Positions 1-64,000 of a stretch of 64,000 nt of DNA are shown in pieces. Position 1 is the stretch's first letter. Every line of letters starts with the position of its first letter. Source of the stretch: an uncultured Thermodesulfobacteriota bacterium. Lineage in GTDB: Bacteria > Desulfobacterota > BSN033 > WVXP01. The notes beneath the pieces are model-generated. The model was given only the letters and a program-made list of their open reading frames with translations. It had not been told where the DNA came from and searched no databases. The DNA is taken from NCBI GenBank assembly GCA_964347335.1, contig CAYFYO010000003.1:6180-70179 (forward strand), written 5' to 3'. Both the position numbers and the translations under genes were made by a program.

Positions 1-594
1 GGCATCATCATGGCGCTTCAAGCCGCCTACCAACTGAGAAGAGTGGGTGCCCTCATTTACGTGGCCGATCTTGTTGGGATCTCGATTACCAGAGAACTCG
101 GGCCCCTGCTGACGGCAATCATCCTCGCCGGCAGAAGTGGCTCGGCCTTCGCAGCTGAAATTGGTTCAATGAAGGTGGCCGAGGAGATCGATGCCATGGT
201 GGCAATGGGCCTTAACCCGACCAAATTTCTGGTTTTGCCGAAGATGGTGGGGATCATGATCATGCTTCCGAGCCTCGTTCTCATCGCCGACTTCGTGGGG
301 ATTGCTGGCGGATTTCTCATCGCCGTGGGAAGCCTGGGCCTGAACTTTGAGCGGTATCTTACTCAGACGGTGAACGCGCTGGTTCTGAGCGATGTCGTGA
401 CTGGGTTGACGAAAGGTCTCGTTTTCGCACTCATCATAGGATTTGTTGGCTGCCATGAGGGCTTCAGCGTGGATCGTGGAGCCGAGGGTGTCGGGCTAAG
501 AACAACCCGGTCGGTCGTGACCGGCATATTCCTGATTATTCTGGCTGACTGTTTTTTCACGGTTTTGTTCTACCTATTTGGTCAACCGGCATGA
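1..594 (+). CDS. mlaE: MlaE-like ABC transporter permease (5'-truncated by window edge)
   Basis: Multi-TM hydrophobic C-terminal part typical of the YrbE/MlaE family; followed by MlaF and MlaD-like genes. Confidence 0.7.
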   Translation, partial: GIIMALQAAYQLRRVGALIYVADLVGISITRELGPLLTAIILAGRSGSAFAAEIGSMKVAEEIDAMVAMGLNPTKFLVLPKMVGIMIMLPSLVLIADFVGIAGGFLIAVGSLGLNFERYLTQTVNALVLSDVVTGLTKGLVFALIIGFVGCHEGFSVDRGAEGVGLRTTRSVVTGIFLIILADCFFTVLFYLFGQPA

Positions 595-1414
595 AAATCG
601 AACTGGAGAGAGGCGAATCGTGTCGGATTCTGTGATCGAAGTTATCGATTTGGTCACTCACTATGGACACCTCAAGGTTCTGGACGGCGTGTCTTTCAAA
701 ATACCCAGAGGCGAAATCACGGTCATCGCGGGGAGCAGTGGTTGCGGCAAAACAACCCTCTTAAGAAATATGATCGGACTCCTGAAGCCAACTTCTGGCA
801 AGATCCTGCTTCGAGGGGAGGATATCGTCACCATGTCCGAGAAAGACCTCTACCGGATGAGAACTCGGCAGGGTGTGCTTTTTCAAAGCGGCGGGTTACT
901 GAATTCGATGACCCTCGCCGATAATGTGGCCCTTCCCTTACGGGAGCATACAGAATTGGAGGAAAGCACACTTCGGATTATGACCCGGATGAAGCTCGAG
1001 CTCGTCGGGCTCCTTGGGTTTGAGGGATTCTTCCCCTCAGAACTCAGCGGAGGGATGAAGAAACGGGCCGGACTGGCCAGGGCCATCTCGATGGATCCTG
1101 AAATTCTCTACTTCGACGAACCGACCGCCGGGTTAGACCCGGTTACCTCGGCCGAGATGGACGAGCTCATCTTGAAACTGAAGAAGACCTTTAACATGAC
1201 GATTGTGGTCGTAACCCATGAGCTTCCCAGTATTAGAAAGATTGGGGATTGGGTCGTCATGTTAGACCGGGGAAAGGTGGTTTTTTCGGGAACGCTTCAG
1301 GAGATACTGGCGTGCGAGGATCAGACGGTACGGCGATTCCTCGATCGTCAGCCTGGGGATATGGTCTACGATAGTGAAACTTACCTTAATGCGATCACGG
1401 GTATCGAAGTCTAG
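578..1414 (+). CDS. mlaF: MlaF-like ABC transporter ATP-binding protein
   Basis: Walker A GSSGCGKTT, ABC signature LSGGMKKRAGLARA, Walker B ILYFDEP; alternative in-frame GTG start at 620 behind a GGAGAG RBS. Confidence 0.85.
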   Translation: MVNRHENRTGERRIVSDSVIEVIDLVTHYGHLKVLDGVSFKIPRGEITVIAGSSGCGKTTLLRNMIGLLKPTSGKILLRGEDIVTMSEKDLYRMRTRQGVLFQSGGLLNSMTLADNVALPLREHTELEESTLRIMTRMKLELVGLLGFEGFFPSELSGGMKKRAGLARAISMDPEILYFDEPTAGLDPVTSAEMDELILKLKKTFNMTIVVVTHELPSIRKIGDWVVMLDRGKVVFSGTLQEILACEDQTVRRFLDRQPGDMVYDSETYLNAITGIEV

Positions 1415-1430
1415 TCTTGGGCGGTAAGGG

Positions 1431-2405
1431 ATGATGAAGCACAAAACAGAAGAGATCAAAGCTGGATTAGTCCTCCTGGCTGCACTCTTAATTTTTAGCG
1501 CCATGGTGGTCCTCATTGGCGGATCACGGTTTTGGGAAAAACAAGATGTCTATCACATCAAGTTTTCAGCCATTGGCGGATTAGAATCGGGTGCCGCGGT
1601 TCGTCTTGGAGGGTTTCGGGTTGGACGGGTGATGAAGATTGCCGTTGCTCCCGATGACGTTTCAAAGCTCGAAGTCACCATTGCCGTCAAACCCGAAACG
1701 CCCGTCTATGAGGGCGTTGTCGCCGGGGTATACACCCTCGGCATCGTCGGTGATTACTACGTCCTTCTGACTCAGAATCCCGAGGCAACGGAGCCTCTTC
1801 CTCCAGGAAGTGAGATCCCGTCACGAGATATGGTGGAAATGGGAGACTTACTCGCCCAAGCCGCACAACTCTCTCAGACCCTGAGTTCTTCGATCGAGTC
1901 GGTGGTCGGCGCCATCAATCGCACGCTCAGTGACGAGAATATCCAACACATCCAGGCAGCACTTCAGGGAATAGATCGGTTTGCAACCGAAGGGGAAAAA
2001 ACCATTTCAGCAATAGCAGTCGATCTCCGGAGCGTGCTCAAAAGACTGGATACCGCCTTAGTGAATGCCGACGACCTCATGTTGAAGAATCGAGAGAATA
2101 TCGAAGGCACCATTCTCGCGATTAGAGTCCTGGCAGAACGACTGGACACGCTCTCGCTCAATCTCAATCAAACCGTCATGGAAAACCGCGAGAACTTGCA
2201 CGCGACCATCACGACCTTCAAAGAGGGCGGTCAAAAAGCAGGACAACTCATCGACAATCTTAACGGCCGTGTCGCCGTCACCGGCGACTACCTTGATGAG
2301 ACCATGATCAACCTCATGGAGGTCTCGGAGAATCTTCGGCTTCTGTCGAGTCAACTGAAGAGACAGCCATGGCGTCTCATCTACGGAACGGGAGACAGGG
2401 AATGA
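1431..2405 (+). CDS. mlaD: MlaD/MCE-domain substrate-binding protein with long helical C-terminus
   Basis: N-terminal TM helix, MCE-like core (GGLESGAAVRLGGFRVGRV), coiled-coil tail; operon position after the ATPase. Confidence 0.75.
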   Translation: MMKHKTEEIKAGLVLLAALLIFSAMVVLIGGSRFWEKQDVYHIKFSAIGGLESGAAVRLGGFRVGRVMKIAVAPDDVSKLEVTIAVKPETPVYEGVVAGVYTLGIVGDYYVLLTQNPEATEPLPPGSEIPSRDMVEMGDLLAQAAQLSQTLSSSIESVVGAINRTLSDENIQHIQAALQGIDRFATEGEKTISAIAVDLRSVLKRLDTALVNADDLMLKNRENIEGTILAIRVLAERLDTLSLNLNQTVMENRENLHATITTFKEGGQKAGQLIDNLNGRVAVTGDYLDETMINLMEVSENLRLLSSQLKRQPWRLIYGTGDRE

Positions 2406-3019
2406 ACATGAAATACGCGAAGTTTCTTCTTCTCCTCACTGGAATCTACTATGGATGTGCGGCGGGTCCTTCGCCGAGATACTACCGTGTCCCGCTCGAC
2501 ACCTCAGCAATCTTTGAGGCCTCCTATCAATCTCATACCGAGTCCTTGCGGGTCGCACGTTTCCACGCCGTTAATCCCCTCCGCCAGGATAGCATCGTCA
2601 CGTACCGAACCGAATCGGCCCTCGTCGACTTCTCAAGCAATGACCTTTGGGAGAGTTCTCCTTCGGATATTGTAACTCGGAACCTGGCAGAGGCTTTCCG
2701 GACAAGCCGGCTCTTCAGTCGAGTCGATGAAAAGCCGGCTCGAATGCCAGCAGACTATGTAATCAGAGGAAGAATCCTGCGGTTTAACCGGCTGAGAACA
2801 CAGGACGGATCATATGGGGAGGTTTGGCTAGAGGTCGAATTTGTTAACCAGAAAACCCGTGAAATCCTTTGGTCTGCCGTAATCAGGGATCTACAAAAGG
2901 CCGACACGGATAATACCGAGGCGGTGATCCAAGCCATGAGCAAGGCTTTGGGTCAGTGCATTCTCCAGATAGTCCAACAAGTCAAACAAACGACAGCGTC
3001 CCATCTGCATATCGAATGA
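2402..3019 (+). CDS. ABC-transport auxiliary lipoprotein (DUF330/YmbA-like)
   Basis: Lipobox LLTGIYYGC; start overlaps the mlaD stop; common fourth component of Mce/Pqi-type operons. Confidence 0.6.
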   Translation: MNMKYAKFLLLLTGIYYGCAAGPSPRYYRVPLDTSAIFEASYQSHTESLRVARFHAVNPLRQDSIVTYRTESALVDFSSNDLWESSPSDIVTRNLAEAFRTSRLFSRVDEKPARMPADYVIRGRILRFNRLRTQDGSYGEVWLEVEFVNQKTREILWSAVIRDLQKADTDNTEAVIQAMSKALGQCILQIVQQVKQTTASHLHIE

Positions 3020-3639
3020 GCGTATTTTTAGCTTCGAGGTTAGAGACTTCCGCTCACCATTCCAAGATCCTCTTTTTCAAACCGACCGAGCCTGCAATCG
3101 TCGTGAATCTCCAGAATTCCTGAATCAGCCGGGCGAGGCGTGATCCGCGGTCTGATCTCAACCCTCTACGACGCTTCCGGTGAAATTATTGGAGTTTCCG
3201 GATTTTTTGGTTTCTCGCCTAACGAATATTCGCCCAACTTCCTCTGAGCCCTCCTTCAAATGTTTTGGTTCACAAACCTTCGAGATAAGGGAAAAGGAGT
3301 GTAGCGACACTCGGAATCGGATTTTTTGCACTTATCTCAATTCATGAAAGCGCATGAAGTCCGTTTCTCCATCTCTCGCAGAACGCGCTGAGATCTCTGA
3401 GTCTTGACCTGAATCGCTGAGCGGGTGAGAGAGAGTGTGGTCGGGCATTGTCCTGAAAAGCCAATATGAAGACATCTGATGCATCCGGATTCGTTATCTC
3501 ACCCATGGCGCGTTTTTTCAGATAACTCCAGTGAAATTATGGTTGATTTTTGGATTTTGGTTGCTAGAATTGATAGAGTCGAAGGCGGCCACATTCTCGG
3601 GAGCCACAGCTCAAGAGTCAGTTTTGGATTGGGGGTATC

Positions 3640-3927
3640 ATGAGGAGGAATAGTTTTATCGTTTCAATAATCATCCTGATGCTAGTCTCTCCAACGGCTG
3701 GATTTGCATCTGAAGAGGAGGCCCTGGCGGAGGTCGTCGTGAGACCGCTTGGACTTGCCGGTCTTGTCGTCGGTTCTGCGGTCTTTCTCGTCACCCTTCC
3801 GGCTTCTATCCTAGTTGGAGGAAGCGACAAGATGGCCGAGGTTCTTGTCAAGAGGCCGTACCAATTCACATTTCAAAGGGGTATGGGTGAGGGGCTGAAG
3901 CGTTCAGAGTATCCCTCAGATTTCTGA
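3640..3927 (+). CDS. small hypothetical membrane/secreted protein
   Basis: 95-aa ORF with signal-peptide-like N-terminus (cleavage GFA/SEE) and a second hydrophobic helix; RBS GGGGG upstream. Confidence 0.3.
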   Translation: MRRNSFIVSIIILMLVSPTAGFASEEEALAEVVVRPLGLAGLVVGSAVFLVTLPASILVGGSDKMAEVLVKRPYQFTFQRGMGEGLKRSEYPSDF

Positions 3928-4260
3928 GAGATAGAAAAGCTGTTTCCAAAGTGCATTGAGTACACTGCATCGCTAGACCTCGCAAAAACATGAGGCTCAG
4001 GATATGCCAGGGTGTAAGAGCAGGAAAGTCTTTGCCCTGACTTTTCCATCTCTCCGCATTTGCTCTTGACCCCGCAAACGAGAAGATTCCAAAACAGACA
4101 GACTGCGTCCCTCGGAGGCGGCCTGCGGAAAAGGGTATCTGAGCCCAAAAAATGCTCCCTCGACCAGTCAATTGAGTGAAACGAAAGCGAGCGCGCGGTG
4201 GGAGAAGCCGAACCTCTTTCCCGATGAGATCCTAGAAAAACCAGCCGGGTTGTCTCCAGA

Positions 4261-5001
4261 TTGGATACGATGAACCCCATCGTTTATGCCTCGGCGATTG
4301 CAATGGTATCCCTTTTTGTCAGGGGATTCACAGGCTTTGGGTCTGCCCTTGTCATGACCCCCCTCTTGCTCTTTTTCTTCAACATCCGGACAACAGTCGT
4401 CGCGACGGCAATTGTAGAGATCCTGGGAAGTTTTTGGATCACCATTCAGGCCAGAAACGACTTCGATCGGCCCTACCTCACGATCCTTCTTCCCGTAGGC
4501 ATTTTCGGTATGCTTGCAGGCTCCTATGGCTTGGCCAATATCGACAGCGATTTGCTCAAACGAGTCTTTGGGGTTGTCACGGTTGTTTTTGCCATAAGGA
4601 TTATTCTCACTCTGCGCCAACCCCAGACAGCGAAGAAGACCTGGCCCAAGGGGTTCGGTTATCTGGCCGGTGCTTTGAGCGGTCTGCTCGGAGGACTCTT
4701 TGGTACAGCCGGGCCGCCCATCGTCGTGTTCTTGGAAAACCAGGTGAAAAACAAGAATGTGGTCAGGGCAACCCTGCTCGCTTATTTCATCGTCATAGAT
4801 ATTTTGCGTCTCATCCCGTACACACTCTCTCGGCTTGTGACGTGGCAGGTCCTCGAGATCAGCGCTGCCATGTTCCCGGCTTCACTGCTCGGGGCCTACC
4901 TTGGCAAGAGGTTTCACACGAGGGTCGGCGAAGGGGCCTTCCGATTTGCTGTGGGTAGCCTTCTCGCGATCACAGGTGTATTTCTCGCCCTTGGGCATTA
5001 G
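4261..5001 (+). CDS. TauE/SafE (DUF81) family sulfite/anion exporter
   Basis: About 8 TM helices with two glycine-rich repeats (GFTGFGSALVMTP and GGLFGTAGPP). Confidence 0.7.
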   Translation: MDTMNPIVYASAIAMVSLFVRGFTGFGSALVMTPLLLFFFNIRTTVVATAIVEILGSFWITIQARNDFDRPYLTILLPVGIFGMLAGSYGLANIDSDLLKRVFGVVTVVFAIRIILTLRQPQTAKKTWPKGFGYLAGALSGLLGGLFGTAGPPIVVFLENQVKNKNVVRATLLAYFIVIDILRLIPYTLSRLVTWQVLEISAAMFPASLLGAYLGKRFHTRVGEGAFRFAVGSLLAITGVFLALGH

Positions 5002-5116
5002 TCTTTCCGTGAATCGGGAATACCCGGAGGTGAGGTTCTTCCCGACCCCAAAGGTTCGACGGAGACATCGTCTCTTGACCGGCAGTGAGGCGAAACCAAC
5101 GGACAGGTAGAAACCC

Positions 5117-6520
5117 TTGAACCTTTCAGATGAAAAGAACCCTTCCGCAGGAAAAATGGTCGGTGAGCCGATGATTTCAGTGGGAGTGATGACTGTCCAA
5201 GAGCCTATTGAATTCCGTCTGGTTACGAGCTTTGAGGCCAACAGAAAAATGCGACTCTCTCCAGGAGAATACCGAGTTCGTCTTGATGGAGGCAGGATCT
5301 CTCTGCTCACGAACAAAGGTCAGGCCGTCATGCGAGCGCATTCACTCAGGCTGCTCCCCAGGCATCTTCGAGGAAGCCCTTTGGTTCTCAGACAGGTACC
5401 CATCGGGATAGGCTTCCACTGGGAGGAGAAGCAGGACTTGACTTTGCAGGGTGAATTCCACATCGAATGTCCCGAAGGAGAAGAGTTGCTCGTCATCAAC
5501 AGACTCCCTCTCGAGACTTACCTGTCCAGTGTCCTTGGTTCGGAAATGAGCGGCACTGCTCCGCTCGAGTTCCTAAAGGCCCATGCGGTCATCTCCAGAA
5601 GCTGGGCGCTTCGGAGAATGGAGAGAAAGGGTGCCATCGCCTCACCCGCTTCTCGGCCGACTGAGCCAACAGAGGGAACAATCCTTCGTTGGACCGGGGC
5701 AGAGAGTCATGAGGCCTTCGATGTTTGTGCCGATGACCACTGCCAGCGGTACCGTGGATTCCTAAAAGAGACCGCGCGTCCGACCAAACGGGCGGTCCAG
5801 GAGACCCGTGGGGAAATCCTCGTTTACGGAAATGAGATCTGTGACACCCGGTATAGCAAATGCTGTGGAGGAATGACGGAGAATTTCAAAACGGCATGGG
5901 AGGATCTGGACGTTCCTTATCTGCGAGGCCTACCCGATAACGACCACCCACCCTCGGGGTTTTGCTTCCCCCTGTCCGAGAATCGTCATGCCGAAGCATG
6001 GATCACCGGCTCCCCAGACGCCTTCTGCAATACGAGAGAAAGAGAACTCTTCGAAGCGATCCTTTCACCGATTGATCGGCAGACGACTGATTTCTACCGA
6101 TGGCAGATTTCGTACTCCCAAGAGGAAATCTCCGAGATCGTCTCCCAGAAAACGGGGAGACGACTCGGATGGATTCGCGATCTTTTCCCCGTCGAGCGGG
6201 GCGTCTCTGGTCGGATTTTTCGCCTCCGAATCTTGGGAACGTCACTGAACCTCACCGTTGGGAAGGAGCTCGAAATCCGTCGGATTCTCTCGCCCACACA
6301 CCTCTTTAGCTCAGCCTTCATCGTCGAGAAAGAACCAGGGAATCAAGGCATTCCCTCGGTCTTTCGATTTGTTGGAGCTGGATGGGGTCATGGGGTCGGA
6401 CTCTGCCAGATAGGCGCAGCGGCCATGGCCACTCGGGGTAGGTCATACCGGGAAATCTTGCGCCACTATTTCCCGGGTACGCGCCTCACAAAGCGTAACG
6501 GCGATTCGGAGGTTCGTTGA
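5117..6520 (+). CDS. SpoIID/LytB-domain protein (amidase enhancer family)
   Basis: C-terminal GAGWGHGVGLCQIGAAAMA motif characteristic of SpoIID/LytB; start uncertain (TTG 5117 or ATG 5153). Confidence 0.7.
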   Translation: MNLSDEKNPSAGKMVGEPMISVGVMTVQEPIEFRLVTSFEANRKMRLSPGEYRVRLDGGRISLLTNKGQAVMRAHSLRLLPRHLRGSPLVLRQVPIGIGFHWEEKQDLTLQGEFHIECPEGEELLVINRLPLETYLSSVLGSEMSGTAPLEFLKAHAVISRSWALRRMERKGAIASPASRPTEPTEGTILRWTGAESHEAFDVCADDHCQRYRGFLKETARPTKRAVQETRGEILVYGNEICDTRYSKCCGGMTENFKTAWEDLDVPYLRGLPDNDHPPSGFCFPLSENRHAEAWITGSPDAFCNTRERELFEAILSPIDRQTTDFYRWQISYSQEEISEIVSQKTGRRLGWIRDLFPVERGVSGRIFRLRILGTSLNLTVGKELEIRRILSPTHLFSSAFIVEKEPGNQGIPSVFRFVGAGWGHGVGLCQIGAAAMATRGRSYREILRHYFPGTRLTKRNGDSEVR

Positions 6521-6645
6521 AAATCTGGAAACCATATGCTAGATTTCCTGTAAACGATCACGGGATACAATGACCCTCAGGAAATCTGTGCATCCTCTTC
6601 CAAACTAGCGACAGGGGCTCAGAGTGAGCAGAGAATCTACGCTCT

Positions 6646-6682
6646 TTTTGCCCGATCGTGAGCTTTCGATCGGGCAAAAAAG
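6646..6682. other. perfect 14-bp inverted repeat hairpin
   Basis: TTTTTGCCCGATCG-tgagcttt-CGATCGGGCAAAAAA, seen directly in the sequence. Confidence 0.5.
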
Positions 6683-6905
6683 CTCAGTCCTTCCGGCGTA
6701 TTCACCGAGAGACAAATTGAAGGAGCCGGCAAATAGGGCGTCTCTCTGCCTGTCCTTTCCATACCGCCGGAGGCGGTAGCACGCATTTCATTGGGCCCCC
6801 CTGCCCAATGGAGATCTTCCCTCCTCGGCGGCCTCTGTTTCTCTGCGGGAGAGTCATTCCCGATCTGGGATAGGTTGCAAATTCACTCCGATTGAGGACT
6901 CATCG

Positions 6906-9479
6906 GTGGATCAAAGGATCGATCAGATTTTTCCCCTCGTATCTTGCCCAGCCCGTTACATGGGTGGGGAAAAGAATGCCGTCCAGAGGCCTTCTGACCA
7001 CGTCGAACTCCGGGTTGCCCTCGCCTTTCCCGATGTTTACGAGGTGGCCATGTCTCATGTGGGATTGGATATTCTGTACAACATCCTGAATCGAAGAGAG
7101 AATACTATCGCCGAACGGGTTTTCGCCCCATGGCCCGATATGGAAGGTCACATGAGGGCCAGAGGGATCCCTCTCGTAACACTCGAATCCTCTCGCCCCC
7201 TGCGGGATTTCGATGTTGTCGGCTTTTCACTCCAGTACGAACTCAGTTACACCAACCTTTTGAACATGCTCGATCTTGCTGGAATTCCCGTCTACGCCCG
7301 AACCCGTGGTGACGAATTTCCACTCGTGATCGCCGGTGGACCCAGCACGACTAATCCCGAGCCTATCGCAGACTTCTTGGATGCCGCCGTGATTGGAGAG
7401 GGCGAGGAGGTCATTTTGGAGATCTGCGATCGTGTCATCGAAGGAAAAAAGAATGGACGATCAAAAGCATCCCTGTTAGACGAACTCTCGCAGATCGAGG
7501 GGGTTTACGTCCCCTCCCTTTTCCATGTGGACTACCATAAGAACGGGAAGGTCAAGAGGATCGTTCCCCTTCGGGAGGATTACGGTCATGTCAGGAGAAG
7601 GATTGTTCACGATCTCAATAATATCTCCTATCCGACCGATCCCGTCGTGCCATGGTTGAAAGCAATCCATGACCGGCTGAGTGTTGAAATCGCCCGTGGA
7701 TGCAAGCGGGGCTGTCGATTTTGTCATGCGGGGTATATTTATCGCCCGTACCGCGAGCGAAGACCGGAAATCATCGAGGATATCATCAGAAAATCGCTTG
7801 ACACAACGGGCTACGAAGAGCTCTCTTTCCTCTCCCTCAGCACTGGAGACTATGGGGACATCGAGACCCTTCTCGCCAGGGTCATGGACCATTGTCAGAG
7901 AGGAAATGTGGCCCTTTCCTTTCCATCCCTTCGGGTGGAGACGCTAAACTCGGAGATGGTCCAGCAGATCAAAAGGGTTCGAAAAACAGGATTCACTTTG
8001 GCTCCGGAGGCAGCGACAGAGAGGCTGAGGCGGGTCATCAACAAGGAAATGGACGAGGAGAATCTGCTCGAGACAGCGAGAACGATTTACCACCATGGCT
8101 GGAACCTCATCAAACTCTACTTTATGATTGGCCTCCCGACCGAAACCGATGACGACGTGAGGGAGATGATTCATCTGGCCGAAAAGGTTCTCAAACAGGG
8201 CAAAGGGCTTAAGAGGCCCCCCCGCCTCAATGTGAGCGTATCGACCTTTGTGCCGAAACCCCATACCCCTTTCCAATGGGAACCCCAATTCACGCTGCCA
8301 GAGATACGTCTCAGACAGGAACTGCTTCAGAAAGGATTGAACTCTGGGAGAATCCGGTTCAAGTGGCATGACCCTAGGATGAGCCTTTTGGAGGGAGCAT
8401 TCTCCCGGGGCGGCAGGGAATTGTTTCGAGTCATTCACGATGCATGGCAAATGGGGTGCCGATTCGATGGCTGGAGCGAGTCTTTCAATTGGAAACGCTG
8501 GCTGAAAGCCTTTGAGAGGAATGGCATTGCCATCGATGCTTACACCCGACGCAGGGGGTTTTCTGAAATCCTCCCATGGAGCCATATTAAGTGCGGGGTT
8601 ACCGAGGGGTTTCTCAGAAATGAATGGGAGCGGTCCAGGGGGGAAGCCGGAACGCCTTCGTGTCGGACGGCGTGCACGGCATGTGGGATATGTGATGGAA
8701 AAGAAACCGCGGTGGTCTCTTGGAAGAAGCGCGAGAACCCTCCCGTCTCGACGATGCCCGTCCGAAAAAAAGGGGAGAAACCCATCACCCTCATCTTGGA
8801 ATTCGAGAAAGCAGGCCCTGCCAGGTTCCTGGGCCATCTCGACATGGCGAGAGCATTTCATCGTGCTGCGAGACGAGCGCGCATTCCCCTTCGATATTCC
8901 CAGGGCTTCCATCCTGCCCCCAGGATAAGTTTTGAAAGCGCTTTGGCCCTTGGCCTGGAGAGTCTGTGCGAGAAGATGAAATGGCAACTCGACATCCCCG
9001 TAGCCGATGAGTTGCTCCTGGCCGGAGTGAATCGGGAACTGCCTCCGGGACTCCACATCAAGCGACTCCTCCATGTCGGAGGAAAGCACCGTTTTGTCGG
9101 AGGAGCCGAGATGTGGTATCGGTACCTCGTGGCATTTCCCGAGGGTGTGTCGATGAGGCTTCAAAATCGGGTTCAGGAGTTCCTTGCGAGTGACCGATGG
9201 ATCGTGTCATGGGATGGGAAAGAACAGGAATATAACATCCGGCCCCATTTCGAATCGGTGATCCTTGCCAATGCGGTCTCTCTTGACGAATCTGTGATGG
9301 ATGTCTGGGCCGACCTTATCTGCGAGAAGGCGGGCTTTCTGGAAGTCATATTTCATCGAAGAGACAACATGAAGATTCGGATTGACAGAGCCCTCAGCAC
9401 AATGCTGTCTCTATCTGAGGAAACGAGGAGCCAGATCAGAATTCTCAAACTCGATGGGGCGAGCGCTCATGGTCGCTGA
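6906..9479 (+). CDS. radical SAM protein, B12-binding/rSAM domain fused to DUF2344-like C-terminal domain (TIGR03960/TIGR03936-type)
   Basis: GTG start; CxxxCxxC motif ARGCKRGCRFC; MGGEKN N-terminus; classic partner of RNase E/G genes; 857 aa. Confidence 0.8.
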   Translation: MDQRIDQIFPLVSCPARYMGGEKNAVQRPSDHVELRVALAFPDVYEVAMSHVGLDILYNILNRRENTIAERVFAPWPDMEGHMRARGIPLVTLESSRPLRDFDVVGFSLQYELSYTNLLNMLDLAGIPVYARTRGDEFPLVIAGGPSTTNPEPIADFLDAAVIGEGEEVILEICDRVIEGKKNGRSKASLLDELSQIEGVYVPSLFHVDYHKNGKVKRIVPLREDYGHVRRRIVHDLNNISYPTDPVVPWLKAIHDRLSVEIARGCKRGCRFCHAGYIYRPYRERRPEIIEDIIRKSLDTTGYEELSFLSLSTGDYGDIETLLARVMDHCQRGNVALSFPSLRVETLNSEMVQQIKRVRKTGFTLAPEAATERLRRVINKEMDEENLLETARTIYHHGWNLIKLYFMIGLPTETDDDVREMIHLAEKVLKQGKGLKRPPRLNVSVSTFVPKPHTPFQWEPQFTLPEIRLRQELLQKGLNSGRIRFKWHDPRMSLLEGAFSRGGRELFRVIHDAWQMGCRFDGWSESFNWKRWLKAFERNGIAIDAYTRRRGFSEILPWSHIKCGVTEGFLRNEWERSRGEAGTPSCRTACTACGICDGKETAVVSWKKRENPPVSTMPVRKKGEKPITLILEFEKAGPARFLGHLDMARAFHRAARRARIPLRYSQGFHPAPRISFESALALGLESLCEKMKWQLDIPVADELLLAGVNRELPPGLHIKRLLHVGGKHRFVGGAEMWYRYLVAFPEGVSMRLQNRVQEFLASDRWIVSWDGKEQEYNIRPHFESVILANAVSLDESVMDVWADLICEKAGFLEVIFHRRDNMKIRIDRALSTMLSLSEETRSQIRILKLDGASAHGR

Positions 9480-10986
9480 GCTTATTATGAATGCCTCTTT
9501 GGAGGAAACCCGGGTAGCCCTCATTGAGGGGGGCACGGTTGTGGAAGTCCATATCGAGAGAAACAAAGATCGGAGCATTGTGGGGAACATTTATCGGGGC
9601 AGAACGGTGAAGGTTCTTCCGGGCATGCAGGCGGCCTTCGTGGATATCGGCCTGGAGCGCGCGGCCTTTCTGTATGTTTCGGATGCCTATAGCAGCATCA
9701 AGGAGTATTCTCAAATGTTGAATGAGGGTTTTGAGGATCAAGATGCGCTTGAGCTTCAGTCTCCCCATCCCTCCTTCATCGAATCTGTGCAGATTGAAGA
9801 CGTCGTTCGCGAGGGCCAAGAACTTCTCGTCCAGGTTTCTCGGGAGCCTCTAGGAACCAAGGGGACCCGAATCACTTCCCATATCAGCCTTCCGGGACGA
9901 TACCTTGTCTTCATGCCAACGGTGGATCACATTGGGGTTTCGAGACGAATCAGAGACGAGTCCGAAAGGCATCGGTTGAGGGATATTGTACTCGCTGTCA
10001 GACCTCCAGGTGCAGGATTCATCGTCAGGACAGCCAGTGAAGGGGCCCATGAAGAAGAATTCCGGAATGATATGGAAATGCTGACAAAAATTTGGGAAAA
10101 CGTTCAGCGCAAAAATGACGGGGCGCCGACTCCCAGCCTGATTCACAGCGATCACGACATGGTTCTGAGGGCGATCCGGGATCTGATTACACCGGATGTA
10201 AAGCGTGTGGTCATCGATTCAGCAGAGGACTACGAAAGGATAATTCATTTTGTCGAGACCTATATGCCTCGCATAAAATGCGACATCGATCTCTATACGG
10301 GGAGGACCCCAATCTTCGATGCCCACGGCATCGAAACAGAGCTAGACAAAGCTCTGAAGCGCAAGGTCTGGCTGAAGTCTGGTGGACACATCCTCATCGA
10401 GATGACAGAGGCACTGACGGCCATTGACGTGAATACAGGCAAATTCGTCGGGAAGAGGAATCTCGAAGAGACAATACTGAAAACCAACCTCGAGGCCGCC
10501 AAGGAAATTGCTTATCAGCTTCGTTTGAGAGATATCGGCGGTATCATTATCATCGATTTCATTGACATGGAGAAAGATTCGAATCGGGAAATGGTTCATC
10601 AGGCTCTCGAACTCGCCTTAGCAAAGGATCGCACCAAATCGAATATTTCGAAAATATCCGAGTTAGGGCTCGTTGAGATGACTCGGAAAAGAACGAGAGA
10701 GAATCTTAGCCAGCTCTTGGGAGAGACCTGTCCCCATTGTGAGGGGCTTGGATATGTGAAGTCGAAGACAACGATTTGCTATGAGATTTTTAGAGAAATC
10801 GAACGAATCTCCTCCGATCTTGGCGGCGATACAGTTATGGTCGACGTCAATCCTGAAGTTGCCGAGATGCTTTGCGACGAGGAAAGAGCAGGCATAGAAC
10901 ACCTCGAAAGGAAGTTAGGTAAGAGAATCGTCGTGCAGGAGATACCTCGCTTCGAGCAGAGTGAATTTGAGATTGTGGACGTGTGA
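9469..10986 (+). CDS. rng: ribonuclease G (Rne/Rng family, S1 domain)
   Basis: MVAELIMNASLEETRVALIEGG...GNIYRGRTVKVLPGMQAAFVDIGLERAAFLYVSD aligns with the E. coli RNase G N-terminus; ATG overlaps the upstream stop by 11 nt. Confidence 0.9.
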   Translation: MVAELIMNASLEETRVALIEGGTVVEVHIERNKDRSIVGNIYRGRTVKVLPGMQAAFVDIGLERAAFLYVSDAYSSIKEYSQMLNEGFEDQDALELQSPHPSFIESVQIEDVVREGQELLVQVSREPLGTKGTRITSHISLPGRYLVFMPTVDHIGVSRRIRDESERHRLRDIVLAVRPPGAGFIVRTASEGAHEEEFRNDMEMLTKIWENVQRKNDGAPTPSLIHSDHDMVLRAIRDLITPDVKRVVIDSAEDYERIIHFVETYMPRIKCDIDLYTGRTPIFDAHGIETELDKALKRKVWLKSGGHILIEMTEALTAIDVNTGKFVGKRNLEETILKTNLEAAKEIAYQLRLRDIGGIIIIDFIDMEKDSNREMVHQALELALAKDRTKSNISKISELGLVEMTRKRTRENLSQLLGETCPHCEGLGYVKSKTTICYEIFREIERISSDLGGDTVMVDVNPEVAEMLCDEERAGIEHLERKLGKRIVVQEIPRFEQSEFEIVDV

Positions 10987-11030
10987 GGTTCACCCGATCG
11001 GATTTCACAGATCCTCCCCCAGCAGGACGA

Positions 11031-11320
11031 GGGAAAAAGGGGTAAGGAGGGGAACTCCGAACAAGCATTTGTTATTTGTCATTCGTTATTTGTTCCTTGT
11101 TATTTGTCATTTGGCACTTAACCCTCAGTCTCTCGTCTCCAGTCTCTAACCTTAGTCTCTAGCCTCTATTCTCTAATCTGTGGGCTCTAATCTCTGATCT
11201 CAACTCTCTACTCTCTCGTCTATGGCCTCTCGTCTCTGGCCTTTATCCTTGAACCTTTATCCTCTGACCCATGAGCCGGCCCCACGGCTTTCGCAAAGTC
11301 CCTCAGGGACAAAAGGATAT
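11031..11320 (+). repeat. intergenic heptanucleotide tandem-repeat element, copy 1
   Basis: About 34 consecutive degenerate 7-mers in one register (gggaaaa|aggggta|...|catttgt|tatttgt|...|tctctcg|tctccag|...|ctttatc|cttgaac|ctttatc|ctctgac), then conserved hairpin gtccctcagggac; homologous to copies at 19386 and 24030. Confidence 0.8.
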
Positions 11321-11352
11321 CTGAAACTCGAGAAATTGTTTCGAGTCGAACA

Positions 11353-11381
11353 TTGACTTTTCACGGGAAATGGCTTATTTT
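11353..11381 (+). promoter_or_regulatory. sigma70-like promoter for the rplU operon
   Basis: TTGACT-17 nt-TATTTT, 37 bp upstream of the rplU ATG. Confidence 0.5.
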
Positions 11382-11417
11382 TTGGGTTTGTTTTCCTTAT
11401 CCTAGAGGGATTACAGC

Positions 11418-11729
11418 ATGTATGCGATATTCGAGACAGGAGGAAAGCAGTATAAGGCGTCGGAAGGCGATCTTGTCCGGGTTGAGCGCCTGAATGGTCG
11501 GGTTGGCGACGAGGTCCGGATCACCGATGTATTGATGGTCGCTGACAAAAAGGGGCACAAGATCGGTACCCCGCTTGTGCCCAAGGCCCAGGTTATTGGG
11601 CAGATCGTTGAGCAGGGAAGGGACCGGAAGATCATCGTCTTTAAGCATAAACGGCGCAAGGGTTACCGCCGGAAAATCGGCCATCGTCAACCTTACACCT
11701 GTTTAAGAATCGACAAAATCAAGGGATGA
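11418..11729 (+). CDS. rplU: 50S ribosomal protein L21
   Basis: [25 protein letters not shown] conserved L21 N-terminus. Confidence 0.95.
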
Positions 11730-11760
11730 GACACCTCGTGGGTCTCAGGAGGTACCGTTC

Positions 11761-12015
11761 ATGGCACACAAGAAGGCAGGTGGGAGCTCTCGGAATGGGA
11801 GAGACAGTGCTGGACAGCGCCTCGGGGTAAAGAGGTTTGGGGGACAGGTCGTGAGGGCTGGCCATATACTGGTCCGACAGCGAGGAACCAAAATCCACCC
11901 TGGAACCAATGTGGGTATGGGTCGAGACTACACCCTTTTTGCGAGAATAGACGGCAGGGTTCAATTTGAAAAAAGAGGAAAAGACAAGACGCTCGTCAAT
12001 ATAGTCGTCCCTTGA
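11761..12015 (+). CDS. rpmA: 50S ribosomal protein L27
   Basis: [29 protein letters not shown] conserved L27. Confidence 0.95.
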
Positions 12016-12052
12016 TGCCCTCCTCACTGGTCTCTCAATACACAATGACCTT

Positions 12053-13114
12053 ATGAGATTCATCGATCGTGCCAAGGCCTATGTCCGCGCCGGTAATGGG
12101 GGGAATGGCTGCGTTAGTCTTCGGAGGAAGCGATTCCAACCCAAGGGGGGGCCCGACGGAGGGGATGGGGGCAAAGGAGGAGACGTTATCTTTGTCGGCG
12201 ACGCTCAGATGGCGGGTCTCCACGATCTCTCTTCTCGTCCTCGCCTCATCGCCCAGGACGGACAACAGGGCAAGGGGAATAACCAATCCGGAAGGGATGG
12301 CCACGATCTAGTCGTTCGCCTTCCTATAGGTACGCTCGTGATTGACGCGAGGACCAATGATGTTCTAGAGGATTTGAACGAGGACCAGAAGAGATTCTTG
12401 GCAGCACGGGGAGGACGTGGAGGTCGTGGCAATGCAAGATTTGTCACGCCTTCAAACCAGGCCCCGCGGCGGGCACAGAAGGGAGAGAAAGGAGAGGCCC
12501 GCTGGCTCAGGTTTGAATTGAAACTTGCCGCGGACGTCGCACTCATCGGCCGCCCAAATGCGGGAAAGTCCACCCTTATCTCCAAGATCTCCTCGGCCAG
12601 ACCCCGGATTGCCGACTATCCTTTCACGACGAAATCGCCTCACTTGGGAGTCGTGAGGTACGGCGACTTCAAGAGTTTCGTCGTCGCTGATACACCCGGT
12701 TTGATTGAGAACGCCCACCGAGGGTGTGGCCTCGGAATAGATTTTCTCAAGCATGTGGAGAGAACGGCACTCCTTGTCCATGTCCTCGATATCACACGAC
12801 TTCCCGATCAAAGTCCTCTCGAAGATTATGAGATTCTCATAAGAGAGCTCGGGGCCTTCAGCCCTGCACTTCGAGAAAAACCCCATCTGGTTGCCATCAA
12901 CAAAGTGGATCTACTCGATTCCTCTCAGCCATTGGAGGAAACCGAGCGGATATTTGCAGAATTGGGTATCAGCCCCCTTCCGATCTCTGCCCTCACGGAA
13001 AAGGGGCTCGGTGTTTTGGTTGAAGAAATCGCACAGAGGCTCGAAGAACTAAAACCCATTGTCTCAGAGAGAGGATCCATTGGCACGCAAGAACCCTCGA
13101 CCCGGCATCTTTAA
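12053..13114 (+). CDS. obg: GTPase Obg/CgtA
   Basis: Glycine-rich Obg fold N-terminus (RAGNGGNGCVSLRRKRF, GGDGGKGGDV), G1 GRPNAGKST, G3 DTPG, G4 NKVD. Confidence 0.95.
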   Translation: MRFIDRAKAYVRAGNGGNGCVSLRRKRFQPKGGPDGGDGGKGGDVIFVGDAQMAGLHDLSSRPRLIAQDGQQGKGNNQSGRDGHDLVVRLPIGTLVIDARTNDVLEDLNEDQKRFLAARGGRGGRGNARFVTPSNQAPRRAQKGEKGEARWLRFELKLAADVALIGRPNAGKSTLISKISSARPRIADYPFTTKSPHLGVVRYGDFKSFVVADTPGLIENAHRGCGLGIDFLKHVERTALLVHVLDITRLPDQSPLEDYEILIRELGAFSPALREKPHLVAINKVDLLDSSQPLEETERIFAELGISPLPISALTEKGLGVLVEEIAQRLEELKPIVSERGSIGTQEPSTRHL

Positions 13115-14216
13115 AAGGGCCAGACGAATTGTGATCAAGATAGGTTCGAGCGTTCTTGTAGAAAAAGGGCTCGGCCTCGATCTTGTGGCCTTTTCCAAAC
13201 TGGCCAAGCAGATCTCGAAGCTTCACAGCGGTTCCCGAGAGATCGTCCTGGTCACATCTGGTGCAATCGCCGCCGGCATGGAAAAACTCGAATACCGGCG
13301 AAGACCCGATGACATCCCTCACATTCAGGCTGCAGCGGCGGTTGGACAGACGTATTTGATGAAGATATACCAGGACTGTTTTGCAAATTACCATAAGAAG
13401 GTCGCGCAGATCCTCCTGACCCATGATGACCTTGGCAACCGCCGCCGGTATCTGAATGCGAGGAATACGCTATTAACCCTCATAAAACTGGGTTTTATTC
13501 CGATCGTAAATGAGAATGATACGGTTGCCGTCGAGGAGATCAAATTCGGTGATAATGACAACCTCTCTGCACTCGTCACATCCCTGGTGAGTGCGGATCT
13601 CCTGATTATGCTCTCCGACATCGAGGGGCTATATGACGGTGATCCGAAACTCGGTGAGCGAGCAAAGTTGATTCATCTCGTGGAGGACATCGATCGAGAA
13701 ATCTTGGATTGTGCCAAGGAGACAACGAATCCCCTGTGCATTGGCGGAATGGCCAGCAAGATTGAGGCGGCGCGGAAAGCCGTTCGATTTGGCGTCTCGA
13801 CAGTCATTGCAAACGGGAGAGTCGATAGCATTCTCAATCGAATTCTCGAGGGAGAAGTCGTGGGAACGCTTTTTCTGCCTCTGGCCGATCGTTTGAGCAG
13901 CCGAAAACAGTGGATTGCCTATGGTCTCAAACCGGCCGGCCGGATCGTCGTCGACGAAGGCGCCAAAAAGGCCCTCGTTTCGGATGGAAAGAGTCTCTTG
14001 CCGACAGGCATTATTGACGTAGAAGGTGATTTCGAGCGGGGAGATTCAATCTCCTGCTTCGATTCGAAAGGATTGGAGTTTGCCAGGGGGCTGGTGAACT
14101 ATAACCGCCAAGAACTTCAGAGCATCCAAGGGAAGCGGAGCCGGGAGATCGAAGGACTTATTGGATACAAATATAGCGACGAAATCATCCATCGCGATGA
14201 TCTCGTCGTTCTTTAA
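13059..14216 (+). CDS. proB: glutamate 5-kinase
   Basis: IVIKIGSSVL N-terminal kinase motif and C-terminal PUA domain; true start probably downstream (TTG around 13080 or GTG around 13129), because ATG 13059 overlaps obg by 56 nt. Confidence 0.9.
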   Translation: MSQREDPLARKNPRPGIFKRARRIVIKIGSSVLVEKGLGLDLVAFSKLAKQISKLHSGSREIVLVTSGAIAAGMEKLEYRRRPDDIPHIQAAAAVGQTYLMKIYQDCFANYHKKVAQILLTHDDLGNRRRYLNARNTLLTLIKLGFIPIVNENDTVAVEEIKFGDNDNLSALVTSLVSADLLIMLSDIEGLYDGDPKLGERAKLIHLVEDIDREILDCAKETTNPLCIGGMASKIEAARKAVRFGVSTVIANGRVDSILNRILEGEVVGTLFLPLADRLSSRKQWIAYGLKPAGRIVVDEGAKKALVSDGKSLLPTGIIDVEGDFERGDSISCFDSKGLEFARGLVNYNRQELQSIQGKRSREIEGLIGYKYSDEIIHRDDLVVL

Positions 14217-14237
14217 ATAAGTCGTTCAAGAGGTCAA

Positions 14238-15494
14238 ATGGCACTCGGAGAGAGAATCCAGGATATTGGATATCGGGCGAAGATGGCAGCGACTGAGCTG
14301 GCGAAAGCTGACACTGCTGTCAAGAATCGAGCCATCATACGAATCGCCGACTCGCTTGTCGCATCCCGAGAAATCCTCCAGGCAGAGAACGAGAAGGACC
14401 TGCGCCTTGCCACAGAGAAAGGGCTGTCCCCTGGCATGACCGACCGACTCACGCTCAAGGATTCGACCATCCAGGAAATGGCCGAGGGGCTGCAGGTGGT
14501 GGCTTCCCTCCCTGATCCTGTTGGCGAGGTGGTCCGAATGTGGAGGCGACCCAACGGTCTTCAGGTGGGAAGGATGAGGATCCCCCTCGGTGTCATTGGG
14601 ATCATTTATGAATCTCGCCCCAATGTCACGGCCGATGCCGCTGGACTCTGTCTCAAATCGGGAAACGCCGTGATCCTGCGGGGAGGCTCCGAGGCTATCA
14701 ACTCTAATCGGGCCATATGTGCCGTTCTCCAATCAGCCCTCGAGCAGACAGGGCTGCCTGTCGACGCCATCCAGTTAATCCCCATGATCGAACGAGAAGC
14801 CGTGCATGAGATGCTCCGCCTCGAAGACTCAATCGACGTTATCATTCCCAGAGGTGGGGAGGAGCTCATTCGTTTTGTCGTCGAGAACTCGAAAATACCG
14901 GTGATCAAGCATTACAAGGGGGTCTGCCACGTCTTCGTGGATGAAAGTGCCGATCTCGAAATGGCCGAGAGAATCTGCGTCAATGCAAAGGTCCAACGCC
15001 CGAGTGTCTGTAATGCCATGGAGACGCTACTGGTCCATGAGGCTGTTGGCCAGCAATTTCTTCCGAGGATCGCCAAATCCCTGGAAGACGAGGGCGTGGA
15101 ACTCAGAGGATGCCCAAAGACCCGTGAGGTTCTTCCTCACATCAAGACAGCCCAACCAGACGATTGGGGGAAGGAGTTTCTCGACCTCATTCTCTCCGTA
15201 AAAGTCGTTCGCGATTTTGACGAGGCCATAAAACATATCGAGACTCATGGATCGATGCACACGGACGCAATCATCACAGCGAGCTATGAGAGGGCTCAGA
15301 GATTTCTCAGAGATGTCAATTCTTCCTGCGTTTTTGTGAATGCATCGACCCGCTTTAGCGACGGCCATCAGCTAGGTCTTGGCGCCGAGATTGGGATAAG
15401 CACGACCAAGCTTCATGCCTTTGGTCCTATGGGACTAGAGGAGTTGACAACGACCAAGTTCGTTGCCTATGGGAATGGACAGATCAGGGAATAG
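14238..15494 (+). CDS. proA: gamma-glutamyl phosphate reductase
   Basis: Full-length ProA homology; catalytic Cys in KGVCHVFVD. Confidence 0.95.
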
Positions 15495-15583
15495 GGGCCG
15501 TTCCGCAAAGACTTATGATCATAATGGGCGAACACCAAAAACTCAGGAAACTCCGCTGAAATACCAGGAAAGGGAGGGTCACG

Positions 15584-16246
15584 GTGCGCCTGGGACTTCT
15601 CGGGGGAACATTTAACCCCATCCATCTCGCACATCTGAGGGGAGCGGAGGAGGCCCGTGAGGTGTTCGATTTACAAAGGATTTATTTCATCCCTGCAGCG
15701 ATTCCACCGCACAAGAACGAACGAATCAGAGTATCCCCAGAGGATCGACTCAAAATGGTTCGGCTCGCCGTCCAGGAAAACCCGGCTTTTTCAGTCTCAG
15801 ATGTCGAACTGCTCCGAGAGGGGAAGTCCTATTCGGTTGAAACCATCCACTATTTTCGAGACCGTTATCAAGGGGCAGAACTCTTTTTTCTTGTGGGACT
15901 GGACTCTTTCCTGGAGGTCACGACATGGAAAAGTTACGAGAATCTCTTCTCTCTAAGTCACTTTGTAGTGTTCAACCGGCCTGGCTCGCACCGATGTGAA
16001 CCGACAGATCTTTCTCCTCCTGAATTCTGGGCCAAATTTCGTGTGGGAGAGGACAGCAGCCAGTGGATTTTCCTTCCGTCTGGTCTCGTGACACACTTCC
16101 TGAAAAAGCCAGTCATGGATATCTCCTCCACAGAAATCCGTGAGCGAATTCGGGCTGGCAAATCGGTCCGCTACATGATGACGGCAGAGGTGGAAGATTA
16201 CATTTACAAGAACCGATTCTACTCAGAATCCGGTCACGACTCATAA
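15584..16246 (+). CDS. nadD: nicotinate-nucleotide adenylyltransferase
   Basis: GGTFNPIHLAHL (H/T-x-G-H) nucleotidyltransferase motif; GTG start. Confidence 0.9.
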   Translation: MRLGLLGGTFNPIHLAHLRGAEEAREVFDLQRIYFIPAAIPPHKNERIRVSPEDRLKMVRLAVQENPAFSVSDVELLREGKSYSVETIHYFRDRYQGAELFFLVGLDSFLEVTTWKSYENLFSLSHFVVFNRPGSHRCEPTDLSPPEFWAKFRVGEDSSQWIFLPSGLVTHFLKKPVMDISSTEIRERIRAGKSVRYMMTAEVEDYIYKNRFYSESGHDS

Positions 16247-16371
16247 TGCCATCACCGGCTCATTGGGGCATCCTCATTTCCCTGACCGACCGGTATGATT
16301 TCTCTTTCAATTTACGCCTTTTTCTGTTATATAAATTCCACTTCGCCCATCAAAGGTCTCTCTGAGGAGGT

Positions 16372-16761
16372 ATGACCGAGAGTTCCAGAAAAAAGTCTCT
16401 TACGTGCTGGAACGCCGCCGTCAAGAAGAAGGCTTCTGACATCGTTCTTTTGAAACTCAAGGGGATTATCTCCTATGCGGACTACTTTCTCCTCTGCAGT
16501 GGCAGGTCGGATCGGCAGGTGCAGGCCATCGCCCAATCCATTGAGATAGAATTGGGAAAACGAGGCCATCGTGTGTTCGGAATCGAGGGCAGGAGCGGCG
16601 GGAGATGGGTATTGATGGACTACGGCGATGTGATTGTCCATATCTTCCAGGAATCGGTTCGACGGTTTTATGATTTAGAGGGCCTGTGGATCGAGGCTCC
16701 ACGGATCGATCTGAGACCTGGGCAGACGAGTCGAAAGATGAGCAAAAAGGGGAAAAACTGA
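16372..16761 (+). CDS. rsfS: ribosomal silencing factor RsfS (Iojap)
   Basis: LLKLKGIISYADYFLLCSGRSDRQVQAI conserved RsfS core; conserved position after nadD. Confidence 0.85.
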   Translation: MTESSRKKSLTCWNAAVKKKASDIVLLKLKGIISYADYFLLCSGRSDRQVQAIAQSIEIELGKRGHRVFGIEGRSGGRWVLMDYGDVIVHIFQESVRRFYDLEGLWIEAPRIDLRPGQTSRKMSKKGKN

Positions 16762-16765
16762 GATC

Positions 16766-17149
16766 GTGAAACAACAGAAAATAAAGCGCCGAGAAGTTGG
16801 AAAGTTCAGGAATATCCTGCTACAGAAGCGGGAGGAAATCATTGGTGAGGTGAGGCAGATTCATGCCTCCTCTCAGGAAATGGGCCAGGACGGTATTCAG
16901 GACATGGCGGACGAGGCCTCTAACCTCTACGCGAAACAGGTTCTGATGAGCCTCAGCGAGAATCAAAGACAGGCGCTTCGACAGGTTGATGAGGCTCTCG
17001 ATCGGATCCAGGAGGGAACCTACGGAATCTGCGAGAGCTGTGGAGAATCCATCGGCCTAAAGCGTCTTCAGATCAGACCCTTTGCGAAGTACTGCGTCCA
17101 ATGTCAAGATTCCATCGAGAGGCAGACAAACGAGACCTCCATCGAATGA
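16766..17149 (+). CDS. DksA/TraR-family C4 zinc-finger protein
   Basis: Coiled-coil N-terminus plus CESCGESI...CVQC four-Cys zinc finger; possible GTG start at 16757. Confidence 0.7.
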   Translation: MKQQKIKRREVGKFRNILLQKREEIIGEVRQIHASSQEMGQDGIQDMADEASNLYAKQVLMSLSENQRQALRQVDEALDRIQEGTYGICESCGESIGLKRLQIRPFAKYCVQCQDSIERQTNETSIE

Positions 17150-17179
17150 ATACACAACCACCTTTCACGAGGGAAGCCA

Positions 17180-18514
17180 TTGGCACTCAGGGTTATCCTG
17201 TTTATTGTGATCCTCATCTTGTCCCTGCTCGGATATTTGACATACCTGAATCATGAGATTTCCACCACAATTTTTCTCGTCAAAGGAAAACCTCTCTCAA
17301 CATCTCTGCCAGCCGTAATTATCATCTCTTTTGCGTCAGGAGCCTTGATCGTTTTCTTGGCAAGTCTTGTCCGAGATCTATTGCAGGGCTGGAAAGAGCT
17401 GAGGACGGAGAGAAAGGCAAAAAAGAGAAAGAGCCTGCAAGTAGAGATCGAGAGAGGATTGAATTCCCTGAGTAAGGGCGACCTGGAAAAAGCCAAAATC
17501 CACCTGACAAACGCATTGAAAATCGATCCCGAGAATTTGAGTATCTATTCGCAATTGAGCGAGATCCATGCGAGCGAGGGACACCTCGAAGCGGCCATTG
17601 AGGCGTTAGAGAGGGCACTGGCCATCGATCCACAGAACACGAAAATGATTTCGAAAAAGGCCAGACTATACCGCGAGATGGGCAATATGAAGCTGGCTAC
17701 TGAACTACTCGAACAGGTTCGAACGATTGATCCCGAGAATCAAACGATCCTGGCGGAACTGAGGGATCTCTATGTTCAACAAAAGAGATGGGAAGAAGCC
17801 CTCGCCCTTCAGGCAAAAGTCGTGCGGGCCGTGAGCAAAGGTGCCGATGCTTCTCGAGAAGAAGGCGCCTACGTAGGATTCAAGTATGAGTATGCACAAT
17901 CACTGACCACGGATGGAAGCGACGAGTCCTTGGAAAAGGCGCTCAAGTTGTGCAAGGAGGTCGTCAGACAGCAGAAGGAATTTCAGCCAGCCTATCTGTT
18001 ACTGGGAAATTTATATCAAAAACAAAAGCGATGGGCCGAGGCGGGTAAGATCCTCGGCAGGGGATTCCGTGTGTCCAGGAATGTCATTTTTCTCCATCAC
18101 CTCGAGGACCTTTACCTCAGGAGAGACGATCGCAAAACGCTTCTCAAGATTTATCGACGGATCCTTGAGAACAATCCTAATAATCCTGTCATCTCCTTCC
18201 TCTATTCGAGACTATGCCTTAAGCTGAACATGCCGGACGAGGCGATGGACGAGCTCGTGGAAATCAGCAAGCGGGAGAAGGACATCCCCGCTATCCACGG
18301 CCTTATGGCCGAGGTGTTTGTGCACAAAGGACAACTTGGCAAGGCAGTTCGGGAGTACAAGAAGACGACCGAACTTACGGGTTCCCTCCAGTTGCCCTTC
18401 TTTTGTCGATCTTGCCGAAGAGAATCCCTCGAATGGATCGCACGTTGTCCCTCTTGTCATCAGTGGAACACTTATTTCCAGGCATATGAAAGTTCCGATC
18501 AAAGCCCTGACTGA
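17180..18514 (+). CDS. LapB(YciM)-like TPR protein with LapA-like N-terminal membrane segment and C-terminal rubredoxin-type zinc ribbon
   Basis: Two N-terminal TM helices, multiple TPR repeats, C-terminal CRSCRRESLEWIARCPSCHQW. Confidence 0.6.
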   Translation: MALRVILFIVILILSLLGYLTYLNHEISTTIFLVKGKPLSTSLPAVIIISFASGALIVFLASLVRDLLQGWKELRTERKAKKRKSLQVEIERGLNSLSKGDLEKAKIHLTNALKIDPENLSIYSQLSEIHASEGHLEAAIEALERALAIDPQNTKMISKKARLYREMGNMKLATELLEQVRTIDPENQTILAELRDLYVQQKRWEEALALQAKVVRAVSKGADASREEGAYVGFKYEYAQSLTTDGSDESLEKALKLCKEVVRQQKEFQPAYLLLGNLYQKQKRWAEAGKILGRGFRVSRNVIFLHHLEDLYLRRDDRKTLLKIYRRILENNPNNPVISFLYSRLCLKLNMPDEAMDELVEISKREKDIPAIHGLMAEVFVHKGQLGKAVREYKKTTELTGSLQLPFFCRSCRRESLEWIARCPSCHQWNTYFQAYESSDQSPD

Positions 18515-19199
18515 TTTCATATTCCCTCCAAGATGCCCACTGTGTTCCTCTCAGACTGAGTCACCCGACTCCCATTCTCTTTGCCCATCCTGCTTCTCAG
18601 AGGTCACCTTTATCGGCCCACCCTTTTGCATCAAATGTGGCATCCCTTTTGCTTCCCCAGCCGACGAAAGTCACCTCTGTGGACGGTGTCTGTCCCGGGC
18701 GGGTGCCTACACCATGGCGAGATCTCTCTGTGCGTTTTCTGGTTCCATCAAAGCCTCGATTCATGCCTTTAAGTATCAAAACAAAACATACCTGGCCAAG
18801 GCTTTGGTCGGCCTTATCGAAAAAAGCCCTCTCCCCATTCGGATCGATCCATATGATCGACTCGTGCCCGTTCCGCTTCACAGGAATCGCCTGAGGCATC
18901 GGGGCTATAACCAGTGCCTCCTCCTCGCCAGTGAAATTTCCCGTCGGTACCGTACGCCCATGGATAATCGCCTATTGAAGAGAATCCGAGATTCCGTCCC
19001 ACAGGTCGAACTCGCTGGGTCCAAGAGGGAGAGGAATGTGAAGGGCGCATTCTCTCTCGCGGGAGATCCCGCTGACAGTAGCGTCCTCCTCGTCGATGAC
19101 GTCTTTACAACCGGTGCCACGGTGGATGAATGCGCGAGGGTGTTGCTCAAGGGAGGGGCCAAGAGGGTAGACGTGCTCACCGTTGCCAGGACGCTGTAA
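18486..19199 (+). CDS. comF: ComF-family phosphoribosyltransferase-domain protein
   Basis: N-terminal Cys pairs (CPLC, CPSC, CIKC, CGRC) and PRTase motif VLLVDDVFTTGAT; ATG 18486 overlaps the lapB-like stop. Confidence 0.7.
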   Translation: MKVPIKALTDFIFPPRCPLCSSQTESPDSHSLCPSCFSEVTFIGPPFCIKCGIPFASPADESHLCGRCLSRAGAYTMARSLCAFSGSIKASIHAFKYQNKTYLAKALVGLIEKSPLPIRIDPYDRLVPVPLHRNRLRHRGYNQCLLLASEISRRYRTPMDNRLLKRIRDSVPQVELAGSKRERNVKGAFSLAGDPADSSVLLVDDVFTTGATVDECARVLLKGGAKRVDVLTVARTL

Positions 19200-19385
19200 T
19201 TTCCCAACCCGATGTCTATGACGATGAAGCCTTTAAAGTTTCCAGGGTATTACATGATCAATGATCGGCACGGCTTGAATGTCCCAATGATTTCGATTTC
19301 TCCTGGTAAACTCCATTGTCTCTTCCACTCGGACGCTCCCGCTGTGACCCTCTCTGGCTTCGTACACTCTCCTGTAGGAGGTCAA

Positions 19386-19470
19386 AGGAAAAAGGGGAAA
19401 GGAGCAAGGAGAACCCGAACAGACCTGAGTCCTCTCGCTTTATCCTTGAACCTCTATCCTCTGACCCATG
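19386..19470 (+). repeat. heptanucleotide-repeat element, short derivative (copy 2)
   Basis: ggaaaaaggggaaaggagcaagg...ctttatccttgaacctctatcctctgaccc matches both ends of copy 1 but lacks the long internal array; followed by GC hairpin cccgccgcaggcggg. Confidence 0.7.
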
Positions 19471-19644
19471 TTGGTGCCCCATCCCGCCGCAGGCGGGATC
19501 GCTCACGGACCATGGAGTTCACCAGAAACTAGGGAAACTTCGGTTTCACCTTTATTGATACTAAAGGGAGAGCCGCGAACTGTCGAAAAGACTGTTGGGG
19601 GATGAAGCAAGATTTTTCAGAGCACGAAGAGGGAAGGATTATCA

Positions 19645-22290
19645 TTGAGAAAGCGGACAATCAATCTTATCCTCTCCATCATCTGTCTCTTTTTCATATT
19701 TCTCACACTGACTCCTCTCCTGCTGAGCTACTATATGGGCCCTAAGCTCACGCGAAGGGTCTTAGAAGAGCAGATTGAACATCTTCTCCAAAAGAAGGTC
19801 GAGGTCGGGCAGTCGGGGATCAATATTTTCGGAGGATTTGGTGTCGAATACAAGAACGTCAGAATCGTCGGGACCGAGGGGGAGGAGTTCTTTCGAGCCG
19901 ATGCATTTGTGCTCAAGCCATGGATTCAGTCTCTCATACTGGGGAGACTGAGGTGGAAGAGTCTCATTCTGAAGAGCCCCTCGATTCGCGCCACCAGGTC
20001 GTCGGATGGGCGCATCGATTTCTACCACAAAGGAGGGAAAGGGCCAAAAGGCACGGGTACAGAAATCTTTCAAGGCCTCAAAGATATCGCGACCTTACTT
20101 CCCACTCGGATCATTATCCGAGGCGGGAGGATCAGTTTCACGGATTTGGCCGTTTCAGAAAAGCCCGTTGTGACAGAGATCGAAGCCGTGGAGCTATCAG
20201 CCGAGGACATCTCGTCTGCAAAGCCCTTGTCCTTTGAGCTTAGCGGTCGGTTCACGGGAGACCTGAAAGAGACGTTTGCCATCTCCGGTCAGATAAGCCT
20301 TCCAAGGGAGCCAAGCAATCCGAAACCAATGGAGTTTGCCATCTCTCTGAAAGCCGACGGGGTCAATTCACAGCGGATATGGCCGTATGTTCGCAAAGCC
20401 GCTCCTTTTCAAGAGATCGGCGGACGCTTGGATCTCAAGGTCAAGCACCGGGGAGGACTGAAGGCCTTCCACTCATCCGGGGAGATGGTCATCCGGAATG
20501 GCCGAATCGGTATCCCCTCACTTTACACGGCTCCTATCGAGCCCAGTGAGGTTGCGCTTGCCTACGATCTCGAATTTGGAAACGAAGAGATTTATGCCTC
20601 TTCTGTGAGTGTCCGCACACCAAGCGCTTCTTTCCACGGGACGGTCTTGATCGAAAAAAGCACCAGCCCTAATCCATATGTCTCCATCGACCTCAAGAGT
20701 GGGAGGAGCTCTCTCAAGGCGATCACACCTTTCTTGCCGGACAGGCTCGTCCCGAAAAAACTTCTCTCTTTTCTTACTGACGCTGGAATCCGGGGGTCCG
20801 TCGAGATCGAAGAGGCTCGTCTCGATGGACCCTGGGACAAGATCAATTCAGAGGGTCTCCATAAGAATCCTGAAATGCTCTCTCTCCGGATGCATATGGA
20901 TAAGTGGAGTTTTTTCCTCGATCCGAAATTTCCCATTCTTCGAAATGTTTCCGGAACTGTCACCGTGCGGGGAGATCAGGTCGCCATCGAGGGCTTTCAT
21001 GCGCAGTTCCTCCAGACACGACTCGTCGACTTGAGCGGGTCCATTTCCCGAGTCTTTTCCCGCCCTCGAATCGCATTGGCTTATGAGGCAGATGTTGATC
21101 TTAAGGGGCTCGCCTCTCTCCTGAAAGCGAACAAAACACCCGAGAAGATCCGAAGGGCCCTCGACCCGATCAGCAAGGTTTCCGGTCGGGCCAATATGGC
21201 TGGCACGATCCGATATCTGTTCAACAAGCCGACCGGCCTGACGTACAAGGGCAAAGTCACCCTCAAACGGGGCCGTCTGGCAATCGCCGGTATCCCTCCC
21301 TTAACGGATCTGGAGGGTGAAATTCGGTACGATGAAAAAGAGATCCTCCTGTCTCATCTCAAATGGAGGATCGGAAAGGGTGTCTACCAAGGGAAGGCTT
21401 CTATTCTCGGTTATTTGACAAAGCTCAAGAATAGACTCACCCTGTCCAAGAGAATGCGGATCTCCTTTGACCTGGGAGCCGAGGAAATTCACTTCGATCG
21501 TTTTTTCCCAGCAGGTCGAAAGAAGCGAGACATTCAGATCGACCCGAAATCGATCTGGGTAAATTCCACCGTTACGGGAAAAATGAGAATTTCCCGAGGC
21601 TGGCTCAGAGGGGTTCACCTGGGGAACCTGAAAGCGACTTTTGTCCTGAAGCGCGGCCTCCTGAGATTTAGGAGATTGCAGGCGGAGGCACCGGGAGGAT
21701 TCTTCAGATGCAGGGGATGGGTCAATCTGAGACGTAAACCAGGGTTATCTTTCAAGTTGATCCCGGAGATCCATCATTTGAGCATGACCGAGGTGATTCC
21801 CATATTTCTTGATCATCAGAAAGAACCAATGATAACTGGAAAACTAGATCTGGACGGAATCATCACGGGCCGCGGCGGCTCTGCTGAGGGGATCAGGAAG
21901 TCTCTCAGCGGAGATCTCCGGGTTCGCGTTGGGGAGGGTCGCATACACGGGCTTGAAGGGTTCAAAGGAGATGAGCTTTCTTACAATAGGGCAACCGGCC
22001 AGATCGCAATTCAAGGAGGAGTCGCCTCGACGAGAGACCTCTCCTTGGACAGCGATGCCATGAGCATGGCTATCAAGGGCCAGGCAGACCTGAATAACCA
22101 GAGGCTAGACCTCTCTATCGGGGTTCGTCCGCTTCAGAAAACGGATAAGGTCCTCAGCAACGTCCCCCTTGCCGGATGGCTTCTCGCCGGCAGGGATCGG
22201 AGCATTCTCACCTTTGGTTTCAGAGTCCGAGGCACATTCAATGAACTGCGCGTTGAACCTCGCGAGACTCGGACGGAGGAGAATCCGTAG
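19645..22290 (+). CDS. AsmA-family outer-membrane assembly protein
   Basis: N-terminal TM anchor, AsmA-like N-terminus (VEYKNVRI...KSPSIRATRSSDGRIDF), large beta-rich periplasmic body, 881 aa; TTG start. Confidence 0.7.
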   Translation: MRKRTINLILSIICLFFIFLTLTPLLLSYYMGPKLTRRVLEEQIEHLLQKKVEVGQSGINIFGGFGVEYKNVRIVGTEGEEFFRADAFVLKPWIQSLILGRLRWKSLILKSPSIRATRSSDGRIDFYHKGGKGPKGTGTEIFQGLKDIATLLPTRIIIRGGRISFTDLAVSEKPVVTEIEAVELSAEDISSAKPLSFELSGRFTGDLKETFAISGQISLPREPSNPKPMEFAISLKADGVNSQRIWPYVRKAAPFQEIGGRLDLKVKHRGGLKAFHSSGEMVIRNGRIGIPSLYTAPIEPSEVALAYDLEFGNEEIYASSVSVRTPSASFHGTVLIEKSTSPNPYVSIDLKSGRSSLKAITPFLPDRLVPKKLLSFLTDAGIRGSVEIEEARLDGPWDKINSEGLHKNPEMLSLRMHMDKWSFFLDPKFPILRNVSGTVTVRGDQVAIEGFHAQFLQTRLVDLSGSISRVFSRPRIALAYEADVDLKGLASLLKANKTPEKIRRALDPISKVSGRANMAGTIRYLFNKPTGLTYKGKVTLKRGRLAIAGIPPLTDLEGEIRYDEKEILLSHLKWRIGKGVYQGKASILGYLTKLKNRLTLSKRMRISFDLGAEEIHFDRFFPAGRKKRDIQIDPKSIWVNSTVTGKMRISRGWLRGVHLGNLKATFVLKRGLLRFRRLQAEAPGGFFRCRGWVNLRRKPGLSFKLIPEIHHLSMTEVIPIFLDHQKEPMITGKLDLDGIITGRGGSAEGIRKSLSGDLRVRVGEGRIHGLEGFKGDELSYNRATGQIAIQGGVASTRDLSLDSDAMSMAIKGQADLNNQRLDLSIGVRPLQKTDKVLSNVPLAGWLLAGRDRSILTFGFRVRGTFNELRVEPRETRTEENP

Positions 22291-22748
22291 GTCCATGAGT
22301 TCTGAGAGGCTTTGCGTCCAGTGCCGATCATCCCGCATCCCTCTTCCTCGCCCCTGTGAGACTGTCACCAGGTCCGAGGCGATGTAGTTTGGCGATCCTC
22401 TGTCTCTGGAGACTCTCGAGCGGCCCAGCCGACCTTCTGTAAAGGCACTCAAGCAAATCATGAGAAAAAAAAGGCGGAATGGACCGGATCTCCTTCAAAT
22501 GGTCATACCGTTCCGATGGGCAAGTCCCGCTCATTTGCTTATCGATGGTAAGGGTTTCCCCAAAAGTGCCCCACCCGATCAAGAATTTGGTATGCTGGGT
22601 TATGAGTTCACCCATGGGAACGGACCGTACCTCTAGCCGAAGGTTCGTCCGAATTCCATGTTTGCCTTGACTTAGGCCATATATTGACGTATATGCATTA
22701 ACAAATACAATATATGGGCTATCCACCTCCCTCAGGGATTCGATTCGC

Positions 22749-23468
22749 ATGGAGGAAAAAAGGGATTCCAGAAGCACCACAGAGAAAGAAAAGCTCCTTC
22801 GGAAAATAGCGCGTCTCCGGAGGGAGAACGAGGAACTCAAGCGAGGACTGAAGGAACTGCAAGAACTCAAAGACCATTATCGCGAAACGATGCGGGAACT
22901 GAAAGCTGCCAAGGAGAGAATGAAGCAACTTTCGATAACGGACGACATGACCGAGACCTACAACTATCGTTATTTCGTGGATTCCTTGGAACTCGAGTTA
23001 AGACGGGCCGAGCGATATGAATATCCGATCTCTCTCATGATGTTAGATATCGACCATTTTAAGCTTTACAATGATACCCACGGACATGTTGCAGGAGATA
23101 AGGTTCTGCGAGAGGTTGCAAGGGTGATTAAAGAAACGGTTCGGCACACGGACCTCTTGGCTCGTTATGGAGGAGAAGAGTTCGGCGTGATTTTGATTAA
23201 GACCAATCTGGCTGAGGCGTGTCAGGTCGCTGAGCGAGTCAGACAAGCCGTTGAGGATTCAGGTTTTGACTACGAGGACACGCAGCCGGCCGGCCGTTTG
23301 ACCGTGAGTGTCGGAGTGAGTGCTTTGTGTTCTCAGGGTTCCTCGGTCAAGCAACTCATCAAAGCGGCTGACGACGCCCTATATGAGGCGAAAAGAACAG
23401 GAAGAAACCGCGTGGCTACCAGTCAGAAAGCCAATTCGGAAGTGCCCAAGTCGGCTTGTGGGGGGTGA
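22749..23468 (+). CDS. GGDEF-domain diguanylate cyclase with N-terminal coiled coil
   Basis: RYGGEEFGVIL active-site motif; N-terminal charged heptad coiled coil. Confidence 0.85.
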   Translation: MEEKRDSRSTTEKEKLLRKIARLRRENEELKRGLKELQELKDHYRETMRELKAAKERMKQLSITDDMTETYNYRYFVDSLELELRRAERYEYPISLMMLDIDHFKLYNDTHGHVAGDKVLREVARVIKETVRHTDLLARYGGEEFGVILIKTNLAEACQVAERVRQAVEDSGFDYEDTQPAGRLTVSVGVSALCSQGSSVKQLIKAADDALYEAKRTGRNRVATSQKANSEVPKSACGG

Positions 23469-23917
23469 AACTGATAAAACCAAAGACAGCAATCGTACCT
23501 GTCACTGCGGGAATTATTATCAAGGACAAGAAGGTTCTCGTGGTTCAGAGAAAGCCGGCTTCCAGTCGCGGGCTCCTGTGGGAGTTTCCAGGTGGAAAAA
23601 TCGAAGAGGGCGAAGATCCTCGAAAATGCCTCAAGAGGGAGATCAATGAGGAATTGGGAATCGAAGTCGATGTTGGGGAAAGATTTGAGATCGTATATCA
23701 CCAATACGAGGACGTGAGAATTCTACTCCTCAGCTACCTATGCCAGTTGGTCCGGGGACATCCTCAGGCGATGGATTGTCACATGTTCAAATGGATCACG
23801 GTGAAGGGGCTGAGAGAACTACCCATGACAGAGGCCGATATCCCTCTCAGAAACGCGATCTGCATCGAAGGTAGCCTTTTCCAATCGCCTCCGATGAGGC
23901 GGGTCCATCACTCATAG
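23456..23917 (+). CDS. Nudix hydrolase (MutT-like)
   Basis: Nudix box GGKIEEGEDPRKCLKREINEELGI; alternative GTG start at 23465 gives a GTGA overlap with the GGDEF stop. Confidence 0.8.
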   Translation: MWGVKLIKPKTAIVPVTAGIIIKDKKVLVVQRKPASSRGLLWEFPGGKIEEGEDPRKCLKREINEELGIEVDVGERFEIVYHQYEDVRILLLSYLCQLVRGHPQAMDCHMFKWITVKGLRELPMTEADIPLRNAICIEGSLFQSPPMRRVHHS

Positions 23918-24029
23918 TCGCCCTCCCACACCCTCACATCCGTGGCGTTATCCCTGATCAGATTGTATTTGGAAGGACCCCTGAAAACCTTAAGCGTGAA
24001 AGACTTCTGGGGATTTTCCCCAGTTTTGT

Positions 24030-24300
24030 GGACGCTCATGTCCCCGAGGGACGTTTGCGGAAGCGGTGGGATTCTCAGAAAGACTGGAGACCGGAGACTG
24101 GAGACGAGAGACTAGAGATTAAAGACTGGAGACGAGAGACTACAGATTAAAGGCTAGCGGCTAAAGGCTAAGGCCAAATAGCCAATAACCAATACCCAAT
24201 GACCGATAACAAATAACTGATGACCAGTAACAAGTAACCAATAACAAACGCTCGTTAGGAGTGCATTTCCTTGAACCTTTTGCCCTTTTCCTTGATCCTG
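24030..24300 (-). repeat. intergenic heptanucleotide tandem-repeat element, inverted copy 3
   Basis: On the plus strand about 25 phased 7-mers (cggagac|tggagac|gagagac|...|caataac|...) are the reverse-complement classes of copy 1; flank gtccccgagggacgtttgcggaag is the reverse-complement homolog of the copy-1 3' flank. Confidence 0.8.
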
Positions 24301-24708
24301 CGAGAGCAGAGTCTGTGAGCCCCGAGAGGGTCAACGCGAGAGCAAGGGAGCGAAGGGATATGGGCGTTCCATCTGAAGATCCAAGATTCTTTGAAGCATC
24401 AAGAGGTTAGAAACTTCTTGCTTTGAAAACTCAGGAAACTCCAAAAGGCTTCTTCGTTGACAACGCCTTCCAAAATCGTTACCCTTGAATTCCAGGGAGG
24501 GCATAATCATGTCAGAGGCCGCGGCTTTGCCATATGACCTGGCCCTCCAGGATACCAAGAAGTGTCATCCTTCCCTATTGGAACCGCCTTCTAGGCGCAT
24601 ATCCCGATCCCCCCCTGGAAAAACTCAGCCACGAGGTGAGGACTCTTCGGATCCATGCATGAGAATCATCCCTGGAGGGTGAAGCGTATTGAGAAGAGCA
24701 AGGGAAGA

Positions 24709-26322
24709 ACGATGAAGAAAATGATGCTAATCAATGCGGCCCAGACCGGCGAATGTCGGGTGGCCATTCTGGAAGATGGAAACCTCGTGCAGCTCAACAT
24801 AGAAACGAGCGGACGAGAGAAATCGAAGGGCAACATATATCACGGCATTGTCACTCACGTCGAGCCGAGTTTCCAGGCCGCCTTCGTTGACTATGGTGGA
24901 AGACGTCATGGTTTTCTCTCCATGTCTGAAATGAATCCCCAAAATTTCGACAAACCGGCTGAAGCGAAAGAGAAACTCCGAATCGAACACTTATTGAAGC
25001 GAGGGCAAAAAATCCCCGTCCAGGTGATAAAGGAAGAGACATCGAACAAGGGGGCAGCGCTGACGACCTATATCTCCCTTCCGGGAAGGTACCTCGTTTT
25101 GATGCCAGGAAGCAAGAGCCATGGCGTGTCTCGGAAGATCGGAGACGAAAAACGGCGAGCAAGGCTTAAGGAGATTGTCAAAGACTTCAAATTGCCTGAG
25201 GGGATGGGCTTTATCGTTCGAACAGCAGGTGTGGACGAGAGCAAAAGGGAACTTTTCAGGGACTGCTCATACCTGTTACGACTGTGGGAAAGTATACAGG
25301 CAAAAATGCAAGAAATCCCCGCACCTTCGCTGCTTTATCAGGAGAGCCATGTCCTTATACAGTCCATCCGAGAGTATTTCACTACGGACATGGAGGTTCT
25401 CGTAGATGACAAAGAAGCCTATCGCGAGGTTAAAGATTTCTTTCGGCAGTTGATGGCTCAATACCAGCGAAGGGTAAAACTCTATCAAGACAAAAGGCCC
25501 CTTTTTGCCGCATTCAACCTGGAAGAGCAGATCGAGGCCATCTACGCTCGCGAAGTTCCTCTGAGATCGGGCGGAAGCATCTCCATCGATCCCACCGAGG
25601 CACTTGTCTCTATCGATGTGAACTCTGGGAGACTCGGAAAGTCCAAGAGCATTGAACAGACAGCCCTCAACACGAATCTGGAGGCGGCAGAGGAAATCGC
25701 CCGACAATTGCGGTTGAGAGATCTGGGTGGGCTCATCGTCATCGATTTCATCGATATGAAGGACCGGAAACACAACATGGAGGTGGAACGCTGCCTTCGC
25801 AATGGGTTAAAGAAGGACAAGGCCAAGACGGATATCTCCCGGATTTCGAAATTTGGGCTCTTAGAGATGTCTCGACAGAGACTCAAGACCCCCCTGGCCG
25901 AAGAGAGCTACAAAGTTTGCTCCTATTGTCGCGGTCGGGGGAGGGTAAAATCCACAGAGTCCGTGGCGCTCGTGGTCTTGCGGAAGATCCTCGAAAGGGT
26001 CATTGAGGGGAACGTGGCCCTCGTCAAAGGGGCGTTCTCAAGGCCCGTGGCGACACACCTTCTCAACCGTAAGCGAAGAGAGATCGCCGAAATCGAAAGG
26101 GAGTTTCATCTTCAAATCTGGTTTACCAGTCAGTGGGAAATGGCCCCAGATGAATACGACCTCGAGTTTCTGACCCGTGAGGAACTCGAAAGGCTCGAGG
26201 AGGGAGAAATCGAAAAGGAAAGGCACCCCCTCGGTTCCAAGTCAATCCCAATACCCTCTTTGCCAAGGTTTGAGGATGATGCGGTCAAGAAACCCTGGTA
26301 TCTAAAGATCCTCAGGCGATGA
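24709..26322 (+). CDS. ribonuclease E/G family protein (second paralog)
   Basis: S1 domain and catalytic-domain homology to Rne/Rng (GNIYHGIVTHVEPSFQAAFVDYG); AAGGGA RBS before ATG 24709; preceded by a roughly 400-nt leader. Confidence 0.85.
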   Translation, partial: TMKKMMLINAAQTGECRVAILEDGNLVQLNIETSGREKSKGNIYHGIVTHVEPSFQAAFVDYGGRRHGFLSMSEMNPQNFDKPAEAKEKLRIEHLLKRGQKIPVQVIKEETSNKGAALTTYISLPGRYLVLMPGSKSHGVSRKIGDEKRRARLKEIVKDFKLPEGMGFIVRTAGVDESKRELFRDCSYLLRLWESIQAKMQEIPAPSLLYQESHVLIQSIREYFTTDMEVLVDDKEAYREVKDFFRQLMAQYQRRVKLYQDKRPLFAAFNLEEQIEAIYAREVPLRSGGSISIDPTEALVSIDVNSGRLGKSKSIEQTALNTNLEAAEEIARQLRLRDLGGLIVIDFIDMKDRKHNMEVERCLRNGLKKDKAKTDISRISKFGLLEMSRQRLKTPLAEESYKVCSYCRGRGRVKSTESVALVVLRKILERVIEGNVALVKGAFSRPVATHLLNRKRREIAEIEREFHLQIWFTSQWEMAPDEYDLEFLTREELERLEEGEIEKERHPLGSKSIPIPSLPRFEDDAVKKPWYLKILRR

Positions 26323-26429
26323 CCCCCATGGCAAGGTGCGCTGGGGTATCAATCCAAACATAGGATCGTCATAGGAGGTAAAACCGCGTTCCGCCGGCTG
26401 AATCCGCGAAGCGGAAGGAGGTCAATTTC

Positions 26430-27533
26430 ATGTCCCTTTATCCGGACTTGCAAAGGAGAATCCAAGAAGCTGAGGCAGAGGAGGCCATTGAGATTCTGCA
26501 CAGCCTTTGGGAACAGGGAATTGATACAAACAGCCTCACTGCCTGTTTAGTCGAACCGGCTGCGGCGAGTCTTCAACTGCGGTTTGACACTCCTCACGCC
26601 ATGATCTGTCTCGATTCACTCTTGCAGCTCCTTGATCTCATTCCCCCTCCGGATCGTCTCTATTTTCTCGAATGGTTCGTCCGGTACCTTTCGGGTCTCC
26701 CCAAACTCTTCCTTGATTTTAAGGAGACGGAAAAGATCGGCACCCTGGGGGTCAAGGACGCCAGAAAAGGATACGCCCGTTCTCTTCTGGAGCATAAGGT
26801 CAACAACGCCTACTATTATGCCATCCGCTTCGTCGAGGAAAGGGGACTCGAGAGTTTTATCCACCATTGCCTCGAAATTGCAGCCCATGAAGTGGACTTC
26901 CTCGGACATGTTTTCATTTATTCGCACACTTTGGGCAGACTCTGCCGTAATGTTGATCCAAAGGTGGCAAAGACCCTGATTTTTCAGCTCACAGAGTTTC
27001 TCGCCCGCAGGGCTCAAGTCGGGACGGAGGTTTCCCGGAAAGAGGGTCGGGAGGTGGACAGCTTGATTCCGATTGCCTTCGAAAGAATCAACATCTTGGG
27101 ACACAATACGATCTTTGCCCATAAGATCAACCAGGCGGTTGATCACTTAGAAGGCCGATATGTCGAGCATCTCTGTTCTCAGCTGATTCGAAATATCGAG
27201 AACTCACCTGATCGGTTTTCTCGCGATGATATGGATGAAATGGTCGCGGGAATTCGAGATGACACGAGAGATCCACTGGGAGCCCTGAGGAAAAGTCTTA
27301 CCCGAGGAAACAGTCGACAGAGTATCTATTACTGCCGTCGCTATCTGGAAGATTTTGGACTCACCGGCGAATTTTCCTCAACGCTCGTGAGGTTTCTCGC
27401 AGCCAAGGACCCAGTGCAGCCGCATTATATAATCTTCCCACAGGCCGTCTTTGACTTGGCCCAATCCGTAGATCAGCCAAATATCGAACTCGCCCTGTCG
27501 AGAGTTATCCGAATGATCTGCGGTCAGGATTGA
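26430..27533 (+). CDS. hypothetical protein
   Basis: 367-aa all-alpha-looking ORF with RBS GGAAGGAGG; no family recognised. Confidence 0.5.
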   Translation: MSLYPDLQRRIQEAEAEEAIEILHSLWEQGIDTNSLTACLVEPAAASLQLRFDTPHAMICLDSLLQLLDLIPPPDRLYFLEWFVRYLSGLPKLFLDFKETEKIGTLGVKDARKGYARSLLEHKVNNAYYYAIRFVEERGLESFIHHCLEIAAHEVDFLGHVFIYSHTLGRLCRNVDPKVAKTLIFQLTEFLARRAQVGTEVSRKEGREVDSLIPIAFERINILGHNTIFAHKINQAVDHLEGRYVEHLCSQLIRNIENSPDRFSRDDMDEMVAGIRDDTRDPLGALRKSLTRGNSRQSIYYCRRYLEDFGLTGEFSSTLVRFLAAKDPVQPHYIIFPQAVFDLAQSVDQPNIELALSRVIRMICGQD

Positions 27534-27788
27534 TGCCTCTCGGCAGGAGTCAATGATCAGACGTGAGAAGTCAGAATGAAATGAGAAGATCTCGTAGATT
27601 GTTTTAACCGAGTCTCTTTCCGATTCCGTGTGGGAATCTCGTGATCGTATGTTCTTCGAAAAGATCCAAGAGATCTTGATACCCAGAAGATCCACGCATC
27701 GGATGAAAGCGCTGTCGGATTCGCCCGATGCATTTTCTAGACTTATTCTGCGGACCGACTCCTGGTCTCTGGCTCTAGACCCGATTAT

Positions 27789-29057
27789 CTATCCCATGTT
27801 TTCGATAACTCGATCTGCAAATTCGGAGCATTTCACCTGACTGGCCCCACTCATTTGACGGGCGAGATCATAAGTCACCACCTTCTCTCGGACGGTCCTC
27901 TCCAGGGCCTTCTGAATGATGTGAGCTGCCTCATCCCAACCGAGATACTCGAACATCATGGCACCAGAGAGAATGAGGGATCCCGGATTGACCACGTCCT
28001 GACCCGCATACTTCGGGGCTGTTCCGTGGGTTGCCTCAAAAACCGCGTGTTTGTCGCCCACGTTACCGCCCGGGGCCATACCGATGCCGCCGACTTGCGC
28101 AGCGAGGGCGTCTGACAAGTAGTCGCCGTTCAAATTCGGCATGGCCAGCACCGAGTATTCCTCCGGCCTCAGGAGAACCTGTTGAAACATGGCATCGGCG
28201 ATCCTGTCTTTAATAACGACCTCTCCCCTGGGCCGATCCTCTCCAGATCCTTCGAGAATCCGTTCTTCTGTTATCGTTTGCTCAGGGAATTCGTCTTTCG
28301 CGACCTCATAACCCCATACCTTGAAAGCCCCCTCAGTGTATTTCATGATGTTCCCTTTGTGGACGAGGGTTACACTTTCCCGCTTCGTGTCGATCGCATA
28401 GCGGATCGCCTTTCGAACCAAACGTTTTGAACAGAAAGCACTCATCGGTTTCACGCCAATTCCTGAGTCGGGTCTTATCTTCTGGCCCATTTCTCGAGTC
28501 AGGAAATCGATGACCCGTCTTGCCTCCTCGGTACCCTCCCCCCACTCTATGCCTGCGTAGAGATCCTCTGTGTTCTCTCTGAAAACCACCATGTCAACCA
28601 AATCAGGATTCTTCACGGGACTGGGAACGCCAGGAATGTGCCTCACGGGTCTAATACAGGCATAAAGATCCAGTGCCTGTCTGATGGCAACATTAAGACT
28701 CCGCAAGCCTCTGCCAACAGGGGTCGTCAGAGGGCCTTTGATGGCCACTCGGAACCGCCTGATTTTGTCAACCGTTTCTCGAGGAAGCCATGTCCTCTGG
28801 GTATCGAATGCCTTCTGGCCGGCGAGAAGTTCGAGCCAGACAACTCTTCTCCGACCCTGGTAAGCCCGCGCGACAGCCGCATCGAAAACGCGAACAGAAG
28901 CTCTCCAGATTTCCGGCCCAACGCCATCACCCTCGATGAACGGAATGATCGGATCGTCGGGAGTCATCATCCGACCATCCAGACCAAAGCCCATAGGATG
29001 ACCCTTTGAAAACCCTCCCACCACGGTTCTCCTCCATTTTCTCATCTCGAAAGTCAT
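27789..29057 (-). CDS. icd: isocitrate dehydrogenase (NADP)
   Basis: Collinear with E. coli Icd ([48 protein letters not shown]). Confidence 0.9.
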
Positions 29058-29699
29058 CGCCCTTAGGCGAGCTTTCGCGGTGATAGTTATTACAAAAAAC
29101 CCTCGAAAAAATCAATGATCAATGGATGAGGAGTTAGCCCGTTCTTCAATGCAGCGTTGGCCTATGATTTTGATTTTGTTCAAAAATCCAATTTGCGAAG
29201 TGGATTCTCCCATCCCTTCGCTCCCACGCTCTCACGGTGACCCTATGGCGGTTCGCAGGTGGGGAAAGCCTCCCCCTTCCTGCTCACACGCGGCGGGTAC
29301 CCCACCGCTTCCGCTGACGCCGCTCAGGAATAAGAGAATCCGCCACAACTGAGGAAGGTGCTCCCATACTCCTGGTTGACCTCCGAATTTCTGGGACAAC
29401 TCCTCTCGATGGGTCCGAATATCCACAGCCCAGATTCGGAACATCCGAAAATAATATCGGAAATAGTGGATCTGCGGATCTGGAGTTCACCAACATGGTT
29501 CTGGGAGAATATTTTGAAATGTGATTGACTCGAACCGAGAAACCTGGAATCATAATGAATCCAGGACACCCTTGCTGCCCTCAGTGACAATCGAATGAGT
29601 TCCATGAATTCCACCGGGCCAAGCGGCTACCTCGGGGCTTAAGAACCCCTCGGGCAGTTTTCGTCTCAGTCAACATGCTCGGAGGAGGAGAGACCCTCT

Positions 29700-30830
29700 T
29701 TGAAATCCCTCTTCATCTACTCTCAGGAACTTAGCCGATTTGATTTTGGACACGACCATCCCTACAAGCCGGAGCGAGCTATCAAGACCTATGAGCTTTG
29801 CAGGCGCTACGGTGTTTTGGACTATCCATGGATGCAGATCGTTAGCGCTCCGCCAATTGATCCCAAGGCGTTGATCTCATTTCATGACGAGCACTACTTG
29901 CGAGTTCTGAGGGAGGCTAGCCTTGGGAGGATGACAATTGAAATGCTTTCGTACGGCCTCGGGACCGATGACAATCCCATTATCCCGGGTATCTATGAGT
30001 GGTCCGTCATGACAGCCGGTGGCACCTTTCTCGGCGCCGATCTCATCGCGACGGAGGAGATCGACGTCGCCTTCAATCCTCTCGGCGGATTTCACCACGC
30101 CCGAAGAGACCGGGCCGAGGGATTCTGCTATATCAACGATGTGGCGGTCACCGCCCTCGACCTTCTCAATCGAGGACTCAGACTGGCCTTTGTCGATATC
30201 GACGCCCATCATTGCAACGGCGTCCAAGAGGCCTTTTATTCAGATGACCGGCTTCTCATGATCTCCCTCCACGAAAGTGGGGAGACACTCTACCCAGGGA
30301 CAGGAAGTGAGAATGAGATCGGAGAGGGAAAGGGGCGTGGCTTTACCGTAAATATCCCGCTGGATGCACAAACGGATGATGAGGTCTACCTTGAGGCTTT
30401 CCGAGAGATTGTCCCCCCCTTGGTTGAGGCATTCCACCCTGATCTCCTTATCGCAGAAGTGGGAGCCGACACGCAGATTTCCGATCCCCTGACTCATCTC
30501 AGATTGACAAACAATGCCTATCAGGAAGCCGTGACGATCCTCAAGATGCTAGGTAAAAGAATTCTTGCCCTTGGAGGCGGCGGATACGATATCTACCGAA
30601 CCGCCAGATGTTGGACCCTTGCGTGGTCAATTCTCAACGATGTCGAGCCAGAGGATGAATTTGCTGGACTCGTCGGTGGTATGATGTTTGGACCCGAGCA
30701 TGAGGTTGGTAGTCTCCGAGATGGGCCCCACCCCACCACAGGAACGGAGAAAGAAAAGGCGAGAGTCCGGGCTCGGAAGGCCGTCAAATTCATAAAAAAA
30801 GAGGTCTTTCCCATCCACGGAGTCCGGTAG
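29700..30830 (+). CDS. histone-deacetylase-family protein (AcuC/acetylpolyamine aminohydrolase-like)
   Basis: HDAC-fold motifs DIDAHHCNG and GGGGY; TTG start. Confidence 0.8.
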   Translation: MKSLFIYSQELSRFDFGHDHPYKPERAIKTYELCRRYGVLDYPWMQIVSAPPIDPKALISFHDEHYLRVLREASLGRMTIEMLSYGLGTDDNPIIPGIYEWSVMTAGGTFLGADLIATEEIDVAFNPLGGFHHARRDRAEGFCYINDVAVTALDLLNRGLRLAFVDIDAHHCNGVQEAFYSDDRLLMISLHESGETLYPGTGSENEIGEGKGRGFTVNIPLDAQTDDEVYLEAFREIVPPLVEAFHPDLLIAEVGADTQISDPLTHLRLTNNAYQEAVTILKMLGKRILALGGGGYDIYRTARCWTLAWSILNDVEPEDEFAGLVGGMMFGPEHEVGSLRDGPHPTTGTEKEKARVRARKAVKFIKKEVFPIHGVR

Positions 30831-31006
30831 CCATTGCAACGCGACAAATTAAGAATCCGGCATGAGCATTTCGCCGGAGAACCCGCTTGAAGCGAGAATT
30901 ACATCGTCTTTTTCGTTCTCTTCGTCTGGTTTTTTTGCCCTTTTTTCAGCCTTTTTCCGAGAGCGCTGACCCTTTTCTCGAGAGCTTCAGAATCCTTTTT
31001 GTTCAC

Positions 31007-31249
31007 TCAATCGAGGCTCTTCAGACCCTTCTGCATGAGAGACACGATCTCGTCCGGTAGGCTCTTCAATTCCGTTTTGCTATTCCTGATCCATTGATCG
31101 GCGAAGCGTTCCGCTTCCTCGGTGGAAAGCTTTCCTTCCGCGACGAGTCTATCTAGGATCTTACGGACCCGCTCCCGTGTTAGGACCACCGCTCCCATAC
31201 TCGCCTGCACCGTCTTCTTGATGCCTTCGAGCATGACATTTTCTCCCAT
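31007..31249 (-). CDS. hypothetical coiled-coil protein (phasin-like?)
   Basis: 80-aa helical ORF; TGA stop is followed in frame by a Lys-rich 35-codon tail. Confidence 0.3.
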   Translation of the reverse strand: MGENVMLEGIKKTVQASMGAVVLTRERVRKILDRLVAEGKLSTEEAERFADQWIRNSKTELKSLPDEIVSLMQKGLKSLD

Positions 31250-31629
31250 CTTCTGGAGATGGTTTACCGACTTGGGGATCCCTTCGAGGTTCGCACATCG
31301 ATTCCGACAGTAAAATCGGCCACGGCTTGCCTTGAATCACCCTCTCGGTCATATTCAACAATCAACAAAGGACGTTCCCCCACCCCTCTCTGCACACAAT
31401 TTCTGCCCCCTTCAGAGGCTTTCCGCCCTTCGGCAGGAGTCGATGCGACCAAATCGAAACGAACTGGCATACACCTTGCTCTAAAAAACCTGGCCAATCA
31501 CGTCCCAGGTCAAAATCGTTTGTCGACGTGATGATGCCCGATGAGTAAAGGGGCTCACTGGGTAATAGCGGACCAATTCCGTGCCGAAAACGGCTGAATT
31601 CTCCTCACCGAGACCCGAGGATTCAGAAG

Positions 31630-32070
31630 GTGGCCGAATCTTACGCTTATGGGAAGAAAAAAGAACCCGTTGTCCTTTCTGCAGAAAACCCGGATGTGGA
31701 AAGCAGCGTGTCAAAGCGGAGAGACAGAAGAAAATCCCGCCGCATAAGGGATCCTATACTGATCTTTCTGTACAGGGATCGTCTGGGAAACAAATCAGCG
31801 AGGCCCCTCGACCTGTCCCTGGAAGGAATCGGCATCGAGACATCCAGCCCTCTAGACATGGACGAATACGTTCAAGTGGCTATTATCATCGGCGAGTGTC
31901 AGATCAATGCCCTCGGGAGGGTCATTTACACGAAAAAAGAGAAATCTGGAAGGTTCCGCTCAGGAATCAGGTTCGAGAGGATCTCTGGCCGCAATAGGGA
32001 CATTATCAGGCTATACCTCGAAAAAACCCAGCGATCAAGGGGGTCAAAAGCGCATGAACAAAGCTCTTGA
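31630..32070 (+). CDS. PilZ-domain protein
   Basis: RRKSRRIR and DLSLEGIGIE match the PilZ RxxxR / DxSxGG c-di-GMP-binding motifs. Confidence 0.7.
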   Translation: MAESYAYGKKKEPVVLSAENPDVESSVSKRRDRRKSRRIRDPILIFLYRDRLGNKSARPLDLSLEGIGIETSSPLDMDEYVQVAIIIGECQINALGRVIYTKKEKSGRFRSGIRFERISGRNRDIIRLYLEKTQRSRGSKAHEQSS

Positions 32071-32383
32071 AAAAGAACGGAGAAAACACAAGCGCCTGGA
32101 ACTCACCCATCTTGTTGCCTACAAGAGCTTTCACATCGAAGAAGTCTCTGAAACCGTTAACATCAGCATGGGCGGCATGAAGATAAAAACGGAGTTCCCG
32201 ATTGAGCGGGACGAGAGCCTCGAAGTTTCCCTCAAGATCGGTGAGAACGATTTTAGATCCAAAGCTCGAGTGATCTATTGTCACTTGAGAGCGGATGAGA
32301 GTTATGACGTTGGTGTCAGGTTCGAGGACACAGCTCCACGGCATATCCACATGTTGAGTGAATACCTCAACAATCGGGGCTAA
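32054..32383 (+). CDS. PilZ-domain protein (second, overlapping tandem copy)
   Basis: RRKHKRLE and NISMGGMKI PilZ motifs; ATG 32054 overlaps the upstream stop. Confidence 0.7.
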   Translation: MNKALEKERRKHKRLELTHLVAYKSFHIEEVSETVNISMGGMKIKTEFPIERDESLEVSLKIGENDFRSKARVIYCHLRADESYDVGVRFEDTAPRHIHMLSEYLNNRG

Positions 32384-32426
32384 CTTACCCATCATTCGGG
32401 AACCGATGGGTATCCATTGGGCGCTT

Positions 32427-33827
32427 CTACAGAGACTGATCTCCCCTTGGCGATCGAATTCGAACCAGCACAAGCACGACAATCAGATAGGTAATGATTC
32501 CTGCGAGCGCAAATCCGACACCCCTTTTGACCTGCCTCACCCTGCGGTTCATGGCGGCCTTGGAGAATCCAATCTTCAGGTTTTGTCCTTCCGGGTCATC
32601 CCCCGACAGGGGATAAGAAATCATCAAGATATCCTCTTCTGCTGTGATCTGCTTCGCGTGGTAACCCACCACCACCTGATTGCTCCGCATCATCTCAATA
32701 AAAACAAGATGAGCATCCCTCCCGATCTCTTCGATGTACCGTTCGAGGAGTCCTTGGTTGTTGCCGATTGCGGCATCGTTCACAAGAAGGGAGAACATGT
32801 AAGCAATATGACGACCTCGAATCGCCGCATCCTTCTGAAGAATCTTCTTCTGTGATTCAATGATGAAATAGCCAAAGAGAAACGCCGCAACCATCAGGAT
32901 AAGTCCCACGGTCATTGACAATCTGAAAAAAACGGGCATCTGGCTTCTCTGCGTTGGACTGTAGGGACGCTCCCTCCTCGGTCTCTCCCGTTCCCCATCG
33001 GCTGCGGCCGACTGCAACAGGGCATCCTTGAGTTCTCGAGCTGTTTGGAAACGGTGAGCGGGGTCCTTGGCAAGGCACTTCAGGACAATTCCTTCCAGTT
33101 TCATCGGAATGTCAGGGGCAATCTTCCGGGGAAGGACAGGTTCTCCATAGATGATTTGGTTTATGGTTTCTGCAATAGATTCCTCGTGAAACGGTAGAGC
33201 CCCAGTCAAAAGCTGATAAAGAACAACCCCGACAGAGAAAATGTCGGTTCTTCGGTCGATGTTTTTGAACTCCCTGAGTTGCTCTGGTGAACAGTAGTAG
33301 ATGGTCCCCATAAAAGTCTGGTCTCTCGTCTTCACCATGTCGGATTTTTCAAGCCTGGCGATTCCAAAATCGGTAATTTTCACCGTGCCATTGTTCAGGA
33401 GAATCAGATTGTCAGGTTTGACATCTCGATGAATAACCCCATGCTCATGGGCGAAGTGGAGACCATCACAGACCTGATAGAGCCAGTTGAGAATCGTATC
33501 GATATCATACCGCTCTCGGGTCTTGAGAAGGTCGCCGAGCGAGGAGCCCGCGAGGTATTCCATGATGATATAGTACTGTTCCCCCTGCTGTCCCACGTGG
33601 TAGATGGAGACGATGTTGGCGTGATTCAACCGGGCTGCCGCTTTGGCCTCCTGCTGGAATCTGAGGATGATTTCTTTTCTCCCCGCTTCTTCGAGCCCAA
33701 GCCGTGGATCAATCCTCAGAACCTTCACGGCCACGTCGCGGTCCAAGCGGGTGTCATGGGCGAGATATACTGTTGACATCCCGCCGCTGCCAATCCTCTT
33801 TTTGATCTTATAGCTGGATTTTTCCAC
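32427..33827 (-). CDS. Hanks-type Ser/Thr protein kinase with C-terminal TM and extracytoplasmic domain
   Basis: GSGGMSTVY, VAVK, HRDVKPDN, DFGIA, SPEQ kinase subdomains; TM helix near residue 310. Confidence 0.85.
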   Translation of the reverse strand: MEKSSYKIKKRIGSGGMSTVYLAHDTRLDRDVAVKVLRIDPRLGLEEAGRKEIILRFQQEAKAAARLNHANIVSIYHVGQQGEQYYIIMEYLAGSSLGDLLKTRERYDIDTILNWLYQVCDGLHFAHEHGVIHRDVKPDNLILLNNGTVKITDFGIARLEKSDMVKTRDQTFMGTIYYCSPEQLREFKNIDRRTDIFSVGVVLYQLLTGALPFHEESIAETINQIIYGEPVLPRKIAPDIPMKLEGIVLKCLAKDPAHRFQTARELKDALLQSAAADGERERPRRERPYSPTQRSQMPVFFRLSMTVGLILMVAAFLFGYFIIESQKKILQKDAAIRGRHIAYMFSLLVNDAAIGNNQGLLERYIEEIGRDAHLVFIEMMRSNQVVVGYHAKQITAEEDILMISYPLSGDDPEGQNLKIGFSKAAMNRRVRQVKRGVGFALAGIITYLIVVLVLVRIRSPRGDQSL

Positions 33828-33976
33828 TATGCGAAACTCTATCGGGTCCCCTTACACTTATCAGAATTCTTCCCGCCTGTCAAAGCATCTTTCCTTGTAA
33901 TTATAGGGACTTTCATCCGTATCTCCTGAGTTCTCTGCCTCCCCTTCCACCTCAGCCTAAAACCCAATCTGATGCC

Positions 33977-34156
33977 TTAGGTTTTGGGATCACCTTCCTG
34001 ACGGATCCACGCATCAATCTGATGGCGTTCGAACCGCCATTTGTTAAGGATCTTTTTCGCAGGTATTTTCCCTTCCCTGGCGAGCTTATACAAGGATCTC
34101 TTGCCAATCTGCAAATAATCTGCGAGTTGCTCAATGGTCATAACAGAGCGGACCAT
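33977..34156 (-). CDS. excisionase/MerR-type helix-turn-helix DNA-binding protein (59 aa)
   Basis: MTIEQLADYLQIGKRSLYKLAREGKIPAKKI matches the excisionase-family HTH (TIGR01764-like); RBS GAGAGGAGAG; same strand, 149 bp upstream of the kinase. Confidence 0.6.
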   Translation of the reverse strand: MVRSVMTIEQLADYLQIGKRSLYKLAREGKIPAKKILNKWRFERHQIDAWIRQEGDPKT

Positions 34157-34567
34157 CTCACTCTCCTCTCTCGCGTATTGCTGTTCGTCAGAAGAAAAGG
34201 CAAAAAGAGTACCAATTCTCCATCTGAGAGGGAATGAATCTTTCTGGTCCGTGTGCAAGCTCTCGCCTAGACACTGAAGCGTTTGGTGAACAGAGATATG
34301 GCTATCAGGACCGACTCGACTTGCTCGTGACGATGCGAGTGGTCCTCCACCGGTGACTTTTTCCGTGCATGAAACGACAAGCAAACGACACAGACTGCCA
34401 AATTATTGACACAGCATGCCAGCCTAGAAGAAACTCCACCGCTTCTCCAGTGTCGTTGAGGGACACGGAGATAGCCGACCTTCACGATAGCTCAAAAAAG
34501 TCCGGAGGCCCCAGCCATTTTCCACCCTTGAAGGGCCCACCTGATTGAGGTATCCTGAGCGTACCAG

Positions 34568-35062
34568 ATGACTCGAAGGGTACGGTCGGAGACGATGTGG
34601 CCATTATTCAAGAAAATGCTCCCACTCATCCTCGTGGCCATTTACCTCCTGAGTCCTCTTGATCTTGTCCCGGATCTCTTGGTCGGTCCGGGCTGGATCG
34701 ATGACCTCGTCCTGATTTGCCTGCTCATTTTGTTTCTGTCAGGTCGATCCATTCCTTTTTTCAACCGTTTTGGCACTTTCCGAAGCGGAAAAAAGAGGCA
34801 CGACGAGGGGACCTCACGGGAGTACTCCAGATCATCAACAAAGCCGGACGATGACTACGGTGGCACCGTGGGAGACCCCTATAAGGTCCTCGGGATTCGG
34901 CGAGGGGCGACCAAGGAGGAGATCAGGGAGGCCTATCGCATTGCGGCAGCCAAGTACCATCCGGACAAAGTGAGCCACTTGGGAAAGGAGTTTCAAAAAC
35001 TCGCCCACAAAAAGTTCGTGACCATACAGGAAGCTTACGAACGCCTGACCAAGGTCCGCTGA
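34568..35062 (+). CDS. membrane-anchored J-domain protein (DjlA-like)
   Basis: N-terminal hydrophobic helices; C-terminal J domain with HPD (DPYKVLGI...KYHPDKV). Confidence 0.7.
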   Translation: MTRRVRSETMWPLFKKMLPLILVAIYLLSPLDLVPDLLVGPGWIDDLVLICLLILFLSGRSIPFFNRFGTFRSGKKRHDEGTSREYSRSSTKPDDDYGGTVGDPYKVLGIRRGATKEEIREAYRIAAAKYHPDKVSHLGKEFQKLAHKKFVTIQEAYERLTKVR

Positions 35063-35064
35063 AC

Positions 35065-35388
35065 TCAGCGCTTCAGAACCCGCCACCATTTGCGAACCTG
35101 CGAGGCCGTTTCGCGGACAGTTTTGATTTCTTCAACGCCCGGAAGGTTTTCGATTTCCTCTTTCAGACTCGCCGATTTTGCCTGATTATCTTGTCCAGGA
35201 CGCTGAGGTGGACCACTCTCCGACGATTCCTCTTTTTTTTCGTCTTTTTTGCCATCTTTCGATATATTTCTGATTTCTTTGACCGTTTTCCCCAGTCCCT
35301 GGCCGATTTCTGGAAGTCTCTTGGCCCCGAAAATAAGCAAAACGATGACCCCAATGACAATGATCTCGACAATGCCCAAACCAAACAC
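35065..35388 (-). CDS. tatA: twin-arginine translocase TatA/E
   Basis: [34 protein letters not shown] canonical TatA N-terminus. Confidence 0.8.
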
Positions 35389-35556
35389 CCTCTACCCTCC
35401 GATCCGTCAACAATAGGATACGATCGCTGACAATACAACGGTCTATTCGAGATTGGCCTCCTGCCATGAGGTCAAGGCCTGCGCTTCACTGGGTCTATTT
35501 CATGGCAGACTTCACCAATTTCTCAAACCCGCTCTAGAAACAGAGAGACTCCGCAA

Positions 35557-36774
35557 TCACTGCCACGGCCGAACGACAGGTCGACTCCACGCTGTCAGAG
35601 GGCGAAAACGCTGGGACATCCGGTCGAAGCGAAATATCCGGGCCTGGGACCCTAACAGATGAAATTCAGCCTCGTAATCGATCGGACCTGCCAGCCCATG
35701 GGTGTTGAGATTCTGAATCCGCCTTAAGGTATCGATGAAGGCTTGCCGGGTCAGGTCTCTCCCCGCATTTCGCAGAGCCTCCCCAATGAGGAGTCCACCA
35801 ACATACCCAAGAACATGCTGTCGATGGAGGGTGCTCGTGTTCTTCTTCGGATAGTATTTCTGCGTACTCCCGACCATGAGGGTGACCCCGGGGGATCTCT
35901 CCCAAGGTTTACCGAGGTAATCTACCACGAAGTAGTTGTCTATCCCTTCGCCTGCCTGAGCCATCATCTCTGGATCGGCCGTCGACGAGGTTCCAAAAAA
36001 CCAAGGAAACCACCCTATCTCACTCGCCTCTCGTATGATTTCCAGTGCCTCCCGACTCGTGGCTCCAAGGACGACATGATCTACCTGAGCTGAACGCAGG
36101 CCATCGACAATAGGAGTGAAGTCGGACGTATCCGATCCGTAATGTGCTTCCCCGACAACTTCGAGTCCGTATCGTTTGCTAGCCCGGTGAAATCCCTCAT
36201 CCACCTCTTTCCCGAGAACACTCGCCTGAGAGATCAGTCCCAACCTAGGATTCAGCCCAGGGTTCCTTTTCAGGAGATACTCGATCGCGAGAATCACCTG
36301 ATCTCCGTGGGGCATCCCGAAAACAAAGACGTTACTCCCTGATCCCGAGAGAAGCGATTTGAAGGGGGCCCCAAAGGCCAGAAGGGGGATGTTCTCGGCC
36401 GGGACCCATCGTTCAAGGAGCGCCTGAGTGGTCTGGATCTCCGAAGCAGAGACAATACCAAATACCCCATCAGCCGAAACCATCCCATCGACTGCAGCCA
36501 CGCCTAGGTCTGGATCCCCACCGTCATCCCGGGTTTGCAAAACGATGGCTCTCTCATGAACCCCACCGATATCGTTGACGTGTCTGACATATGTCTGAAG
36601 TCCCTCCAGAAAACTCCCGCCCGCCGAGGCACGAGGTCCTGATAGAGGGCAGAGGATACCCATCGTAATTGCCGAATCAGTCACGCCTTTCGCTGGTCCC
36701 TGGGCAATGGCAAAAGAGGTCAGAATCAGCACGCCAAAAAAGGAGAGACCGAAAGACGATTTCCAATTTGCCAT
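35557..36774 (-). CDS. ABC transporter substrate-binding protein, LivK/branched-chain amino acid family
   Basis: Signal peptide plus type-I periplasmic binding fold similarity (ITMGILCPLSGPRASAGG). Confidence 0.75.
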   Translation of the reverse strand: MANWKSSFGLSFFGVLILTSFAIAQGPAKGVTDSAITMGILCPLSGPRASAGGSFLEGLQTYVRHVNDIGGVHERAIVLQTRDDGGDPDLGVAAVDGMVSADGVFGIVSASEIQTTQALLERWVPAENIPLLAFGAPFKSLLSGSGSNVFVFGMPHGDQVILAIEYLLKRNPGLNPRLGLISQASVLGKEVDEGFHRASKRYGLEVVGEAHYGSDTSDFTPIVDGLRSAQVDHVVLGATSREALEIIREASEIGWFPWFFGTSSTADPEMMAQAGEGIDNYFVVDYLGKPWERSPGVTLMVGSTQKYYPKKNTSTLHRQHVLGYVGGLLIGEALRNAGRDLTRQAFIDTLRRIQNLNTHGLAGPIDYEAEFHLLGSQARIFRFDRMSQRFRPLTAWSRPVVRPWQ

Positions 36775-36898
36775 GAAATGAAGTCCTTAGAGTATCCTCG
36801 AATGATATGGAATTCTCGATCCCTGAAACCCCAGTGCTGCCCGTCACAGAGCGGAAGAAAAATATGGTTTTATGAAAACAGGCCCTCAGAGGTTCGAA

Positions 36899-37171
36899 TC
36901 AAACCGACCGTCCCCTCCCAAAATTGAAACGATAGATTTTTCTGTGCCTCCTCATCTCATTCGAATCAGGACAGAGAAGAAGGCGGCGCCCCCAAAGGTC
37001 ATAATGGGGTTTCCCGCTCCGGCTGATATGGATCGTCCGAAGTCCATGTCGCCTCCCCCAATGGATGAGCTCGTCCAGAGAATCAGCGAGCACCTTGCAC
37101 ATGGGAGAGCCCTTCTTCATTTGGAGTCGAGGATAGTCGGTTGGAGCTGAGTGTGAAAGAAAGTAGAGCAT
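36899..37171 (-). CDS. DUF4031-family small protein
   Basis: MCKVLADSLDELIHWGRRHGL...HYDL resembles the DUF4031 consensus (MCHMLAD..ELH..A..IG....HYDL). Confidence 0.4.
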   Translation of the reverse strand: MLYFLSHSAPTDYPRLQMKKGSPMCKVLADSLDELIHWGRRHGLRTIHISRSGKPHYDLWGRRLLLCPDSNEMRRHRKIYRFNFGRGRSV

Positions 37172-37536
37172 CTCTGAGGCTCCCAGAGCAACGGTGCTGA
37201 AGAACGCATTCTATGCGGTGAATCGCTCCAGGCCGCCTTCTATCATGCCAGGGCAGATCGCCCTTGTCAAGTTTCAGATTGATGGGTTCCTTTTTTCGAC
37301 TTCAGGCCGCTTCATGTTTTCAATGCTTCCTGACCCTTTGGCTTGAATGGTTTTTGATGCCTCTGGGTTCGACAGCCCTAGGCGACGGGAGAGCTCTGGG
37401 CGTTGAACCGTCTGTGGGGTACAGGCAATTTCGGAAAAAGTGAAGGCAGTGGAAAAGGATATTAGAAAATACTCTTGGAATATCAAATAGATAGAAGATT
37501 TATTCAAAATTGCGACAGAAAGGATAAAAAACAAAC

Positions 37537-37564
37537 TTGACATTAACGTGAATGTTGATATACT
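37537..37564 (+). promoter_or_regulatory. consensus sigma70 promoter for the sigma-factor gene
   Basis: TTGACA-16 nt-TATACT, about 22 bp upstream of the start codon. Confidence 0.55.
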
Positions 37565-37585
37565 AGCACTGAAAGGGGGGTTGAT

Positions 37586-38872
37586 GTGATGTCACCACAT
37601 ATAAAACCAAGACAAAATTTCTTCGCATATACACAATTCGTTGAGGATAAGACTTTTGAAAATACCGGGCGTCCCTCTGCCAATGAAACCGAAGAGTCAG
37701 AAGAACTCGTGATCGCAATGATCGCTCAAAGTGACACCGCGACGGCAGAGGCGGACTCAGACGAGACTCTTTTTGACTCGGAGGAGGCTCAGGAAGACGA
37801 CGAAGATGAGGCCGTTCTGAATGACCACGATGAAAACATCGCTAGCATCTACCTCAGAGAGATGAATAATATTCCGCTCCTCAGCAGGGAAAGAGAGATT
37901 GAATTGGCGAGAAAGATTCAGGAGGGGGAGCGGAAAATTCAGAAGCTTCTGCGGCAGCGAGAAATCGCCCTGGACCGACCCCATCCTCGAACTCGGAAGG
38001 GTGAAGCGGGTCATCGGAGAACCGGACCTGTTGATCTCTCCGTCCAAAAGCTCGTCCGGAAACTCTTCAGAAAGGCCAGATCTCACAAGCAGAATCCAGA
38101 TCGGCTCAGGCAACTCCTCAGGGAATTAAGGAGAACAGAGGCCCATGTAAAGAGAGCAAAGGCCGAGATGATCCAATCTAATTTGAGGCTCGTCGTCAGT
38201 ATTGCGAAGACTTATATCAATCGCGGTCTATCTTTCCTCGATCTCATTCAGGAAGGGAATATGGGTTTGATGAAGGCCGTCACAAAATACGATTACAGGA
38301 AAGGATTCAAATTCAGTACCTATGCCTCCTGGTGGATTAGACAGGCAATTACCAGAGCCCTGGCCGACAAATCTCGAACCATCCGTATCCCCAATCATCT
38401 TCTGGAAACGAGGAGCAAGATCATCAAAGCCTTTCATCAACTGATCAGGGATTTGGGAAGAGAGCCATTGCCGGAGGAGATTGCCGAGAAGGCAGGGCTT
38501 CCCCTCAGCAATGTGATAAAGGTCATGTATCTGATCCATGAACCGGTTTCCCTGGAGACTCCGGTAGGGGAAGACGGAAGTCAACTGCAGGATTTGATTG
38601 GGAGTGAAGAAAGTGTGACCCTTAATGATGATCTCATCGAAAACATGGACGTGGCAAAGAAAACCAAAGACCTCCTTTCTCTCTTGAACCCAAGGGAAGA
38701 AGAAATTCTGCGACTCAGGTTCGGCATCGGATTACCATCGAGCTACACACTCGAAGAGATTGGCAAGCGATTCGGCATATCTCGAGAACGAGTTCGGCAG
38801 ATTGAGGAAAGAGCGATCAAAAAGCTGAAGTTTCCGGTCCGACCAGAAACTCGCCCCGTCGAGGCCGGATGA
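37586..38872 (+). CDS. rpoD: RNA polymerase sigma-70 family primary-like sigma factor
   Basis: Acidic N-terminus, region 2 (DLIQEGNMGLMKAVTKYDYRKGFKFSTYASWWIRQAI), regions 3 and 4 (LEEIGKRFGISRERVRQIE). Confidence 0.85.
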   Translation: MMSPHIKPRQNFFAYTQFVEDKTFENTGRPSANETEESEELVIAMIAQSDTATAEADSDETLFDSEEAQEDDEDEAVLNDHDENIASIYLREMNNIPLLSREREIELARKIQEGERKIQKLLRQREIALDRPHPRTRKGEAGHRRTGPVDLSVQKLVRKLFRKARSHKQNPDRLRQLLRELRRTEAHVKRAKAEMIQSNLRLVVSIAKTYINRGLSFLDLIQEGNMGLMKAVTKYDYRKGFKFSTYASWWIRQAITRALADKSRTIRIPNHLLETRSKIIKAFHQLIRDLGREPLPEEIAEKAGLPLSNVIKVMYLIHEPVSLETPVGEDGSQLQDLIGSEESVTLNDDLIENMDVAKKTKDLLSLLNPREEEILRLRFGIGLPSSYTLEEIGKRFGISRERVRQIEERAIKKLKFPVRPETRPVEAG

Positions 38873-39131
38873 TCCGATAACCATCCGACCGCGATCACTG
38901 GATTGAGCCACCCCTCCTCGCTCTCCGAAGGGCCGGGAGGGGTAAACATTTCGCCGGCAAATGTTCACAAACCGAGACGGTCCAAAGAGGCCATTTCCCT
39001 CCCCCCTAGCCGAGGGTTTTTCCCGATAGAATCTATTTGACAGCGCATGGCGGTCATAGTAATTTTTCGAAAAGAGCCTTGCCCAAATCTCTGCAGCCAG
39101 TCGGGTCCGTACGGACCCATAATCGAATCCG

Positions 39132-39824
39132 ATGGACACGATCATAAGACTCATTGATGTGGCAAAAATCTATCATGAAGGCAACCAGAGGGTCATCGCC
39201 CTGAACGGAGTAAATCTCGAGGTCCCAAGGGGACAATTCCTCGTCATTCGAGGGCCGAGTGGCTGCGGCAAAAGCACGCTCATAAACCTTCTTGGAGGTC
39301 TGGATGTTCCCACAAAGGGAAAAATCACCATTGACCAGATGAATCTGAACGAGATGGATGATGCCCAACTGACTCGCTTCAGGAGAGATCGTGTGGGGAT
39401 TATTTTCCAGTTTTTTAACTTAGTCCCGATCCTGGATGTCCGAGAAAATGTAGCGCTTCCCTTCATGATCAAGGGAAAGCCCGCGAAGGAGGCTAACGAG
39501 CGGGCCATAGAACTTCTTCGGATGGTCGGGCTTTTGGAACGCCAGTACCATCACGCCCAAGAGATTTCCGGAGGAGAGATGCAGCGGGTGGCCATCGCTC
39601 GGGCCCTGATCAATGATCCAGACATCATTCTCGCCGATGAACCGACTGGCAACCTCGATTCCAAAACTGGACGGAAGATTCTTGAGCTTCTCTCTCGCCT
39701 GAGGTCTGAGTTGAGTAAAACCATTATCATGGCCACTCACAGCAGTGAAGTCACCGAGTTCGCCGATCGAGAACTGATGCTCAGAGACGGACAACTCTCT
39801 GAGGAAGGAGAGGCCACCGATTGA
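39132..39824 (+). CDS. ABC transporter ATP-binding protein (LolD/MacB-type, AttE-like)
   Basis: Walker [10 protein letters not shown], signature [14 protein letters not shown], Walker B ILADEPTG. Confidence 0.85.
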
Positions 39825-42379
39825 TCCGTCTTTTCCGTCTTATCTCGATACGGCATTTCTACCTGGAGAAATGGAAATCCGTTCTCACGATTGTCGGCAT
39901 CGCTTTAGGCGTTGCTGTTTTCATCAGTATTCGAACGTCCATCCATAGTGCCTTAGATGCCTTTCGGAGCACGATCGATCACGTTGCCGGAAGGACCCAT
40001 CTTGAGATCGTTTCCCAGAGGAATGGCTTTGACGAAAATCTCTTTGTTCAGATCAACAGGCTGGAGGGCATTTCTGTCGCAGCCCCAGTGGTCCAATACA
40101 TTGCTCAGTCCGCGCAGCCCATCAATGAACCCCTCCTGATTCTCGGGATCGACATTTTCAGCGATCGGAAGTTTCGGTCCTATCAATTCGAGGAAAAGGG
40201 GGATGTCGATAACATCCTCAAATTCCTCCTTGAGCCCAGCGCCATCGCAATTACAAAAACATTCGCCACCAAATTTCGACTCGCCATAGGTTCTCGACTC
40301 AAACTCCTCATCGGTTCAAAAGAGGTTGCTTTCACCGTGAGAGGAATCATGGACGAAGAGGGCCCAGCCAGAGCCCTCGGAGGAAATTTCGCCATCCTCG
40401 ACATCGCCCATGCTCAAGAGGCCTTTGGCAAGGTAGGTCTTCTCGACCGCATCGATCTGATCCTGGCCCCTGAGATTTCTCCAGATATGGTTCTCCGGAG
40501 CTTGAGAGAGACTCTTCCACCGCAGCTGGTTGTTCGTCGACCCCAGACTCGCAACACTCAGGTCGAAAACATGATTGGAGCATTCAGGCTGAATTTAACG
40601 GCACTCAGTTTCGTCTCCCTCTTTGTCGGAATGTTTCTGATCTGCAATTCCATGTCGATTTCTGTGATTCGGAGGCGGCGGGAGATCGGGATTTTGAGGA
40701 GCCTCGGTGTCTCGGAAAGAACAGTTCTCCTCCTATTCCTGGCGGAGGCCGCCATGCTGGGTTTTCTTGGGGCCCTCTTGGGGATCGGGATAGGCTTAGT
40801 CATGGCCAAGTTCACACTCGCCTCCGTTTCAAGCACGGTCACGGCGCTCTATATTCTCGTGAAGACAGAACATCTCACCATCTCGGCATCTACGCTGATT
40901 CTGGGAACCGTGATTTCCGTATTCGTTTCCGTTGTCTCTGCGGCGGGACCCGCCCGGGAGGCGTCGAGAACCAGGCCAAGGGAGGCTCTGTCTGTCAACC
41001 ATCTTGAGCGGAAGGTGGCATTCCATACGGGAAAGCTCCTCCTTGGAGGGCTTGCGGCCCTCTTTTTGGCGCTCATCTGTGCTCTCCAGAAGCCCTTGCT
41101 GGGCAAGCCTATCTTGGGCTTCGCTGCGGCCTTCTTTATTCTCGTTGGATTCTCCCTCATCACGCCGGCGAGTACTCGCTGGCTAAATGCTCTTTTCGGA
41201 CCTGCCGTGGGAAGGTTTTTCGGTACCGAGGGCAGATTGGCGAGCCACTATCTTCAGGACTCCCTCACCCGGACGGCTATCACCATTGCCGCCTTGATGA
41301 CGGCACTGGCCATGCTGATTAGCATCTCTATCATGATCCTCAGTTTCAGAAAGACGGTGGAAATCTGGGTCGGACAGGCAATCACTGCTGACATCCTTAT
41401 CACCCCGGCCAGCTTTGCTGTCTCTGGTTGGGACGCGCTCCTGCCTCAGGAGGTCATCGACTATTCGAAGAAACACCCAGATGCAAAGGCGACGGACCTC
41501 ATCCGCGTGTCTGAGATGGAATATGAGGGAAGACCCGTCCTCCTCTGGGCAGCACGAACGCCCGTCCTGCTTCGTCAAAATCGTCTCAACTTCGTTCGGG
41601 GAGACCAGACCGAAATCATCGAAAGGGTCACCAAACACGGAGAACTGATCATCTCGGAAACGTTCTCACTGAAGTTTGAGGTCGAGGAAGGGGCGAAACT
41701 CCTTCTCCAGACGCCACGGGGTCCAAAGGCATTCAGAATTGCAGGAACATTCTATGATTACACTACCGAAAACGGAATGATCATCATCGATCTCGACATT
41801 TATCGAGAAATCTGGAACGATTCAAAGATCAATCGAGTGGCCCTCTTTTTGAGAGATTCCTCGCGTCTCGAGGCGTTCAGAGCGGATCTGGCGAACCGTT
41901 TTTCTGGCAAATACGAAATCTTGGCTGTTTCGAACAGAGAATTGAGAGACGAGATCCTCCAGATCTTCGACCAGACCTTTGCAATTGCCCACGCCTTGAA
42001 AGTGATCGCCTTTGTCGTGGCGATTCTCGGAATCGTGAATTCCATGCTGGCTCTGGTCATCGAGCGGGAAAGGGACTTCGGGATTCTGCGAGCGATCGGG
42101 ACCTTCAAAAGACAGATCCAAAAAATGACGCTTCTAGAGGCCCAGCTCATGGGAATTTTCAGTTTTTTCCTCGGTTCGGGAAGTGGCATCCTCCTTTCCA
42201 TGGTTCTGATCTATGTGATCAACCGGCAGTCTTTTGGATGGACCATCCAGTTCTTTCCCGTTCCGTCTGTGTTTATGCAATCCATTGTGCTCGTCGTCAT
42301 TGCAGCTTTTCTTGCCGGCCTCATCCCAGCCCAAATGGCGGCCAAAAAACAGGTGGCCGAAGCGGTGAAAATGGAGTGA
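39821..42379 (+). CDS. FtsX-family ABC permease with two FtsX domains (AttF/G-like, fused)
   Basis: 852 aa, two four-TM FtsX modules each after a large periplasmic loop; start overlaps the ATPase stop. Confidence 0.8.
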   Translation: MIRLFRLISIRHFYLEKWKSVLTIVGIALGVAVFISIRTSIHSALDAFRSTIDHVAGRTHLEIVSQRNGFDENLFVQINRLEGISVAAPVVQYIAQSAQPINEPLLILGIDIFSDRKFRSYQFEEKGDVDNILKFLLEPSAIAITKTFATKFRLAIGSRLKLLIGSKEVAFTVRGIMDEEGPARALGGNFAILDIAHAQEAFGKVGLLDRIDLILAPEISPDMVLRSLRETLPPQLVVRRPQTRNTQVENMIGAFRLNLTALSFVSLFVGMFLICNSMSISVIRRRREIGILRSLGVSERTVLLLFLAEAAMLGFLGALLGIGIGLVMAKFTLASVSSTVTALYILVKTEHLTISASTLILGTVISVFVSVVSAAGPAREASRTRPREALSVNHLERKVAFHTGKLLLGGLAALFLALICALQKPLLGKPILGFAAAFFILVGFSLITPASTRWLNALFGPAVGRFFGTEGRLASHYLQDSLTRTAITIAALMTALAMLISISIMILSFRKTVEIWVGQAITADILITPASFAVSGWDALLPQEVIDYSKKHPDAKATDLIRVSEMEYEGRPVLLWAARTPVLLRQNRLNFVRGDQTEIIERVTKHGELIISETFSLKFEVEEGAKLLLQTPRGPKAFRIAGTFYDYTTENGMIIIDLDIYREIWNDSKINRVALFLRDSSRLEAFRADLANRFSGKYEILAVSNRELRDEILQIFDQTFAIAHALKVIAFVVAILGIVNSMLALVIERERDFGILRAIGTFKRQIQKMTLLEAQLMGIFSFFLGSGSGILLSMVLIYVINRQSFGWTIQFFPVPSVFMQSIVLVVIAAFLAGLIPAQMAAKKQVAEAVKME

Positions 42380-42384
42380 TGGGA

Positions 42385-43482
42385 ATGGAAAGAAAGCGAC
42401 TGTGGTTCCTATCCCTGTGCCTTGCTTATTTGGCCGCCGTACCTGCCACTGCACAGGAATTTCAAAAAGCTCTGCCGGGCAGAACGATGGCTTTTCCCCA
42501 GGACCATTATTCCCATCCTGATTACCAAACCGAGTGGTGGTACTACACGGGCCACGTCAAGTCACGAGATGGAAGATCTTTTGGCTACCAACTCACATTT
42601 TTCAGAACCGCCCTCAGACGACAGGGAACCGAGCAATCGCGGTGGACACTCAATACGGTTTATTTTGCCCATTTTGCCCTAACGGACGAAGACAGAAAGA
42701 CTTTCGTCTATCGAGAGAGAATCAGCCGGGGGGCCCTTGGACAAGCGGGAGCCGCGACAGACCGGTTGCACGTTTGGGTGGAGGACTGGTCTCTCAGAGG
42801 AGAGGGGGAGGACCACCTGCTTAAGGCACGAGATCCCACCATGGCCATTCGGTTTCGATTGTCACCCTCGAAGCCCCCGGTCGTAAACGGCATAGACGGC
42901 GTCAGCCAGAAAGCCGAAGGTGAGGGGTATGCCTCTTACTACTATTCCATTACCCGGATGAAGACCCAGGGTGAAGTGACCGTGAAAGGGAAAACTTTCC
43001 AGGTGGAGGGCCTCAGTTGGATGGACCATGAATTTGGATCAAACCAACTGCGGGATTATCAGGTCGGGTGGGATTGGTTCAGCATTCAGCTGGAAAACGA
43101 CTCGGATTTAATGATCTATGTGATTCGACACAAGGACGGAGAACCTGATCCCCACTCCAGCGGAACCCTGACTTTCCCCGACGGCACATCCCGACACCTT
43201 CGCCTGGAAGATTTCGGCGTCCAGGTTTTGGCGGATTGGCAAAGCAGAAAGACGGGGGCCCGCTACCCTGCCCGATGGAGAATCCGCGTTCCCCACTCAG
43301 GCATCGAACTGACGGTGACTCCGGCCGTTTCCGATCAGGAACTCCTCACCCAAGAGTCTAGCCGAGTCGTCTACTGGGAGGGGAGCGTCAGAGTCCATGG
43401 CATGTACAAAGGAGAGCCTGTTTCCGGAGTCGGGTATGTAGAATTGACTGGGTATGCCGAGCCTTTGAGCAAGGGGATCTAA
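42385..43482 (+). CDS. AttH/CrtC-like (hydroxyneurosporene-synthase-fold) secreted protein
   Basis: Signal peptide; HPDYQTEWWYYTGHV and WMDHEFG motifs typical of AttH/CrtC lipocalin-like proteins; attEFGH-like gene order. Confidence 0.65.
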   Translation: MERKRLWFLSLCLAYLAAVPATAQEFQKALPGRTMAFPQDHYSHPDYQTEWWYYTGHVKSRDGRSFGYQLTFFRTALRRQGTEQSRWTLNTVYFAHFALTDEDRKTFVYRERISRGALGQAGAATDRLHVWVEDWSLRGEGEDHLLKARDPTMAIRFRLSPSKPPVVNGIDGVSQKAEGEGYASYYYSITRMKTQGEVTVKGKTFQVEGLSWMDHEFGSNQLRDYQVGWDWFSIQLENDSDLMIYVIRHKDGEPDPHSSGTLTFPDGTSRHLRLEDFGVQVLADWQSRKTGARYPARWRIRVPHSGIELTVTPAVSDQELLTQESSRVVYWEGSVRVHGMYKGEPVSGVGYVELTGYAEPLSKGI

Positions 43483-43516
43483 GCAGGGCGTTTGCAGAAA
43501 ATACATGCCCCATTTG

Positions 43517-44509
43517 CTATTCCCGGGTCGGAGGAGCATCGTATTCATCCTCAATCTCCCCGACGATCTCCTCTACAATATCCTCAAGCGTCACCAGTCC
43601 GGATACCCGCCGATGCTTGGTGACGACGATGGCCATGTGCTGTCCAACCTGTTTCAGATGAACGAGAAGACCGGAAATGCTCTTGTTCTCTGGAACGAAA
43701 ATCACCGAACGTCTGACTCGGTAGAGGGGCAGACTAGAATCCACGCCGACAACATCCTGAACCGCAACGTATCCAACGATATTGTCAATCCGTCCCTCGT
43801 AAAGGGGAAGCCGAGAGTGACCGCTTTCTCTGATGAGCCTCATCGCATCGGCTACGGTTCCTCGCACGTCCGTAACCACAACCCTCTCGAGGGGGACCAT
43901 GATAGACCTCGCCACGATCTCGCTGAACTTGAACAAGTGCCCAATCATCTCTTGTTCGTGGACATTGAGCTCGCTATGGGCGCCCATGATCAGCAATTTG
44001 AGTTCCTGGCGGGTGACAAAGGGGTTTTTCACTTTGTCACGATCACCGATGATCCGAACAAGCACCTTCGCTGGAAGCGAGCAGATCTGAACAACGGGAT
44101 AGAAAAGAATGGAAAAGACCTGTAACACTGGGGCAATTCTCAGAACGATCCAATTGGCATGCTGGTAGAAGAAAGCCTTGGGGAGGGTTTCTCCAATGAT
44201 GAGCATGATGGGGGTCATGACAATCGTCGCAACCGCCATGCCGAGTTCCTCTTGCTGCCGAACAAGCGAAATCGTAAAGGTCGCTGCGAGGATCGAACCG
44301 AGAACCACAAAGATGTTTGTGCCGACGAGGGTGACCGACAAAATCCACTCCGGCCTGGCCAGAAACTGCTGGACTGTCGCCGCCCTTTTGTTACCCTGTC
44401 CGGCCAGATGACGGATTTTGATCCTGCTGGCTGAGACGATGGCTGTTTCAGCCCCTGAGAAGAAGGCGGAGCCAAGAAGGCAAACCATGATGAAAATCAG
44501 ATAGGTCAT
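43517..44509 (-). CDS. DUF21/CBS-domain (CNNM/TlyC-CorC family) membrane protein
   Basis: N-terminal DUF21 TM domain (FFSGAETA) followed by a CBS pair. Confidence 0.75.
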   Translation of the reverse strand: MTYLIFIMVCLLGSAFFSGAETAIVSASRIKIRHLAGQGNKRAATVQQFLARPEWILSVTLVGTNIFVVLGSILAATFTISLVRQQEELGMAVATIVMTPIMLIIGETLPKAFFYQHANWIVLRIAPVLQVFSILFYPVVQICSLPAKVLVRIIGDRDKVKNPFVTRQELKLLIMGAHSELNVHEQEMIGHLFKFSEIVARSIMVPLERVVVTDVRGTVADAMRLIRESGHSRLPLYEGRIDNIVGYVAVQDVVGVDSSLPLYRVRRSVIFVPENKSISGLLVHLKQVGQHMAIVVTKHRRVSGLVTLEDIVEEIVGEIEDEYDAPPTRE

Positions 44510-45759
44510 TGCCTCACCGAGAACCTTTTTTTCGGAATTCTCTTGGCAAGCATTCTGACGATGCGGTTAGGCTCAGCTTTGACGATCTCGAATTGAAGGT
44601 CTCCGATCCTCAGCCGTTCTTTTGCCTCTGGAATTCTTCCGAGGCGATTGATCACATAGCCTCCGATACTCTGGGCTTCCGGATCGACGAGTTTGGTCCC
44701 CATCTTCCGGTTGAACATCTCAAGCTCCGTAACCCCTTTCACCAAGGCCGCACTCCGGCCAATCCTTCGGAATAGATCCTTCCTTGGGACTGCCGCGAAA
44801 GCCTCCCCGACGACTTCCTCCAGAAGGTCGTCCATCGTGACCACTCCGCAATACACCCCGTACTCATCGATGACGACAGCGAAGTGCTGTCTATTCTTCC
44901 TGAACTCGTGAAAGAGCGTATCAATCCGGCGGGTCTCTGGAACAAACTGGGCTGGGCGGAGAATAGCTCGAAGTGATTCGGCCTCTGGCGTATGAACGAA
45001 ATCCTTGATGTGAAGGATTCCAATGATGTGCTCCTCTTGTCCTTCGTATACAGGGGCTCGGGAGTAACGTCGATTTTTGAGCGTGCTCAGGGCCTCTCCT
45101 GGCAGGGTATCGACTGGAAGACTCAACACCTGGACCCGGGGGGTCATCACCTGCTGGACAGTCTTGTCATGAAAGGAGAAGACCTTGTGAATGATCTCCC
45201 TTTCCAAACGGTTGACCACACCCTCGTCGAAGCCGATGTCGACAAGGGTCCTGAGTTCTTCCTCAGACGGACCCTCACCCCGATCGATTGTCCTCACCCC
45301 GAAAAGGGCCAACAGGATTTCGGTTATCCGCCGTAACAACCGACGGATTGGGCCAATGGCTGATGAGAAGATATCCAACGGCCTTCCAACCCAGAGGGCA
45401 ACATTCTCAGACCTGTGCACGGAGAGCGTCTTTGGAGTGATCTCTCCAAAAACGAGAATCAGAAGGGTCATGGCCAGAGTAGCCAGGACAATGGCCCCTC
45501 TCTCGCTCAGAAAACTCGAAATAATGTTCTGTCCGAGACTCGCGGCGGCGATGTTGACAAAAGTGTTACCGAGGAGGAGGGTGGCCAGCAGGCGAACGGG
45601 ATTCTCCATCATCCTCGCAACGAGCTTCTTTTTCGGTGTCCGACTCTTGGCAAATCCTCGCAGTTTCCCATGGCCCAGGCTGAAAAAAGCAGTCTCAGAA
45701 CCTGAGAAAAAACCGGAAAGAACGAGAAGGACGAAAAGGATGAAAATCTTGAGCATCAA
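44506..45759 (-). CDS. DUF21/CBS/CorC_HlyC-family membrane protein (paralog)
   Basis: FFSGSETAFFSL DUF21 motif, CBS pair, C-terminal CorC_HlyC domain; 4-nt overlap with the downstream paralog. Confidence 0.8.
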   Translation of the reverse strand: MMLKIFILFVLLVLSGFFSGSETAFFSLGHGKLRGFAKSRTPKKKLVARMMENPVRLLATLLLGNTFVNIAAASLGQNIISSFLSERGAIVLATLAMTLLILVFGEITPKTLSVHRSENVALWVGRPLDIFSSAIGPIRRLLRRITEILLALFGVRTIDRGEGPSEEELRTLVDIGFDEGVVNRLEREIIHKVFSFHDKTVQQVMTPRVQVLSLPVDTLPGEALSTLKNRRYSRAPVYEGQEEHIIGILHIKDFVHTPEAESLRAILRPAQFVPETRRIDTLFHEFRKNRQHFAVVIDEYGVYCGVVTMDDLLEEVVGEAFAAVPRKDLFRRIGRSAALVKGVTELEMFNRKMGTKLVDPEAQSIGGYVINRLGRIPEAKERLRIGDLQFEIVKAEPNRIVRMLAKRIPKKRFSVRQ

Positions 45760-46128
45760 TCGCAGATCTCGAGAGTCGAGGAATTGATCTACCTTGCTAT
45801 ATTATATCTTGGCTAGGCCTGTCAAATGCGCTCGAACAGATTTCACAACGAATCGCGTGGGGGGCCCCAATCAATACATGCGAAGCGTGGACGCTTTTGA
45901 TCTGAATCGCCCTCTCAGCGATTCGGGGCGAAACTCAGAGATCTCCGTGTGCTCCGGGAGAGATGGAAACGGGCTTCATGCGCCTGCACGAATTGAGATA
46001 AGTGTAAGAATCTGATTCCAAAAAGTCCGAAAACACCAGACGCTGTCTCCTTGACAAAACCGGGAAGGGTGATTAGTTTTCCGTCCAGCAGGAGATATTG
46101 GACGCTCGGCTCCATTAACGCTCCATTC

Positions 46129-46464
46129 CTCATGCCTATATACGAATACAGGGTTATCAATGGCGAGAGGGGCTGCCGCAGATGCCAGACGGGAGTCGAG
46201 GCAATTCAGCGCATCAATGAGGATCCCCTGAAGAGGTGTCCCCACTGTCACGCCCCGGTGACACGTGTGTTCTCGGTCTCCAGCTTCCGAATGGGAAGCG
46301 AGAAACGCACCCCTGTGGAAAACCAGATTCGAGATTACGAAAAAAAGGGCCTTTACAGCCACGCAGCCGAATTGGCAGACAAAGAGGCGGAGAAAACCAA
46401 GCGGGAAGATTTGAAGACGAGGGCCCTGGATAATTACAAGAAGGCCGGGTACAAGGACTTGTGA
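46129..46464 (+). CDS. FmdB-family zinc-ribbon protein
   Basis: MPIYEYRV...CRRC...CPHC matches the FmdB/TIGR02605 zinc ribbon. Confidence 0.6.
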   Translation, partial: LMPIYEYRVINGERGCRRCQTGVEAIQRINEDPLKRCPHCHAPVTRVFSVSSFRMGSEKRTPVENQIRDYEKKGLYSHAAELADKEAEKTKREDLKTRALDNYKKAGYKDL

Positions 46465-46560
46465 CCAGGACAACTTGACAACTGCCATGGCCATGATTAG
46501 TTTTTGGACGATTCAGCTACCCGAGAAACGACTTGAAATCAAATTATAAGAAAGGAGATC

Positions 46561-46854
46561 ATGATGAAAATCAGGCCTTTGCAAGATCGTGTCATTGTGA
46601 AGAGGGTCGAAGAGGAGGAAAAGACCAAAGGCGGCATCATTATTCCCGATACGGCTAAGGAAAAGCCCATCGAGGGAAAGGTCATCGCCGTGGGCAAGGG
46701 AAAAGTCAGAGAGGACGGTAAGGTGCAGCCCCTCGACGTCAAGAAGGGAGATCGGATTCTCTTTGGAAAGTATGCTGGAACTGACATAAAGATCGAGGGG
46801 GAAGAACACCTTATCATGAGGGAAGACGACATCCTTGGTGTGATTGAGAAGTAA
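46561..46854 (+). CDS. groES: co-chaperonin GroES
   Basis: [35 protein letters not shown]. Confidence 0.95.
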
Positions 46855-46872
46855 TGGAAATCTTTGTATTGA

Positions 46873-48513
<1,641 letters not shown>

Positions 48514-48555
48514 TTTCGAGGGTTTTCGCAGGGACTCAAGGTACATTCAAAGGTC

Positions 48556-48593
48556 GGTGGGCCAGATTTCACGCTGGCCCACCTCGTTTATCG
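48556..48593 (+). terminator. rho-independent terminator after groEL
   Basis: 10-bp GC stem GGTGGGCCAG / CTGGCCCACC, loop atttcacg, then TCGTTTATCG. Confidence 0.6.
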
Positions 48594-48629
48594 TAACCTC
48601 GCGCCACACCCTCTCAGAAATACTTGCTC

Positions 48630-49751
48630 ATGGCCAAAAGAGACTATTATGAGGTCCTCGGCGTTTCCCGCAACGCAACAGAGGATGAAATCAAGAAGGC
48701 CTATCGGAAACTGGCCCTCCAGTACCACCCCGACCGGAATCCCGGGGACAGGGAGGCCGAAGAGAGATTCAAAGAGGCCGCTGAATCGTATGAAGTCTTG
48801 CGGGACCCTCAGAAAAAGGAGATCTACGACCTCTATGGTCATGAAGGCCTGAAAGGTACCGGATTTACTGGTTTTCGGGGTTTTGAAGACATTTTCTCGA
48901 CATTCAGTGACATCTTCGAGGATTTCTTCGGATTTGGAACAGGTTCACGCCGAAGAAGGCAGAGCCATGCCCAACCCGGACAAGATCTTCGATACGATCT
49001 AACGATCAGTTTCGAGGAAGCAGCTTTCGGTACCGAAAAAGAAATCGAAGTTCCCAGATCCGAAAACTGCTCGAGTTGTAAAGGCACCGGAGTCGCTCCC
49101 GGAACGTCACGTTCTGAGTGCCCTTACTGCCATGGAACCGGGCAGGTGACGCACTCTCAAGGTTTTCTGACCATCAGCACAACGTGCAGCCACTGCAGAG
49201 GAGAGGGAAGTTTCATCACCCATCCGTGTAAGGAATGCCGAGGTGGAGGGAGGGTCAAGAGAGAGAAAAAGATCCATCTCACTATACCCGGAGGGGTTGA
49301 CACGGCCTCGAGGTTGAGAATTCAAGGTGAGGGTGAACCGGGCTTTCGCGGCGGGCCACCAGGCGACCTTTACGTCATTATCCACACAGAGCCCCATGAG
49401 TTCTTCGAAAGAGAGGGGGATGATATCTATTGCCAGATTCCCATCTCTTTTCCCCAAGCAGCCATTGGAACCCGTTTGGATATTCCAACTCTGGAGGGGA
49501 CAGAGTCCCTTGAGGTCCCACCAGGCACACAGTCTGGGGAAGTATTCCGGTTACGTGGAGGTGGGACCAAACATTTGAGAGGGGGAGGCCGGGGCGACCA
49601 AATTATTCAAGTTATCGTGAAGACGCCGACTCGCCTGGGCAAGCGACAGAAGGAACTTCTTGAGGAATTTGCTAAACTGTCGGGCGAAGAGCCGCCGATC
49701 GAAAAGCCAAAGAAGAAAAAGTGGGGCCTCTTTGCCGAGGGGAAGGAATAA
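48630..49751 (+). CDS. dnaJ: chaperone DnaJ
   Basis: J domain with HPD, G/F region, four CxxCxGxG repeats ([32 protein letters not shown]). Confidence 0.95.
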
Positions 49752-50065
49752 ACCCCCGGTCCAATCCCTATCCAGAAACTCAAAACGTCCACTCCTTCGC
49801 ATCGGTTTCATGTTTTGCCAGTCCTTTTATCTCCTCCCTTTTCGGCTTTGAAAGATTTCAGGACTCTTTGTTCTCACGGATCCAGTCCCTCATTTGCATT
49901 TCACAAATGAGATCGCATCAGGTGCCAATTGTTGTCCGGTTTGGTAACAATTTTCGTCATTATCCGATGAATATTCTCACAAAAAGTCGAATTCCAAAAT
50001 GGAACTCAATCGAGAATCCCATTAGATTCAAAGACTTAATGGTCAAGTCTTGCTCATGTCCACCG

Positions 50066-50081
50066 TGGTATGAAAATTGCT
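50066..50081 (+). promoter_or_regulatory. candidate sigma-54 (-24/-12) promoter
   Basis: TGGTATG-AAAA-TTGCT fits TGGYAYR-N4-TTGCW with correct GG/GC spacing, 67 bp upstream of the response-regulator ATG. Confidence 0.35.
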
Positions 50082-50147
50082 CAGTAATGCCTGCCATCGC
50101 GCCATTCCATTTGGAGGCGCTTCTTTGCTCTTGGAAGGAGGTGGAGG

Positions 50148-50627
50148 ATGGAACGACTCCAAGGGAGAAAAAAAGCCAAACAAATCTCGGTCGACCAAAT
50201 ACTCGTCAAGGCGGTGAGCAGGCAAAAAATCAGGAAATCAAGAGCCAGGATACTCGTCGTTGACGACGAACCTCGAGTCGCTCAAACCATTCGGGACCTT
50301 CTCATGTTTGCCGGCTTCGAGGTGAAAACGGCCCACAATGGAAAACAGGCTATAGACCTTCTCGAGAGTGTCGATCACTTCGATCTGGTGATCACTGACA
50401 TGAAGATGCCGGAAATGGACGGGATGGAGCTCTTGAAACTGGCCCAGGAGTTCAAAAAGACGCTTCCAGTGGTCGTTTTGACCGGTTGTGGGACAGTCGA
50501 CAACGGGATCCACGCTTTAGAAGCAGGTGCCTACGACTATGTCCTGAAGCCCTTCAATACGCAGAAGCTTCTTCTCGTTGTCTGGCAGGCTTTGAGGAAA
50601 AGTCCTGCAGGGGTTTGGGCCGCCTGA
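50148..50627 (+). CDS. single-domain response regulator (CheY-like receiver)
   Basis: ILVVDDEP, phospho-acceptor D in LVITDMKMP, T in VVVLTG, K in YVLKP. Confidence 0.75.
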   Translation: MERLQGRKKAKQISVDQILVKAVSRQKIRKSRARILVVDDEPRVAQTIRDLLMFAGFEVKTAHNGKQAIDLLESVDHFDLVITDMKMPEMDGMELLKLAQEFKKTLPVVVLTGCGTVDNGIHALEAGAYDYVLKPFNTQKLLLVVWQALRKSPAGVWAA

Positions 50628-50761
50628 GTTTTCTTTCAAAGATCAAAAGAATGCCCTGGACGGGTCCGACAGGGTGACCCCTTGATGAGAGAAGGAGAGG
50701 TCTCCCCTGACCAGCCGGGATGACCATTGCCAGGAGTTTCGGCGAGAGATTGGCTGGGCGC

Positions 50762-52096
50762 TTAGCCTCGTGTCACGAGAGTCTGGAAATCAATAAGCTC
50801 GACAGGACCCACCGTTTCCATCGCTTTCTGGAAGACTTCACCGTTTCCGACAATCACAACCGCGAAGACGTCTGGAAAAATATGACGACGAGCCGCTGAA
50901 CCGATCACCCTCTGTGTGACGCCTAAGATTCTCCGGGGATAATCGGCGAGGCTCTCAAGACCGAGTCCATACAATTCAACTTCAAGAATCTCCCGGGCAA
51001 CCTTGCGAGGCGTTTCAAACCGAAAGGGATAGCTTCCCAAATAGTAATTCTGTGCCTCCTTCAATTCCTTCGACGTTACCCCTCCATGAATGAATGTGCC
51101 GACAACCTCTAGAATTTCGTTGACGACCGCTAAGGTATTATCGTTTGGCGTAAAGGTCGAAATGACAAAAGGTCCGGGATTCCTCCGCCCCGTGAAACGG
51201 CTCGAGATCCCGTATGTATAGCCCATCTGGGAGCGAACTTTTTCCATGAGCCGAGATGAGAATCCCCCTCCGCCGAGGATGTAGTTCGTCACCTGAAAGA
51301 CATCGTGATCTGGACTTTTCCGTTGTATACCTGAATGTCCCATCCGAATCTGACTCTGCGTGAGGTCTGGGCGGTGTATGATTCGAATCTGTCGACTTGT
51401 TCTGCTCGGTATTGGGAATCGTGGGGAATCAGGACCGTCCAAACCCTTTTTCAACGGACCGAGGAACTCTGCCGCCCCCTGAAATGCCGCTTCGAAATCG
51501 ATGTCTCCAACGATCATGAGAACGCACCGATTTGCCGAAAAGTGGCTGTCATGAAAGGATTCAAGATCCTGAAGAGAGAGGGCGTTAACAGAATCGACAG
51601 TTCCTCGCCGGGGGTGACCGTAGGGAGTCCCTCCGAAAACCAACTGCAAAAAATGCTCATCGGCGACGACCTCGGATTCATCTTGATCCTGGATAAGTCT
51701 CGCGATTCGTCGGCCCTTCAGCTGGTCGAATTCACGCTTCGGAAAAGTCGGCCTCAAGACGAGTTCTGAAATCATTTCGAGGAGGGATTGCAGGTCTTCA
51801 GAGAGTCCTGCGATTTCAATGTAACTCGCATCCCAACAGGCATGAAAACTGAGCCTGGCGCCGAGAGAATCGATTTCGAGGGCGATCTGTTCGCCAGAGC
51901 GGGCCTGGGTTCCCAGGGTCAACATCTCACAGGTGAGATCGGCCTGGCCAGCCTTCCCCTCTTCATCGGCTTCAGCACCTCTTTTGAGCATCAATACAAC
52001 AGTCACCAGAGGGAGGCCTGGAGCTTTGGCCGCGAGAACCTTTAGACCGTTGGCAAGAGTTCGACGTTCAATTTCAGGAAGCTTGATGGAAGCCAT
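50762..52096 (-). CDS. M16-family peptidase, non-catalytic-type subunit
   Basis: M16 fold similarity but no HxxEH motif; paired with the upstream M16 gene. Confidence 0.75.
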   Translation of the reverse strand: MASIKLPEIERRTLANGLKVLAAKAPGLPLVTVVLMLKRGAEADEEGKAGQADLTCEMLTLGTQARSGEQIALEIDSLGARLSFHACWDASYIEIAGLSEDLQSLLEMISELVLRPTFPKREFDQLKGRRIARLIQDQDESEVVADEHFLQLVFGGTPYGHPRRGTVDSVNALSLQDLESFHDSHFSANRCVLMIVGDIDFEAAFQGAAEFLGPLKKGLDGPDSPRFPIPSRTSRQIRIIHRPDLTQSQIRMGHSGIQRKSPDHDVFQVTNYILGGGGFSSRLMEKVRSQMGYTYGISSRFTGRRNPGPFVISTFTPNDNTLAVVNEILEVVGTFIHGGVTSKELKEAQNYYLGSYPFRFETPRKVAREILEVELYGLGLESLADYPRRILGVTQRVIGSAARRHIFPDVFAVVIVGNGEVFQKAMETVGPVELIDFQTLVTRG

Positions 52097-52289
52097 CTTT
52101 CTCTCTTGGGCTCGAAGGGGTCAACTGTCAGGGACCCGGGATCCGTTTTTTGTCGGCCCGTATCCCCCCTCTTTTGAACCCCGTATCACAAGAGCCGGAG
52201 CTGACATTCGAACCCATCTGATGAATCCATTCCAATGATCGCCTGCCATCGTCGGTTCTGCTGACGGCTGACCCCCGTTCCCCGCGCTA

Positions 52290-53645
52290 TTATTCGTATT
52301 CCCCCCACTTAGCACTCTCTTTTGGAGAGACTGGGACCAGGCGAGCGACCGTGCGGTTGTCCTCATTCAGATATCGTCGCGCCACATCCATGACGTTTTC
52401 GGCGGTCACCTCCTGATAGGCCGGCTCGATTCTGTTCACCCATCGATGATCTCCGGTGCGAATCCGGCAAACCCCCGCCATGATCCCTTTATAGAAGTGT
52501 GTCTGAAGAAGCATCAAAAAGGATGACCGCAGTTTCTTTCTGCTCTTCTCTATTTCAGCGACTTCTACAGCGTCGCTTTTCAAGATATCTATCTCCTTCC
52601 AGAGGTCCTGCTCCAACCTGTCGATATCCTCTCGAGGCGAAGCAGCGACTGAGAGGATCAGTAACCCCGGGTCCATGAATATAAAGGGAGGCGGTCCCAA
52701 ATCCGCCTCCGCCTCAACTGCCCTCCCCGTTTTAATAAACTTCCGATACAACCGCGAGGATCGTCCATGGGAGAGAACGGACACGAGAACTAAAAGAGGG
52801 AAAATGTCTGGGTTCGTGATTTCTGGGATATGGAACCCCGCAAAAAGGGCGGAGAGCTGTGCAACCTTCTTGTAGACAACCCGTCTCTCACCCCGCTGGG
52901 GTTTTTCCCGGGTGCGAACCGGGGCCGGGTCTGGCTGAGTATCGAGATGGCCAAAATGCGCTTCCGCAAGTGCGAAAACACGGTCAGGTTTCACATCACC
53001 CACGATCACCATGACGGCGTTATTTGGAGCGTAGTGGATTCTATAGTACTCCAAACAGTCCTCCAAGGTTAGACTTTTCAGGTCCTGATCCCATCCGATC
53101 ACGGGCCATCGATACGGATGAATTTGAAATGCTGTCGCAAAGAGCTGTTCCATGGCCAGGCCAAAAGGACTGTTCACGGTTCGATACTTCCTTTCGCTTC
53201 GGACCACCTCCCTTTCCGTGACTAAGTTCTTCTCGGTAATTCTGAGATTTTCCAATCTCTCTGCCTCCAAATGCATCGCAAGTTCGAGCTTTTTGGCGGG
53301 GAGGTTCTCGTAGTATGAAGTGTTATCCGTGGTCGTGAAAGCATTGGTATGACCGCCATTCGCCTGAATGATCTTGGAGAATTCTTCGGGACCGAGCTCT
53401 TTTGAGCCCCGAAACATCATGTGCTCGAACAGGTGACTGATCCCCGTGATTCCAGGCCTCTCATTTCGCGAGCCTGCGGCAAAATGCATCTGAAAACTCA
53501 CCACGGGAAGACTCGAATCACGAAGCACCAGGACACACAGCCCATTGGAGAGCTTGTGTTCCTTCAAATCCAGTGTCACTGTTTTTGAGACTGCCCTCGC
53601 CATGTCATCCTGCAATCGATATCCGGGTATGAGAAGCGTGGACAT
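52290..53645 (-). CDS. M16-family zinc peptidase (insulinase-like), catalytic-type
   Basis: HxxEH zinc motif in GISHLFEHMMFRGS. Confidence 0.8.
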   Translation of the reverse strand: MSTLLIPGYRLQDDMARAVSKTVTLDLKEHKLSNGLCVLVLRDSSLPVVSFQMHFAAGSRNERPGITGISHLFEHMMFRGSKELGPEEFSKIIQANGGHTNAFTTTDNTSYYENLPAKKLELAMHLEAERLENLRITEKNLVTEREVVRSERKYRTVNSPFGLAMEQLFATAFQIHPYRWPVIGWDQDLKSLTLEDCLEYYRIHYAPNNAVMVIVGDVKPDRVFALAEAHFGHLDTQPDPAPVRTREKPQRGERRVVYKKVAQLSALFAGFHIPEITNPDIFPLLVLVSVLSHGRSSRLYRKFIKTGRAVEAEADLGPPPFIFMDPGLLILSVAASPREDIDRLEQDLWKEIDILKSDAVEVAEIEKSRKKLRSSFLMLLQTHFYKGIMAGVCRIRTGDHRWVNRIEPAYQEVTAENVMDVARRYLNEDNRTVARLVPVSPKESAKWGEYE

Positions 53646-53770
53646 CTTATCTTTTTCAGGTCCGGGTGTAAAGAAGCCAGAGGGAAATCACGCTAAACGT
53701 CTCTCCTTCGTGCTCAAATTCTGTTTTCGACAGTTCCTGAGAAATGAGCAACGATCAATCCGACCCGAAT

Positions 53771-54418
53771 TCAACGCGCTTTACGCCCAAAAAACCGGTC
53801 GTAGAGATCGTCAAAAAGAACAGGGATTCTTCTGTGGAATTCTTTGAGGAGGGGAAGCATCAGTTCCCGAATCTGCGGGTGGGCTTGGGAGCTGCAGCGA
53901 AGTCCGAGGACATGCCGCCACTCACGGAGGTTGCATGTCATGACGACCTCCGTTTTCACCGAATTCGGAAGTACGCTTCTGGCTTCCTGCGGCGTAGCCC
54001 CCAGTTCGATAAGCTTCATATAGTGTGTCTCCGAAGCCTGCATCGCTTCTTCCCATTGTCGGTAGGCGGCAACGTCTCGAGACCAGAAAAGGGGTTTGAT
54101 GACCGAGATTTCATTTCCGAATCGATCCTGACTGTAATTGGCGTAACGCGTGCTCTCTTGACTATATGATGCCAGGCGATGGCGCACGAGTTCATGGCTG
54201 ACGCCCCGATCACAGGTGAACTTGACGCTGATCGAGATGTGTTCGATGACGCTGTGGTGACCGGATTTTATGATCCGCCTGATGAAATCCGATGCCGAAC
54301 CGGCGGTGATTCGATGCTCAGACTTATAGCATGTTCGGCCCGCTCGCTCGAGCTTCGCAAGAATCGCATCTGCATCAATGGGATCGAGTATTTCGAAAGA
54401 AGGTTCAACGATTTTCAT
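53771..54418 (-). CDS. thyX: flavin-dependent thymidylate synthase
   Basis: ThyX signature RHRLASYSQESTRY (RHRxxSxxxxSxR). Confidence 0.9.
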   Translation of the reverse strand: MKIVEPSFEILDPIDADAILAKLERAGRTCYKSEHRITAGSASDFIRRIIKSGHHSVIEHISISVKFTCDRGVSHELVRHRLASYSQESTRYANYSQDRFGNEISVIKPLFWSRDVAAYRQWEEAMQASETHYMKLIELGATPQEARSVLPNSVKTEVVMTCNLREWRHVLGLRCSSQAHPQIRELMLPLLKEFHRRIPVLFDDLYDRFFGRKAR

Positions 54419-54633
54419 GAGGATATAGGCGTCAGCAGAGGCTGTCCACTATCCAGGATCATTCACAACTGAGCAGAGTAAAACCGAGGGGATCGGGCTC
54501 AGGGGGCGGGGGTTTCAACATGGGGCTCCCTTTTACCCTCCGCTACGTGCCTCGAACCTTAATTCCGACCCACCGTCCCACTGTTCCTTCTTCCCGCTCA
54601 TGATGTCTGGGCCAAGTGGATGAGACCCGTTCC

Positions 54634-57354
54634 CTACGAGCACCCACTCGTCGCACCACAGTTGAGGCATTTGTAACACGAACCATTCCGAACCATAATG
54701 GAACCACAGTCAGGGCAGGGAGGAGCGTCTTCCTGGGCAGCAAAGGAGAGGCCTTTCCCCCTATCTCCTTCAGACTCATCCGGCAGCTGTTCCGGAGCGC
54801 CCTCAACAAGCACCCCAACCTCGGCCTGTTCCTCCTTGGTGAGGAACTTCGAGGCGAGCCAGCGGAAGATGTAATCACTGAGAGATTTCGCAATGGCGAT
54901 CTGAGGATTCTTCGTGAACCCCGAGGGTTCGAAACGGGCATGTGCGAATTTATTGACGAGAACCTTCAAAGGAACTCCATACTGAAGCGTCAGAGAGACA
55001 GCCGTGGCAAAGCAATCCATAAGACCCGAAACGACGCTTCCCTCCTTGGCAATCACCACGAAAATCTCCCCTGGAGTCCCATCATCATACATCCCAACCG
55101 TTATATAACCCTCGTGATTCCCGATGCTAAACTTATGGGTGAGGGATTTTCTCTCATCAGGAAGACGACGGCGATAGGGGGTTCCCTTAATCTGAAGGTC
55201 CCCCTCCTGTCTCTGACTTAGCGGCTGGGTCCGCTTTGAGCCGTCTCGATAAATAGCCACCGCTTTCAGACCGAGCTGCCATGCCTGGATATAGGCTTCG
55301 GCAATCTCGTCAACTGTCGTTTCATTTGGCACATTGATGGTCTTTGATATGGCACCTGAGATAAACGGTTGAACGGCACCCATCATCTTAATGTGACCCA
55401 TATAATGAATCGATCGACTCCCAAGAATAGGTTTGAAGGCACAGTCAAAAACGGGCGCGTCCGTCTCTTTCAGGTGAGGAGCCCCTTCGATGGTCTCCCT
55501 TTTGTCCAGGAACTGGAGAATCTCCGTTTTCTCCTCCTCGGAATAACCCAACCGATCAAGAGCCCGAGAAACGGTATTGTTGACAATTTTGAGAACGCCA
55601 CCCCCCACAAGCTTCTTATATTTGATGAGTGAAATATCGGGCTCAATCCCTGTCGTGTCACAATCCATCATAAAGGCGATCGTTCCCGTCGGGGCCAAGA
55701 CCGTTACCTGAGCATTCCGGTACCCGTGATCCTCACCTTCCTCGATGGTTTTTTCCCAAACCTCGTGAACGGCGCCCAGCAATTCCAAGGGAACATATGC
55801 CGAGTTGATCTTAGAAACGGCTCGGTGATGTCTTCGCATCACCTCAATCATCGGTTTCCGGTTCCGCTCAAACGCCTCAAAAGCGCCCATGGCTTTGGCA
55901 ATTCTCGCAGACGTCAGATAGGCCTGTCCGGTCATAACTGCCGTAATAGCCGCCGCGTAGTTCCTTCCGGACTCACTGTCATATGGAAGACCACGCGCCA
56001 TGAGCAGCGCCCCGAGGTTGGCGTATCCCAAACCAAGAGGCCGGAATCTGTGACTGTTCTTGGCGATCACCTCCGTCGGGTAGCCGGCATTGTCGACGAT
56101 GATTTCCTGGGCGAGGATCATAATCCCGACTGCATGGCGAAAGGCTTCCACATCAAACTCCCCCTCCTCGCTCAGAAACCTCAGAAGATTCAGGGAAGCC
56201 AGGTTACAGGCCGAGTTATCGAGAAACATATATTCGCTGCACGGATTGGACGCATTGATTCTTCCGCTATTGGTACAGGTGTGCCAGTGATTGATGGTCG
56301 TGTCAAACTGCATACCCGGGTCACCAGAGATATGGGTTCCCTCGGCAATCAGGCGGAGTATCTCCCGAGCCTCGTATTCCCCCATCACCTCCCCAGTTAT
56401 GACGGCCCGGGTCTGCCAGGTTCCATTGTCCAACACGGCCTTCATGAATTCATCAGGAACTCGAACACTATGGTTGGCATTTTGAAAAAAGACGGATCCA
56501 TAAGCCTCACCGTTGAAAGAGCCATCATATCCCGCGTCGATCAGGGCCCATACCTTCTTCTCTTCCTCCTTCTTGCTGTTGATGAACTCCACAATGTCAG
56601 GATGATCCACATTCAGGATGACCATTTTGGCGGCTCGGCGAGTCTTACCGCCTGATTTGATCACACCGGCAAACGCATCGTACCCTTTCATAAAGGATAC
56701 AGGACCCGATGCCGTGCCACCCCCCGAAAGATATTCCTTCGAAGAGCGAAGAGGAGAGAGGTTTGTGCCCGTACCAGAGCCATGCTTGAAAAGCATGCCC
56801 TCAATCTTCGCCAATTCGAGGATCGACGCCATAGAATCCTCGACGGAATTGATAAAACATGCAGAACACTGCGGCTTCTTTTCGATACCGCAGTTGAACC
56901 AAACCGGGCTATTGAACGAAGCCATCTGAAAAAGAATCAGATATGTGAGTTCATCCTGAAAGGTCTTGCCGTCTTCCGGTGAGGGAAAGTATCCCTGACT
57001 CACACCCCATTGGGTTATCGTATCGACGACTCTTCTGATCAGCTGACGAAGGCTCGACTCCCTCTCAGGAGTTCCCTGAATCCCACGAAAATACTTCGAG
57101 GCAACTACATTAACTGCCATTTGGGACCAGAAGGAGGGGAACTCCAGGTCATCCTGCTCAAAAACCTTTTCTCCACTTTCGTTCACAATGGTCGCACGCT
57201 TACGTTCCCATTCCACCATGTCGAAGGGAGAAGTCTCCTTTTTCGTGAAATAACGACGGACGGTCACATCTTTCGGGGCTTCCTCTGAACGTCTCGCTCC
57301 GGATTCAGATTCTTTGCGCTGCAGATCGCGCTTGGGCATCTTCTCCTGACTCAT
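54634..57354 (-). CDS. nrdJ: adenosylcobalamin-dependent (class II) ribonucleotide reductase
   Basis: NrdJ homology, C-terminal zinc ribbon CPDCGS...CYKCLNCG; start MSQEKM behind RBS AGGAGGGGG (ORF-track ATG is 48 nt further upstream). Confidence 0.9.
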   Translation of the reverse strand: MSQEKMPKRDLQRKESESGARRSEEAPKDVTVRRYFTKKETSPFDMVEWERKRATIVNESGEKVFEQDDLEFPSFWSQMAVNVVASKYFRGIQGTPERESSLRQLIRRVVDTITQWGVSQGYFPSPEDGKTFQDELTYLILFQMASFNSPVWFNCGIEKKPQCSACFINSVEDSMASILELAKIEGMLFKHGSGTGTNLSPLRSSKEYLSGGGTASGPVSFMKGYDAFAGVIKSGGKTRRAAKMVILNVDHPDIVEFINSKKEEEKKVWALIDAGYDGSFNGEAYGSVFFQNANHSVRVPDEFMKAVLDNGTWQTRAVITGEVMGEYEAREILRLIAEGTHISGDPGMQFDTTINHWHTCTNSGRINASNPCSEYMFLDNSACNLASLNLLRFLSEEGEFDVEAFRHAVGIMILAQEIIVDNAGYPTEVIAKNSHRFRPLGLGYANLGALLMARGLPYDSESGRNYAAAITAVMTGQAYLTSARIAKAMGAFEAFERNRKPMIEVMRRHHRAVSKINSAYVPLELLGAVHEVWEKTIEEGEDHGYRNAQVTVLAPTGTIAFMMDCDTTGIEPDISLIKYKKLVGGGVLKIVNNTVSRALDRLGYSEEEKTEILQFLDKRETIEGAPHLKETDAPVFDCAFKPILGSRSIHYMGHIKMMGAVQPFISGAISKTINVPNETTVDEIAEAYIQAWQLGLKAVAIYRDGSKRTQPLSQRQEGDLQIKGTPYRRRLPDERKSLTHKFSIGNHEGYITVGMYDDGTPGEIFVVIAKEGSVVSGLMDCFATAVSLTLQYGVPLKVLVNKFAHARFEPSGFTKNPQIAIAKSLSDYIFRWLASKFLTKEEQAEVGVLVEGAPEQLPDESEGDRGKGLSFAAQEDAPPCPDCGSIMVRNGSCYKCLNCGATSGCS

Positions 57355-57444
57355 TCCGTACCCCCTCCTGATATTGAACGACCGCCTCCTTGACGGCCAC
57401 AATAGTATAAATTAGTCCAATCGATCGCCCGTGTCAAGCGAAAA

Positions 57445-57458
57445 ATACTATATATAGT
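57445..57458. promoter_or_regulatory. NrdR-box-like palindrome in the nrdJ upstream region
   Basis: Perfect palindrome TACTATATATAGTA (NrdR consensus approx acaCwAtATaTwGtgt); abuts a minus-strand TTGACA -35; weaker second site CACAAAATGTTGATGTG around 57483-57499. Confidence 0.35.
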
Positions 57459-57732
57459 ACGTTTTCTCGCCAAATCCACAAAATGTTGATGTGTCAAAAC
57501 GATCTGGTTCCCCCCCGAAGACGCTCTCAGACATAGGAACTCCTGCACGACTGCAGCACTTTTGGGAAGCACGCAAGCGAATAGAACAAGGTGAAACTGT
57601 CCCGGAACGAAGCTCTCATAAAAAATCGAAAAGAGGAAATCTCGCAAAGTGACATCGCGAGCGTCTTCTCAGAAGAATGGTTGATTAAGTCAACGCATGT
57701 ATAGTATAATAATATCAGTGGAAGAGAGACCC

Positions 57733-58344
57733 ATGGCCTTAACCGACCGGCAGAGGCAGGTTTTGGACTTCATCAAGCAGTCCATCCTGAAGAGAGGGTT
57801 TCCTCCTTCGATTCGGGAAATTGGGGAGCATTTCGGCATTTATCCTCGCGCTGCTTTCGACCACGTTAAGGCTTTGGAGAGAAAAGGCTTTGTCAAACGG
57901 AGCGCCGCCAAAAGCCGGGGAATCGAGGTCCGGGATTTCATGGAGCGAGATGTCCAACCCGAGGCTCGTCAAGTCCCCCTTCTGGGACGTGTAGCCGCTG
58001 GCGGCCCGATCCTGGCCGTGGAGAACATAGAGTCCGTCATGAGCATTCCAAGGGGTTGGGCTCCAGGTGAGGAGATCTTTTTTCTCAGGGTTAAGGGTGA
58101 CAGCATGGCTCCCTTTATTCTGGAAGGGGATCTCGTTCTCGTCCGCGCTCAGGCTTCGGCGGATAACGGGGAAATCGTCGTTGCCATGCTCGATGACGAG
58201 GCCACCGTGAAAAGGTTCTATAGAGAGAAGCGCCATGTCGTTCTAGAGCCTGAAAACCCGAGGTGGAAAACGCTTCGGATAAAGGAAGGGGCTCCGGGCC
58301 TCCGCGTCATCGGCAAAGTCATCGGTGTCTACAGAAGGCTCTAG
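57733..58344 (+). CDS. lexA: LexA repressor
   Basis: N-terminal wHTH, AG cleavage site (VAAGGP), S24 peptidase Ser (KGDSMAP) and Lys. Confidence 0.9.
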   Translation: MALTDRQRQVLDFIKQSILKRGFPPSIREIGEHFGIYPRAAFDHVKALERKGFVKRSAAKSRGIEVRDFMERDVQPEARQVPLLGRVAAGGPILAVENIESVMSIPRGWAPGEEIFFLRVKGDSMAPFILEGDLVLVRAQASADNGEIVVAMLDDEATVKRFYREKRHVVLEPENPRWKTLRIKEGAPGLRVIGKVIGVYRRL

Positions 58345-58713
58345 GTGAGTCTGTCCGGCCTTTGGATTTCCTGTCGATAATCCCTCTGTCCAAAAGGATC
58401 CATCCTGGAGATCTCCCGCAGCATACTCTCCGAGGCACCGGCGTGAAGGGTGAGCGTCTGATCAATCATCCGCGAACGTCTCTCGGGAATATGAGCATTC
58501 ACGAAAGCCACTGAAATTAAGAATATTTTCGGATGAAGGAACGCTCAAAGGGACCTGGGCCACTGGCCTCTTGGGGGCGACCGAAAAAGTCCGGAAACTC
58601 TTCATCAATCATCCTTGAAAACCCCTCGCCCAAAGAAATATATTGCAAGTTAAAGCCTTCGTCCACGGCCTCAACGTTGGCCTCCCGCCTCAGGCCTTCT
58701 CTCGGGGTTAGCA

Positions 58714-59799
58714 GTGACAGCAACACAGATCGTAAAATTTCGTGATCGCCTGATTGGGTGGTTTCAAAAGTACCACCGGCGATTGCCCTGGCGCCAAACA
58801 AAGGACCCTTATTCGATTTGGGTTTCTGAGGTCATGCTTCAGCAAACCCAAGTCAAAAAGGTCCTCGAATATTACCAGGAATTCATAAGGAGATTTCCGA
58901 ACATTCAACGCCTGGCCAAGGCCGATTTGCAGGAGGTCCTCAAGGCCTGGGAGAAGATGGGTTACTACGCTCGGGCCAGAAACCTCCACAAAGCGGCTAG
59001 AATGATCGTGCAAGAAATGAATGGCGAGATCCCCGTGGACTATGCCAGATTTCACAAATTGCCGGGTGTCGGGGACTACATTGCGGCCGCGGTCCAAAGC
59101 TTGGCTTTTGACAAACCCTTCCCTGTTTTGGACGGGAACGTCAAAAGGGTAATTTCGCGGCTCTTTCTGATCGAATCGTCATTGAACACCCCCACTGTGG
59201 CAAGATCTCTCAAGGTCAGGACGAGCGAGCTCTTGGACCGGGATAGACCAGGGCTCTTCAACCAAGCGATGATGGAACTGGGGGCCGTGGTCTGCCGCCC
59301 ACGAAAGCCGATCTGCCGAGCATGTCCAGTCCCCTCACTCTGCCAGGCATACCAAAAAGGCAGGCAAAATCACATCCCCATGATCACGAAAGCCAAACCC
59401 GTTCCCACGCATCACATCGCTTGTGGCGTCATTTTCAAAGACAACCAGATATTAATCACTCAGCGGAATTCATCTGGTCTACTGGGTGGGTTGTGGGAGT
59501 TCCCAGGCGGAAAAGTCAGGCCAGGAGAAACGCCTGAACAGGCTTGTGTCAGAGAAGTCAAGGAAGAGGTGAACCTGTCCGTCGAGATTGTTGAGCCACT
59601 CACCCGAGTCAAACACGCGTACACGCATTTTAGAATTGTCCTGGATGTCTTTCGCTGTCGATACCATTCTGGGGAGGTGGCTTTGAGAGGACCTGCAGAC
59701 TACCGCTGGATCAGGATCAATGAGATTGACAAGTACCCATTCCCTGGGGCCACCCATAAATTCATCCCGCTGTTGGTGGGACAAGGCCGACCAGACTGA
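58714..59799 (+). CDS. mutY: A/G-specific adenine DNA glycosylase MutY with C-terminal Nudix-like domain
   Basis: HhH-GPD fold, 4Fe-4S loop CRPRKPICRACPVPSLC, C-terminal LWEFPGGK Nudix-like domain. Confidence 0.85.
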   Translation: MTATQIVKFRDRLIGWFQKYHRRLPWRQTKDPYSIWVSEVMLQQTQVKKVLEYYQEFIRRFPNIQRLAKADLQEVLKAWEKMGYYARARNLHKAARMIVQEMNGEIPVDYARFHKLPGVGDYIAAAVQSLAFDKPFPVLDGNVKRVISRLFLIESSLNTPTVARSLKVRTSELLDRDRPGLFNQAMMELGAVVCRPRKPICRACPVPSLCQAYQKGRQNHIPMITKAKPVPTHHIACGVIFKDNQILITQRNSSGLLGGLWEFPGGKVRPGETPEQACVREVKEEVNLSVEIVEPLTRVKHAYTHFRIVLDVFRCRYHSGEVALRGPADYRWIRINEIDKYPFPGATHKFIPLLVGQGRPD

Positions 59800-60244
59800 A
59801 TCAGCTGCCAAATCAGGGGGGCAACTTTCGACCTTTTATCCACATCGGAAGGTATGGAAAGTCGCCGGTTGGCCATTTTCCTAAGACCGTAAACAATCGC
59901 TGGGGGATCTCTTCTAACCTACAGAAATTAAAATAATTCCTCGTGTTTCCAGAATAAATGACAAGGCAAATCCTCCGGTCCAACAGGCCGCTTTTTCTCG
60001 ACCATTACATTTATCCACAGGATTTCCCCAGGCTTTGGGGCCCACGAAGCCCCATGTCCAAAACGACGGGACGGTCGAGATCGCGATACGCTCCGGCCTC
60101 GAATCGGCTTCCAAGAGTCATATCGTCATCCGAAGTTCGACTCAGAAACCCCGGCTGAAAATCAATCGACGACATGATCGAGCCAATTGAACAAGCCACG
60201 CAAACGTGTTAGGCTAAAGGCAGTGAACTGCAGAGGTAAGCGCC

Positions 60245-60952
60245 GTGAAACCCCGGTTGGTTAAGACATTGGAGGCATTAACCAGACGACCCGATCAGCC
60301 TTTCACATTCGATGAGATCGTCCAAGATATGGGAGCAGGAAAGCATAAGACAACACTCGCGCTTCGTTATCTAAAAGAGAAGGGACTCATCGAGAAGGTC
60401 GTCGATGGGGAAAAATGGAAGCTCAGGGACAAGGCCTTTCCCACTATTGAGGCAATGTTATCTGTCTACCGAAAGGTGAAAAAGAAAAGGCCATCTAAAT
60501 CTGTCCTTCGGTATCTCCTCGCCTCATGCCCCTTCCGGCTGGCGGTCTTCCTCGAAAATGTTAAGGAACAAGGCTTCACGAGGAGAGAAGGACTCCAGTT
60601 CCTTAAAGAGGAGGGGCAGCGAGGGTATCTGAAAGAAGCGGTTATGCTACTGTTGGGCCTACAGATGGCTCACCTCGAATCTTTTCGGTTTTATGCCCGG
60701 GTGAGGTTTGTTAACCCGGAGGAATTTCGTTCGTTCAGGGCCCGATGTGAGATGAAGAGGCTGGATTTTATCGAGGAGGAATTCCTCGTCGGTCAATACC
60801 CTCCCACCATTGTTGAGCAGGCCCGAAGCTATGTGGAAAGGAACGATCACCGTTCCTTGACGCAGAATCCCAGTACGTGGTTTTTTGTCCAAGAGTTTCG
60901 AAAGCGAATCTTGGGCCAACCGGAAAACCCGGTTTACGGGGTCTGCTATTGA
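60245..60952 (+). CDS. hypothetical protein with N-terminal winged-helix-like domain
   Basis: 235-aa ORF, GTG start; N-terminus resembles MarR/TrmB-type wHTH (TFDEIVQDMGAGKHKTTLALRYLKEKGLIEKV); remainder unrecognised. Confidence 0.45.
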   Translation: MKPRLVKTLEALTRRPDQPFTFDEIVQDMGAGKHKTTLALRYLKEKGLIEKVVDGEKWKLRDKAFPTIEAMLSVYRKVKKKRPSKSVLRYLLASCPFRLAVFLENVKEQGFTRREGLQFLKEEGQRGYLKEAVMLLLGLQMAHLESFRFYARVRFVNPEEFRSFRARCEMKRLDFIEEEFLVGQYPPTIVEQARSYVERNDHRSLTQNPSTWFFVQEFRKRILGQPENPVYGVCY

Positions 60953-61041
60953 AAGGGCCGCGTCGACTGCCTTTTGTCCCCGCTTCGCCACCCAAGGATA
61001 ACGCTCCAAGCATTTTGGAAGAAAGCCAAGAGAGGACCCGT

Positions 61042-62610
61042 ATGAAAAGGCAGAAACAGGCAGACAGGCGGCGACTCTCGGAAGAGAAACGCCTGAGAGC
61101 ATACCGGCCAACTCCCATTGTGACACAATTGAAACACACGGTTCTCAATAGGCTCAGTAGAGGGGAGGACGTGATTCCGACGATTGACGGCAGGCGAGAA
61201 ACCAAGGACGACGTTATCCGTGTAATCCTTTCAGGGGCTAATCTCTATCTCGTATCCGAGGAAGGGACGGGCAAGACACGGATGGCCCGGTCAATCGCGG
61301 CGCTTCTCCCTCCGATCCCTGTCATTAAGGGGAGCCCATACAACGACGACCCGAAATGGCCTCGGCATTTGCGCTCGCCATGGTGCCAGGAATTCGAGGA
61401 CCCCGTCAGGGAGCTGGGCATCGAGTGGCTTTCTGGCATCAGGCGTTTCTCCAGGATTCAGGGGAACGAGTACACCAATGAGGCGAAGCTCCTCGGATTG
61501 AAGGATATTCAAGCGATCGCCCAAGGACGGAGTCCCTCCGATCCATCGGTATTTACGGGAACAGGGGTGTTTCGAGCGAATCGAGGGGTGCTTTTGATCG
61601 ACGAGCTTCCGGCGATTCGGACACGAGTCCAAGTGCTTCTTCATCCGATTCTCGAGGAAAAGAAAGCCATTCTTGAAGAATACAACTGGGAGTGGCCCCT
61701 CGATATCTTTTTCGTTGCGACAGGAAACCCGGAGGGATTCTCCCATGTGAACGATGTGCCCCGGCCCCTGATGGATCGGCTGGAAACGGTCTACATGGAT
61801 CTTCCCGAAGAAAAGATCGAAAAGGAGATCATGCTAAAGGAGAGGTTCCAAGAGCCCTCTTGGAGCATGGATGCCTCGCTCGCACAGGCCCTTGAGGAGG
61901 CCACCTTCCAGGATTCTCCCGAATCGACGGAAGCGGAGGTTTTGACCCCCTGGTGGATCTTGGAAGTGATCAACAAGACCGTGAGGCTGACGCGGGAATG
62001 CCCTCGACTGGACAAGAAGGCCACGATCCGGGCAACGACCCGGGCTTTTGATCATACTCGGTCGACTGTCCAGATGAATCTGAGAAGAGTGGCGACCCTC
62101 GCCGACTCTCTCTCTGGCCTCAAACTCGCGTTGCGGAGCCGTGTGGGCCTTCAACCCGATGCCGTGGATTTTGATAACCCTCGGGAGAACTTCAGGACGA
62201 TCGACCGAATTACCGAGGACGTCCTCTCCTTGGCCATGGAAGACCTGGCGGAGGAGTTTTTCAAAAAGGTCCGACCTGACAGGGAGGGAACAGCACTCAA
62301 AGCCGAAGTCGATCGCCTGGTCAAGGCGGGGTATCCCAAAAACGCTCGAGGTCTCGCGGCCTGTCCAGAGGTTTCAAATCTTGTGGGACGGCTGAAAAAA
62401 ATGGCACCCGAAAAAGCAAACCTCACCTTGCTCTCGGACAATGAAAAGGCGCTTTTTACACGTCCCCAGTCCCTCGACAATCAAATCACGGATGAATATG
62501 ACCGCTCCGCCATCGAAATGGTCGTGAACCTGGCTGCTTCAAGAGGAATCCTGAATGGCAACCAGGTGCGCCCCAGTTTCTTTGTGCCGAAGAAATTCGA
62601 TGAATCATGA
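61042..62610 (+). CDS. ChlI/BchI-like (Mg-chelatase subunit I family) AAA+ ATPase with about 190-aa C-terminal extension
   Basis: Walker A SEEGTGKT, LLPxIxVxxGxPxN insertion, Walker B LLIDELP, sensor/arginine block VATGNPEG...PLMDRL as in BchI/ChlI; RBS AGAGAGGA before ATG 61042. Confidence 0.6.
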   Translation: MKRQKQADRRRLSEEKRLRAYRPTPIVTQLKHTVLNRLSRGEDVIPTIDGRRETKDDVIRVILSGANLYLVSEEGTGKTRMARSIAALLPPIPVIKGSPYNDDPKWPRHLRSPWCQEFEDPVRELGIEWLSGIRRFSRIQGNEYTNEAKLLGLKDIQAIAQGRSPSDPSVFTGTGVFRANRGVLLIDELPAIRTRVQVLLHPILEEKKAILEEYNWEWPLDIFFVATGNPEGFSHVNDVPRPLMDRLETVYMDLPEEKIEKEIMLKERFQEPSWSMDASLAQALEEATFQDSPESTEAEVLTPWWILEVINKTVRLTRECPRLDKKATIRATTRAFDHTRSTVQMNLRRVATLADSLSGLKLALRSRVGLQPDAVDFDNPRENFRTIDRITEDVLSLAMEDLAEEFFKKVRPDREGTALKAEVDRLVKAGYPKNARGLAACPEVSNLVGRLKKMAPEKANLTLLSDNEKALFTRPQSLDNQITDEYDRSAIEMVVNLAASRGILNGNQVRPSFFVPKKFDES

Positions 62611-62783
62611 GAAACGACCAAATCCGCCTCCACTGTTCCGAGAGTTCCGGGCCCCCACCTGTCAGCGCGGGTCCACAAGGTCTAGAAATCCCGCGGAAGT
62701 AAACGGTTTGTGCGACTTCGTAAAACCCTCGCGTCTTTAAGCGAGATTGCGGAAGGGGTAGGGAATCCATCCGAGAATACCTG

Positions 62784-62812
62784 TTGACAAATCAATTTCT
62801 GTTCGTTATATA
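62784..62812 (+). promoter_or_regulatory. sigma70-like promoter driving the cobalamin riboswitch leader
   Basis: TTGACA-17 nt-TATATA(CT). Confidence 0.5.
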
Positions 62813-62821
62813 CTGAGTCAC

Positions 62822-63075
62822 GAAATGTTTGGGTGTAGGGAAGACGGTGAGAAGCCGTCGCGGACCCGCCGCTGTGAGTGGGGACGAAAGCCACAGAGTG
62901 GGCCACTATTTCGCTCGAGCGGAATGGGAAGGCGTGGTGAGTAGGAGGATCCACGAGCCAGAAAACCTGCCCAAGACGTTGCTCCAAAAACATTCCTCGA
63001 GGGGTGGGAATATGGAGTCGGCGAGGGAAGTCGGTCTGATCGCAATCCGGGGTCAGGCTTTTTTTGTCTTCGAGA
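62822..63075 (+). ncRNA. cobalamin (B12) riboswitch, cis-regulatory leader
   Basis: GGGAAGACGGTGAGAAGCCGTCGCGGACCCGCCGCTGTGAGTGGGGACGAAAGCCACAG core and B12 box GAGCCAGAAAACCTGCCC; T-run GGCTTTTTTTG about 63058-63068. Confidence 0.75.
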
Positions 63076-63231
63076 GCGTTCAAGCGCCCTCCATTTGACC
63101 AATCTCCTTTTCCCAATATCCCTCTCTTTCTCTATTGCACTTGTCTGGGACACGAATACCAGGTCAGCGCAAAGACCTTCTATTCATATGGAACTTCCTG
63201 TCCCTAAACTGAGAAGTCAAAGGAGAAGACC

Positions 63232-64000
63232 ATGGCAAGATGGCTAAAGTTCAAGTTTTTCGCGACCCCTCTGACCCAGGCTATCGGGTCAGACGGCTCG
63301 AACACCGAGCTCGCAATACCCGAAGTGCGGGGGAGCGATGCCCGGAATCGGTTCATTCACCGCTGGAACGCTTGGGCCATGCTATCCCTCGCACTTGTCT
63401 CAGGCCCGGCTCTGGCTCAGGAGAAAGAGGAGGTACCTATCCTGGGAGAGGTCGTGGTCACGGCAACACGAAAAGAGGAGGAGATCCGTAAGATTCCGGC
63501 AAACGTGACGGTCATCACCGAACAAGACATTGAGAACTCCAACGCCAAGACCGTCGCCGATCTGCTGCGATCTGAAGAGGGCATCGTTGTGAGAGACCTT
63601 ATTGGGAATGGAAAGAGTGCACAAGTCGACCTTCGCGGTTTCGGAGAAACGGCACCCTCCAACACCCTGGTGCTCGTTGACGGGCGGCGGGTCAACGAAA
63701 TCGATCTCAGCGGCGTCGATTGGACACAGATCCCCCTGGACCAGATCGAACGAGTCGAAATTGTCCGGGGCAGCGGGAGCGTTCTGTTCGGGGATAACGC
63801 CGTGGGTGGCGTGATCAATATCATCACGAAAACCCCCGCCGAGAAAGTGACCATGAGGGGTGAAATTCTTGCCGGGAGCTACGGACGAATTAGAGAAGAA
63901 GCATCGATCAGCGGAGGCTATGAGAACGTGGCCGCTTCCCTCTCTGGCAGCTATGACTCAACGAATGGGTACCGGGAAAACGGTGAGTTTCGGACGAGAG
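63232..64000 (+). CDS. TonB-dependent outer-membrane receptor (BtuB-like), 3'-truncated by window edge
   Basis: RBS AAGGAGAAG before ATG 63232 (not in ORF track because the frame is open at the window end); signal peptide AMLSLALVSGPALA/QE; plug domain with TonB box VVVTATR and IERVEIVRGSGSVLFG. Confidence 0.8.
   Translation, partial: MARWLKFKFFATPLTQAIGSDGSNTELAIPEVRGSDARNRFIHRWNAWAMLSLALVSGPALAQEKEEVPILGEVVVTATRKEEEIRKIPANVTVITEQDIENSNAKTVADLLRSEEGIVVRDLIGNGKSAQVDLRGFGETAPSNTLVLVDGRRVNEIDLSGVDWTQIPLDQIERVEIVRGSGSVLFGDNAVGGVINIITKTPAEKVTMRGEILAGSYGRIREEASISGGYENVAASLSGSYDSTNGYRENGEFRTR

Follow-up and report, generated by a model that had tools for sequence, protein, structure and literature searches.

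The winged-helix gene (ORF1) and the AAA+ ATPase gene that lie side by side in the stretch of DNA analysed here (64 kb, hereafter the window) are probably a lineage-specific, reduced form of a conserved module of anaerobes, which consists of a winged-helix (wH) protein, a ChlI/BchI-type AAA+ ATPase and a MIDAS-VWA protein. In this anaerobe family, the ATPase and the VWA protein are distant homologues of the Rv0958/Rv0959 pair of Actinobacteria. For the family survey 80 genome loci were retrieved, and the neighbourhood counts given below refer to 79 of them.

The two genes of the window

Both ORFs were confirmed on the + strand. The features of the pair are as follows.

60187–60215, + strand: promoter-like TTGAAC-17 nt-TAGGCT 5′ of ORF1, putative, read from the sequence
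60245–60952, + strand: ORF1, GTG start, 235 aa, family-specific winged-helix protein
ORF1 residues 1–62, + strand: N-terminal winged helix
ORF1 residues ~85–137, + strand: second helix-helix-helix-strand unit
61042–62610, + strand: ChlI/BchI-like (Rv0958-like) AAA+ ATPase, ATG start, 522 aa
61255–61278, + strand: Walker A, S72-EEGTGKT79, invariant in a 15-sequence alignment and aligned to the ChlI P-loop
61330–61389, + strand: degraded cysteine motif GSPYNDDPKWPRHLRSPWCQ; family consensus GCPY(H/N)DDPKW...LCPRC, that is C-x13-C-x2-C
61588–61611, + strand: Walker B, V183-LLIDELP190, with D187 and E188 invariant
62143–62610, + strand: C-terminal extension of the ATPase, residues 368–522, family-specific helical bundle

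The 522-aa ATPase is identical to the database protein P0001. The longest ORF begins at 60877 (577 aa), and this start was dropped in favour of the likely ATG at 61042, which has GAGAGGA just 5′ of it; homologues align from about residue 15. A sequence-only reading of this DNA had assigned the protein to the ChlI/BchI type by a full set of hallmark motifs, and the assignment was borne out: SEEGTGKT, LLPPIPVIKGSPYNDDP, LLIDELP and ATGNP...PRPLMDRL all align with ChlI, LLPPIPVIKGSPYNDDP corresponding to ChlI LLPEIPVVANDPFNSDP and ATGNP...PRPLMDRL representing sensor 1 and the Arg fingers. Profile comparison with the ChlI structure 8osf (E 5e-11) placed query residues 47–366 on chain residues 26–336, and the AAA+ module could be aligned end to end through Walker A and B, the insertion, sensor 1, the Arg fingers and the lid. 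Every catalytic AAA+ element is retained (Walker A and B, sensor-1 N229, R241/R246 and R330), and the catalytic residues are invariant across the 15-sequence family alignment. The C-terminal domain, previously put at 190 aa, shrinks to the ~155 aa that extend past the AAA+ lid. When other contexts of this extension were sought in a representative library, only fragments of family members were returned.

ORF1 also proved to be real, with the 235 aa and the winged-helix N-terminus ascribed to it earlier. Its GTG start is supported by the alignment of distant homologues, which begins at residue 3, while gene callers began the protein at M29, giving 207 aa. A winged-helix DNA-binding fold was recognized, and the C-terminal motif EExFLxGxYPP is conserved. 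By sequence the protein weakly matches MarR_2, Lrs14 and Sta1. Every Pfam and NCBIfam score remained below its cut-off (MarR_2 reached 16.5 bits against 27, which places the protein outside PF12802 and PF01047), and the protein is covered by no Pfam family. A GluRS-like C-terminus was considered and rejected as spurious, since the TIGR00464 match (E 3e-5) occurred in just one of 20 family members. One of the related loci carries an ORF1 match with E 9e-25 (L010:11150-11824). The promoter-like block 5′ of ORF1 is kept in two relatives (L011 and L012); a stricter consensus scan left it unflagged.

The family and its usual three-gene module

The ATPase belongs to a family with more than 432 matches in bacteria and archaea, showing ~50–55% identity over the full length. 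All members come from metagenome-assembled genomes, and the hosts include Dehalococcoidia, Syntrophorhabdales, Desulfobacterales and several archaeal phyla. A VWA partner was found in 66 of the 79 loci. In 56 of the 66 evaluable loci its gene lies directly downstream of the ATPase gene and in the same orientation; the median gap is −4 nt, and stop and start codons usually overlap. In the partner (~420 aa) a CxxC/coiled-coil region and a wH are combined with a VWA domain whose MIDAS motif (DxSGS...TD...TD) is intact; the protein gives no AAA domain match and weakly matches CobT_C. ORF1 homologues occur in 44 of the 79 loci (57% of the evaluable ones), in bacteria as well as archaea and never more than 2.5 kb from the ATPase gene. 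These frequencies, 56/66 and 44/79, lead us to the conclusion that the normal module comprises wH, AAA+ and VWA components. The earlier proposal of an undescribed two-gene module thus stands as far as the association of wH protein and ATPase is concerned, which is conserved and undescribed, but the family normally has three genes.

The arrangement of the ORF1 homologues suggests what they may do. Thirty of the 43 copies are divergent and upstream of the ATPase gene, and the Syntrophorhabdales loci inspected have the starts of the two divergent genes only ~60–90 bp apart, with a sigma-70-like promoter abutting the wH start codon. Divergence from a regulated operon is shared with MarR/ArsR/Lrs14 regulators and is the usual arrangement of the ORF1 family in most lineages; weak Lrs14 or Sta1 matches were also obtained with several members. 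The family differs from those regulators in having ~150 further residues that match no known effector domain. Judging from fold and gene arrangement, ORF1 may be the dedicated transcriptional regulator of the module or, alternatively, a DNA-tethering adaptor.

The neighbourhoods did not disclose a client: after clustering of 1096 neighbouring ORFs, each recurring gene was present in at most 12 of the 79 loci. The recurring neighbours (PlsY, CysE, cysteine desulfurase, AFOR, Mo-oxidoreductases, DnaJ, NadA, FtsK and archaeal ribosome-related genes) are heterogeneous and mostly represent unrelated housekeeping functions. RdhAB was considered near the Dehalococcoidales copies and rejected, the gene pairs there (484 aa and 94 aa) having no Pfam match, TAT signal or Fe-S motifs.

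A patchy distribution over unrelated anaerobes and archaea despite ~50% identity, the varying genomic contexts and the presence of two or three ATPase paralogues in one archaeal MAG (L072, L076, L081) would fit a horizontally spread conflict or defence system of AAA+/VWA type. However, PADLOC gave no significant match (best E 0.002–0.05, all on generic wH or AAA regions), no relatives were found among 2.9 million viral contigs, the housekeeping neighbours include no nucleases, toxins or mobile-element genes, and defence genes are seldom this strongly conserved, so a defence role appears very unlikely. A phage or plasmid origin was rejected as well, the plasmid matches being Rv0958-type genes or bchI on chromids.

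Joint loss of the adjacent VWA gene and the cysteine motif in one clade

The window belongs to a clade of six loci, which are alone in the family in having neither an adjacent VWA gene nor the C-x13-C-x2-C motif. The three cysteines are invariant in the alignment of 75 family members from outside this clade, whereas the clade has S, S and C (or S) at these positions. When the six-frame translation of the 64-kb window was searched with the partner HMM, the best E value was 0.22, and tblastn gave no match; no VWA gene was found in the window plus 101 kb of the clade loci, in a search whose positive control worked. "Lost" therefore means here that the ~165 kb of clade sequence contain no such gene, whether beside the ATPase or farther away. 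The clade is nested in the family in an NJ tree that was rooted at the midpoint, is crude and contains no outgroup, and the absence of an adjacent VWA gene appears to be a derived state of this small clade. Accordingly, the missing partner noticed in the sequence-only reading is truly absent from the window, but it is not a family trait.

That the clade has given up the VWA gene next door as well as the cysteine motif might suggest that the two remaining genes are decaying, non-functional leftovers. Against this, dN/dS was 0.09 for the ATPase (compared with L011) and 0.13–0.14 for ORF1 (compared with L011 and L012), values that are approximate because dS is saturated (>1.7); all catalytic motifs are kept, and the reading frames are intact across the six clade loci, the sole break (L012) falling on a masked base. 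Decay is thus extremely unlikely, and both genes of the window remain under purifying selection.

The upstream element and a possible DNA link

An intergenic element with two DnaA-box consensus sequences lies upstream of ORF1.

59836–60019, + strand: intergenic element with two perfect DnaA-box consensus 9-mers and an AT-rich block between them
59836–59844 and 60011–60019, + strand: the DnaA-box consensus 9-mers TTATCCACA, by sequence match

Both TTATCCACA boxes and their spacing of 175–176 bp are conserved in five clade genomes; the clade member L092 lacks the two boxes, and so do the regions 5′ of the ATPase at other loci. With a relaxed consensus, no further boxes were gained locally. A candidate replication origin was considered at this site; there are two boxes only, however, and the GC skew tracks gene orientation.

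The element raises the possibility that the tandem wH protein of the clade loads or targets the ATPase on DNA, the two forming a replication- or repair-linked motor. Consistent with this, each of the six clade loci keeps a MutY-ORF1-ATPase block, has LexA in the vicinity and, where its sequence reaches that far, also class II RNR and ThyX; the ChlI clade is related to the MCM and ComM helicases (the ComM match was marginal), and the M. smegmatis orthologue of Rv0958 co-purified with RNA polymerase (PMC7092591). The synteny, however, may reflect nothing more than the common descent of closely related genomes, DNA-repair genes are missing near the other 77 loci, and the DnaA boxes are not even common to the whole clade. 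Moreover, no DNA was recovered with the tagged orthologue of M. smegmatis (PMC7092591), and the ATPase has no demonstrated helicase-specific features. Such a motor is therefore unlikely. It is likewise improbable that the clade has turned the three-component AAA+/VWA/wH machine into a VWA-independent two-component system, in which the tandem wH would target a ChlI/MCM-like ring to DNA under DnaA control, within a LexA-MutY-linked DNA-maintenance block. If wH targeting of the ring to DNA were true, it would represent a new kind of DNA-associated AAA+ motor from a chelatase-like ancestor.

The adjacent cobalamin riboswitch and TonB receptor

As reported earlier, the pair is followed by a cobalamin riboswitch and a TonB-dependent receptor gene.

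62784–62812, + strand: sigma-70-like promoter TTGACA-17 nt-TATATA, assigned to the riboswitch/receptor unit and outside the ATPase pair
62814–62988, + strand: cobalamin riboswitch aptamer (97.2 bits), 5′ leader of the TonB receptor
~63033–63062, + strand: terminator-like hairpin with T-run, 3′ of the riboswitch
from ATG 63233, running off the window, + strand: TonB-dependent receptor, ORF with TonB plug domain

The receptor orthologue of the relatives contains Plug and TonB_dep_Rec_b-barrel domains. The riboswitch has an orthologue in L002, and riboswitch and receptor adjoin the pair in the window, L002 and L093. This proximity had suggested a corrinoid link, in which the ATPase would be a class-I-chelatase-like motor or a corrinoid chaperone tied to the B12-regulated uptake gene. 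Several other observations could be taken in the same sense: ChlI/BchI are the closest solved relatives, the VWA partner resembles CobT_C, though weakly, and the RNR nearby is of the B12-dependent class II. Some distant loci lie amid methylmalonyl-CoA-mutase and B12-binding genes and others near URO-D or MttB-family genes, and a B12-resistance screen in M. marinum yielded a transposon insertion upstream of the Rv0958 orthologue (PMC11237697). The details of the locus nevertheless argue against this link. The riboswitch lies 3′ of the ATPase stop codon, behind its own promoter, and the adjacency of the receptor is not conserved: of the five clade loci whose sequence continues beyond the ATPase, two (L091 and L092) have no receptor, and it is likewise missing at the 77 loci outside the clade (clustered set). 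The neighbours across the family are mostly unrelated housekeeping genes. No riboswitch was found in the six distant loci scanned. Neither cobN, chlH nor cobalamin-biosynthesis genes were found in the window, whose largest ORF is the RNR (922 aa); as no ORF reaches 1000 aa, there is no CobN/ChlH there, nor is any ORF of this size among the conserved neighbours. In addition, the TIGR02030 and TIGR02442 scores are more than tenfold under their cut-offs. A role of the pair in corrinoid handling or metal chelation is thus quite unlikely. The riboswitch and the receptor form an independent downstream transcription unit, and the B12 link to the pair is positional.

Relation to known AAA+/VWA systems

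The closest counterpart of the module is the Rv0958/Rv0959 pair, found in Mycobacteriales and Thermomicrobia. In the hhalign comparison, for which a Tsukamurella orthologue in purN-purH synteny was used, Rv0958 matched the ATPase with a probability of 99.1% (E 4e-19, 31% identity, residues 26–329), the alignment including the AQGRSxxDP...RAxRG...ELP block, and the Rv0958-type ATPase of T. roseum matched it by tblastn with E 1e-26. For the anaerobe VWA partner, homology with Rv0959-type proteins covers their C-terminal ~300 aa (wH and VWA) and has a probability of 98.4%; the Rv0959 domain corresponds to Pfam PF27098 (Rv0959_3rd), and database copies of the anaerobe partner carry PF27098 matches. 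The gene order, ATPase then VWA, is also the same, and both the pair and the anaerobe family are functionally uncharacterized. The two groups differ in the length of the VWA protein (~420 aa in the anaerobes versus ~660–700 aa for Rv0959) and in the C-x13-C-x2-C motif, a feature of the anaerobe family. The C-terminal extension of the ATPase may also be different, as the alignment stops at query residue ~330 of 522. A wH protein was looked for at the Rv0958 loci and as a fusion in Rv0959, and was not found. Conversely, an immediately downstream VWA gene of the Rv0958/Rv0959 type is absent in the window and all six clade loci. Proteins of the Rv0958 type are annotated as "magnesium chelatase" or "sigma 54-interacting transcriptional regulator" and Rv0959 as "VWA domain-containing protein"; for the window's ATPase the second of these PGAP names is unsupported, because the Sigma54_activat (PF00158) score is 17 bits, below the threshold of 20.2.

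Among solved proteins ChlI/BchI remain the best relatives, the LLPxIPV...P(F/Y)NxDP insertion being aligned as well, and neither MoxR nor ComM, which had been named as possible better placements, displaced them: the ATPase scored 15.1 bits with the MoxR model (PF07726, AAA_3) against a cut-off of 27, and ChlI ranked higher. The family's VWA partner shares a MIDAS-VWA domain with the C-terminus of ChlD and with CobT. The module differs from Mg-chelatase in several respects. The ATPase reached 32.2 bits with TIGR02030 against the equivalog cut-off of 466.95 and has an extra 155-aa C-terminal domain; the VWA partner, unlike ChlD/BchD, has no AAA-like N-domain; a winged-helix protein forms a third component; and no ChlH/BchH/CobN (>1100 aa) is encoded in the window or among the neighbours of the 79 loci.

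The MoxR-class AAA+/VWA chaperone pairs (RavA-ViaA, CbbQ-CbbO, NorQ-NorD and CoxD-CoxE) share with the anaerobe module the logic of an AAA+ ring and a translationally coupled MIDAS-VWA adaptor, although no client gene is conserved near the anaerobe family. Known pairs of this kind mature or remodel a metalloenzyme client. Most likely, the module is an ATP-driven remodeller that has a winged-helix regulator of its own. By its homology the ATPase would form a ChlI-like ring, which, by analogy with the ChlI-ChlD, CobS-CobT and MoxR-type systems, would remodel a client, either a protein or a metallo-cofactor, at the expense of ATP. For the ring of the window's clade, the VWA adaptor would be dispensable or supplied by a gene at another place in the genome.

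Biological meaning

AAA+/VWA pairs have been employed repeatedly to insert cofactors and remodel proteins with the help of ATP, as exemplified by the Mg- and Co-chelatases, the Rubisco activases and the NorQ/NorD and CoxD/CoxE maturation factors. The present analysis defines a strongly conserved family, ~50% identical between its archaeal and bacterial members, that has no assigned function and no dedicated Pfam or NCBIfam model. Its hosts are uncultured anaerobes important in hydrocarbon, aromatic and organohalide turnover, and the family is now tied to the Rv0958/Rv0959 pair of mycobacteria, a pair that is accessible to genetics. The tempting B12 annotation of the pair is removed as unsupported. 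The lineage of the window represents a natural experiment, in which the VWA gene and the cysteine motif vanish together while the ATPase and the winged-helix protein stay under selection, and this joint loss may help to reveal the dependences among the parts of the machine.

Domain composition of the ATPase

The two genes under study, ORF1, coding for a winged-helix (wH) protein, and the adjoining AAA+ ATPase gene, were delimited as follows:

60245-60952, + strand, ORF1, GTG start, 235 aa
61042-62610, + strand, ATPase, likely ATG start, 522 aa

The longest form of the ATPase ORF starts at GTG 60877, ends at 62610 (+) and would overlap ORF1. ATG 61042 is the likely start, since the 522-aa product is identical to a database protein (P0001), a Shine-Dalgarno-like GAGAGGA lies 5′ of it and alignments with the homologues begin only at about residue 15. 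With this adjustment and one in the size of the C-terminal extension, the two genes and the riboswitch-receptor pair had been correctly recognized in the sequence-only reading. The extension is present, but it comprises about 155 aa past the AAA+ lid rather than 190 aa.

The proposed ChlI/BchI type of the ATPase held up in the profile-HMM searches: Pfam models AAA_5 (2.5e-9) and Mg_chelatase (1.9e-7) matched, while the MoxR (AAA_3), sigma-54 and MCM models all fell under threshold. The ChlI, ChlD and cobaltochelatase models of NCBIfam matched weakly, more than tenfold under their cut-offs. Among solved structures, ChlI/BchI proteins gave the top three matches, and with the family profile Synechocystis ChlI (8osf) aligned to residues 47-366, which takes in the complete AAA+ module together with the LLPxIPV...PYNDDP insertion pointed out earlier. 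Residues K78/T79, D187/E188, N229, R241, R246 and R330 were invariant in an alignment of 15 bacterial and archaeal ATPases. As judged from the sequences, the ATPase retains an intact AAA+ catalytic apparatus of the ChlI type.

Gene neighbourhoods of the ATPase family

A one-genome-per-species scan yielded 124 ATPase relatives, from which 80 loci were kept, all belonging to MAGs. The bacterial sources were Dehalococcoidia/Chloroflexota, Syntrophorhabdales, Desulfobacterales, Syntrophaceae and Nitrospinota, the archaeal ones Alkanophaga, Bathyarchaeota, Halobacteriota, Methanobacteriota and Aenigmatarchaeota. Neighbourhoods were analysed by ORF calling, all-against-all BLASTP clustering and mapping of the clusters over the loci. 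In 66 of 79 loci, the ATPase was followed, on the same strand, by a gene for a partner of about 420 aa (56 of 66 when loci with less than 1.5 kb of downstream sequence are left aside), with a median gap of −4 nt between ATPase stop and partner start. The partner matches VWA_2/VWA and, weakly, CobT_C, its database copies carry PF27098 (Rv0959_3rd), and its MIDAS motif is intact, with a CxxC at the N-terminus. Thus, the absence of a VWA partner noted from the sequence is true of the window but not of the wider family.

A word-indexed search yielded no more than seven close ORF1 homologues, and BLASTP identified the unannotated genes next to distant ATPase homologues as ORF1 homologues (best match L010:11150-11824, E 9e-25; further matches L010:12966-13643 and L008:7166-7915, in two of the retrieved loci). 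The ORF1 profile retrieved 33 proteins, all named “hypothetical” and none (0/33) with a Pfam domain; ORF1 has a winged-helix fold. ORF1-family genes occurred within 2.5 kb of the ATPase in 44 of 79 loci (28 of the 49 fully evaluable ones), and 30 of 43 copies were divergent upstream of it. In the Syntrophorhabdales loci inspected, only 60-90 bp separate the start codons of the wH and ATPase genes, with a TTGAC-17-TATATT promoter directly adjoining the wH start. The remaining neighbours were mixed housekeeping genes. These linkage counts define wH + AAA+ + VWA as the canonical unit, a three-gene linkage that is kept across bacteria and archaea.

Several loci showed particular arrangements. The ATPase is present as two or three paralogues in some archaeal MAGs, namely L072, L076 and L081 in one Halobacteriota MAG (JAXHTJ01) and L077 and L084 in one Methanobacteriota MAG; at L077 the gene 3′ of the ATPase encodes an 896-aa VWA + PKD-repeat protein instead. 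In L051 and L052 (Candidatus Alkanophaga), the ATPase lies in a different, translation-related context between genes for ribosomal protein S19e, a PDCD5-like dsDNA-binding protein and a Nog1-type GTPase, with no adjacent VWA or wH gene. In Dehalococcoidales MAGs, tandem pairs of ~484-aa and ~94-aa genes with no Pfam match flank the ATPase-VWA genes (L041, L042, L062, L064, L068, L075 and L089, e.g. L062:2136-3590 and L089:9349-9633), and a cysteine desulfurase-like gene is often found 3′ of the VWA gene. The lack of a TAT signal, Fe-S motifs and a membrane anchor ruled out that these pairs are reductive dehalogenases.

Relation to Rv0958/Rv0959

The best tblastn matches of the ATPase in annotated replicons (28-32% identity, E down to 1e-26), located in Thermomicrobium roseum and Tsukamurella, were named “sigma 54-interacting transcriptional regulator”, and the next gene was in each case labelled “VWA domain-containing protein”. 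This PGAP name, borne by the Rv0958-type ATPases at L094 (5013-6413) and L095 (4845-6257), is probably misleading, as Sigma54_activat remained under threshold on the window homologue. The Tsukamurella copy lies a few genes downstream of purN-purH, which is the order of Rv0956-Rv0959 in M. tuberculosis. Profile comparison with the Rv0958/Rv0959-type proteins gave homology probabilities of 99.1% for the ATPase and 98.4% for the VWA partner; no ORF1-like gene was found in the T. roseum and Tsukamurella loci. The literature searched contained no functional study of Rv0958/Rv0959 or of the ATPase family. A B12-resistance screen in M. marinum recovered a promoter transposon insertion at the Rv0958 orthologue (PMC11237697), and the M. 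smegmatis orthologue co-purified with RNA polymerase with no detectable DNA association (PMC7092591). PADLOC returned nothing significant for the window genes, and viral contigs contained no relatives.

Probable joint loss of the adjacent VWA gene and the cysteine motif

The clade of the window comprises six loci (the window, L002/L011, L012, L091, L092 and L093), whose ATPases share 70-83% identity with the window protein. The order MutY-ORF1-ATPase, in the same orientation, is found in all six, and none has an adjacent VWA gene. As a positive control, the partner HMM recognized even remote Rv0959-type proteins (1e-25 to 4e-58); it had no match in the window (best E 0.22) or in 101 kb of the clade loci. 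The family ATPases also bear a C-x13-C-x2-C motif (GCPY(H/N)DDPKW...LCPRC), invariant in the 75 aligned sequences from outside the clade, which reads S...S..C or S...S..S in this clade alone:

61330-61389, + strand, degraded Cys motif, ATPase residues 97-116

The clade is nested, not basal, in a midpoint-rooted NJ tree, which makes loss of the VWA gene the parsimonious reading within the scope searched; across the window and the clade loci, the VWA gene was lost together with the Cys motif. As the Cys motif and the CxxC-bearing partner vanish jointly, one may speculate that they form a shared metal-dependent interface or inter-subunit metal site. Both genes are still constrained in the clade, with a dN/dS of 0.09 (ATPase) and 0.13-0.14 (ORF1), albeit at saturated dS.

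The cobalamin riboswitch and the TonB receptor

The following features lie 3′ of the ATPase:

62784-62812, promoter TTGACA-17 nt-TATATA, 3′ of the ATPase stop and 5′ of the aptamer
62814-62988, cobalamin riboswitch (Rfam, 97 bits), the sole Rfam RNA in the window
~63033-63062, hairpin with T-run, 3′ of the aptamer
63233 (ATG) to beyond the window, TonB-dependent receptor, plug-domain sequence, AAGGAG ribosome-binding site 5′

The receptor orthologue in a relative contains Plug and TonB_dep_Rec_b-barrel. Within the clade, L002 also has the riboswitch-receptor pair and L093 has the receptor, while the place 3′ of the ATPase is taken by PilZ and other genes in L091 and by genes for a B3_4 protein, an HTH-cupin and glutamate synthase in L092. 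No riboswitch was found in six distant loci scanned, and the 64 kb window contains no cobalamin-biosynthesis, cobN or VWA gene. A few distant loci lie near genes for B12-dependent mutases or URO-D/MttB, which is a minority pattern. The suggested link to corrinoid handling was not supported, because the riboswitch is located 3′ of the ATPase with its own promoter and other genes occupy this place in L091 and L092; the riboswitch-receptor unit is independent of the ORF1-ATPase pair. An ORF of 143-144 aa antisense to the riboswitch (window 62682-63116, −; L002 11484-11915), which public annotations of relatives list as a gene, is probably spurious, as it has no Pfam match and lies opposite a structured RNA.

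Chromosomal surroundings and a predicted DnaA-box pair

The window is ordinary chromosome, encoding Obg, ProB, ProA, NadD, two RNase E/G paralogues, RpoD, GroEL, DnaJ, ThyX, class II RNR, LexA and MutY. The last four form a DNA-metabolism cluster (53771-59799) upstream of ORF1, followed by two perfect DnaA-box consensus 9-mers in the mutY-ORF1 intergenic region (59800-60244):

53771-54418, − strand, ThyX
54634-57402, − strand, class II B12-dependent ribonucleotide reductase (RNR)
57697-58344, + strand, LexA
58714-59799, + strand, MutY
59836-59844 and 60011-60019, same strand, TTATCCACA, 175 bp apart

A B12-dependent RNR is consistent with the presence of a B12-regulated uptake gene nearby; the RNR gene is apparently fragmented in L003 and intact in L002. 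Only three exact copies of the 9-mer occur in the 64 kb window. L002/L011, L012, L091 and L093 keep both boxes at a spacing of 175-176 bp despite poorly conserved flanking intergenic sequence, and a conserved AT-rich block (~59925-59945) lies between them. DnaA boxes were absent upstream of the ATPase in L092 and in 77 loci outside the clade (clustered set). The predicted pair may act as an operator, belong to a promoter under DnaA control or lie within an origin.

Possible mode of action

Of the interpretation derived from the sequence, the ChlI type, the wH protein and the conserved linkage stood and the corrinoid link did not. The ORF1-ATPase pair is a variant of an AAA+/VWA-type system. 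ChlI-ChlD, CobS-CobT and MoxR-type pairs are established systems of this kind and, by analogy with them, the ATPase would form a ring and remodel a client through the MIDAS-VWA adaptor, with ORF1 possibly serving as a local regulator. In the clade of the window, the motor may act without an adaptor or with an unlinked one.

Follow-up and report, generated by a model that had tools for sequence, protein, structure and literature searches.

A cobalamin riboswitch with a terminator-like platform ahead of a probable corrinoid receptor gene with a predicted extended N-terminal leader in an uncultured Thermodesulfobacteriota bacterium

At the end of a 64,000-nucleotide stretch of DNA from an uncultured Thermodesulfobacteriota bacterium (GCA_964347335.1 CAYFYO010000003.1:6180-70179, hereafter the window) a promoter-like sequence, a structured leader and the first part of a gene for a TonB-dependent receptor follow one another, and the locus raises the question of how this gene is controlled, where its translation begins and what its product takes up. 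A cobalamin riboswitch ahead of a TonB-dependent corrinoid receptor has been a textbook arrangement since the E. coli btuB leader, and in kind the pair of riboswitch and receptor found here, in a bacterium of the sulfate-reducer type, is nothing new. The closest locus among GTDB representative genomes is L001, from an uncultured Thermodesulfobacteriota MAG, with 73% identity. When metagenome contigs were searched for the 25-nt element 3' of the aptamer (the P13-like hairpin discussed below), this retrieved 11 loci including L090, a contig that is identical to window positions 61683-64000 over 2318 of 2318 nt and reaches 3.1 kb further. The leader was compared in an alignment of 11 clade sequences (A2) that extends from the promoter to beyond the terminator, and it opens with the following elements:

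62784-62789, + strand: -35 hexamer TTGACA, read directly and invariant in 11 of 11 clade members
62807-62812, + strand: -10 hexamer TATATA, which reads TATAnn in the relatives, with an invariant TATA and variable positions 5 and 6
62814-62988, + strand: full-length cobalamin riboswitch aptamer, RF00174 (97.2 bits, E 5.2e-23, model positions 1-189 of 189)
62955-62972, + strand: B12 box GAGCCAGAAAACCTGCCC, matched in the alignment to GAGCCAGGAGACCuGCC, a conserved part of the RF00174 consensus

The distance between the two hexamers is fixed at 17 nt in 11/11 clade sequences, with both the sequence of the spacer and the flanks being variable, and TTGACA-N17-TATA occurs once in the 64-kb window as opposed to the 0.04 occurrences expected. 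Measured against the sigma-70 consensus, the -35 hexamer is perfect, the spacer is 17 nt and the -10 hexamer matches TATAAT at four of its six positions and lacks the final T. A rule-based sigma-70 scan of the window made no call at TTGACA-17-TATATA because its rule demands a T at position 6 of the -10 hexamer. As such fixed scan rules exclude sites that are backed by comparative data, the promoter and also the terminator were judged by conservation and pair counts, and the promoter sequence that a preliminary description of this DNA had placed ahead of the leader is present as claimed and kept in 11 of 11 close relatives. Transcription is expected to start approximately 7 nt past the -10 hexamer, just ahead of P1 of the aptamer. 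A second promoter candidate in the spacer ahead of the gene (TTGACC at 63095-63100, followed by TATCCC) was dismissed by eye, there being no conserved -10 element among the relatives.

The same description had recognised the riboswitch from its core and B12 box, and a scan with the RF00174 covariance model, whose gathering score is 31.5 bits, bears this out with a strong match from end to end, which is the sole Rfam match in the window. In the cmscan alignment both elements are found again: the conserved core GGGAAGACGGTGAGAAGCCG...CCCGCCGCTGTGA (GGGAA/GGUG) sits at the expected structural positions, and core and B12 box are nearly invariant in the clade. The ligand of the aptamer is probably a corrinoid of the adenosylcobalamin type. 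The whole leader does not fold more stably than shuffled sequence (z -1.33). Three further elements follow the aptamer:

62982-63017, + strand: P13-like split hairpin with the pairings CUCCA/UGGAG and AUUCC/GGAAU, immediately behind the 3' strand of P1
63033-63065, + strand: intrinsic-terminator-like hairpin of the minimum free energy (MFE) fold, with arms at 63033-63041 and 63051-63059, then U7 at 63059-63065
63099-63114, + strand: pyrimidine block CCAATCTCCTTTTCCC, conserved in the clade alignment and located about 35 nt beyond the U-run

The P13-like hairpin has a predicted stability of approximately -10.7 kcal/mol in the window and in most relatives. Its loop, UCGAGGGGUG, is G-rich and the L5 loop of the aptamer is C-rich (ACCCG, at about 62863-62867), and by inspection the ACCCG of L5 is complementary to the GGGG(U) of L13. 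Docking of L5 onto L13 in a kissing loop is a feature of cobalamin riboswitches. By analogy with the riboswitch dissected in PMC10327014, L5 and the loop of the P13-like hairpin are a candidate pairing of this kind. The sequence of P13 is invariant in the window and in the independently found L001 and L082, with a single loop base differing in L083, and its invariance in L084-L094 is by construction of the search pattern that retrieved them. As the sequence otherwise never varies, P13 is without support from covariation.

The terminator-like hairpin begins 15 nt beyond P13 and consists of a 9-bp stem and a 9-nt loop. It has the composition of an intrinsic terminator, namely a GC-containing hairpin with an immediate U-run, and the seven T that had been noted after the B12 box prove to lie directly behind its stem. 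In the 11 sequences all nine pairs are formed in 100% of cells, with compensatory changes at two pairs and wobble changes at four, and when the 3' partners are slid by 1-3 columns as a control the pairing falls to 31-55%. A run of U5-U7 follows the stem in all 11 sequences, and the predicted stability ranges from -11.9 to -17.9 kcal/mol across the relatives. The covariation of the stem argues for a functional helix, and the silence of a rule-based terminator scan of the window at 63033-63065 is due to the 9-nt loop, which exceeds the limit of 8 set by that scan. The fold of the expression platform, which had been put forward as a way to find a terminator or an antiterminator, has yielded the former with covariation but not the latter. 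No conserved antiterminator pairing emerged when folding was carried out with the 3' arm left out, or over the stretch that begins with the 3' side of P13 and ends with the 5' arm of the terminator. The alternatives that draw on the 5' arm, a 4-bp GAUC/GAUC helix and a pairing of this arm with GUCGG, are less stable than the terminator and non-conserved.

It is proposed that a sigma-70-type promoter starts the transcript a few bases ahead of P1 of the full-length riboswitch, and that upon binding of a corrinoid the C-rich L5 and the G-rich loop of the P13-like hairpin would dock with each other. In the docked state the hairpin with its U7 would end transcription about 155-165 nt upstream of the ribosome-binding site of the receptor, and when corrinoids are scarce read-through would allow the outer-membrane receptor to be made. 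This OFF logic, in which corrinoid would repress the receptor gene, is suggested by the layout of the platform and by the biology of an uptake gene. A repressing corrinoid riboswitch of the same layout has been experimentally dissected in the metE leader of Priestia megaterium, where mutations revealed that P13 is stabilised by the kissing loop, which permits the terminator to form (PMC10327014). Both leaders comprise an aptamer, a P13 or P13-like hairpin interrupted by an internal loop and carrying a second loop capable of kissing L5, a short linker and a terminator that leaves P13 free of overlap. The regulated gene and the phylum are different, and no conserved antiterminator pairing comparable to that of P. 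megaterium was found here. Overall, it is very probable that the locus consists of a promoter, a full-length cobalamin riboswitch and a terminator that together repress a receptor gene read from ATG 63232, whose product is likely to be a corrinoid importer.

The pyrimidine block gives rise to the alternative that survives best, in which control is not, or not only, exerted by termination. In this scheme the hairpin and U-run would be a site of pausing or of constitutive, partial termination, and the switch would act on translation, with the block pairing to the 3' strand of P13 in the absence of ligand, which leaves the Shine-Dalgarno sequence free, or to the Shine-Dalgarno sequence in the presence of ligand, which masks it. 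The block is the only conserved element between terminator and gene, the rest of the leader being poorly conserved in the alignment, and may have a regulatory role. In eight of 10 sequences the block is the site predicted to pair most stably with the P13 3' strand (-16 to -20.5 kcal/mol versus -11 to -16 for the next site), and the MFE fold of the window likewise pairs it with this strand, and the Shine-Dalgarno sequence with a nearby CU tract. The failure to find an antiterminator also speaks for a translational switch. However, any CU-rich tract can pair with any Shine-Dalgarno sequence, and cognate pairs of block and Shine-Dalgarno sequence are on average only slightly more stable than non-cognate ones (-15.0 versus -13.3 kcal/mol), a difference equalled in 83 of 720 permutations and thus not significant. 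The invariant P13 offers no covariation for its own pairing with the block, whereas the stem of the terminator does covary and this argues for a functional helix there. Since the covariation between block and Shine-Dalgarno sequence is not significant, masking is kept only as a rival to termination, and an unlikely one.

The receptor gene itself comprises the following features:

63220-63234, + strand: Shine-Dalgarno sequence AAGGAG (63220-63225), 6-nt spacer and ATG (63232-63234), read directly
63232-64000, + strand: TonB-dependent receptor gene, first 256 of 707 codons, running off the window
63232-63339, + strand: predicted N-terminal extension MARWLKFKFFATPLTQAIGSDGSNTELAIPEVRGSD (aa 1-36), an open frame in 10 clade sequences
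63329-63342, + strand: putative remnant of an ancestral Shine-Dalgarno sequence, GGGGGAG, with the lost start GCC (63340-63342), aligning with AAGGAGG...GTG of L001
63340-63417, + strand: canonical signal-peptide part ARNRFIHRWNAWAMLSLALVSGPALA, aligning with the signal peptides, 20-30 aa long, found in the wider family
63448-63471, + strand: TonB-box-like motif EVVVTATR (aa 73-80), judged by inspection of the translation
63484-63813, + strand: Plug domain PF07715 (aa 85-194), E 1.1e-27, 97 bits against a cut-off of 23.9

The strong ribosome-binding site that had been described about 160 nt past the T-run is the AAGGAG found approximately 155 nt beyond it, and the reading frame indeed leaves the window, extending from ATG 63232 to its end. 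Positions 1550-3673 of L090 complete this frame to 707 aa with the C-terminus ...EGTF, the last residue being Phe, and place behind the Plug domain a β-barrel (PF00593, TonB_dep_Rec, aa 265-671, E 4e-41) that is located outside the window. The TonB-box motif is kept across the receptor family as (E/T)VVVTATR and aligns with the N-terminus of the mature BtuB and CirA chains in the PDB. The assignment to the TonB-dependent receptors with TonB box and plug stands on the Plug match and on the motif, and the extended frame adds the barrel. Of the two outcomes that had been named as fatal to the interpretation, no significant RF00174 match and no barrel in the extended frame, neither occurred.

An unusually long N-terminus ahead of the signal-peptidase site was among the features first described, and it is long, although its length is 62 aa and not 64, with cleavage predicted after Ala62 (ALA/QE) from the AxA rule. 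The hydropathy of the leader peptide peaks at aa 46-56. It is proposed that the receptor is translated from ATG 63232 with a 62-aa bipartite leader, in which the extension would precede a canonical Sec signal peptide, and that the ancestral start codon 36 codons downstream of this ATG has been lost. In the wider family ordinary signal peptides of 20-30 aa follow straight after their own Shine-Dalgarno sequence, whereas 10 clade sequences have an in-frame ATG with a Shine-Dalgarno sequence 35-40 codons ahead of the canonical site, the latter sequence being weak or poorly spaced in L082 and L086. The ancestral start site reads AAG in L081, L082 and L086, AGG in L084 and GCC in the window, and is still ATG in L083, which keeps both the upstream and the canonical start. 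L001 has an in-frame stop upstream of the canonical start and starts at the canonical GTG. As L001 (81% identity) is closer to the window than most members that bear the extension, its state looks like a reversion.

Over their first 38 codons the 10 clade sequences are free of stops in the receptor frame, as opposed to 25 and 13 stops in the two alternative frames; a single lineage would stay open with a probability of about 0.13, and the number of independent lineages is about six. Length differences in the extension amount to whole codons among the clade sequences. Omega is 0.4-1.1 in the extension, which is near neutral and like the canonical signal peptide, versus 0.08-0.3 in the mature part, and hardly any constraint acts on the central portion of the extension. 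The conserved features are a basic-aromatic motif at the very N-terminal end (LKFKFF, GRFVYW, LRFFW, RLSYFW) and, behind it, a weak hydrophobic stretch. Comparison of the clade sequences leads to the conclusion that the extension of approximately 36-38 aa is in all likelihood real, translated and common to the clade.

It could be argued that the long N-terminus is not made and that the receptor starts at GTG 63325 or ATG 63379, or that a 1-nt assembly error near ATG 63338 creates the extended frame, in which case the receptor would carry an ordinary signal peptide of about 27-31 aa. This would agree with the signal peptides of the wider family, with the GGGGGAG remnant ahead of the lost start and the position of ATG 63338, 2 nt out of register, and with an extension that is near neutral (omega up to 1.1) and without a family match. 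Against it, the independent contig L090 is identical, nine other clade sequences keep the in-frame upstream start 35-40 codons ahead, and the canonical start is independently missing in L081, L082, L084 and L086. Neither GTG 63325 nor ATG 63379 is preceded by a Shine-Dalgarno sequence, and a start at Met50 would give a signal peptide without a charged n-region. Given the open frame, the whole-codon indels, the upstream Shine-Dalgarno sequence with its ATG and the identity of L090, both an assembly error and an internal start are improbable. A frameshift of the assembly at ATG 63338 in particular was rejected on account of the identical L090 and a frame that is conserved across the clade.

Translation from ATG 63232 with a bipartite leader thus remains the preferred reading, and the known leader closest to it in organisation is the ESPR (PF13018) of type V secreted proteins. 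That leader too is bipartite and of about 60 aa, with a charged N1 and a weak H1 ahead of the n-h-c regions, and the leader described here resembles both its N1-H1-N2-H2-C layout and its basic-aromatic extreme N-terminus. However, the N-termini of five clade members gave no Pfam match for the extension, including the ESPR, even at E<=10, and the carrier is a TonB-dependent receptor rather than an autotransporter. In the literature searched, extended or long signal peptides and TonB-dependent receptors were met together only as incidental co-mentions, with no link drawn between them. A more far-reaching and tentative suggestion, which may be doubted rather than relied upon, is that the receptor of this clade captured an upstream start within the riboswitch leader and so acquired an ESPR-like leader of about 60 aa independent of type V secretion, perhaps with a translational layer of control by way of the pyrimidine block.

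In the L090 contig the receptor gene is followed by one short ORF and then by genes on the opposite strand, and the gene is a single-gene, monocistronic unit in this genome. A small ORF, put at about 107-108 aa from its alignment with L001 and L092 and lacking any Pfam match, is present after the receptor in L001, L092, L093 and L085, and it is shortened to 44 aa in the genome of the window (L090 3703-3837, outside the window). Just upstream of the promoter a gene at 60877-62610 encodes an AAA_5/chelatase-like ATPase, and a similar gene is likewise placed in L001.

The receptor had been called BtuB-like, a term that holds for its likely function but not for its class. The BtuB equivalog models consulted were those of NCBIfam, TIGR01779 and NF007926. 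The best NCBIfam model for the fragment in the window and its plug is TonB-B12 (TIGR01779) with 139.3 bits, against a cut-off of 599.7, and the full-length ortholog of L001 reaches 136.6 bits against the same cut-off, with a match to the plug region only. By these scores the protein is a TonB-dependent receptor but not a BtuB equivalog, and as they lie far below the curated cut-off it should not be filed as BtuB proper. In a sequence search of the PDB the top match is E. coli CirA with BtuB among the top matches, the scores being about equal.

The genomic context nevertheless indicates that the substrates are most likely corrinoids and that the receptor works like BtuB. In each of the 16 related loci that were scanned (16/16), RF00174 immediately precedes the gene for the receptor ortholog; these loci belong to the Thermodesulfobacteriota, the Nitrospirota (including a Thermodesulfovibrio yellowstonii MAG) and the Omnitrophota. 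This constant position also lends indirect support to the binding of a corrinoid by the aptamer and to its control of the gene behind it. The genes that come after the ortholog encode CobU, CobS, CobT and a periplasmic binding protein of BtuF-like type in L027, and ExbB, ExbD and TonB in L020. The preliminary description had pointed to btuFCD or cob genes downstream as a check; none were found downstream of the receptor in this genome (L090 contig), and it is in more distant orthologous loci that cobU, cobS, cobT and a btuF-like gene occur. Among the other genes of the window is one for a B12-dependent class II ribonucleotide reductase (54634-57402), 5 kb upstream, and therefore the organism would need the B12 cofactor. 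One of the loci, L011, has three cobalamin riboswitches within 4 kb.

The least probable of the alternatives, and a very unlikely one, is that the receptor is of a siderophore or metal type, for instance for cobalt or a corrinoid precursor, and merely under the control of B12: the score below the equivalog cut-off, the barrel of the L001 ortholog, which matches siderophore-receptor (TonB-siderophore) models better, the top rank of CirA and the JGI name of the homologs, 'iron complex outermembrane receptor', would fit such a substrate, yet this name is a generic automatic label, TonB-B12 is the best NCBIfam model for the plug, and both the linkage to the riboswitch in every locus scanned across three phyla and the operons that join the receptor with cobU, cobS, cobT and a BtuF-like binding protein in relatives speak for corrinoids.

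The corrinoid receptor proposed here may be compared with two sets of known systems. Like this gene, btuB of E. coli and Salmonella has an RF00174 riboswitch in the 5' leader of a receptor with TonB box, plug and barrel, and in both cases the cofactor would repress its own uptake. In enteric bacteria the btuB leader works chiefly at the level of translation. The locus described here differs from btuB in the predicted intrinsic terminator after the aptamer, in a leader that is about 240 nt longer and in the 62-aa leader peptide, and the predicted mature protein has 645 aa compared with the 594 aa of the BtuB chains in the PDB. The second set comprises L027, L030, L053 and L020, which encode members of this receptor family (47-75% identity across the part of the query that matched) behind the same riboswitch. 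Downstream they contain cobU-cobS-cobT-btuF-like or exbB-exbD-tonB genes, whereas the gene of the window stands alone, and they have ordinary signal peptides, the extended N-terminus being particular to the clade of the window.

For annotation, the gain is a likely substrate for a receptor family that is publicly labelled 'iron complex receptor', and the link between riboswitch and receptor holds across the Thermodesulfobacteriota, Nitrospirota and Omnitrophota. The clade-specific extended leader is the only feature that might surprise a specialist. It would represent a clean natural case of a start codon that shifts upstream into a regulatory leader, and, should the extension influence targeting or translocation, an extended signal peptide outside type V secretion.

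The ancestral start codon of the TonB-dependent receptor gene has been lost in the clade to which the window belongs, where it is replaced by GCC in the window and by AAG or AGG in some other members. A Shine-Dalgarno (SD) sequence and an ATG located in frame 35-40 codons 5' of the ancestral start are maintained across the clade (63232-63342 in the window; relatives L081-L086, L088, L092 and L093), and this upstream start results in a two-part receptor leader of about 60 aa. L083 carries both the upstream and the ancestral start. In L001, a MAG of a relative with 73% identity, the upstream frame is interrupted by stops and the canonical receptor start is in use. A distant Acidobacteriota receptor homologue (L080, 1252-1440) apparently also has at least 53 aa ahead of its predicted cleavage site, and therefore leaders of this length may have evolved repeatedly within the receptor family.

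Within the untranslated leader that follows the cobalamin riboswitch, one conserved element stands out:

63099-63114, pyrimidine block CCAATCTCCTTTTCCC, about 35 nt 3' of the terminator, the remainder of the leader being unconserved

In eight of ten relatives the 3' strand of the P13-like hairpin is predicted to pair best with this block; pairing of the block with the SD sequence did not reach significance in a covariation test. At Rfam gathering thresholds the riboswitch is the only match in the whole window (1-64000), with no tRNA, rRNA or other family. L011, a Desulfobacterales MAG, contains three separate cobalamin riboswitches within about 4 kb (8086-8276, 9595-9880 and 12098-12294), one ahead of the receptor orthologue and one on each side. 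Several reading frames cross the riboswitch:

62682-63116 (-), 62818-63153 (-) and 62829-63098 (+), mechanical ORFs of 89-144 aa
L082 177-536 (-), public gene call of 119 aa spanning the riboswitch, with no Pfam match, probably spurious

Downstream of the receptor lies a small, conserved ORF:

L090 3703-3837 (about 65385-65519 in window numbering, past the window end); L001 12092-12415; also in L092, L093 and L085

In L090, a metagenome contig representing the window's genome, it begins about 30 nt past the receptor stop codon and is shortened to 44 aa; homologues behind the receptor in several clade members are about 107-108 aa long. The small ORF has no matches in Pfam or NCBIfam.

Further genes in the window are:

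60245-60952 (+), 235-aa protein without a family, beside the ATPase and 5' of the riboswitch promoter
60877-62610 (+), AAA_5/Mg-chelatase-like ATPase, directly 5' of the riboswitch promoter
53771-54418 (-), ThyX, adjoining the reductase
54634-57402 (-), B12-dependent ribonucleotide reductase of class II, carrying a TSCPD domain

The ATPase weakly matches BchI/BchD and putative cobaltochelatase models. L001 has ORFs corresponding in size and position to the ATPase and 235-aa pair (7839-9404 and 6987-7691), and its family scan, which covered the ATPase only, returned similar matches. The class II ribonucleotide reductase shows that the cell needs B12, the cofactor proposed as the receptor's substrate.
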